In this document: positions 1 through 64,000 of the stretch, in pieces | Position numbering within the stretch: the first letter of the stretch is position 1 | Layout of the letters: each line of letters starts with the position of its first letter | Assembly: GCA_977030845.1 (NCBI GenBank) | Contig: OZ365109.1 | Coordinates: forward strand, 52,700,001-52,764,000 | Direction of reading: 5' to 3' | Source: Fimbriosthenelais zetlandica | Lineage: Eukaryota | Length of the DNA: 64,000 bases | The notes under the pieces: generated by a model | Told to the model about the DNA's origin: nothing | Database searches by the model: none | Seen by the model: only the letters and a program-made list of their open reading frames with translations | Made by a program: the position numbers and the translations under genes

Positions 1-997
1 ACAGACACACCTGTGTATTATTAGAGTTACCCCATCACATCATAGGCGATAAGCGCTGATAAGAATGGGGCTTCAGTAAAATCACGTAGGCCTATACCGA
101 TAGGCCTACCGATGATAGGCCCCTATATAGATCTATATTGATACAGGCTATAGCCTATATAGGCTATAGAACTTAGAAGTACCGGTACCGGTACCGGGAT
201 TCACTTTTTGCATTAGCCTAAAAACAAATAGGCCTACCCGGTAGGCCTATAGGCCTAGATGCATCTAGCCGAGAAAGGGCCCACGTAGGCCTACCATATA
301 TAGGCCTATGCCTACAGTAAGCCTACCAACGAGACTTTCTCAGCTAGCTAGACAAATGATCGGCTCAACTCAACTCAAGCCTCAAGCCAGTCAAGGGGTG
401 AATAATATTCATGTACGGTACCAATGGATTTGTTTTTAGGCTTTCGATAATCGGTACGCTATGTGAATTTACATATTCTAGTTTCGTTGGGCCTACAGAT
501 GAGTAGGCCTATATAGCCTGCCTACAGTACACATGACATCTAGCCTACAATCTACAGTGATCTGCAGTTACTGTAGCCGACACTACATGCTACAGCACAG
601 GGTTTGTATATTATGATCAATGAATGATAGTATCAGTGACTAGCCTACATTGAACCCATCAACATCAAAGTGACCTGAGTTTGAGACTGACATTACAAGT
701 TTCTCCCACTTATTATGGCAACTTTGAGAACTACAGATAATAGATGAATACGGCATTACTATGACACTTCAAAAAACATTATTAAGTTACTTTTAAGTAG
801 AAGAAATCCTGCTGGCTCCCTGGTCCTACTCTCCTCCACGTGCTGTCCGTGCTCCTCGTGTTGACCCGTCTCGCAACGTGTCGCGCGACCTGCCACCAAC
901 CGGCAAAAAGTGAAACTGAGCTTCCCTGGTGAGCAAAACGTGAACTAAACCAAAATGGCGGCCACCGTCTGCTAGAGTCTTGGGGTAACAGTCCTAC

Positions 998-1038
998 CAA
1001 AGATAGTTGAGAATAAGATACCCAACTCCGCCACTTCC
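998..1038 (+). repeat. Left terminal inverted repeat of the P-like element, preceded by TSD GTCCTAC (991-997)
   Basis: Reverse complement of 7188-7228 with 4 mismatches in 41 bp. Confidence 0.92.
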
Positions 1039-1093
1039 TGCGTGCAAGCACCGACGGTAGCGCCATCTAGCAGGGCCTTGGTTCCGCGTCAAA

Positions 1094-4000
1094 ATGGAGG
1101 CGAAGCAGCGGCTTCGGAAAGGTGGACGGCATTGTGCCGCCATCAACTGTATTCACAGCGACAGGAGGAACCTTGGGATGACATTTTTTAGTTTCCCGAA
1201 GGATTTAGAAAGGTAAGGCATTGACAATTATCCTGTTTTCACGATGAGTATTGTTTTTATGTGAGAATAAACATGAGCGGACATGAGCGATAATATGTGA
1301 TTTAAGCGAGTTCCCGCCGCTCTGAGAAAGGACTTTTGGATCTATATCTGGTTGAATTTGTCTTTTGGAAATCATTAACCCATAACATGCAACTTGCATC
1401 GAATATGAATCATATGTAGACGATTAATAAGCAAAAGAGTGATATAAATCATTCGGTACTAGCTTGCCAGACTGTCTTTTATGTTGCCAACAACATTGAC
1501 AATGACATTGGCATGCCACGCCCACAAAATCAGACCAAGACATTGCGACTTGAGCCTTTTGTACAGCTTTAAATATTTTTACAGAAACATCGGATTAATA
1601 TTGATGGTTATGAGGTACTTGACATTTAAAATAAATAAATTTCAGATGTAAAAAGTGGGTTATCAACAGCCGCCGACAGGACCTCGAGAAAGTGCCACTG
1701 GAGCGTCTCCACAAATCTTACGTTTTTTGTCCAGGTCAGTGCCCGCCCAACTTAGTAATTTTGTTTTGTCATTAGCTGTGATTTTGAACACTCTTGTCCT
1801 TTACCCGAAATGGTAGCAATTCTTAATAGATCTATATAACTATATTATCACAGTTCCTTAATTATTTTAATACGTCTGTTAATACATAGTTAATACATCG
1901 TAGGTAGACACTATGTATTCATTGTACTGGTAATGCTTTACCATCTATTCCACAGATCATTTTGAGGAATGCTATTTCTATAACGCCCAGGACAAGAAGA
2001 AGTTGTTGAAGTGGGCTGTACCCACCCTGTTTAATTTGCCAAATGCCCCAGCCACAGTGACAATGAAACGCCCAGCCCCACCTCTGAGATCTATTCCACA
2101 GAAGAAGCCAAAACAGGTATCTAGTCCTCTATTTCCGCCCAATTGCAGTTAGTGATTTTGGAATGGACATTATTATTAAGAAAAGAAAAGAATGATTTGA
2201 AGAAAAGAATTTTTAGAAGTCTGCTTTGTAGGGATGACTAGGGTAGTGGGGTGGTATTTTAACGCAGAAATGAACAAATGTGTTCATATACCGGTAGTGA
2301 TATACGTGGTCTGTCATGGCTAGGCAATTGATAATGCCGGATATCATTCTCTTACAATTATGAAAGAAATCGAACCGGGTTTATGAATTAAACGTTTTGC
2401 TAAATTTGCGTTCAGATTGAAGATGTGGCGTCCATGACGGTGGAACCAAGCCAGGAGGTGTCTGAACCATCACTGCCACAGGATTTTGGTGAGTATCTGT
2501 GATGAGTCACAGTGTCAATTCTATAATCATCTTCATGCATATCAGACGATGTAAGAATGATAATGATAACCGATGGTTAATATTTTTGTTTAAAGAAATA
2601 AGAAATTTGAAAAGAAAAAACAATCGCCTCCGCATGCAGGTAACCTAAGTGAAATAGAAATTTACATGTTGATTTTATTCGCATTTAAATAGCTCACTGT
2701 TGAGCGTTGTTGTTTCGTTGTTGGTTTGTTGAACCATTCTTGTTGAACATTTGCTTTAATATTTTGGCGGATTTTTGTAATAGGATTATGATTCTTTGGC
2801 CTCGTCTTAATGATCAAGGCTTCTCAGGCCATTATGGTGGTACTCCAGACAGTCACATACACAGTTTTTGGTAGTTCACACAATTTAATTTATTTCTACG
2901 GTCATAGAACTAGACCTTATTTTTTACCTTTAATTGTAAAACAATTTTTGGGTTAAAATAAATGACCTGTGATTGTATCACATGAATAGAACTAGCACAT
3001 TTCTTACTTGACAAATCATCATAAAATTTAGTTTGTAATGCAAGGTTTCATGTAATGCAGGTTTGCAGATTAAAGAACCAACCGAGGGCAAAGGCAGTAA
3101 AAACGGCCAGGAAAGTATCCGCAAAGATTGCTGCCAAGAGGAGGATACAGGATCTCCGGGTTCGTTTGGCCGAATTTTTACAAGGGACAGCGCTAGATTT
3201 TGTCATGGCACAAATATCTATGTCTGGGCGTACAGGCAAAGGTACAGTCTTTGTTTTTTTTCGAATTTACTGTTAAAAATCTATGTAATCTAAGTTGGGA
3301 GAAAAAATTGCCATGTAAAGTGTCGAAGTACTTAACCTGTTTTATATTGAATTTAATTTAGCCTTGGGTTCTAATTATAAACAGGTCGGAGGTGGACAGC
3401 ACAAGAGAAGGCATTCTCCCTTTCCCTGCTTCACACAAGTCCTAAAGCGTACAGGCTGCTGCGCAAAGTGTTTGCGCTGCCATCGCCATCAACTCTAAAG
3501 AAGGCGATGGCAAACATCAACATCCGTCCTGGAATAAATGAAAACATCTTAGAAGCACTAAGACTGCGTACATCAGGCATGGATGCCAAGGATAAGTTGG
3601 TGTGTTTGACATTCGATGAAATGTCAATCCGTGAGGCCTTGTCCTATGACAGGAGACTTGATGCTGTAGAGGGATTCCAGCACTTGGTTACCACCAGTCA
3701 TGAGGTAGCCAACCATGCGCTAGTTTTTATGACCAGAGGACTTTTCTCTAAGTGGAAGCAGCCTATAGCTTTCTACCTAGCAAGTGGGAATGTCAGTGGT
3801 GAGAACCAAAAAACACTAGTAATTGAATGTATAGAGAAGCTGAAAAGCATCGGCCTGACGACAATGGTGTGTGTTAGTGACCAGGGTACAAACAACCAGT
3901 GTCTATACAGGTTGTTGGGCATCACACCGGAGAGGCCATACTTTGAACATGACGGCAACAAGATCTATGCCATGTTTGATCCACCACACCTCCTCAAAAA

Positions 4001-5852
4001 TACCCGTAACAATATGAAAAAACATGGCTACTCTGTGGATGGTCATGATGTCTTATGGAGTCACATACAACAGTTCTATGAGCAGGACAGCAGCAAGCCC
4101 ATACGGATGGCACCCAAGCTCACCCACACACATCTCAATTTGCCTCCCTTCAAAGACCTCCGTGTTAATCTGGCAGCACAAGTTCTAAGCCATACAGTGG
4201 CGTCTGGTATGGCATTGATGGCCCAGTGGAATATAATCACTGGTAAGAGTTATCAACTTTCTTTTTAAAGCATATTTCCAATATTCCGTTTGTAATGTAA
4301 TTAACAGAATTAAGTATAATTTCTGACCATCAGTGTAATTTTATTTGTGCTTTGTAAAAGGTAAACATTAATACCTACTGGCACGTGATTGGTTTTCTAT
4401 GTTTTCAGAGGATGCCAAGTACACTGCTCAATTCATTGAAAACATCGACCAGCTGTTCAACAGTCTTAACAGCTCAAGCCCATGCAGCAAGTCGGCTATG
4501 AACCATGCCATCAGCCCGACTTCTGGTCATGTCGCGTTCCTGGAGGAGATGGGCAAATGGATCCAGTCAGTCAAGTCTAAAAGTACGTTAAGCCAGGCAT
4601 ATTACCTATTTAATACCTTCCCTTCGTTGTCAGTTCAATTTCAGAATAATTTTAGGGAATGATTCTTGTCAAACATGACTTTGTCATTCATTATTTGGAT
4701 AATCATTAGCTGATTGGAATTTTTTTCCAATTTACAGGTTCGAGGCAGCCAGCCTGTCTGAAAGGATGGATCATGGCCATCAACTGTGTGCTGCAGCTGT
4801 GGGATACCCTCCACAATCAGCACGGTTTCCAGTACCTTTGCACCAACAGAATCAACCAGGACTGTGTGGAAAATCTGTTTGGTGCCATACGTGCCAAGGG
4901 AGCTGGACATGACAATCCAGATGCTCAACAATTTCGTGCTGCCCTGTCACAGGTGTGTACCTACTGCATATATTATATTATTTGGGTGCCGGTGGGTTCC
5001 TCCAATTTGTATATTTTGAACGAAATGTATGCTCTTGCACTGTTTACTATCTATCAATGTAATTTAGAGTTTATTATTAGTCTTAGAATCATGTGAAGAA
5101 ATCATGTCTAAGTTTATCAAATCCATGTCATTTTCCAGATAATGGTGGACAGTGTTCTCACCCCCGTAACCAACTCTAACTGCGAGCAGGATGTAGACGA
5201 CTTCCTGCTGTGTCTGGGATCGATGTCGACCAGAACTGGAACCTCTGCCAACCCTTTCATTTCCCCAACTATTTCATCTTACGAAACGTTATTGCAACAA
5301 CTACCTGCCCCTGTGAAAAATTTGCTTTCCGTTTGTTCATTTCACACTATTTTAGTTCAGCCAGATGAAACTGATATGTCAATGCAGGAAGAGAATGTAA
5401 TTGCTTATATAGCAGGATATGTAGCACGAAAGTTAAGGGGTCGTGTTTGTATTAGTTGTTATGATAATTTAGTGCAGCAGGTTCCAGAGGGTAGTGCAGT
5501 CATGGATGATAATTTACAGTTCATCAACATGAAGAGTTTGGAAGGTGCTAAAGACGGACTGAAATATCCTAGCAGTGTGTTATTTGATACGATCAAGGGC
5601 ATAGAGAACGGATACCGAAAGATAATTGATGACAAGATATATTGCGAGAATGTCAAAGTAACATTGATTAATTCTCTGTCAAAGAAAGTAGCACTGGAAC
5701 CTTTGTATTGTTCTGCCTGTCACTGCCACACTGCCGTTGTCCATCTTATGGTAAATGTTCGTTTGCATCAGACCATGAAGGAAACAAACCGTGAACTAAT
5801 CCAGACAAAATCACGAAAGAATCGTAAGATAATAAAATTTGACCACAAGTAA
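1094..5852 (+). CDS. THAP-domain P-element transposase (THAP9-like), about 9 exons
   Basis: Exons 1094-1212, 1646-1734 and 1956-2116 splice at GT-AG sites into a THAP zinc finger (CAAINC...FFSFPKD...KKW...FCPDHF...WAVPTLF). Further exons are 2416-2488, about 3032-3241 (acceptor uncertain), 3385-4242, 4409-4582, 4738-4952 and 5139-5852. Catalytic-core motifs are FDEM, SDQG, DPPHLLK and NQDCVENLF. No premature stop was seen in the modelled exons. Confidence 0.92.
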
Positions 5853-6782
5853 TATTTTCAAATTAACTAGTATTTTTAGTGGTTTTCCTATACCGGTAGA
5901 CCTACTGTGAAACCTACTATAATGAATGCTTAATTGTTGTGCCTTGCAGCCTAGGCCTAGGCCTAATGGATCAGTGAAATTATCATAAGGAATTAATTCA
6001 ATTGTATGTAAATATAATAGATTTAATATGGTCTGAGAGCCTGGTATGGAAATCAAATTTAGCGTAGATCCTTCTATATAGATCATTTATTAATTTCCAA
6101 TTGATTTATAATCTACATCGAACATTTATGCCTATTAAAATAGGTGATCATGTAGGCTATATCTAAAATAAATACCGTACATAGGCCTAATGTATATTTA
6201 GTACGGTACCGTAAAGGTCTTGTATTTGCCATTTTTAAAAATGTATTACCGGTACCGGTACTTATCACATTTAGGTGATTCAGATACCAGATTGGCTAAT
6301 TTCCAAATGCAAATTTAGCCAAATGACAAAATAAATTACAAGAAAGCCTTCTTAATTATACCACAGCTTGAGTCAACTCTTGTCTATGATTAATCATATA
6401 GATTTCTATTGAATTTGGTTTGCAGCGGGTAAGAAAAATAATAGAATAAAAAAAGAATAAGGACTTGAAAATAATTTAATCCCATCTAGGGGCCTATAAA
6501 TCTAGCAGCATATCCTAACTAGGCCTATAGACACGGGCCTACAATCTATCACTATTCATGGTTGGCTTGCTGGTACCCTAGGCCATAGGTAGGCTGACTC
6601 TTATCTATGAGGTTTATAACGTTAGAACCCTCATCCATGGATCTGACTAGTAAATATCACGCTACCATAGCCATAGGCCTATTACGATATATCCTTGGTG
6701 GAGCCCTAAGAAATTCAGTCCCCTGTCATTGGCATTATCATGAATTTGCCTATATTGACTACATATTTGGGGATTCACTTTA

Positions 6783-6863
6783 TAATATAAGATAAATATA
6801 AGGCAAAATTCATCTCTAAAATAGTAATATAAGATAAATATAAGGCAAAATTCATCTCTAAAA
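6783..6863. repeat. About 42-bp tandem duplication inside the transposon 3' region
   Basis: taatataagataaatataaggcaaaattcatctctaaaa occurs twice in succession. Confidence 0.85.
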
Positions 6864-7187
6864 CAGTCCAGCTTCAGGGACAGGCCCTGACTCGCTGCAG
6901 ACACGCCCCTCCCCTGACTGAAGAGGCTGATCGCTATCCATATTTGCAGTGATAAATCAGTCAAATTCCATAAAATATATAGAAAACAGTTGCCTTACAA
7001 TGTATTAACAATCGTTCAGAAGCATGACAAAAACCGGAGTCGCAGATATGATAAAACATCGTGTAAACAATGGTGTAAACATGGATGTTTCCATGCTCAT
7101 CCATTGACAATGCATTGACGTTGCCGCGAGCGAACCAAGGCGCTCACAGGTGGCGCTACGATCGCGACGTGCACACGCCGCGCATAG

Positions 7188-7228
7188 GGAAGTGGCGGAG
7201 TTGGACATCTTATTGTCCACTATCTTTG
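7188..7228 (-). repeat. Right terminal inverted repeat of the P-like element, followed by TSD GTCCTAC (7229-7235)
   Basis: ggaagtggcggagttggacatcttattgtccactatctttg is the inverted copy of 998-1038. Confidence 0.92.
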
Positions 7229-7251
7229 GTCCTACTGTTCTCTGGATCATC

Positions 7252-7811
7252 ATGGAAGAAAGTGAGATCAGGTTGGTAAACAAATAGATGTTTTCTAAAA
7301 TTAAAAGTTCGATTATTAGAAACTAACATTTTCGGTGTTTCTGATAACACCTCGATCTTACCAGGCCAGGGCGGTGTCCAAACTCAGAGCTGCATGAGCC
7401 TCATGAGGGCATTGAGGCCATATCATTTACATTTATCTCAATGATGACACTGACCATAGAACTTTATAAGAATTATGCACAGACATGTTAAACTGACGTC
7501 ACTGTTGGTGTTACGGTACCGGGAACATATTATTTATTTAATTTTTAGCCCAGTAAAATCAGGACAGACGTTGCAACCAGCAGGAGATGGAGGTGGTGAT
7601 TCCCATATTCACACTCTCTTCACCCCAGCACCAAAGATGTCAGCTTCCAGTTCCAGGCCTGCACTGCAGCCAGATCCAGTCAGCCAATTCAAACCAATCA
7701 TGATTCCAGTGGATTTACACTCTACCAGTGGCACACGTCCAGGTAGGCCTAAGTTAGAAAAGTTTCAGTGAAAGTCCAGGAGACGTAGGCCTATACCCCC
7801 CACCCACTGCC

Positions 7812-7842
<31 letters not shown>

Positions 7843-10168
7843 AAAAAAATCTAGACCCGCAAAGAATCAAATTGTTATACCTCCTTTATTTAAATTACTG
7901 ATTAATGTTGGACTTTTCACAGACGTCAGGCCTACAGCTAGCACTAGTAGGCCTACTGGTAGCAGCCTGGAAGGGAAGATGGTGGAACAGACGTTAGAAA
8001 CAGTCCTCTTCCTGCCACAAGTCCTGTCTGAAGTGAGAACCAAACAAAAAGATCAAAGCAGCGAGATACAGAGACAGAAATACCTACTCAAGCAACTCCA
8101 GGTACGTTAGGCCTATACCGGTATATAATTCTATAAGAATAAACTAATAAAGAATTTCTATCAAGAGACGATACCGGTATGCCCACAATTGATTGATATG
8201 TCCCAATTTTGAATTAATATATATTTTTTTTCTTTTACAGAAAGAACTAGAGACAGGTAGGCTATTATATATATCGGTATGCTATTTACATTTGCAGAAA
8301 GATAATTAAAGGGGAAGAAAAAACTCTAGTATCATGTAATGTTTTATAAACAAAATCACTTGAATTATTTATCCTGAAACACAGGTAGAATATTTAACAA
8401 GTTATTTCAAGAAAACCTCTGCAGATCTCGGGATCAATGACGTCACTCACACTGCCAGTGGTGTCCTATGATGAATCTTATAAGCCTAATCTTTCCATTG
8501 CCGCCTATAAAGAGAATGTTGTTTATTATGTTGTACCGGTATCTGAAATGCACCAACGTTCTCTCTGTTAATTTCCCCTATTAAATTATTTTCAGCAAAA
8601 TGTATTTGTTCAAAACATGTGGTCTTATAGGCCTACTAAATAATTTTTGTAAAATTTTAGAAAAGATGAAAATAAATGAAATGTCTGATGAAAAGGCAAG
8701 TGTGAAGAGGAAGGTTTTCCTCACTGAAGAGGATATAATCACCAAGAAGTGTTCCTGTGGTCGACTTCAGAAAGGTACTAATCCATTATCTAATATATTA
8801 CAATGTAACCTTAGGCCTCTTATCTTTTCCTTTTGACTCAATATATTCATAGCTACTATTCATCTGTGTTATTACCGTTTTCTTTTGAAAATGGCACTGA
8901 TGTGAACCGATAGCGATCCCATATCGATCCTAAAAGAATTCTTTTAAAACTGCTCCCTATTTGTGGATAAGGCTACCTGTAATTTCCTTTATAGAGATAG
9001 ACGACCTCGTGGTAGAGAAAGAGATGATCGTAAGCGAAATCTTGGAATTAGATTCTAAGTGTGAACAAGATCTGAAAACATACACCCAATATAAATCCAA
9101 GATGGAGGAATTCTATAAGGTAAATAAACTGGAAGCGGTTTACTACATTGTGGTTCTAAAATTGGTCTGCGTGTTATTTTAAAAATCGAAAACAAAGCTT
9201 TAGGTAATTCTGAAGCTAATTTCTAAGTATGAATTACTTTTCATTCTTAAACGTTGAAGACAATTTCTGAAACGGAACCTTACACCTTGGAGAAGAAACA
9301 AATTGAAGAGGAAATCGAGAAACTTCGACTTCAAAGTGAGTTTTACACTCAAAGGTTATAGACGATAGATATAGCCTCGGCATACACGACTTCTGGATGA
9401 AAGGTCCTTTATTGGTCATGTGGTTCCAGATCTAAAAATGCTTCAATTTTATTTCACCGATAAAAAGCGAAGAATTTCCACACTGAAATGAATTTTAAGA
9501 TATAGTATCTCATGTTTTAATAGAGTATTTGAATTTCAATGCAGAAATATCGATTGGAAGTGAAAATAATATAGAAGAGATTCAGTCAGGTTGCCTCGAG
9601 CGCCGACTAGCTGAAGAACTCAGAACTATCAGAGAGGAACAGGAATTAAGAAAAGTGGATATTATGGAATGTGAAAATAAGGTAGGAAAAACTGTGTTCT
9701 ATACTGTTTGATTTCTGTTTCTATAATGTCAATCAGTCGGTTGGCAGACCTTGGTATTAACACCTTATTCATCATCTAATTACAGATCCAGTCAGAAAAG
9801 GAAAAACAACGGAAGATAAAGCAGGAGATGGAAGTATTGAAGGTAAAGTATCTATTTATATAACGAGGAACTATTTTAAATCGTCTGATATATATGTATG
9901 TCATATAATTATAAAATACGTATAATATTTCAAATATATTCCAAATTATCATATTATGTATGAAGGAAATTGTTGATAATAATTGTGATTGATAATGATA
10001 TTTAATAATATAATTTACGGTTATGTAATACATCATTTTCAGAAGAGAAACAATGCACAGATGACGAGGCTGAAAGCCCAGCTACGAGAAGCTCACACCA
10101 GACAGCGCTTCTTCAGTGAACAGGCCCTCCTGTTGGAGAACACCTTAGCTCAACTCCAAAATATATAA
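7252..10168 (+). CDS. CCDC122: Coiled-coil protein, CCDC122-like, about 10 exons
   Basis: Phase-consistent GT-AG exons at about 7252-7271, 7549-7742, 7923-8100, 8241-8256, 8661-8775, 8995-9120, 9260-9335, 9545-9681, 9787-9843 and 10042-10168. Peptides EIQRQKYLLKQLQKEL, KKCSCGRLQKEIDDL, YTQYKSKMEEF and EKEKQRKIKQEMEVLKKRNNAQMTRLKAQL align in order with my recollection of CCDC122. No search was run. Confidence 0.65.
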
Positions 10169-11230
10169 AACACATATATATTCAATATAAGTCATACAGT
10201 CAATATAAGGCACTAAATTCCCCCCTTGAGAGTTGGGGAAACGATAGTATATTATCATACGCCTTGGGATTACTATTATATGTGCACAATAATGATTATG
10301 CTCTGTAGAATTTTCCACGAAATATATATATTGATCATGAACTAACGCGTATATATGTTCCTTTCTTCCTTCTACATATATATTTGAATGATCTGTCCTA
10401 ATTATGCCTCACATCCATTCGACCTTACATAGAGTTCACATGGATCTTCTGGGTAAAAGATGACAATCCTAGATAAGACCGGAAAGGATAGGAACTAATA
10501 TAATAATTTTTTTTAATAGAAATGTCAGACTTTATAATGTAATCCTTCCCTTTTTTAGTGGGGAGGGGGGGTACAGCAACCCAAGAAAAGTTCAGCATAG
10601 CGCTGACTTCCAGAGTCCCTCAACGAAAGCAAATTAGGCCGATATTCTGTAAGGTACTGCCACCAGTGGACGATAGAGTAAGTAGCCCACAGGAGAGGAT
10701 CTGCAGCTTTTGCCAAACACTTGGTGTAAAGTTCTCTACTATATTAGCCAGCTATCATTTGTAGTGAAATCCAAATGTCAGGACTAGCCTACCTAGGAAA
10801 ATAACTACACCCAGTCCCCCGCCCACCAAATTAAAAAAAAAATTATTTCTGGTTTACTTGTATCCGTTATAGAGATGTATGGTCTCGTGGCCAAGAAGGA
10901 TATCGCGAAATCTTGGAAGTACAGTCAATGTTAACTCATGATGGATGCATTGTATCTGGTAAAAGAGGGTTTAGGACACCACTGCGGATTTAACAAATAA
11001 TCCATAACCATAACCACATTACAATAAGATGCACCATGATATAGATCTATCCACAAACACAGCATAAATGTTGGTCACTAACAAAACGCTACAACACAAA
11101 GTCAGTAAAAGTCAGTCAGTGAGGCCAATAATATGCTGGATTCGAGCTTCATACATCTTTCATGAATATTGATGATCAAATGCTCCTTGCGTGTAACTTG
11201 TCTATAGTCCTTACATTGCTAATAAAACAT

Positions 11231-11782
11231 TCAGCTGCTCAGGTCAGACGAGGTGGTTGGATGTGTTGACTGAAGTTCAGTTTCCCTTGTTTTCACATCC
11301 TCCTGTGCTACAGGCTTCGTTCTCTCCCTGGCCAGATTCATGGCTAAGAGAGACTGTCTGGAGAAGGGTCTAAAAGGTTTCCTGTTCTCCTCTACCCACT
11401 GCTCCCTCATGAAACCACAGCGGGGACAGAAGCAGTCCGGTTTCCATGGGGACTTTTCACCTGGCTTGGCGTTGGCACTGAATGTTATATCTAGATCATC
11501 AGCATGGATCTCCAAAATCCCGGTATGTGCTCCTGCACCATCACTTAATGTTTGATCCACCCTCACGGTGTCCCAACCAGTCTCCTTGGCTTCCACCACA
11601 ATTGGAGTACGTGGGGTGAGAATAGGAAGATAGCCTATCTTACACCTAGACACGGTATTTGTGTCTGTTCGCACTTGGAAAGAGAATTTTTCATACTGTT
11701 TTGGCATCCGATTTCTCTGACGCTGAAGTTTTGAAGAGAGATCTGGGATCGAAGATCCAAGTTGGGTCTTGTAAAGGCGACC
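11231..11782 (-). CDS. Unidentified terminal coding exon (183 aa plus stop)
   Basis: A tttcag acceptor at 11783-11788 is followed by an open frame GRLYKTQLG...CFCPRCGF...SSDLSS*, with GC content higher than the flanks. Candidate upstream exons (about 12144-12198 and 12565-12597) do not give a matching phase, so the model is incomplete. Confidence 0.4.
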   Translation of the reverse strand, partial: GRLYKTQLGSSIPDLSSKLQRQRNRMPKQYEKFSFQVRTDTNTVSRCKIGYLPILTPRTPIVVEAKETGWDTVRVDQTLSDGAGAHTGILEIHADDLDITFSANAKPGEKSPWKPDCFCPRCGFMREQWVEENRKPFRPFSRQSLLAMNLARERTKPVAQEDVKTRETELQSTHPTTSSDLSS

Positions 11783-12949
11783 CTGAAATTTAAAAAATTA
11801 CCCCATAATAATTTGTTTAGTTGGTGGGTGGAATGGGGTTGGGGTAGGGGGAGTAAAAAGACAATGATTTTTTAAAAACCTAATTTAAAAACCATTCATG
11901 ATTTTTTTAACGCTTTAAGGGTTGAAAACACATATTATAAAATCATTTTTAAAACAATTATTACTTGCACTGTCTCATGTGTAACCAACGCCCATGTAAT
12001 CTCATGTAACGTTACATACATGTATTTCCATAGGCGGTTATATAAATTAAGCAGACATAATTATATCAATTGAAACATTTATAACACTGAGCTAATGTAC
12101 ATGGACAAGTGTATTGTAACAGATCCAGGCCTTATATGCCTACCTGAAGGATTATGATATAGTCCAATATTGAATAAATCCGAAGTTAAAACGTAGGGCT
12201 ATAAATCACAGCGATAGTTGCTCATAAATTAGTGAATATAAGTTAAAATAATATAGTCTATATCTCAAAAATTCAGTAATGAATTTGGAATGCATTCAAA
12301 TAGATCTAAGACTCAGATGCAGAAGTAAGCCTATAGCCCATTTGAGGGAACCAGCTCAAATTCACAATCATGCGAACATGCCTGAGAAGTATAAATGAGG
12401 CCTAGGCAGATTTGAATGTTTCAAAACACAAGTAAAACGTCAGAAAGCCTATTTCACAATTGTGTGTATAGATCTTCTATAATTTTCATAATGATAGGCC
12501 TAGGTAAGTTTTACGATATTTCTTACTGCTATTTGTTAGAATTACCAGGCGGATAAAAACCTACCCGGTTTAAAAAGCAACTGCTCCCAAACGCCATTAT
12601 GTTGTGATCGGAGAAATCGAGTGGCCACGAGAGAAAATATTTGGCTTGGTTCCCAACATTTGTATAACGTCACTTAATTCATGCATGTGTGCTACGGACT
12701 ACCGGCGGATCTAGGGCTGGGCCACGTGATTGGATGGGTAGGGACGATTAGTAATTGAACTTCAAAAGATCTAAAACTTAAAAGGGCCGATTCCTGACAC
12801 ACTGGACAGAGATGATAATTTTGTCACAGGGCTGTACCCCCGACACCCTCCCTTTTTCAAAATCCTGAACCAGGCCTATAGGCCAGATTAACAGAGATAA
12901 CATAACTGGCCCCTGTAGGCCTATATATTATAACGTTCTGGTAGTCTTG

Positions 12950-13209
12950 GCCTGCTTAGGGAGGATGTTCAGCCACAACTCGCCTACCACGGAGGATGTT
13001 CAGTCAGAACTCGCCTGCCTAGGGAGGATGTTCAGTCAGAACTCGCCTGCCTAGGGAGGATGTTCATTCAGAACTCGCCTGCTTAGGGAGGATGTTCAGT
13101 CAGAACTCGCCTGCCTAGGGAGGATGTTCAGTCAGAACTCGCCTGCCTAGGGAGGATGTTCAGCCACAACTCGCCTGCTTAGGGCGGATGTTCAGTCAGA
13201 ACTCGCCTG
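12950..13209. repeat. 32-bp minisatellite, about 8 copies
   Basis: Head-to-tail unit gcctgcctagggaggatgttcagtcagaactc, with minor variants (gccaca for gtcaga). Confidence 0.95.
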
Positions 13210-13661
13210 TCGACATGCATAGGCCCTACCACATTTTCTAATTAATTGGTCCAGCCAAATTTATCAACATGAAACATTATCAAAAAATGACAGTATTGTC
13301 TGACATTTTATTGCAACCACATAGATTCAAACTACCGTGAAATGTAGCACAAGGTAAAAATTATGCACAAAAATCCCGTCGGCATGAATCCCTAAATATG
13401 CCTAATGTAAGTTTAGGCTATGCACCGTCTAAAGATTAAGACACGTACGCGAATAATTCGTGTGAATCAGTTCAAACAAGCATTCAGCGGTGGGTAGCCA
13501 ACTTGGAACAATCATGGAACGCATGACTGATCAAAGATGTTGGTACCTAGATTGTCTACATGCCTACCAAAGGCTAAAGACTATCTTCGTCTTAAATATG
13601 CATGATTATATTTTGTACGAAGTATAACGCAGGCCACAACTTTGTCTTTGGGTAGGCATAT

Positions 13662-15118
13662 ATGGGAACTACCAAAATGTGCTGTACTAGGAAACAGGTA
13701 AAGTTAAGAAAAATATTTTTTATATGTAGGCCTAAATCTTTTATTTGGTGAATGTATTGTTTCTACTATAGGTTACTCCTGGTAGGACTGTATTCGTGCT
13801 ATCTGTGACAATATTAGTCCTTCTGGGGTGGACGCTTTCCTATTATCTCACGACTTTAGACACCGCCACTCATTATAAGCCTACAAATACACCGATGCCG
13901 TGCCAGCCTCCCAGGAAAATATATTTCCTCAAAATTCACAAAACAGGCTCGACCTCATATTTTAACATTTTTAACCGGTACGCCATCAGAAATAACTTAC
14001 GAATGGCCACATATGCAGCGAGACCGTACGAACGACATAATCCACGACGCATAGATGGAACCATCATTCCCAAATACCAAGTCGGGATATCCTTACCATA
14101 TGACGTCATATCTGATCATTCAGTGTATAATCGCAAGGAGATAATCAATGTTTTAGGACCAAACTTCACCTGTGTGACCATTTTGAGGAATCCTATATCA
14201 CATCTCCGATCATTTATTCTTTATTATGGATATGGGCCTATATCTGGGCGTAATAAATTTATATCTGATAAATCTATTGATACCCTGAAAAAATATGTCC
14301 AAGACAATGGAGACCTGAAATCTTTCATGAAAGCAATCTCCAATCTTACCGCGAAGGCCTTCGGATATACCAATTTGACAAGAGAAAGGATTCATTTATA
14401 TACTCAGGATATCGAAGACACTTTTTTCGTCGGCATTGCCGACTATTTCCCCGAGTCTCTGATCATGTTACGTCGTCGTCTGTGCTTGGAATGGCAGGAT
14501 ATTTTATCTTTCCATCTGAGGGCCTCAAGACGGAGTTCAGAAAAAACAAGCGTACCTGAGACTCGGATGACAGACTGGGTCTGCCAGATATTACCAATAG
14601 ATTGCCATTTATACATAAACTTCAATAAAACACTTTGGAAATATATCTTAGCTGGGGGTCAAAACTTCACAAATGAAGTCCGGGAATATAAGGTATTGCT
14701 TCAGAATGCTGTCACATATTGTGATACTATCCTCCAAAAACTTTTTTCGGCAAGGACTGTTGAACAGAAGAATTCTGTGTGGAAAATGAAACCTCTTTAT
14801 GTACGTCCTTCGGAATACAACAGTGGATTTCTCATTGAACCAAAAACATGCGCACTTATGAATATGGAGGAACGCGCATTTGCAAATTATTTTTACTTCA
14901 AACAAAACTGGTCCATGTGCCAGGTATTCAGGAGGAAGACAATGCGGTGTCCATCGTATGACTCCAATGTTTCACATATGAACTGCAGCAGAATATGCAG
15001 TCTCTCTAAGACACCAGATGAACTTTTACTCAATACACTGAATGAACCCAGTATCTATTTCAAAATGAAAAAAAAAAATATTAAGAAAAATATAAAAACA
15101 TACACAAAAATTGGCTGA
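13662..15118 (+). CDS. Galactose-3-O-sulfotransferase (Gal3ST) family type II membrane sulfotransferase
   Basis: Exons 13662-13697 and 13772-15118 join in phase (MGTTKMCCTRKQ|VTPGRTVFVLSVTILVLLGW, giving an N-terminal TM segment). The 5'-PSB motif FLKIHKTGSTS and 3'-PB motif TILRNPISHLRSFILYY are present. Confidence 0.85.
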
Positions 15119-17209
15119 AAAAGGTTATTCCTCAGAGTGCCACTCTTCCTAAATAGGTTTTTAATAGGTTTTGAAATAAAAACATTTAAGTATACAAGAG
15201 ACCTATATTAAATACCTTATATATTAGAACTTCAGTCGGTGAAGCATTATCGCTGCCATCTGTAATGTCCTCTTCCTGTACCGATGGTAAATGAAATGAC
15301 TCCATTTTCTTAGATCCGTACAATATAATTGCTTGTCCGTCAAAATGCGTGGAAACTACAATGATGAAAGGATCTCTCAAAGTAAGTCATGTATGAGGTG
15401 GGTTATTGCAGGTAATCAAACAGAATTACATAAGCATTTGGTAAACTGTTATAGGCACCTGGTACATAAATTGTAAAAAGATTTAAGCAGATTTTACACA
15501 TATATAAACTCTACACATGAACATACATCCACCAACCAACCTGCTCATATAATTCTAAAAATAAATGAACGCTACATACCTTTGTTGTTCTTGTAGACTA
15601 TTCATTAAATAGTCTTCCAATATACATGCAACAGGTTCCAGTCAGAACTTCCCTTAGGCACAGCTAATAACATAATATTATAATATAAGGAAGAAAAGGG
15701 CAATTGGTTTTGATGGACAGATGCCAAGTCTGGTGCATGGTAGAGCTATACATGTAGTCAATTTAATGCTGGCGCCGTTTCTCAATCACTGTGTTCATAG
15801 AACCTAGAACATATTATATTACAGATATAGACTATGGAAAATTATATTTCTTTCATTTAGGCTAGTTATTTGTTTGTTTCTGCCTACTTTAATTTATTTC
15901 TTATTAAGGTAGCCTACCTTTCCGGACATAATAGGACTTCAATTATTTTCAGTATATTCCAGCAGGCCATAAATGTATCCTAGCTTTTTATAATACATTA
16001 ACAATTTATTAACTTGTGTTAAGGCCGATTTAGTGTCGAGCGGTGGACCTGACCGCTGTGGTGAAATTGAGATCTCAGCCATGACATACAGTCGTTATAA
16101 TCCTATCAGAAAACCTTTGTAGTTCCTAATACTAGATTATTACAGCTGTTAAGCTCTTATCCATATAATGTTCATCATTATGATTGGCCTGAAAATGAGA
16201 GGCTAAGATCTAGGGAATCATATTTGCTCGAGGCCTTAAAAAATATATATCAACTACTCGGTTTACAAATACCTGACCTGGTAAAATCGTGCATGTAACT
16301 CAACACTATTTTCATGTATATTATTCCTTGTTTCCTAATTACGCATGCTATATCGGCAACTGAATGGATTAGTAGAATCTATGTATTTTGTACCTTTAAA
16401 AAAGTAAATAGAAAGGGATCATCATGTTATATACATACAATGTAAACTATTTTTTATTCCTTTGTTGACCTAGAAAGTAATTTAACATAAAATTTTAATA
16501 AACAGCCGGATAAATGCTTTTGAGAATTGTTTGTACTTGACGTTATGTGAATTATAGTATAGACGATATGTGTATATAGTATATATTGAATGTGGTCAGG
16601 AAGCGGCCGGAAGACCAGAGCTCAGTCTCTGAGGCCGTTTTTGTACTTATAGTGTACACCTCCTGAATAAATATAGATTATTAAAAATTATCTCTGAAGA
16701 TTCCATATATAACCCACTCATCAAGCAGGAAGAGATTAATTCACTGTAGTCCGCAGTTGCATGGCTTATTAACCAAGGCACAAGTAAAGGCATGCAGAAC
16801 CACTCAGATCTTGAAGCATAAGATGGATTAATAAAGTTCCTTACAATCCGATTATTTTTCTGCCATGAGCCGTCAGCCTTCGTAAACTGGTTTCTAAAAA
16901 TTACTTAACTAGTCAAATTTTAAACATACGTCATAGTAATTAGCTTAACTGTTGTCAAGAGTCTGAATACAGGAGTTTATTGTATAAATTTATTGGCCCA
17001 GCAACAGATATTAACAAATCCACAAAGGAGGAAATAAATGATAGGTTATAATTATAGTTCTCTCAGTGTCTCCACAAAATTAAAAGTGAGGGACCAAATA
17101 AAAGAAATAAATTCAATAGTCTTTACCTTCATTCAATTTTCTTTTGCTCCGTTGAAAAATAATTTGTATACATACATTTGGCAGTGATAAGAAGATTGAA
17201 CTTTTCCCA

Positions 17210-43283
<26,074 letters not shown>

Positions 43284-43978
43284 CCTTTCTGGTGAGACCT
43301 ATTATTGTTAATGGAGAAGAAACTTTTCATTAGATTGGTTTACGGACTGCTCAGCGGAGGGGACAGCAATGCTATTGTGCAAACTATCATAAGTAACTAT
43401 GTTTAGGCTTATGAGAATGACATAAGCTATGTCAGGCTCTGCCACTGGCTCTGACAATGCCGATAATGGCAGTGTAAGATTAGAAAACCCATACAGTGAA
43501 TCAAGAACATGGTACAAGAACACTGAACAGCCTTCAAATATTAAATTTAAACCACACTCCTTGAGTCCATCGCTCACGACACCAGTCCTGTTTAACCACT
43601 TTTACTTTTAGCCGATGGGCGTTACCCGGTTGCAGAATGGTCTAGTCCATAGCATTAAGATAGTTTAGTTCATTAAAGCTCACAAATAAGACTACATGAT
43701 GACATTCTGGGAAACGTGTTTACACATAATATCCAGCATCTTCTGCTGTACTGGTACTATTTGTGACATGTGCAACTGTTTATGTTGACATTTTTAGTGA
43801 GGCTACTCCTCAGTCTCAGAGAGACCTTTTCAGCGGCAACAAGCCTAATTACACTAAATTTTGAACATTTATGTGGTCCAAATGGACAATTATAATGCAA
43901 AGTACGCAAGGCAGCTTCACACTAAGAGATAAATCATGACAATATAAAAGAAATAGGAAAAATATTCTCACGACTAAC

Positions 43979-44088
43979 CTCTGCCTCTTGACTTGAAGCT
44001 GGCGCCCAGGCCCGAGATGTACTTCCGGTCCTACCCAGAATTCAACTTCCTTTCTAGATTGACTCGGCTGGGGAACCCATCTTAGCAG
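43979..44088. promoter_or_regulatory. Compact bidirectional promoter and first non-coding exons of BLM (-) and RPL36 (+)
   Basis: ETS-type acttccggt at 44021-44029 and a pyrimidine TCT/5'TOP-like start cttcctttct at 44046-44055. A plus-strand donor gcag|gtaaga lies at 44088/44089 and a minus-strand donor gag|gttagt at about 43978. Confidence 0.65.
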
Positions 44089-44610
44089 GTAAGATACACA
44101 AATATAATCGTCAAATATCTCTAATATATTAGACCATCGACACAATATAGGACCTGTATGTATTAGAGAAATACCTTTGGTTTAATATATCATTGGTGGC
44201 ATTACGATATTGTGAGTAGAATTCTGTTAATTTAGTTTTAAACTTAGCCCGACATGCGTTTGTTTTCACTCTCCTCCATTGCCCCTATTATCGCTCGGGA
44301 AAACACATCCTACTAAAACTCGTAAAAGTGCTTTATTCAAAGAAGTAACGTGGTTTAAGAATTTTTATTAACCACCTATTAAAGTTCAGAGTTGGGTATT
44401 TTGTGGATCTTTAGTTTATTTAAATTATTATTGCGATTTTGGAATCAATTCTGCTCGTACCGATGGCCTGACAGTGACACCACTGACCACTCAGTACACT
44501 GGCACTACACGTTACGTCGTTAGTGACAGTCTGTGCGTATTATCTATGACTATTGGATCTGCCATAATATTTCTGTTTGATGATTTATTTCACTATCATT
44601 TGCAGACACG

Positions 44611-45554
44611 ATGGCGGTTTACAACATGTGTGTTGGTCTCAACAAAGGCCATAAAACAACCAAGAACACCATTAAACCTCGTCCCAGCAGGAGGAAGGGT
44701 GTAAGTACCGGGTACCTTTTCTTCTATATTTCAATTCATTAAAAGAAAATGTGTAGCCACTGACAGTTTAGCATTTAAAATAGATTCCTTTTCATGCAAC
44801 TGATCTTTTCATAGACATTGATACATGAATGTATCTCTCGTTCCATTCATTGGACGCAATATGGCATTTATATACAAGTACCGTATACAATAATAGTCCT
44901 ATGGAAGTTGTGTGAAATAATTGCCAATTATTGTATTTTATTCCGCTAAATAAACCCAGCCGATTTCTGACCAACCCTTAAAAGAACTTACCATTTCATG
45001 AGTGAATAGATCGCGTGCTCCTGATCTAGTACCGTGATTAATTAAATTGAATCTTCCTCGTTTTAGGCTTTGAGCAAGAGGACCAAGTTCATCCGCGACA
45101 TCTGCCGTGAGGTGACTGGTTTTGCTCCTTACGAGAGGAGAGCTATGGAGTTGCTCCGTGTGTCCAAGGACAAACGTGCACTAAAATTCTGCAAAAAGAG
45201 GGTAAGTGTTACCAAGGTCCATTTTGATCGCAATTAGCCTGCAGATGTATATGCAGGAGCTACCAAATCTTTCCTGTGTTTTAATTAAATATCTTGTAAT
45301 AAATGTTAGTCACAGTTTTTCAGTATTAATTTTTTTTAGATAGTAGGGGTTTAAATTGTTCTGAATTTGAAAATTGTAATCTAATGCCATTTTTCAAGCA
45401 TGATCAACTTGTATGACATTTGCTATAATCATACATTATCTTTCCCTTTCAGCTTGGTGCCCATGTCCGTGGAAAGAGGAAGAGGGAAGAACTCCAGGGA
45501 GTTATCCAACAAATGAGAAAGGCTGCTGCCCAGCGTGCCGAACCCAAGGCATAG
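44611..45554 (+). CDS. RPL36: 60S ribosomal protein L36 (eL36), 108 aa
   Basis: Exons 44611-44700, 45067-45201 and 45453-45554 give [19 protein letters not shown]...[52 protein letters not shown]. An AATAAA signal follows at about 45588. Confidence 0.97.
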
Positions 45555-46962
45555 ATTATTCCCAGCTTGTGTATATGTTGTAGACCAAAATAAAAAAAAG
45601 AAAAGGAAGCTCACGTCATGTTTTCAGTATTACCAATTCTAACGTTAGAAATATTTGCGATCATTTGAAAATCATAATCCTTTTCTTTATTGAAGACAAA
45701 AGTTAGTAAGAGCCTTTTCAATAACTCGAGAAATATGATTTAGTATAAAGTGCAATTCGGGTAATTTTTAAGATACCCTTTACTGAAATTCTGAAGTACA
45801 ATAAGGTATCATTTAACCCCACTGCCAGTTAATATTATGACTTTTTGAGATGAGACTAGTATTCGTCTTCATTTGGGGTGCTTAGTTCAATGTGTTTTTA
45901 CCGCTTTAAACTGCTTGATACACAAAACAAAAAGAAAGTTAAATGAATAACTTCGATGTCGTTTATTCTGATTTCAAAACAGGAATACTGTATAACGAAG
46001 TAAAATGTTCCAAGACAAAATGAAGTACCGGTAGATGAAATTACATGTAGGTATAAAACATTTAGTTTTAAAAAAATGACGAGAAATGTGGAGGAAAACA
46101 ACTTTGCATGTATAGATAGAGTGGCAGTAGGAAGCATAAATACATTGTAGTAATATTTAAGCCCCTTTTAAAAGTAAAAGTTCGAATTTTACACAAAATT
46201 AAAGAATTACATCGTTCAAAATGGAGCTATATGGAGTTCCAATTAGGAATTAATCCTCATTTTAGATATCAAAAGTTCCACATAATAGGGCCTTTTAAAT
46301 CAATGTGTTAAAACAAATTCAAAGAAATTAAGAATAAAGGGGGTACCAGATACATTCTCCGCTAAATGAAGATAAATGAAATGACATCAAGAGAATTATG
46401 CTAGATTATAGTAGATACAAGGGAACTTCAGAATGAAAGAATTCATTTCAGCTTCCTGTCATAGAATATTTTTACAGTTGAAACTAGACTTACACATTAT
46501 CATATAAAGTAAAGAAAACGAAAACAGAAATTTGAATCACAATTCTGCTACATATACAATGTAATGTATACATGCTCTCGAATAAACTTAACAAAGATTA
46601 TCATAATAATTATTGTTTTCAAACACTACGGTATTCTGCAGTCTGTACACATTATAAATTATTAATTGGGAACCAACATGATTAATCACATACCGCAGCA
46701 GTATTTTATACCCGTCATAACGGTATATGTTCTCTAAACGAGCAATTATAATCAGGTTATATTCCTAATGCTAGTTTGGCCTTGATACCAATATACCTAC
46801 ATATAATATCTTTTAGTAATGTTAGTAGTCGAATATTTAGATTAAGGTTATTAAATCACAGAAAGTGCTGGCTATCATACCAGTGATAAAGTTGACAAAC
46901 ATTAGCTAATACACTCGGATAGACATTAGTCTGAGAACCTTTGTAATTTTTAATTCATCATT

Positions 46963-48867
46963 TTAATGCAGGGACACAAAGTCTTCTAAAGTTGAAGGTA
47001 TATGGCCTTTGTAAGTCAGCCCCTGGTTCTTCACAGCTCTAGCAGCTATACATTTGAGGGAGATTTTTCTCTGGGTCCTCAGGATGATTTCTGCTACACC
47101 AGTAGCAGAAACATCAAGTGGTGTCTCCTTGTTGTCGTTACAAACATCCATGTGACATCCATATTCAATGAGAAGCATGATAGTGCTGTGAAGAGTCAGG
47201 AAGTCACTGATGGGCTTGGTGTATTTGACAATATTATGGAGTGGGGTATTGCCTTTATTGTCCACGGCGTTCACATCGGCACCACACTCTACCAGCAACC
47301 TGGCTGCTGGTCCATTGGGAAACCCAACCACATCCACGACATGGAAGTCATCCACATACGTGCTCTCGTCTAAAACGAGATGTAACGGAGAAGACCCAGT
47401 CTTCTTCACAGTCAGGTTCAACCGGTTAAAACGGTAGACCAATCTACACAATTCAAACTCATCATCTTTGGAACACTTCACTCTTGAGAGTATGACCAGG
47501 ATATAGAGGGCTGTGAACATGTCACTTTCTAGAACTTCATTCAGCGCTGGTTTGTCTTCAGAACTTGCTTCATCCCATTTTTTCTTATCACGTTCGAGTT
47601 CAAGAAGGTTGTGCTCGAATACTTTCATTGGCATCTTTGCGTCGAGAACAACACCTATGTGCAACATTTGTGAAAAGACTTGAGCAAAGCGCAGCAAGTC
47701 TTTTGCAATCAATCGACCATTTCTCTGTCGAAGCACTAAAGCCCTCATCCACAAGGCAGTACATCGATCAAACCTCGCAGTGTCAGCAAAAACCGCACCT
47801 CTAAATATGATAGGATGTGGAATCTCAGCATTGCTTTCCCCCAGTATCCTCTCTCGAATAATTAAAGCTTCCATATGTATAGCATCAGGATCGTCCTTGA
47901 TTTCTTCCAACTCAATAACTGTCTGGGCTTCACTACGATTTTCATAAGCTTCAATACGTGGCAAGACATTCTTCACTAATATTCCCCCCTTCTCATCCTC
48001 CTGGTGTCGCTTTACCATGGCAATCCACATGTAATAATAAGCTTTGTCTAAATCATAGTTGTCTCTGTCATTAGCAAATGAAGCACCGAGGAGTTCAAGA
48101 GCTTCAATTCCTTGGAGTCTGGAAACTGAAGACATTGAACAAAAATACTCTACAATAGCAGCATGACCACTCTCAGCTGCAATGTGCAATGGTGACATCC
48201 CTTGATCATTTAATAACATGGCAGCCCCATAATCAGCTAGGTCTTTAGTAATGAATAAATGCCCTCTCTCCGATGAAAAATGGAGGGCTGTTGCCCCACA
48301 ATTGGCCTTGGCATTGGGATCTGCTCCCTTTTCGAGCAAATACAACACGACATATCTGTGACCTCGATAGCAGGATATCATCAAGCAAGTATTATTATAC
48401 TTATTTGAAATGTGTAGATCTGCCTTGTGGTCTATTAAGTATTTCACTATATCGAGCCTGCCATCAAAACAAGCTGCTCTGAGGGGCGTGGAGTTGGAGA
48501 AGGTGGTATGGTTCACGTCAGCTCCAAAACTGATTAAAGTTTCCACAACTTGGAGATGACCTGCTGCTGCAGCGCACCACAATGCTGTAGCCCCTTCAAT
48601 GATGTATCCATCAAACTTTACAGTTCCAACCTGCTCTATATCGATGACGAAATGGTTGAGAAGGATTCTCACGGCCTTTTCATGCCCATTGCGATTAGCG
48701 ATAATGAAAGGTGTGGTTTTCTGCGAGTCTTCTTCAGTCTGGGCTTGAAGAACTTCATTGACTTCAGAGGGTGTGAGCTTCCATAAAAGGGCATACAAAC
48801 TGAGTGCTTTCCCATCTCTAGCAGCTATAAAGACACTCTTCTTCAGCTCCGTGATCTTACTTTCCAT
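46963..48867 (-). CDS. FEM1B: Protein fem-1 homolog B (ankyrin-repeat CRL2 substrate receptor), single coding exon, 634 aa
   Basis: Uninterrupted ORF from MESKITEL with ankyrin repeats (GTVKFDGYIIEGATALWCAAAAGHL, STPLRAACFDGRLDIVKYL, NKYNNTCLMI, AKANCGATALHF), a TPR-like segment and C-terminal SLKCIAARAV (BC/VHL-box-like). Confidence 0.93.
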   Translation of the reverse strand: MESKITELKKSVFIAARDGKALSLYALLWKLTPSEVNEVLQAQTEEDSQKTTPFIIANRNGHEKAVRILLNHFVIDIEQVGTVKFDGYIIEGATALWCAAAAGHLQVVETLISFGADVNHTTFSNSTPLRAACFDGRLDIVKYLIDHKADLHISNKYNNTCLMISCYRGHRYVVLYLLEKGADPNAKANCGATALHFSSERGHLFITKDLADYGAAMLLNDQGMSPLHIAAESGHAAIVEYFCSMSSVSRLQGIEALELLGASFANDRDNYDLDKAYYYMWIAMVKRHQEDEKGGILVKNVLPRIEAYENRSEAQTVIELEEIKDDPDAIHMEALIIRERILGESNAEIPHPIIFRGAVFADTARFDRCTALWMRALVLRQRNGRLIAKDLLRFAQVFSQMLHIGVVLDAKMPMKVFEHNLLELERDKKKWDEASSEDKPALNEVLESDMFTALYILVILSRVKCSKDDEFELCRLVYRFNRLNLTVKKTGSSPLHLVLDESTYVDDFHVVDVVGFPNGPAARLLVECGADVNAVDNKGNTPLHNIVKYTKPISDFLTLHSTIMLLIEYGCHMDVCNDNKETPLDVSATGVAEIILRTQRKISLKCIAARAVKNQGLTYKGHIPSTLEDFVSLH

Positions 48868-49209
48868 TATTGGACATCCACATGGATGAAATGTGAGTAT
48901 AACGATCAAACTTTTCGGGAAAACCCGTCAAAAAGGTTAGGTTTAAAATACCTTCCGCCTACCACTAATCGGGGATATCCCTTCGGGCCTGCGCAGATGA
49001 AAACGAGGCTCGGGAATTCCCTCTACCGGAAGTTCCCTATTAATTTCAGTTCCTTTCCCCAAGCAAAGGGGGCAGTAGTTTACAGTGGAGTCCTGTCCCT
49101 GGGACAGACTAAAAGCCACTGATATGGTTTATTCACAAAACTGTACCGGGGTACCCATAGCCTAGGCCTAATATAATACCGTACTAATTTTTAGTGAAAT
49201 TTATATAAA

Positions 49210-51337
49210 CTAGCCACCACGATTACTAGTAATCATTAATAATCCCATTTCCCCTGTCAGAATAAGCTTTAAAAATACACTAAGCCATTATAATATCATC
49301 ATGACATATCCAGGAGAGTTTTACAAGGCAGCCTCACACCTCAATGATTAACCTCGTTAAATCAGGCAGCGTTTAACTTTAGAGATCAATTATTTAGTTG
49401 CATTACCAAGAATTCTGATGATTCATATAGAACATAATTATAGAATTAATTTATAGGAATAGACTGAAGGCAATTATCTATCTCCTGTCCAGGTCGCCAA
49501 TTACAACCAGCCTAAAACTTGTGTACACAACAAAGACCCTCTTTGAGAGAAAAATGTGTATTGAGAGGCAGACTGAAAGTTATAGATGAGTACAAAAAAA
49601 ACATACTTAAAACCTTAATATTTACATAAAAACTTAATATATAAGTCATCGTTTCTTAATGCCTGTTACTCTATAGTAAAATACACTTTGAAATTAAATA
49701 GTTCAAAAATTCACATTTTGACATAATTCCTCATGCAAGGACTAAGTGCTTTCCAAACATAGACAAAGTAAAATCTTTAGTTCTAGGCCCATAGACACAC
49801 CTAAATCCATCTTTTTGTAATTCCTATTCCACTATGTGTAAAGTGAACATTTTCAAACTTCTGTCTAGACTCTTGTCTCTAAGCAAAGTACTGGTACTTA
49901 ACTGCTATAACAACACAGCCTCCTAGCCCTCTATTCTAATCCTCCAGTCTTGCACCCACCCACCATTCTGACCTGCTGCCATGGCAACAACAGAGTTTCC
50001 TCCTAGACTTGACCACAACACCTCTAAGTCACACCAGTCAGGGTCTCCCCCTAGACTTGACCACAAACCCCTTGGCTATATATAATTCTTTTGGATAATC
50101 ACTTATTGTGTCAAAGTAATCAATTTCAGGCTAATGTTTTTAAATATGAGAGAACAAAACTAAACTCTTGATAGGTATTACAAATTGTAGATTTAGATAT
50201 TCTCTATCTTATACTTAATTTAATTCTCTCAGTGCCATGAGGCATATAAGTTTCACTGTTACATGTGGACTCAAATGCTTCAATTACCAGAGATGTGTCA
50301 TTGCTTTCATTAAAAAGAAGCTGAACATTTCATTGTGCAATCAATCTTCTCATAAAATAGATGCCATTGTTATGATTGACCAGCAGAGTTATTCTCTGAA
50401 CAGTTCTAATAAAAAATAGGCTTAAAGAAAGAAAGACTTAGGCAAGTCTCTCTTCACTAATCCAAGTGACCACGAGAGTGGAGGGTTGGGGGGTGGGGGG
50501 GGGGGGGGGGGGGTGCTGCAGGTGCTACCTTGACCTTGTCTTAAATTTTTGTGTATTCAAAAGCATAATTAGAAAGAATTACTGTACTGCATAATGCAAT
50601 ACATGTATGCAAAGGTCTATTTATGTGCATCATTTTTTGTAATTCATACTAAGCTCTATCTTTAAAAATAAACTTGCCAGAGTGAAAAAAGCATGAAAAT
50701 ATTGACCAAAATGGAAAATATTAAAAAATTTGTAACAAATCAACTTACAAGTGGAATACATTATGCAATATAGGTATCAACAGGTCTTTTTATGTACTTT
50801 AATTCATCTAATTCATTTTAAGCTTTGTCTTTAAAAATAAACTTGCTGGATTAAATAAACTGAAAATATTGGGTTAATTAGATTTTACATCAATGTGACG
50901 TCATTTACGTCACATGGGTCTTCACCAAAAACTATTTTTCAGATACGCCCCACCCAAAGGATTCTTATTAACCAAGTGTAATCAATTTCTAACATTTTTT
51001 AATTGGGAAGAAATGGCATTTGAGAGATTTCATACCCCTGACCTAATTACACATAACTAATTAGGTCAAAGGTCAAATATGTAGGTCAACTTATAGTCCA
51101 TCATGTATCTTTACACTACATACCATTCATCTTATTCTAGATCCGCATGGGTCCAAAAAAATTACAATCAAATTTTACCAATTTGGCTGGTTTGGTGACG
51201 TCATATGACGTCATGTGATGACGTATGACATCCATTCATCACATTTGACCACTCCTTACTATGGTCTACAATATGTGTGAAAACCAGATTCCTACCTCTA
51301 ATATAAACCCGTTTTTCATCAAAAGTCTAACTACAAC

Positions 51338-51383
<46 letters not shown>

Positions 51384-51450
51384 ATAGTGTAGAACAACGA
51401 GCACAAAATCTAAAACCCCATTTTCCCCATAAAGGGGAAATGGGATTAAT
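49210..51450 (-). mobile_element. HINE/DINE-1-like element, copy B (inverted relative to copy A)
   Basis: Colinear reverse complement of 33801-36025 over the whole length, with only scattered substitutions and a longer poly-A/T tract. Homology stops at CTAG|T and at attaatccc. Confidence 0.85.
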
Positions 51451-51520
51451 TTACAACCTCAAGCATCAAGGCCGCCATGTTGAATTAAGACAGGATCATA
51501 TAGCCTAGGCCTACCGGTAC

Positions 51521-53112
51521 ATGAAATAGGAATAGATAAAAATTAAGATGTATATCTACCCGCATACATGGCGTCAGAGGCTAGAAAACTCCTGAATATT
51601 CGATAAAAGGGGCGAAAACCCTCTTTCCATAGAGTTAGCATATAGCGAGTGTTTCAGGACTATCAAGCTCACGCAGGAGCTGACATTAATTAGGCCTACA
51701 GCTCAATTAGGTCAAAATTCAACATTACAATAGATTAAAAAGTGTATCTATAATCATGCATAGAATTTGGGATATTACAATGGCTAAATATTTTATAAAT
51801 GATGCCTGAAGACTGCTATCGTTGAATTAGGACTGACTAAATGGTGTAGGCCTATAGCGTACCGTATTACAAAGAGTGTTTTGTGAGAGAAAGTACACTT
51901 AAATTGACTCAACATATGAAATAGGAATAGATAAAATGTATATCTACCCAGATACATGGTGTATGGGGCCAGGCAACTCCTGAATATTCGATAAAAGGGG
52001 CGAAACCCCTCTTTCCATAGAGTTAGCACTGAGTGTTAGTTCACGCTTCTGCCGCGGGTGGCGTCGTAGAACGGGGCGCTATCAGCTCACTCGGGAGCCA
52101 TTTCTGACATTAATTACAGTTCAATTAGGTCCAAATTCAACATGACAATAAATTAAAAGTGTATCTACAATTATATATAGAATTTAGGATATTACAATGG
52201 CTAAATATTTTTAAAATGATGCCTGAAGTTTGCTCTCGTTGAATTAGCACTGACCAAATGGTGTATATTACAAAGAGTGTTTTTTGAGAGAAAATACACT
52301 TCAATTGATTCAAAATACGAAATAGGAATGGATAAAATGTATATCTACCCAGATACATGGTGTATGAGGCCTGATAACTCCTGAATATTCGATAAACGGG
52401 GCGAAACCCCTCTTTCCATAGAGTTAGCACTGAGCGTTAGTTCACGCTTCTGCCGCGGGTGGCGTCGTAGTACGGGGCGCTATCAGCTCGCTCAGGACCC
52501 ATTTCTGACATTAATTAGAGTTCAATTAGGTCCAAATCCAACATGACAATAGATTAAAAGTGTATCTACAATTATACATAGAATTTGGGATATTGCAATG
52601 GCTAAATATTTTATAAATGATGCCGGAAGTTTGCTTTCGATGAATTAGCACTGACGAAATGGTGCATATTACAAAGAGTGTTTTCTGAGAGAAAATCCAC
52701 TTCAATGGAGTCAAAATACGAAATAGGAATAGATAGAATGTATATCTTCCCAGATACATGGTGTATTGGGCCAGGCAACTCCTGAATATTCGATAAAAAG
52801 GGGCCAAAACGCTTTTTCCATAGAGTTAGCACTGGGCATTAGTTCACGCTTCTGTCGCGGGTGGCGTCCTAGTACGGGGCACTATCAGCTCACTCAGGAG
52901 CCATTTCTGACATTAATTACAGTTCAATTAGGTCAAAATTCAACATTACAATGAATTAAAAGTGTATTTACCATCATACAGAGGATTTGGGATATAAAAA
53001 TGGCTAAATACTTTATAAATGATGCCTGAAATTTGCTCTCGTTGAATTAGCACTGACTCGATCTGTGTAAATTACAAAGTGTTTTGTGAGAGAGTTTTGT
53101 GAATACACTTTC
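51521..53112. repeat. About 400-bp tandem array, 4 diverged units
   Basis: The anchor gaaataggaat recurs near 51521, 51916, 52317 and 52718. Shared blocks include ctcctgaatattcgataaa and tttccatagagttagca. The GC core cacgcttctgccgcgggtggcgtc is present in units 2-4. Confidence 0.93.
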
Positions 53113-53968
53113 AAATATATGAGTGAGGTAGACGGAGTATCTGTCCCGGTGAGGAGGGAGGACGAGGCTTGTTTACAGGCTATGAGTGAGGCAGATGGGT
53201 ACCAGATCAACAAAAGCGAGAGTGGAGAGTGCTTGGAGGGTCTACACGAGTGCGAACCACTACGACATTTAGTTTGCTCCTTTGTTGATGGTGGCGCATT
53301 GGTAGCGGGGCCCGGCAGTATTTCCAGCACCAGTCTGAGACCTGTATACATGTACAGTTCTATATACACTGTAGATCTATAAATTTAACATTAAAGCATA
53401 TGCCATGGGATAAATAGGCCAATGAATAGGCCTAGGCCTATTTTATCTAGGGGAACGACAATTATAATTGCAGGTGGTGGAATTGTTTGAATAAGGCCTA
53501 GGCTAATTTTGTGGGCAATAGGCCCTATGGATGAAATACAGTGAATATGATTGCCAAATATATTCATCAGATAGTAGAGTGAATACTAGTGAGTAGTCCA
53601 GTGAATACTTTTGTAGAGCCTAAGTAGAGCCTAAGTGCACAGGTGCTAGAATCTAAGTGCACAGGTGCTAGAGATTGATTTAAAAAAGAAAACATCTTCC
53701 TCTTTCTGACCTAAATTGCTGAGAACAAAATGATTGCGCATTATACATGTACGTAGCTTTTCCGGGCGTAAACTTAAACAGAAGCTTTTCTGCCTTAATT
53801 ACTTCTTTATTTTAAACAAAAAATGGGCTACATTTACTAGCCGACACATTTACAAACAGTTTTAACATTAGGTTATTAATTAATCATATTATAGTTAGTC
53901 TATGTTCTCGCATCTAATTAGAAAAGCCTATAGATGGACCTAGTCCTCTAGAACTAATTTCCAGCTCC

Positions 53969-56900
53969 TTATTGTATGGTGGGTATGTTTCCGTACTCAG
54001 CAGACGGTGAAGACGTTGTCGGTATAGGGTCATAATGACATTCGGCGATTTCATTATTGTTGTCATCGTCTGCACCATATTTTGGATGCAGCCTCGATTC
54101 AGGATCATTGGGAGTAAGAAAGCCATGTTCATCAATGTATTTTTGTCCAAGAGATTGAGTACTGCGTCTCTGACACAATTCATTGAGTCGCTCAGTAGAA
54201 TGGGCGCTTAATGGCACCTTTGGGTATAAAAAGAAGTCTTTTGGTGCCCTCTCTATTTCCAGTGCTTTTTTGTAGCCCTCAGCTAGGGTTTGTAAGAAGA
54301 TATCATCCGAGAGCCAATGCATTATTACAGTAATAAGCAGAAGAATTGTCAAAACGGATGCCCAGCCGATCATTATGATCACAATTTCTTTTCTCATCAA
54401 AATACGATCTAAGCTCTCAGGTCCCGATAATGCCCCCGTGTCAGGATCTATTGAAATAAACACACATAGAATAAAATTGGTTATGTTCGCGAAATGTTCT
54501 GCGTCTTCATTGCCATGAATATTGTTTAATAACATAAAAAGTGTTTTCTTACTTATTTTAAATCCCGGCGGGAGATTCAAACAGACGTAACTGCCATACG
54601 TATTCGCACATACTTTATTCTCACGACAGACAGAATGATCACCCATGTCGCAGCATTCATCATAATCTATAAAATAATTATGTAATTTTATTAGACTGTA
54701 ACAATATCTATATATCTATAGCATCCATATAATATTTTGTAGCAGAATCATATCGATTTATGGATTGCTATGTAGCCTACATAAGATTTGAAATGCCTAT
54801 ATGTATGTAGGCCCTACTAATTAATATTTTGAATGTAATAGACTCACCAATGCATGTCAGTTTGTCTTTACTCAAGGTGAATCCAAGTTTGCAGGCACAT
54901 GCTTTACTTCCATCTTTATTCTGACAGATTTGTTCACAACCACCATTGTTGGTCAGACATTCATCAATATCTAGGAGTAGTGAATAACATAGAAATAGAT
55001 TTCATCATAAAATTCTATTAAATTGTATCTAATAATCAGATTAAATGACATGTGATTGCCATTATTAGTGATTATTATTATTAGTACAGTGGTTTTATGC
55101 CATGCCAGCTTCTAGGGCTATAATCATGGCATAAAGTTCTATAATATATACCGTAATATTCTGAATGAAATCATTTTTTTTAAATCCAAACCTTGGCAAC
55201 TATATCCATCTGTTCTCAATTCATAACCTGTGTCACATCGGCATTTACCCATAGAACATTGCTGTTGACAAATATTTGCAACATCACAGGTATCTTTGGC
55301 TGTAAAAGATAACATTTTTTCTTATCATGACATGAGGACCATATTGTGGGACCGTCAAAGTAACTAAAACCATCAAATTCAAATTATCTAACAATTGTTT
55401 TTTTTAATACCAATTTATTCGTAGTAATTACTTGCCTTTGGGAAGTGAACCAGCTACTCCCGGTGGACCAGAATCACCTGTAAAGCCTACAGCACCTTGT
55501 TGCCCAGACAGTCCACGACTACCTTGTGGTCCTGGCGGTCCAATAACTCCCTGCACCCCAGCGACACCTTGCGGGCCTCCTTCCCCGCCCTGCCCTCTAG
55601 CGCCACTTAAACCAAGTACCCCCTCCGAACCTCTTCTTCCTGGCACACCTGTGTCACCAGAAGGCCCAGGAGGCCCTGGAAACCCCCGTGTTCCCTCCAG
55701 ACCTTGAAGACCTTGAAGGCCTGGTTCACCTTCTCGTCCTCGCGGACCCTGAACACCAGTGGACCCGAGCTCACCTGTTTCTCCTCCCGTACCTGGTAAT
55801 CCCAGGTAACCTGGAAGACCAACTCTTGCAATTCCAGGTGCGCCTTGATGACCCTGACGTTATATAAAACAACAGTTTTAAAAACCTATATACTGCAGGT
55901 TAAAAGGTCAACTCATTTGCAAATAATACAGGCCAATTAGGAACGTACCTGAGCACCGGCAGATCCTATATCTCCCATGACACCTGGTAAGCCGACCGGT
56001 CCTTCCACACCTCCAACACCAGTATCGCCATGGGTCCCCTTAGCACCTGTAGGCCCTACCTGATCTGTTGAGGAAAAATGAGAATGTAATTACGAAATTC
56101 CAAAATTAAACATTCTTGAAAATAAAGTAATCCAGAGGGAAATGGTGAAATGATACATTGTCCCATACCTTGATGCAGCCAGAGAATGTCATATATCCTA
56201 TCAGTCATCTTTTCACTGATTCCAAGATTTCTGGTTCCATCCCCAAAGGGATCCAAGTCATCGAAATTCTCAACTTGGAAGATATTATTACGTCCAGTCT
56301 CCCGACCTGTGAGACCATCCAGGTAACCTCGGTCCACACCTTGTCCAATACCCACAGCTAGAATAGTGATCCCACTGAGGCGCGCCTTGCTGGCTTCAGG
56401 GAAGGTGCTGGGGGCATCAACATTAGCTCTACCGTCAGTGATAATGATTCCTATATTCTCTACTGATGGCCGGTTGTTAGGGTTGTATGGAGAAAATACT
56501 TGAGACATGACGCGAAGTGCGCCACTCGTGTTGGTATTTCCACCAATGTAAGGGAGTTCCTCTATACTCTGCACAAGCGATTTCTGGAGAAAATTAAACC
56601 ATTCATGTAGGCGGATGTCATTACAAATATAAGAAAAGTGCACCCCGCCATAAAACCCCCTGGAAATAATCAGGGGTGGATCCAGAATTTGGGGAAGGAA
56701 TCAGCCCTGTGTAGGTGGCAGACATGTATATGTGGTCCAGAAAGAAATATGGTTTAACCAACAAAAAACGTCGTTTCTGAAAGGGAACGAGCCCTGAAAT
56801 AAACTTATAATTCTAGGTATGCTAAAAAATCTGATCTATCATTTTTAGTAACAATTTATATATACCAGATCCATGTAAGGCGATAACGGCATGCTGTTGA

Positions 56901-59477
56901 CAGCGCTCTTGCTGAATGTTATCACCCCAATATGGTGTTCATGCGTGGCCTTGTTCAGATGAAGGCTTCTGATTATGGAGCCGACAAAATCTAACGTTTT
57001 ATACCAGCTGCTTTTCTGAACACTTGTAGAGGCGTCCAATAAAAACACGATATCAGCTCCAATATCTGCATAATCTGTACAGGGAAAGTGATAGTAAAAA
57101 AATCAATACAATATGTCACATACATATGAATTAATAATATGATTATGCAACAGGACAATGTGCATGGCATGGATCAGTTTGTGTCAACGTACCCCACTTT
57201 AGAGACATGCATTTATAACATACGTTATTCTAAACTATTTTTTAAATATTGACAACATGAGTAAAGAGACAGGTCCCCACTTCAATCCGACCGCTATACT
57301 ATAATGTTCAATCTATATAGACAGTCATATTGGACAGGCATATCGGGCTCTGTATTAGGCCTATCCTATTATTAATTTAGAAATAATGTTAAATGTATAG
57401 TATAACATTTTACGCGGTGGTTAGCGTACTATATTATTGGTGCTCAACTCACCTCGACATTCTTCACCAGGGATACCGCCTGGACATAGACATTGGTGTC
57501 CGGGGCCGTAATTCATACACACCCGTTTGCGACTGCATAATACATCATTGCACGGGTCTTCACCAAAAACACATTAAGTATATATACATAGGGAACATTA
57601 CGTCATTTAGAAATCTTCCTGTGAGGTAATTATCATGGCATCATCTCATGTAATATCGATGGAGCGATATAATTATATCGGTAGGATGATTTAAATAGGC
57701 CTAGGTCTAAAATTAGGCCTACATTTGGGCGCTATTAAAAATTAATTTTCCGATATAATTAAAAGAAAGTAAATTAGGCCTATATAATAATTATATGATA
57801 GCCGCCTGCTTAGCTTACCTGATGTTATATAGGAACACAAATCATCCAAAAGTCTCGGGGTTTTGTCTTTTAGTCTGCTGCGATCATTAACCGTATATAC
57901 ATGTCTTTTGTTAAAGTCAGTGCTGATGGTGCGTAGATAGCCGGTGTTAATCTGACCATAAGGGATACCTACACCTAAAATTAATTAAACTTGTAACAAT
58001 TAATTTCACGTAAAATAATTACATACACATGTACCGGTATAGAAAAATACCAACGGGGAATTGTTTTTAGATTCTGTGAAATATAATTATATCTGCCAAG
58101 CCCTATTATGAAAGTTTTGGTAGATATGCAATTTGATACTGTAATACGTTATAGGCCTACCAATAGAAAAAATGTATAATAATCACCTATGATAAAGACA
58201 AAGATGCCAGACTTAATGGCACGGTTCGCCTCAAGCGCAAGTAATTCAGTATTAGAGGAGGATCCTCCACTGATCAAAATGATCAATGCTCTTTTTCTGA
58301 AAATATAATATGTACTCGTTTAGGTGACTCAAGTCTTGTCTTCGAAACATTTTTTACTAAGAATTGAAAATTCTCTACTAATAATTCATAAAGTACTAAA
58401 ATACATGTATTGTAATACCCTCACCTTGTTGTGTGCAATGGTCCAAAAGCCTCAGTTCGGGCGGTCTTTAGTAAACCAGGGACATTAGTTTCACCGTCTA
58501 CTTGGACGTAGTTAATTAAATGGAGATAATTCAAAAGATTTGATTTATTGAAACCATTTTCCAGTGGAATCTCAATCGTGGCGCTGCTTCCAAAGGTTAC
58601 CAGGGAAACCCTGGCCGAGTTATTTCCTACATCTAGATGATCGGTAATGGAGAGAATTAAGCCAACGAGTGCTGGCCAATTCTTAGAAGTGCCTGCCGCT
58701 GAAACTTCGATGGCGAAAACCAAGTCCAAACTCGAATAGTCACATTCACCAGGAGCTGTAGACAATCACAAAAATGTTACATGGTATCAAAAAACTGCTC
58801 TTGAAATTACAAAGGATTTTTTTGGGGGGTTCCTGATTAGCTATATGTAAAGAACGAATCATCCGTTTAATCATATCTCACGGAATTAATTCTAATTTTG
58901 ATCATTCTAACATTCCAGTACCACAAGACACACTTACTTCCATTATCACTACAAGAAAATCTTCCCGAGGGACAGGGGCACATTTGACTGTCATTCCGAG
59001 CATTGTTACATGCGTACATGTAGGGACAGGGCCCATCAATGCAGCGTATTGCTAATATAAAAATGAAATAAAGTTATACAAATTCAAATATATAAGACTA
59101 TTTTTATAATTAATGAGTTAAAATATTTTCTTTTCCAAGATCACAAACTTCGGATTAAGATATTCATACATCTCGGGTGGATAAAAAAAATTCAGATTTA
59201 TTAATATACTTACATGTAACGTTAACCCTAGAAATAGATGACACCAATAAGATAATGATTGGAGCCACTGGAAAATATCAATTTTATTAATAGTTCGTGT
59301 ATTTAGTACATGTATAAGCTATGACTATGATATGCATGGGTTTAGGAGTTCAAAGGAGAAAACATTCATGTACTTGTGAAACTTCATAATCTCCAGAATT
59401 CTAAAAGTTCGGAGGCCTAAACATGCATGTTTCAGTTGATTTAGAATTCATGTTTCAAGTAATCACTTACCTCTCAT
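53969..59477 (-). CDS. Type I transmembrane protein: signal peptide, EGF-like, VWA, EGF, VWA, collagen, 3 EGF, TM, cytoplasmic tail
   Basis: Exons 59471-59477 and 59214-59267 give MRVAPIIILLVSSISRVNVTS. These are followed by a Cys-rich exon (about 58938-59051), VWA1 (LDLVFAIEVS...RVSLVTFGS, about 57820-58755) and an EGF exon (about 57455-57557). VWA2 has MIDAS DASTS and IIITDG (about 56170-57080). Gly-X-Y exons lie at about 55435-56050, then EGF exons including DIDECLTNNGGCEQICQN, the TM segment IVIIMIGWASVLTILLLITVI and a tail ending PTIQ*. Confidence 0.8.
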
Positions 59478-61030
59478 TTTGCCTTCTCCAAATTTCCAAG
59501 GTTAGGCTATCTGGCCTGTGGGAACTGTGGGTTAGTATTGACCTACCTGAAATGAATTATAATAGTTTGCAGAAGGCAAGCTACCAGTTCCGCTCTTAAC
59601 TACTATTGATTGCTATAATACATGTACGTGTAATACCCAGTTGAGCGCCAATCCAAAAAGCGCCCAAATCTATTGCGATAGGCCCACAAATAGATTGCCC
59701 CATCAATAATTTGTAGGCTAAATCAAAATGTCCGTAGCTGTTTTAGGAATTCGACGCATATTAAGATTGGGCCTAATCAGTTATAAAAGAGAACAGGCCT
59801 ACCAGTAGGCCTAATATTAAAAACATAATTTTTATTTTATAGGGCCTATAGTGTAATCTGTTCAAAACCCTAACTAACCGCCTGATTGTTTCCTGGCCAT
59901 ATAGGGCCTACCCTAATAATTTGCTATTCCGGTTCTCGGTAGGCCTAACCTACACCAAAATAATAGGGCCTATAGAAAAAACCTTGATATTTCACTACAT
60001 TTCAAAGCACAGAATATAGGCCTAGATCATTTTTCACAATTTATTCCATGATGGAAACGTTTCTCGAAAGGAAATGTATGCAGAAATCCCTTCCCTTTTA
60101 GCGCGGGAAGGAGTAATTCCAGTTAGTGCTACTTGAGGACGCCACCAGATCGACGCCAGAAAAGTGGCAGGTGCGCGAAGCTAACCACATTCTCGCTCTT
60201 TTTCAAGGAGAAAAATCTCAATTATCAGACAAGGTGCACATAAAGCGCCCAGTGAAATATATTTTTATGGATTTACAAGGTGGAGTAATACAAATTTAAC
60301 GTCTGGAAATGGGTGACAAAGTTGTAAACAACCACGTTTCTCCTGTCCCAGATACGCAACTAAAGGTGGAGTAAATCTGACGAGCACAGCCAATCAGAGA
60401 AGACCAGTGTTTACCTCTTGTTTTTGTACTCCTGTGGAGGCCTGAGAAAAGCAGACTTACAACTCTAAACTCACTGTTTTAACGTTTAGAAAATATTTCA
60501 AAACACAAGATATAATGTGACCCTAACAGTTGAGATATACCTATAGACGCTGGTGTCGGAATATATTGGATTTATTCTGCAATTGAGTGGTTGTTTCCGC
60601 GAGGGCCGATCTCGGGATTTGAAGTTCAAGTACTCCAAGGCCAAGTTGGCGTGAGCACGTTTGTGGCAATTTTCTCTGGATTTTGTGTTTTGCGGTCGTG
60701 AATTGGACAACCTGGCGTATCATTAACTTTTTGTGAGATACCATTGTGGGGAGCAGGGTTGTTATGATCGTCCACTCTTCCATAAGGGAGGTCGGGAGAG
60801 TATGGAAATGCCTTGAAGAAATTGTATCGGCAGAAGCAGCGTGAATGAAAGCGAGTGGAATGGTGTCAGGGAGGAGGCGGAGAAGGTGGAGGAGGTGGGA
60901 GCTGTCTGCTTCACATACACCAGACTGGGCCAGCTTTAATATAACCAGTCTTCATGGAGGAGCTGGCTTACAACCCGCAAAACAATGCAAAGCAAAGAAT
61001 CCCTTTCTTATTGGAGTACACTCTAATGGC

Positions 61031-61136
61031 ATGGCAAAAATGATCTTATGGATAACTTGGCTTAGCATTACCGGTACATTGTGTTCTGCCTCTTCGTCCA
61101 CTGTTCCCACAGAGGGTCCAAAACGTCAGGAAGTTG
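61031..61136 (+). CDS. Probable first coding exon of a secreted or membrane protein (rest not identified in window)
   Basis: MAKMILWITWLSITGTLCSASSSTVPTEGPKRQEV resembles a signal peptide and ends at the donor ttg|gtaagc. A CCAAT box and GC-rich leader lie upstream (about 60100-61000). Confidence 0.35.
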
Positions 61137-64000
61137 GTAAGCAAAGATTTTTTTCGATGTAAACTTTTGTGTAATCAATTATGTTTTGGTTCAGATGAAT
61201 TTCAATTTAATTTGCCCAAGGTTCAAGGTCTAGTAACAAGACAAAATCGAGATCTATGGGATAGATTTCACTAGAAAGTTTCCCCTAAGGTAATTGAATG
61301 TTCTATATTATTTATATAACATCATTACCGTATAGTTTTCATTACATACCGGTATTTTTAATAGGCTAACGTTACTTGTAGGCCTAACCGGATGTTTTAT
61401 TGTTCCTATGTGACGTGTAATATCGTAATAATATCACACCTGCTCATATAATTATGTGTTACTCCAACAACACTACCGGACAATATGCACAGCACAATGC
61501 TGTTAACATTTAAGTCATGTTTCAGAAGACTAGAACTTACTAGAAGTAATATTATTAGGCATGATTTTCATTCTATAATTGGATCTGATCATGTATACCT
61601 GGTACATCTTCCAAGGTGTGGTTTTGAGGTGTGCTGCTATATTATTATCATGCCTATAAGTAACTTGCTTATTATCTAGAATATTGCTATTAATGACATC
61701 CTATTTCAGGTACCGTTTTTGGTGTGATATAAATTTATAGATATTATGTTCAGGTAACCCCAGCCCCACACCTACCACTTATGGACGATTTCAATGGGAT
61801 GCAGAAGCTACTCTAAATATGCCTATTTTATTGAGGCGACTACTGAATGTGTATTGAATGTGTATTGAAGAAGGCTACACATGCTGTGCACAAATTGTGT
61901 ATTGTAAAAAATTCATTTATTTGGGAATATTGATTGCAATTTGTTTTTATAAAGCCTTCCTGGGGCATAAAGATTCTCCATTTTCTTCATGAAATTCTAA
62001 ATTGATTGAAACTATAATTCATACTTTTTAACCCAAAAAACCTACATCATTTCTCTTTTGAATCTTTCATCCTGTCTCTCATGTTTTGGTGTCATGTGTT
62101 TTCCTATTGACATTTCGATAACACTGACAGTGAATTGGAACTAACGTTAGATATCTGGCTTTCATGTCAATGTGGCAGCTTTAAAAATCAATATTTAGTC
62201 ATCAATAGCATTGTCCTTTTAGGCCTGATCATGTTCAAGTCCTGTTTCTATCAGTAAACTCTAAAGATTGTATTCATACCAACTGGGATTAGGGTACGGT
62301 AGCTTTGTCTGTTCATTAGACCATATATGTGGGTCAGCCAATGGCGGATCATGACTTGTTTATAGTGCAGCTAATAATGTAGACTATATGCTCTATTCAG
62401 TAGCTCTGGCTGAGTAACCTTGCACAAGGCAGGCGGCCAGTGGCAATCCGTGTGTCAACGGTAAACTGCTTGCATGAATGAGACTTGCCGTGAGGGGATC
62501 ACATGAATAAACGGTTTGCCGTGAGATCTAAAACAAACCTAGGGTTAGCTATAAGTATGTCTGGTTTACTTAGATTTCCAACTGGCGCTTGGCAGGTGTT
62601 GCTGCATTGCTGTGAGGTATGGGACTATTGGGTGAGAGGCAAGCCAAACAAGGCCATCAAGTAGAAGATAGAATGTCTATTGATTCCACACATTGGGACT
62701 GCCTGCTTATTTTGAAGCTATGATGGAAGAGTGACACACTAGCTAAGTGCTGTGGAAAAGTCAACTCTTTGTAAACAATTTTCCCCTCTTCCTCCTTCTC
62801 GTCTTCTCTTGCTGTATGGCTGCATTGCACAAAAATGCTTTATAGCCTTTGGTTGTACAATGGTCTGTATGAAGGTGGAGCATCAGGAAGGAGTGTAACT
62901 GTTCCTCACTAATGTATCAAAGTACAGCGAGGACGGACCATGATAAGATCAGTTAGGACATGGAGATATATACCAACATATCGATATACTGTATCTATGT
63001 CTAGAACCTCTTACCATGTAATATGAACATAAGCTCCTACCTTCACTGACAGGTGGAATGGACAAAAAATACCCCTTGCTCCATCTACCCCATCATTCTC
63101 CTTCTCTCTGTGCTCTCTCTTCATCCATTTTGAACATTCCTCGCCACTCCCGTTCTTTCCTTCCTGTTTTCTATACCTTTTCCTTCTCCAATCGTTACCC
63201 TTCCTGTTACTGCCACCCTTGCGCCCCTCCCCTTCGTTCTTTTCTTTTCTACACCCCGCCTCACATTCCTTTTTATACATTTTCAGTACGGTACATACCA
63301 ATTGCACACACAACACATTTAGTTAATCTAGGCGGGGCAGGTAATTCACTAGCTCGCCCCATGTGGCATTAGATTCCTCTAATTGTCTAATGTTGTCATT
63401 GTGATAATTTGCACTATTGCTCGAGCAGAAAGCTCTCCTCCACCGAGCTCTGTCGACAACACATCCGGTGTTAAGAGAGAGGCAGAAGTGAAAAAAGAAT
63501 AGACAGAAATCAAAACAAAACAAAAAACAGAATTCTCGTCAGTGAGTTGCAGGAATACCACGATCTGTTCTGTTGGCTGATTTTTTTCGCCTCTCTCCCT
63601 CCCTTCTCTCTCCAGACAAGTCAGAGTTTTTTTTTTGCCTCAGCACCGTGCGACTTAAGCAAAATCACACTTGCTTGCTTAACATTCATGATGATAATGC
63701 TTAAAACATCAGTATTAACCGACTCTAATCAGTTGTGCCTGCTCTAATTATAGAAAGTGCTTGCCTTTCACTTTTTCTGATTCAAAAGAAATATTCACCC
63801 AATTTCCAGTTGAAAACTCGTGTGAAATTATTCAGTTCTCCAAATGGAACTAAAAGTATTTCTCAGCAAATTAATATTGCCTCTTTGTCGAAACTTTCTG
63901 AGGGACAAGTTGAGTTTTTGAGAAAAATGTCAGGGTGACAATGATGTGAATTTTTTTACCCTAGCTTATTTGGGCTTTTCTGCATACCATTGTGATTCAG

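What the first reader, a model, noticed from the sequence alone, without database searches (positions are those of the whole stretch)
991..7235. Apparently intact, intron-rich P-superfamily transposon with a Galileo-type 7-bp target duplication
Seen: 41-bp TIRs (37/41) with CAAAG..CTTTG ends, a perfect 7-bp TSD GTCCTAC, and a 9-exon THAP transposase retaining D/D/E motifs. The reconstructed empty site aaca-GTCCTAC-tgtt is a 15-bp near-palindrome. Known: the Drosophila P element makes 8-bp TSDs, whereas Galileo (same superfamily) makes 7-bp TSDs with a palindromic GTAGTAC consensus but has long foldback TIRs. Inference: this element combines short TIRs with a 7-bp GTnnnAC target and may be a recently active invertebrate family and a candidate genetic tool.
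Basis: partly seen in the sequence, partly recalled or inferred. Interest (0 to 1): 0.8.

Follow-up and report, generated by a model that had tools for sequence, protein, structure and literature searches.

The report
Intact-looking P-type transposon, 7-bp duplication
This is a full-length, apparently coding-competent jumping gene of the well-known P-element superfamily, sitting in the genome of a spiralian invertebrate; its 7-base target duplication and palindromic target site are already known for fly relatives, so it is a well-preserved new member and not a new kind.

Summary
Window 998-7228 is a 6,231-bp element with 41-bp terminal inverted repeats (37/41 identical, ends CAAAG/CTTTG). Weaker inverted similarity runs to about 100 bp. 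A perfect 7-bp direct repeat, GTCCTAC, flanks it.

It encodes a P-type transposase: a THAP zinc finger, a coiled coil, and an RNase H domain split by a GTP-binding domain. D/D/E residues align to D230, D303 and E531 of the Drosophila enzyme.

It aligns end to end with full-length relatives. Splicing is unverified because no RNA runs were listed.

Two relatives from other assemblies, at 44-53% identity, also have perfect 7-bp duplications, so 7 bp is a trait of the clade.

The rebuilt empty site matches the published P-group target motif ANAGT...ACTNT exactly. The fly element 1360 already combines short repeats with a 7-bp GTnnnAC target, so that combination is not new.

Five or six intron positions are shared with relatives whose flanks are not syntenic. 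This favours an old intron-bearing transposon lineage over a domesticated gene.

Copy number, age and mobility in this genome could not be tested. Verdict: new member of a known kind, of moderate to low interest.

The parts
991..997 (.). Left copy of the 7-bp target-site duplication, GTCCTAC
   Evidence: Read directly. It is identical to 7229-7235 and abuts the TIR terminus.
998..1038 (+). Left terminal inverted repeat (41 bp, starts CAAAG). Weaker inverted similarity continues to about 1097.
   Evidence: It matches the right arm at 37/41, and bases 25-41 (CCAACTCCGCCACTTCC) are identical at both ends.
1094..1212 (+). Coding exon 1: the ATG and the first two cysteines of the THAP zinc finger
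   Evidence: tblastn to P0126 and P0134; donor AAG|gtaagg.
1646..1734 (+). Coding exon 2 (THAP, middle part)
   Evidence: The intron position at aa ~40 is shared with L001, L002 and L003.
1956..2116 (+). Coding exon 3 (the C-x2-H and AVPTLF of THAP, then a Pro-rich linker)
2416..2488 (+). Coding exon 4 (acidic/Pro linker), inferred from splice sites only
   Evidence: Acceptor ttcag| and donor |gtgagt keep the frame. No homolog support.
2596..2639 (+). Coding exon 5 (start of the LKRK coiled coil)
   Evidence: It aligns to the conserved LKRK..L....R coil of full-length relatives.
3061..3241 (+). Coding exon 6 (coiled coil and linker)
3385..4242 (+). Coding exon 7: RNase H N-terminal half (D300, D388 in my numbering) and most of the GTP-binding insertion domain
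   Evidence: Pfam PF21787 at 1e-34 and PF21788 at 4e-10. Aligns to 6p5a residues 184-416, with D230 and D303 matched.
4409..4582 (+). Coding exon 8 (end of the GTP-binding insertion domain)
   Evidence: Pfam PF21788.
4738..4952 (+). Coding exon 9: RNase H C-terminal part carrying the catalytic E (VENLFG)
   Evidence: Pfam PF21789 at 3e-9. Aligns to 6p5a 504-556, with E531 matched.
5139..5852 (+). Coding exon 10 (P-transposase/THAP9 C-terminal domain) with stop TAA at 5850-5852
   Evidence: Pfam PF12596. The conserved NRK..K..H tail aligns with relatives.
5853..7187 (+). 3' non-coding part of the element, with a 26-nt direct repeat at 6800-6825 and 6842-6867
   Evidence: No homolog or Pfam signal; repeat found.
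7188..7228 (-). Right terminal inverted repeat (ends CTTTG). Weaker inverted similarity starts at about 7124.
7229..7235 (.). Right copy of the 7-bp target-site duplication, GTCCTAC
   Evidence: Read directly.

Best explanation
Window 998-7228 is one full-length, autonomous-type copy of a P-superfamily cut-and-paste DNA transposon in a spiralian invertebrate genome. It carries a 10-exon gene for an 875-aa transposase with four parts: an N-terminal THAP zinc finger, a coiled coil, an RNase H-like catalytic domain (D300, D388, E611) interrupted by a GTP-binding insertion domain, and the P/THAP9 C-terminal domain. By analogy with the Drosophila P transposase, oligomers would bind sites inside the ~100-bp imperfect inverted ends and pair the ends in a GTP-dependent step. 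They would then excise the element and join it to a target with cuts staggered by 7 bp, and repair of those cuts gives the GTCCTAC duplication. The target was a palindromic site of the P-group type, ANAGT-nnn-ACTNT, 16 bp upstream of a host start codon. Shown here: the anatomy, the domains, the catalytic residues, the uninterrupted frame under GT-AG splicing, and 7-bp duplications in two further relatives. Inferred: the splicing itself, GTP dependence, which end sequences the THAP domain binds, and whether the copy can still move.
For: TIRs and a perfect 7-bp TSD. Pfam TNP-like RNaseH_N, GBD, RNaseH_C and Tnp_P_element_C. phmmer to P transposase 6p5a at 2e-25, with D230, D303 and E531 aligned to D, D and E (residue roles from PMC7776569). 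An 875-aa open frame with ten canonical GT-AG exons, where 0 of 2000 shuffles of the CDS are stop-free. THAP C2CH signature plus AVPTLF. End-to-end alignment with nine full-length relatives, with conserved columns retained. Relatives L003 (TIR 23/23, TSD GTTTTAT) and L012 (TIR 33/33, TSD GGGAAAG) also have perfect 7-bp TSDs. Termini are related: CAAAGAT.. in the window, CAACGAT../CAAAGAT.. in L003 and L002. The empty site matches ANAGT...ACTNT (PMC3276498), a pattern found at about 1.6e-5 of window positions. Flanks are not syntenic with the relatives' flanks, and relatives are multi-copy within single assemblies.
Against: Only one copy is visible. No other copy, fragment or MITE lies in the other 58 kb, and the genome itself could not be searched. 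No RNA or DNA runs were listed, so splicing, expression and insertion polymorphism are untested. Exon 4 has no homolog support. The two TIRs differ at 4 of 41 positions. One relative (L002) has good TIRs but non-matching flanks, GTGTAAG versus GTGCTAC.
Confidence: 0.85

Rival explanations
1. A domesticated THAP9-like host gene that still carries relic TIRs and a TSD, as proposed for the zebrafish Pdre2/zfTHAP9 locus. On this reading the intact frame and conserved introns reflect host selection, not recent mobility.
For: The frame is intact despite nine introns. Several intron positions are conserved with relatives at <=57% identity. Only one copy was seen. There is a precedent: zebrafish THAP9 is flanked by 13-bp TIRs and an 8-bp TSD.
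Against: The TSD is perfect and the TIRs are long. The flanks show no synteny with L001-L003. The intron-sharing relatives are themselves TE-like: they have TIRs and a TSD, L003 has a frameshifted C-terminus, and several divergent copies occur per assembly. The element sits 16 bp upstream of another gene's ATG, which is typical of an insertion.
Confidence: 0.08
2. A real P-type insertion that is already dead. On this reading the frame is open only under an optimistic splice model, or the ends or protein carry inactivating substitutions that sequence alone does not reveal.
For: Splicing is unverified. Exon 4 is supported by splice sites only. Intron 6 (143 nt, not a multiple of 3) is absent in L001-L003, so a failure to splice it would break the frame. 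There are 4 mismatches between the TIRs. No sister copies are visible.
Against: Every junction is a canonical GT-AG that restores the homologous residues without gaps, for example ..GKG|RRW... All catalytic and invariant columns are retained.
Confidence: 0.3
3. The 7-bp direct repeat is a coincidence or part of the element. The true duplication would then be 8 bp, as in canonical P, or absent.
For: The flanks themselves form an inverted repeat (AACAGT / ACTGTT), so the repeat finder extends the arms to 987-1038 and 7188-7239.
Against: A 7/7 direct repeat at the exact junctions has a chance of about 6e-5. The 8-bp registers need a mismatch and give asymmetric termini. If the arms were extended, the outer flanks (TTGGGGT versus CTCTGGA) would share no duplication. 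Two relatives show perfect 7-bp TSDs. Palindromic flanks are the published P-group target motif.
Confidence: 0.03

Closest known systems
Drosophila 1360 (Hoppel/ProtoP), P superfamily
   Same: Short TIRs, a 7-bp TSD, and a GT...AC-ended palindromic target (modal TSD 7 bp, motif GTTNAAC, P-group halves ANAGT/ACTNT; PMC3276498; PMC3698922).
   Different: 1360 is reported as intronless (PMC3698922), whereas this element has nine predicted introns and is 6.2 kb long. It is in a spiralian host, not a fly. The phylogenetic relationship was not tested because no 1360 protein was available in the tools.
Drosophila melanogaster P element and its transposase (PDB 6p5a)
   Same: THAP + coiled coil + RNase H with a GTP-binding insertion + C-terminal domain. 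D230, D303 and E531 are conserved. TIRs of a few tens of bp with subterminal inverted blocks. A palindromic target: the P motif GTCCGGAC versus GTCC-TAC here. Insertion next to a gene's 5' end.
   Different: 8-bp TSD, 2.9 kb, 4 exons, 31-bp TIRs. The core exon aligns to 6p5a at E = 2e-25.
Galileo (Drosophila), P superfamily
   Same: A 7-bp TSD with the GTAGTAC/GTANTAC consensus, and a 15-bp palindromic target motif made of the 7 bp plus 4 bp on each side (PMC4168063).
   Different: Galileo has long, internally repetitive foldback TIRs (hundreds to >1000 bp) and no introns. Its target half-sites are AANGT/ACNTT, whereas this site fits the P/1360 form ANAGT/ACTNT.
Uncharacterised P-transposase-like elements of other invertebrates (loci L001, L002, L003, L012; mollusc proteins annotated 'transposable element P transposase')
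   Same: 44-57% identity in the catalytic core. Related termini in L002/L003 (CAAAGAT/CAACGAT; L012 starts CACAGAC). 7-bp TSDs in L003 and L012. Intron positions at aa ~40, ~160, ~508, ~566 and ~638 shared with L001-L003. Named relatives come from Plakobranchus, Elysia and Batillaria.
   Different: No relative closer than 57% identity was found. The window has a private intron at aa 222. Element sizes differ: 3.7 kb (L012), 9.6-10.1 kb (L003, L002), 6.2 kb here.
Zebrafish Pdre2/zfTHAP9 and vertebrate THAP9
   Same: A P-type transposase gene with introns, flanked in zebrafish by TIRs and a TSD.
   Different: Pdre2 has 13-bp TIRs and an 8-bp TSD. Human THAP9 has lost its ends.

Membership tests
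P superfamily of DNA transposons | Transposase with a TNP-like RNase H fold interrupted by a GTP-binding insertion domain | tested here: met
   Pfam PF21787 (1e-34), PF21788, PF21789 and PF12596 on the exon translations. phmmer to 6p5a at 2e-25.
P superfamily of DNA transposons | Catalytic D, D, E triad (D230, D303, E531 in DmTNP) | tested here: met
   FDEM, VSDQGTNN and VENLFG align to D230, D303 and E531 of 6p5a. Residue roles are from PMC7776569.
P superfamily of DNA transposons | N-terminal THAP (C2CH) DNA-binding domain | tested here: met
   C14-x4-C19-x48-C68-x2-H71 plus AVPTLF at residue 90 in the spliced model. It aligns with relatives whose precomputed Pfam includes PF05485. The Pfam THAP model itself was not run on the spliced domain, because it is split over three exons.
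P superfamily of DNA transposons | Terminal inverted repeats flanked by a 7-9 bp target-site duplication | tested here: met
   41-bp TIRs at 37/41 and a perfect 7-bp TSD. The 7-9 bp range is from PMC3698922.
P superfamily of DNA transposons | Palindromic target motif ANAGT...ACTNT | tested here: met
   The empty site aACAGTcctACTGTt matches both halves. This rests on a single insertion.
Galileo family | Long foldback-like, internally repetitive TIRs | tested here: not met
   Inverted similarity ends after about 100 bp, and no internal tandem repeats occur in the ends.
Galileo family | 7-bp TSD with a GTAnTAC consensus | tested here: inconclusive
   The length matches. GTCCTAC shares GT..TAC, but there is one insertion only, and the relatives have GTTTTAT and GGGAAAG.
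1360/Hoppel family | Clustering with 1360 in a transposase phylogeny | not tested
   No 1360, Galileo, DmP or THAP9 full-length sequences with identifiers were obtainable for a tree. Only the 7-bp TSD and short TIRs are shared.
Domesticated THAP9 genes | Single-copy, syntenic across species, without functional ends | tested here: inconclusive
   TIRs and a TSD are present, and there is no synteny with L001-L003. Copy number in this genome and synteny with close relatives could not be examined.

The most novel reading that the evidence does not exclude
This is a currently mobile P-type transposon of a spiralian, belonging to an old lineage that has carried the same spliceosomal introns through its spread across species. 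As with the Drosophila P third intron, one or more of these introns could gate transposase production by tissue-specific splicing. The 7-bp-stagger enzyme would also keep the fly P/1360 target motif across phyla.
Probability: 0.2. Interest if true: 0.55.

Novelty: new member of a known kind. Interest (0 to 1): 0.3.

Why it matters
P elements are the classic animal DNA transposon and a major genetic tool, yet outside Drosophila few P-type elements have defined ends, duplications and an intact gene. This copy and the two relatives characterised here give three sets of complete ends with 7-bp duplications. Together they show that the 7-bp stagger is widespread in invertebrate P-type elements. In the window's single insertion the fly P/1360 target motif ANAGT...ACTNT recurs as well. 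The shared intron positions suggest a long-lived intron-bearing transposon lineage. If the encoded protein is active, it would be a candidate vector for spiralian animals, which lack such tools. None of this changes how the superfamily is understood.

Tried and rejected
1. I looked for other copies or MITEs in the rest of the window with blastn at word size 9 and found none.
2. I scanned JGI metagenome contigs with the terminal 22-mer. The six hits are all chance matches whose similarity stops at the pattern.
3. I looked for sequencing runs with a 2.5-kb stretch and with exon 7 alone. None was listed, so no RNA-seq or empty-allele test was possible.
4. I searched the scan's earlier notes by sequence and by words. 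Nothing on this family turned up.
5. Several relatives could not give ends. L001 is cut by the contig end inside its right inverted repeat, L004 is truncated on the left, and L005 is an intronless, frameshifted copy with no recognisable TIRs. Six other loci came back without DNA.
6. I considered 8-bp TSD registers and rejected them, because each needs a mismatch and gives asymmetric termini.
7. I considered extending the element by the palindromic flanks and rejected that, because no duplication lies outside them.
8. I considered an 8-exon model that skips exons 4 and 5. It keeps the frame and cannot be excluded, but it loses the conserved LKRK coil start.
9. A phylogeny against P, 1360, Galileo and THAP9 was not built, because no labelled full-length references were retrievable. 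The listing of cluster members gave no names.
10. I recalled from memory that P-superfamily termini follow CANRG. I could not confirm this in the paper library, so it is not used as evidence.
Full report
**The observation**

The sequence at 991-7235 is as described. The element proper is 998-7228 (6,231 bp). Its first 41 bases and the reverse complement of its last 41 match at 37 positions, and both ends start CAAAG. A scan of the whole window for the left arm with up to 3 mismatches finds only the arm itself, and dinucleotide shuffles expect 0 matches.

With one 10-bp indel, the inverted similarity continues to about 100 bp from each end. It includes two well-conserved blocks, GTAGCGCCAyCT and GCCTTGGTTC. 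The transposase ATG at 1094 lies just inside this region.

GTCCTAC occurs immediately outside both termini, at 991-997 and 7229-7235. Either 8-bp register needs a mismatch and would make the termini asymmetric. The rebuilt empty site is AACAGTCCTACTGTT, with perfect 6-bp palindromic arms around CCT. About 6e-4 of 15-mers in this window have such arms.

**The gene**

Pfam on the individual open frames finds TNP-like RNaseH_N (1e-34), the TNP-like GTP-binding insertion domain, TNP-like RNaseH_C and Tnp_P_element_C. I used full-length relatives from the 1.84-billion-protein representative search as guides for tblastn, and I read the junctions base by base. This gave ten coding exons:

- 1094-1212
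- 1646-1734
- 1956-2116
- 2416-2488
- 2596-2639
- 3061-3241
- 3385-4242
- 4409-4582
- 4738-4952
- 5139-5852

All nine introns are GT-AG. The joined CDS is 2,628 nt and encodes 875 aa without a stop, whereas 0 of 2000 shuffles of the CDS are stop-free.

The difference lies in the weakly conserved linker between the THAP domain and the coiled coil. Exon 4 rests on splice sites alone. Exon 5 supplies the start of the LKRK coiled coil that is conserved in relatives. Skipping both exons (117 nt) also keeps the frame, so the frame stays open under either model. Splicing is not verified by RNA, because no sequencing run was listed for the element.

**The protein**

- The spliced N-terminus has the THAP signature C-x4-C-x48-C-x2-H followed by AVPTLF.
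- The core exon aligns to the solved Drosophila P transposase (6p5a) at E = 2e-25. FDEM falls on D230 and VSDQG on D303.
- Exon 9 aligns with VENLFG on E531.
- These three residues are the catalytic triad (PMC7776569).
- The 875-aa model aligns end to end with nine full-length relatives, and the near-invariant columns are retained through to the C-terminal NRK..K..H tail.

**Relatives and the 7-bp duplication**

The nearest protein among 5.8 billion is only 57% identical over the core exon. The window's own genome and close kin are therefore not in the collections, and copy number in this genome could not be measured. Nothing else in the 64-kb window resembles the element.

I fetched DNA around the relatives where it was available. 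Four complete elements can now be compared:

| Locus | Source | Element | TIRs | Termini | Flanks |
|---|---|---|---|---|---|
| Window | this genome | 6,231 bp | 37/41 | CAAAGATAGT | GTCCTAC / GTCCTAC, perfect 7-bp TSD |
| L003 | ENA ERZ25084518 | 9.6 kb | 23/23 | CAACGATCAT | GTTTTAT / GTTTTAT, perfect 7-bp TSD |
| L012 | ENA ERZ21781341 | 3.7 kb | 33/33 | CACAGACGC | GGGAAAG / GGGAAAG, perfect 7-bp TSD |
| L002 | ENA ERZ26052449 | 10.1 kb | 34 bp at 94% | CAAAGATCGT / CAACGATCGT | GTGTAAG / GTGCTAC, no clean TSD |

- The protein cluster of L012 has 100 member sequences.
- The L002 flanks may reflect later rearrangement; this was not resolved.
- Three of four complete elements, spanning 44-53% identity to the window's protein, therefore have perfect 7-bp duplications. 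Seven bp is a property of this clade and not an accident of one copy.
- GTnnnAC is not obligatory, since two of the three TSDs do not fit it.

**Transposon or domesticated gene**

tblastn of the window's protein on the relatives shows shared break points at aa ~40, ~160, ~508, ~566 and ~638 in L001, L002 and L003, and also at ~69 in L001. The window's intron at aa 222 is private. L005 and L012 are intronless or nearly so.

Conserved introns could suggest a host gene. Several observations argue against that:

- The flanks of the window share nothing with the flanks of L001-L003.
- L003 has ends, a TSD and a frameshifted C-terminus.
- Single assemblies hold several divergent copies, such as P0002/P0014/P0020 and P0011/P0018.

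The better reading is an old intron-bearing lineage of P-type transposons. Domestication of this particular copy cannot be excluded without the rest of the genome.

**Comparison with what is known**

- The D. melanogaster P element makes 8-bp duplications (motif GTCCGGAC).
- 1360 makes 7-bp duplications (GTTNAAC).
- P-group elements share the target half-sites ANAGT and ACTNT (PMC3276498).
- Galileo makes 7-bp duplications (GTAGTAC/GTANTAC) inside a 15-bp palindromic motif, but it has long foldback TIRs and no introns (PMC4168063; PMC3698922).
- The D. buzzatii P element has seven exons and 8-9-bp duplications.
- Zebrafish Pdre2 has 13-bp TIRs and an 8-bp duplication.

The window's site, aACAGT-cct-ACTGTt, matches both published half-sites exactly. 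That pattern occurs at about 1.6e-5 of positions in the window. The element therefore behaves like a textbook P-superfamily member. It is not a Galileo, because the long foldback TIRs that define Galileo are absent.

**Host and context**

An intronless Fem-1B gene in the window has its best named matches, at 56-58% identity, in gastropods and Lingula. Unnamed matches reach 82%. The host is therefore a spiralian invertebrate that the tools did not name.

Mollusc proteins in the same transposase clade are annotated 'transposable element P transposase'. The insertion lies 16 bp upstream of an ATG at 7252 on the same strand. Insertion next to a gene's 5' end fits the known preference of P elements for promoter regions (PMC7776569).

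**Verdict**

This is a real, well-preserved, apparently coding-competent P-superfamily transposon copy with a 7-bp target duplication. It is a new member of a known kind. Whether it belongs to a recently active family, and whether the protein works, remain open. Settling that needs the whole genome, RNA data and an excision assay.

Noticed in passing
window 940-990 and 7236-7275: The element sits between a flank carrying AAAATGGCGGCC and an ATG at 7252, 16 bp after the right TSD, followed by a GT donor. From memory, the AAAATGGCGGCC motif resembles a YY1-type core-promoter motif. The transposase gene has the same orientation as the host gene, so it lies directly downstream of the host's presumed promoter.
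   Followed up: partly
window 1055-1094 and 7124-7170: Two subterminal blocks, GTAGCGCCAyCT and GCCTTGGTTC, are conserved between the two ends beyond the 41-bp TIR. Bases 25-41 of the TIR (CCAACTCCGCCACTTCC) are identical at both ends, while neighbouring bases differ. These are candidate transposase (THAP) binding sites or promoter elements. The GCGCCAyCT core also resembles insulator/YY1-type motifs, which I recall from memory and did not test.
   Followed up: no
L002 5069-15158: This 10-kb relative has good 34-bp TIRs, but its flanks do not match (GTGTAAG versus GTGCTAC). The right flank fits GTnnnAC. This could reflect ectopic recombination between two copies, as described for Galileo and BuT5, or decay.
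   Followed up: no
L012 8792-12473: A compact 3.7-kb P-type element with perfect 33-bp TIRs and a perfect 7-bp TSD. Its protein cluster holds 100 member sequences, which looks like a young, high-copy family in that assembly (ENA ERZ21781341). This copy shows a frame change near aa 527.
   Followed up: partly
window 46963-48909 (- strand): An intronless 648-aa Fem-1 homolog B gene with ankyrin repeats. The best unnamed match is 82% identical, and the best named matches, at 56-58%, are gastropods and the brachiopod Lingula. I used it only to place the host among spiralians.
   Followed up: partly
window 6800-6867: A 26-nt direct repeat (AAGGCAAAATTCATCTCTAAAAyAGT) occurs twice, 42 bp apart, in the element's 3' non-coding region. 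Its function is unknown.
   Followed up: no
window 37517-37864 (- strand): This open frame is made of tandem copies of a ~17-aa unit (..[13 protein letters not shown]..). It is probably a translated minisatellite and not a gene.
   Followed up: no
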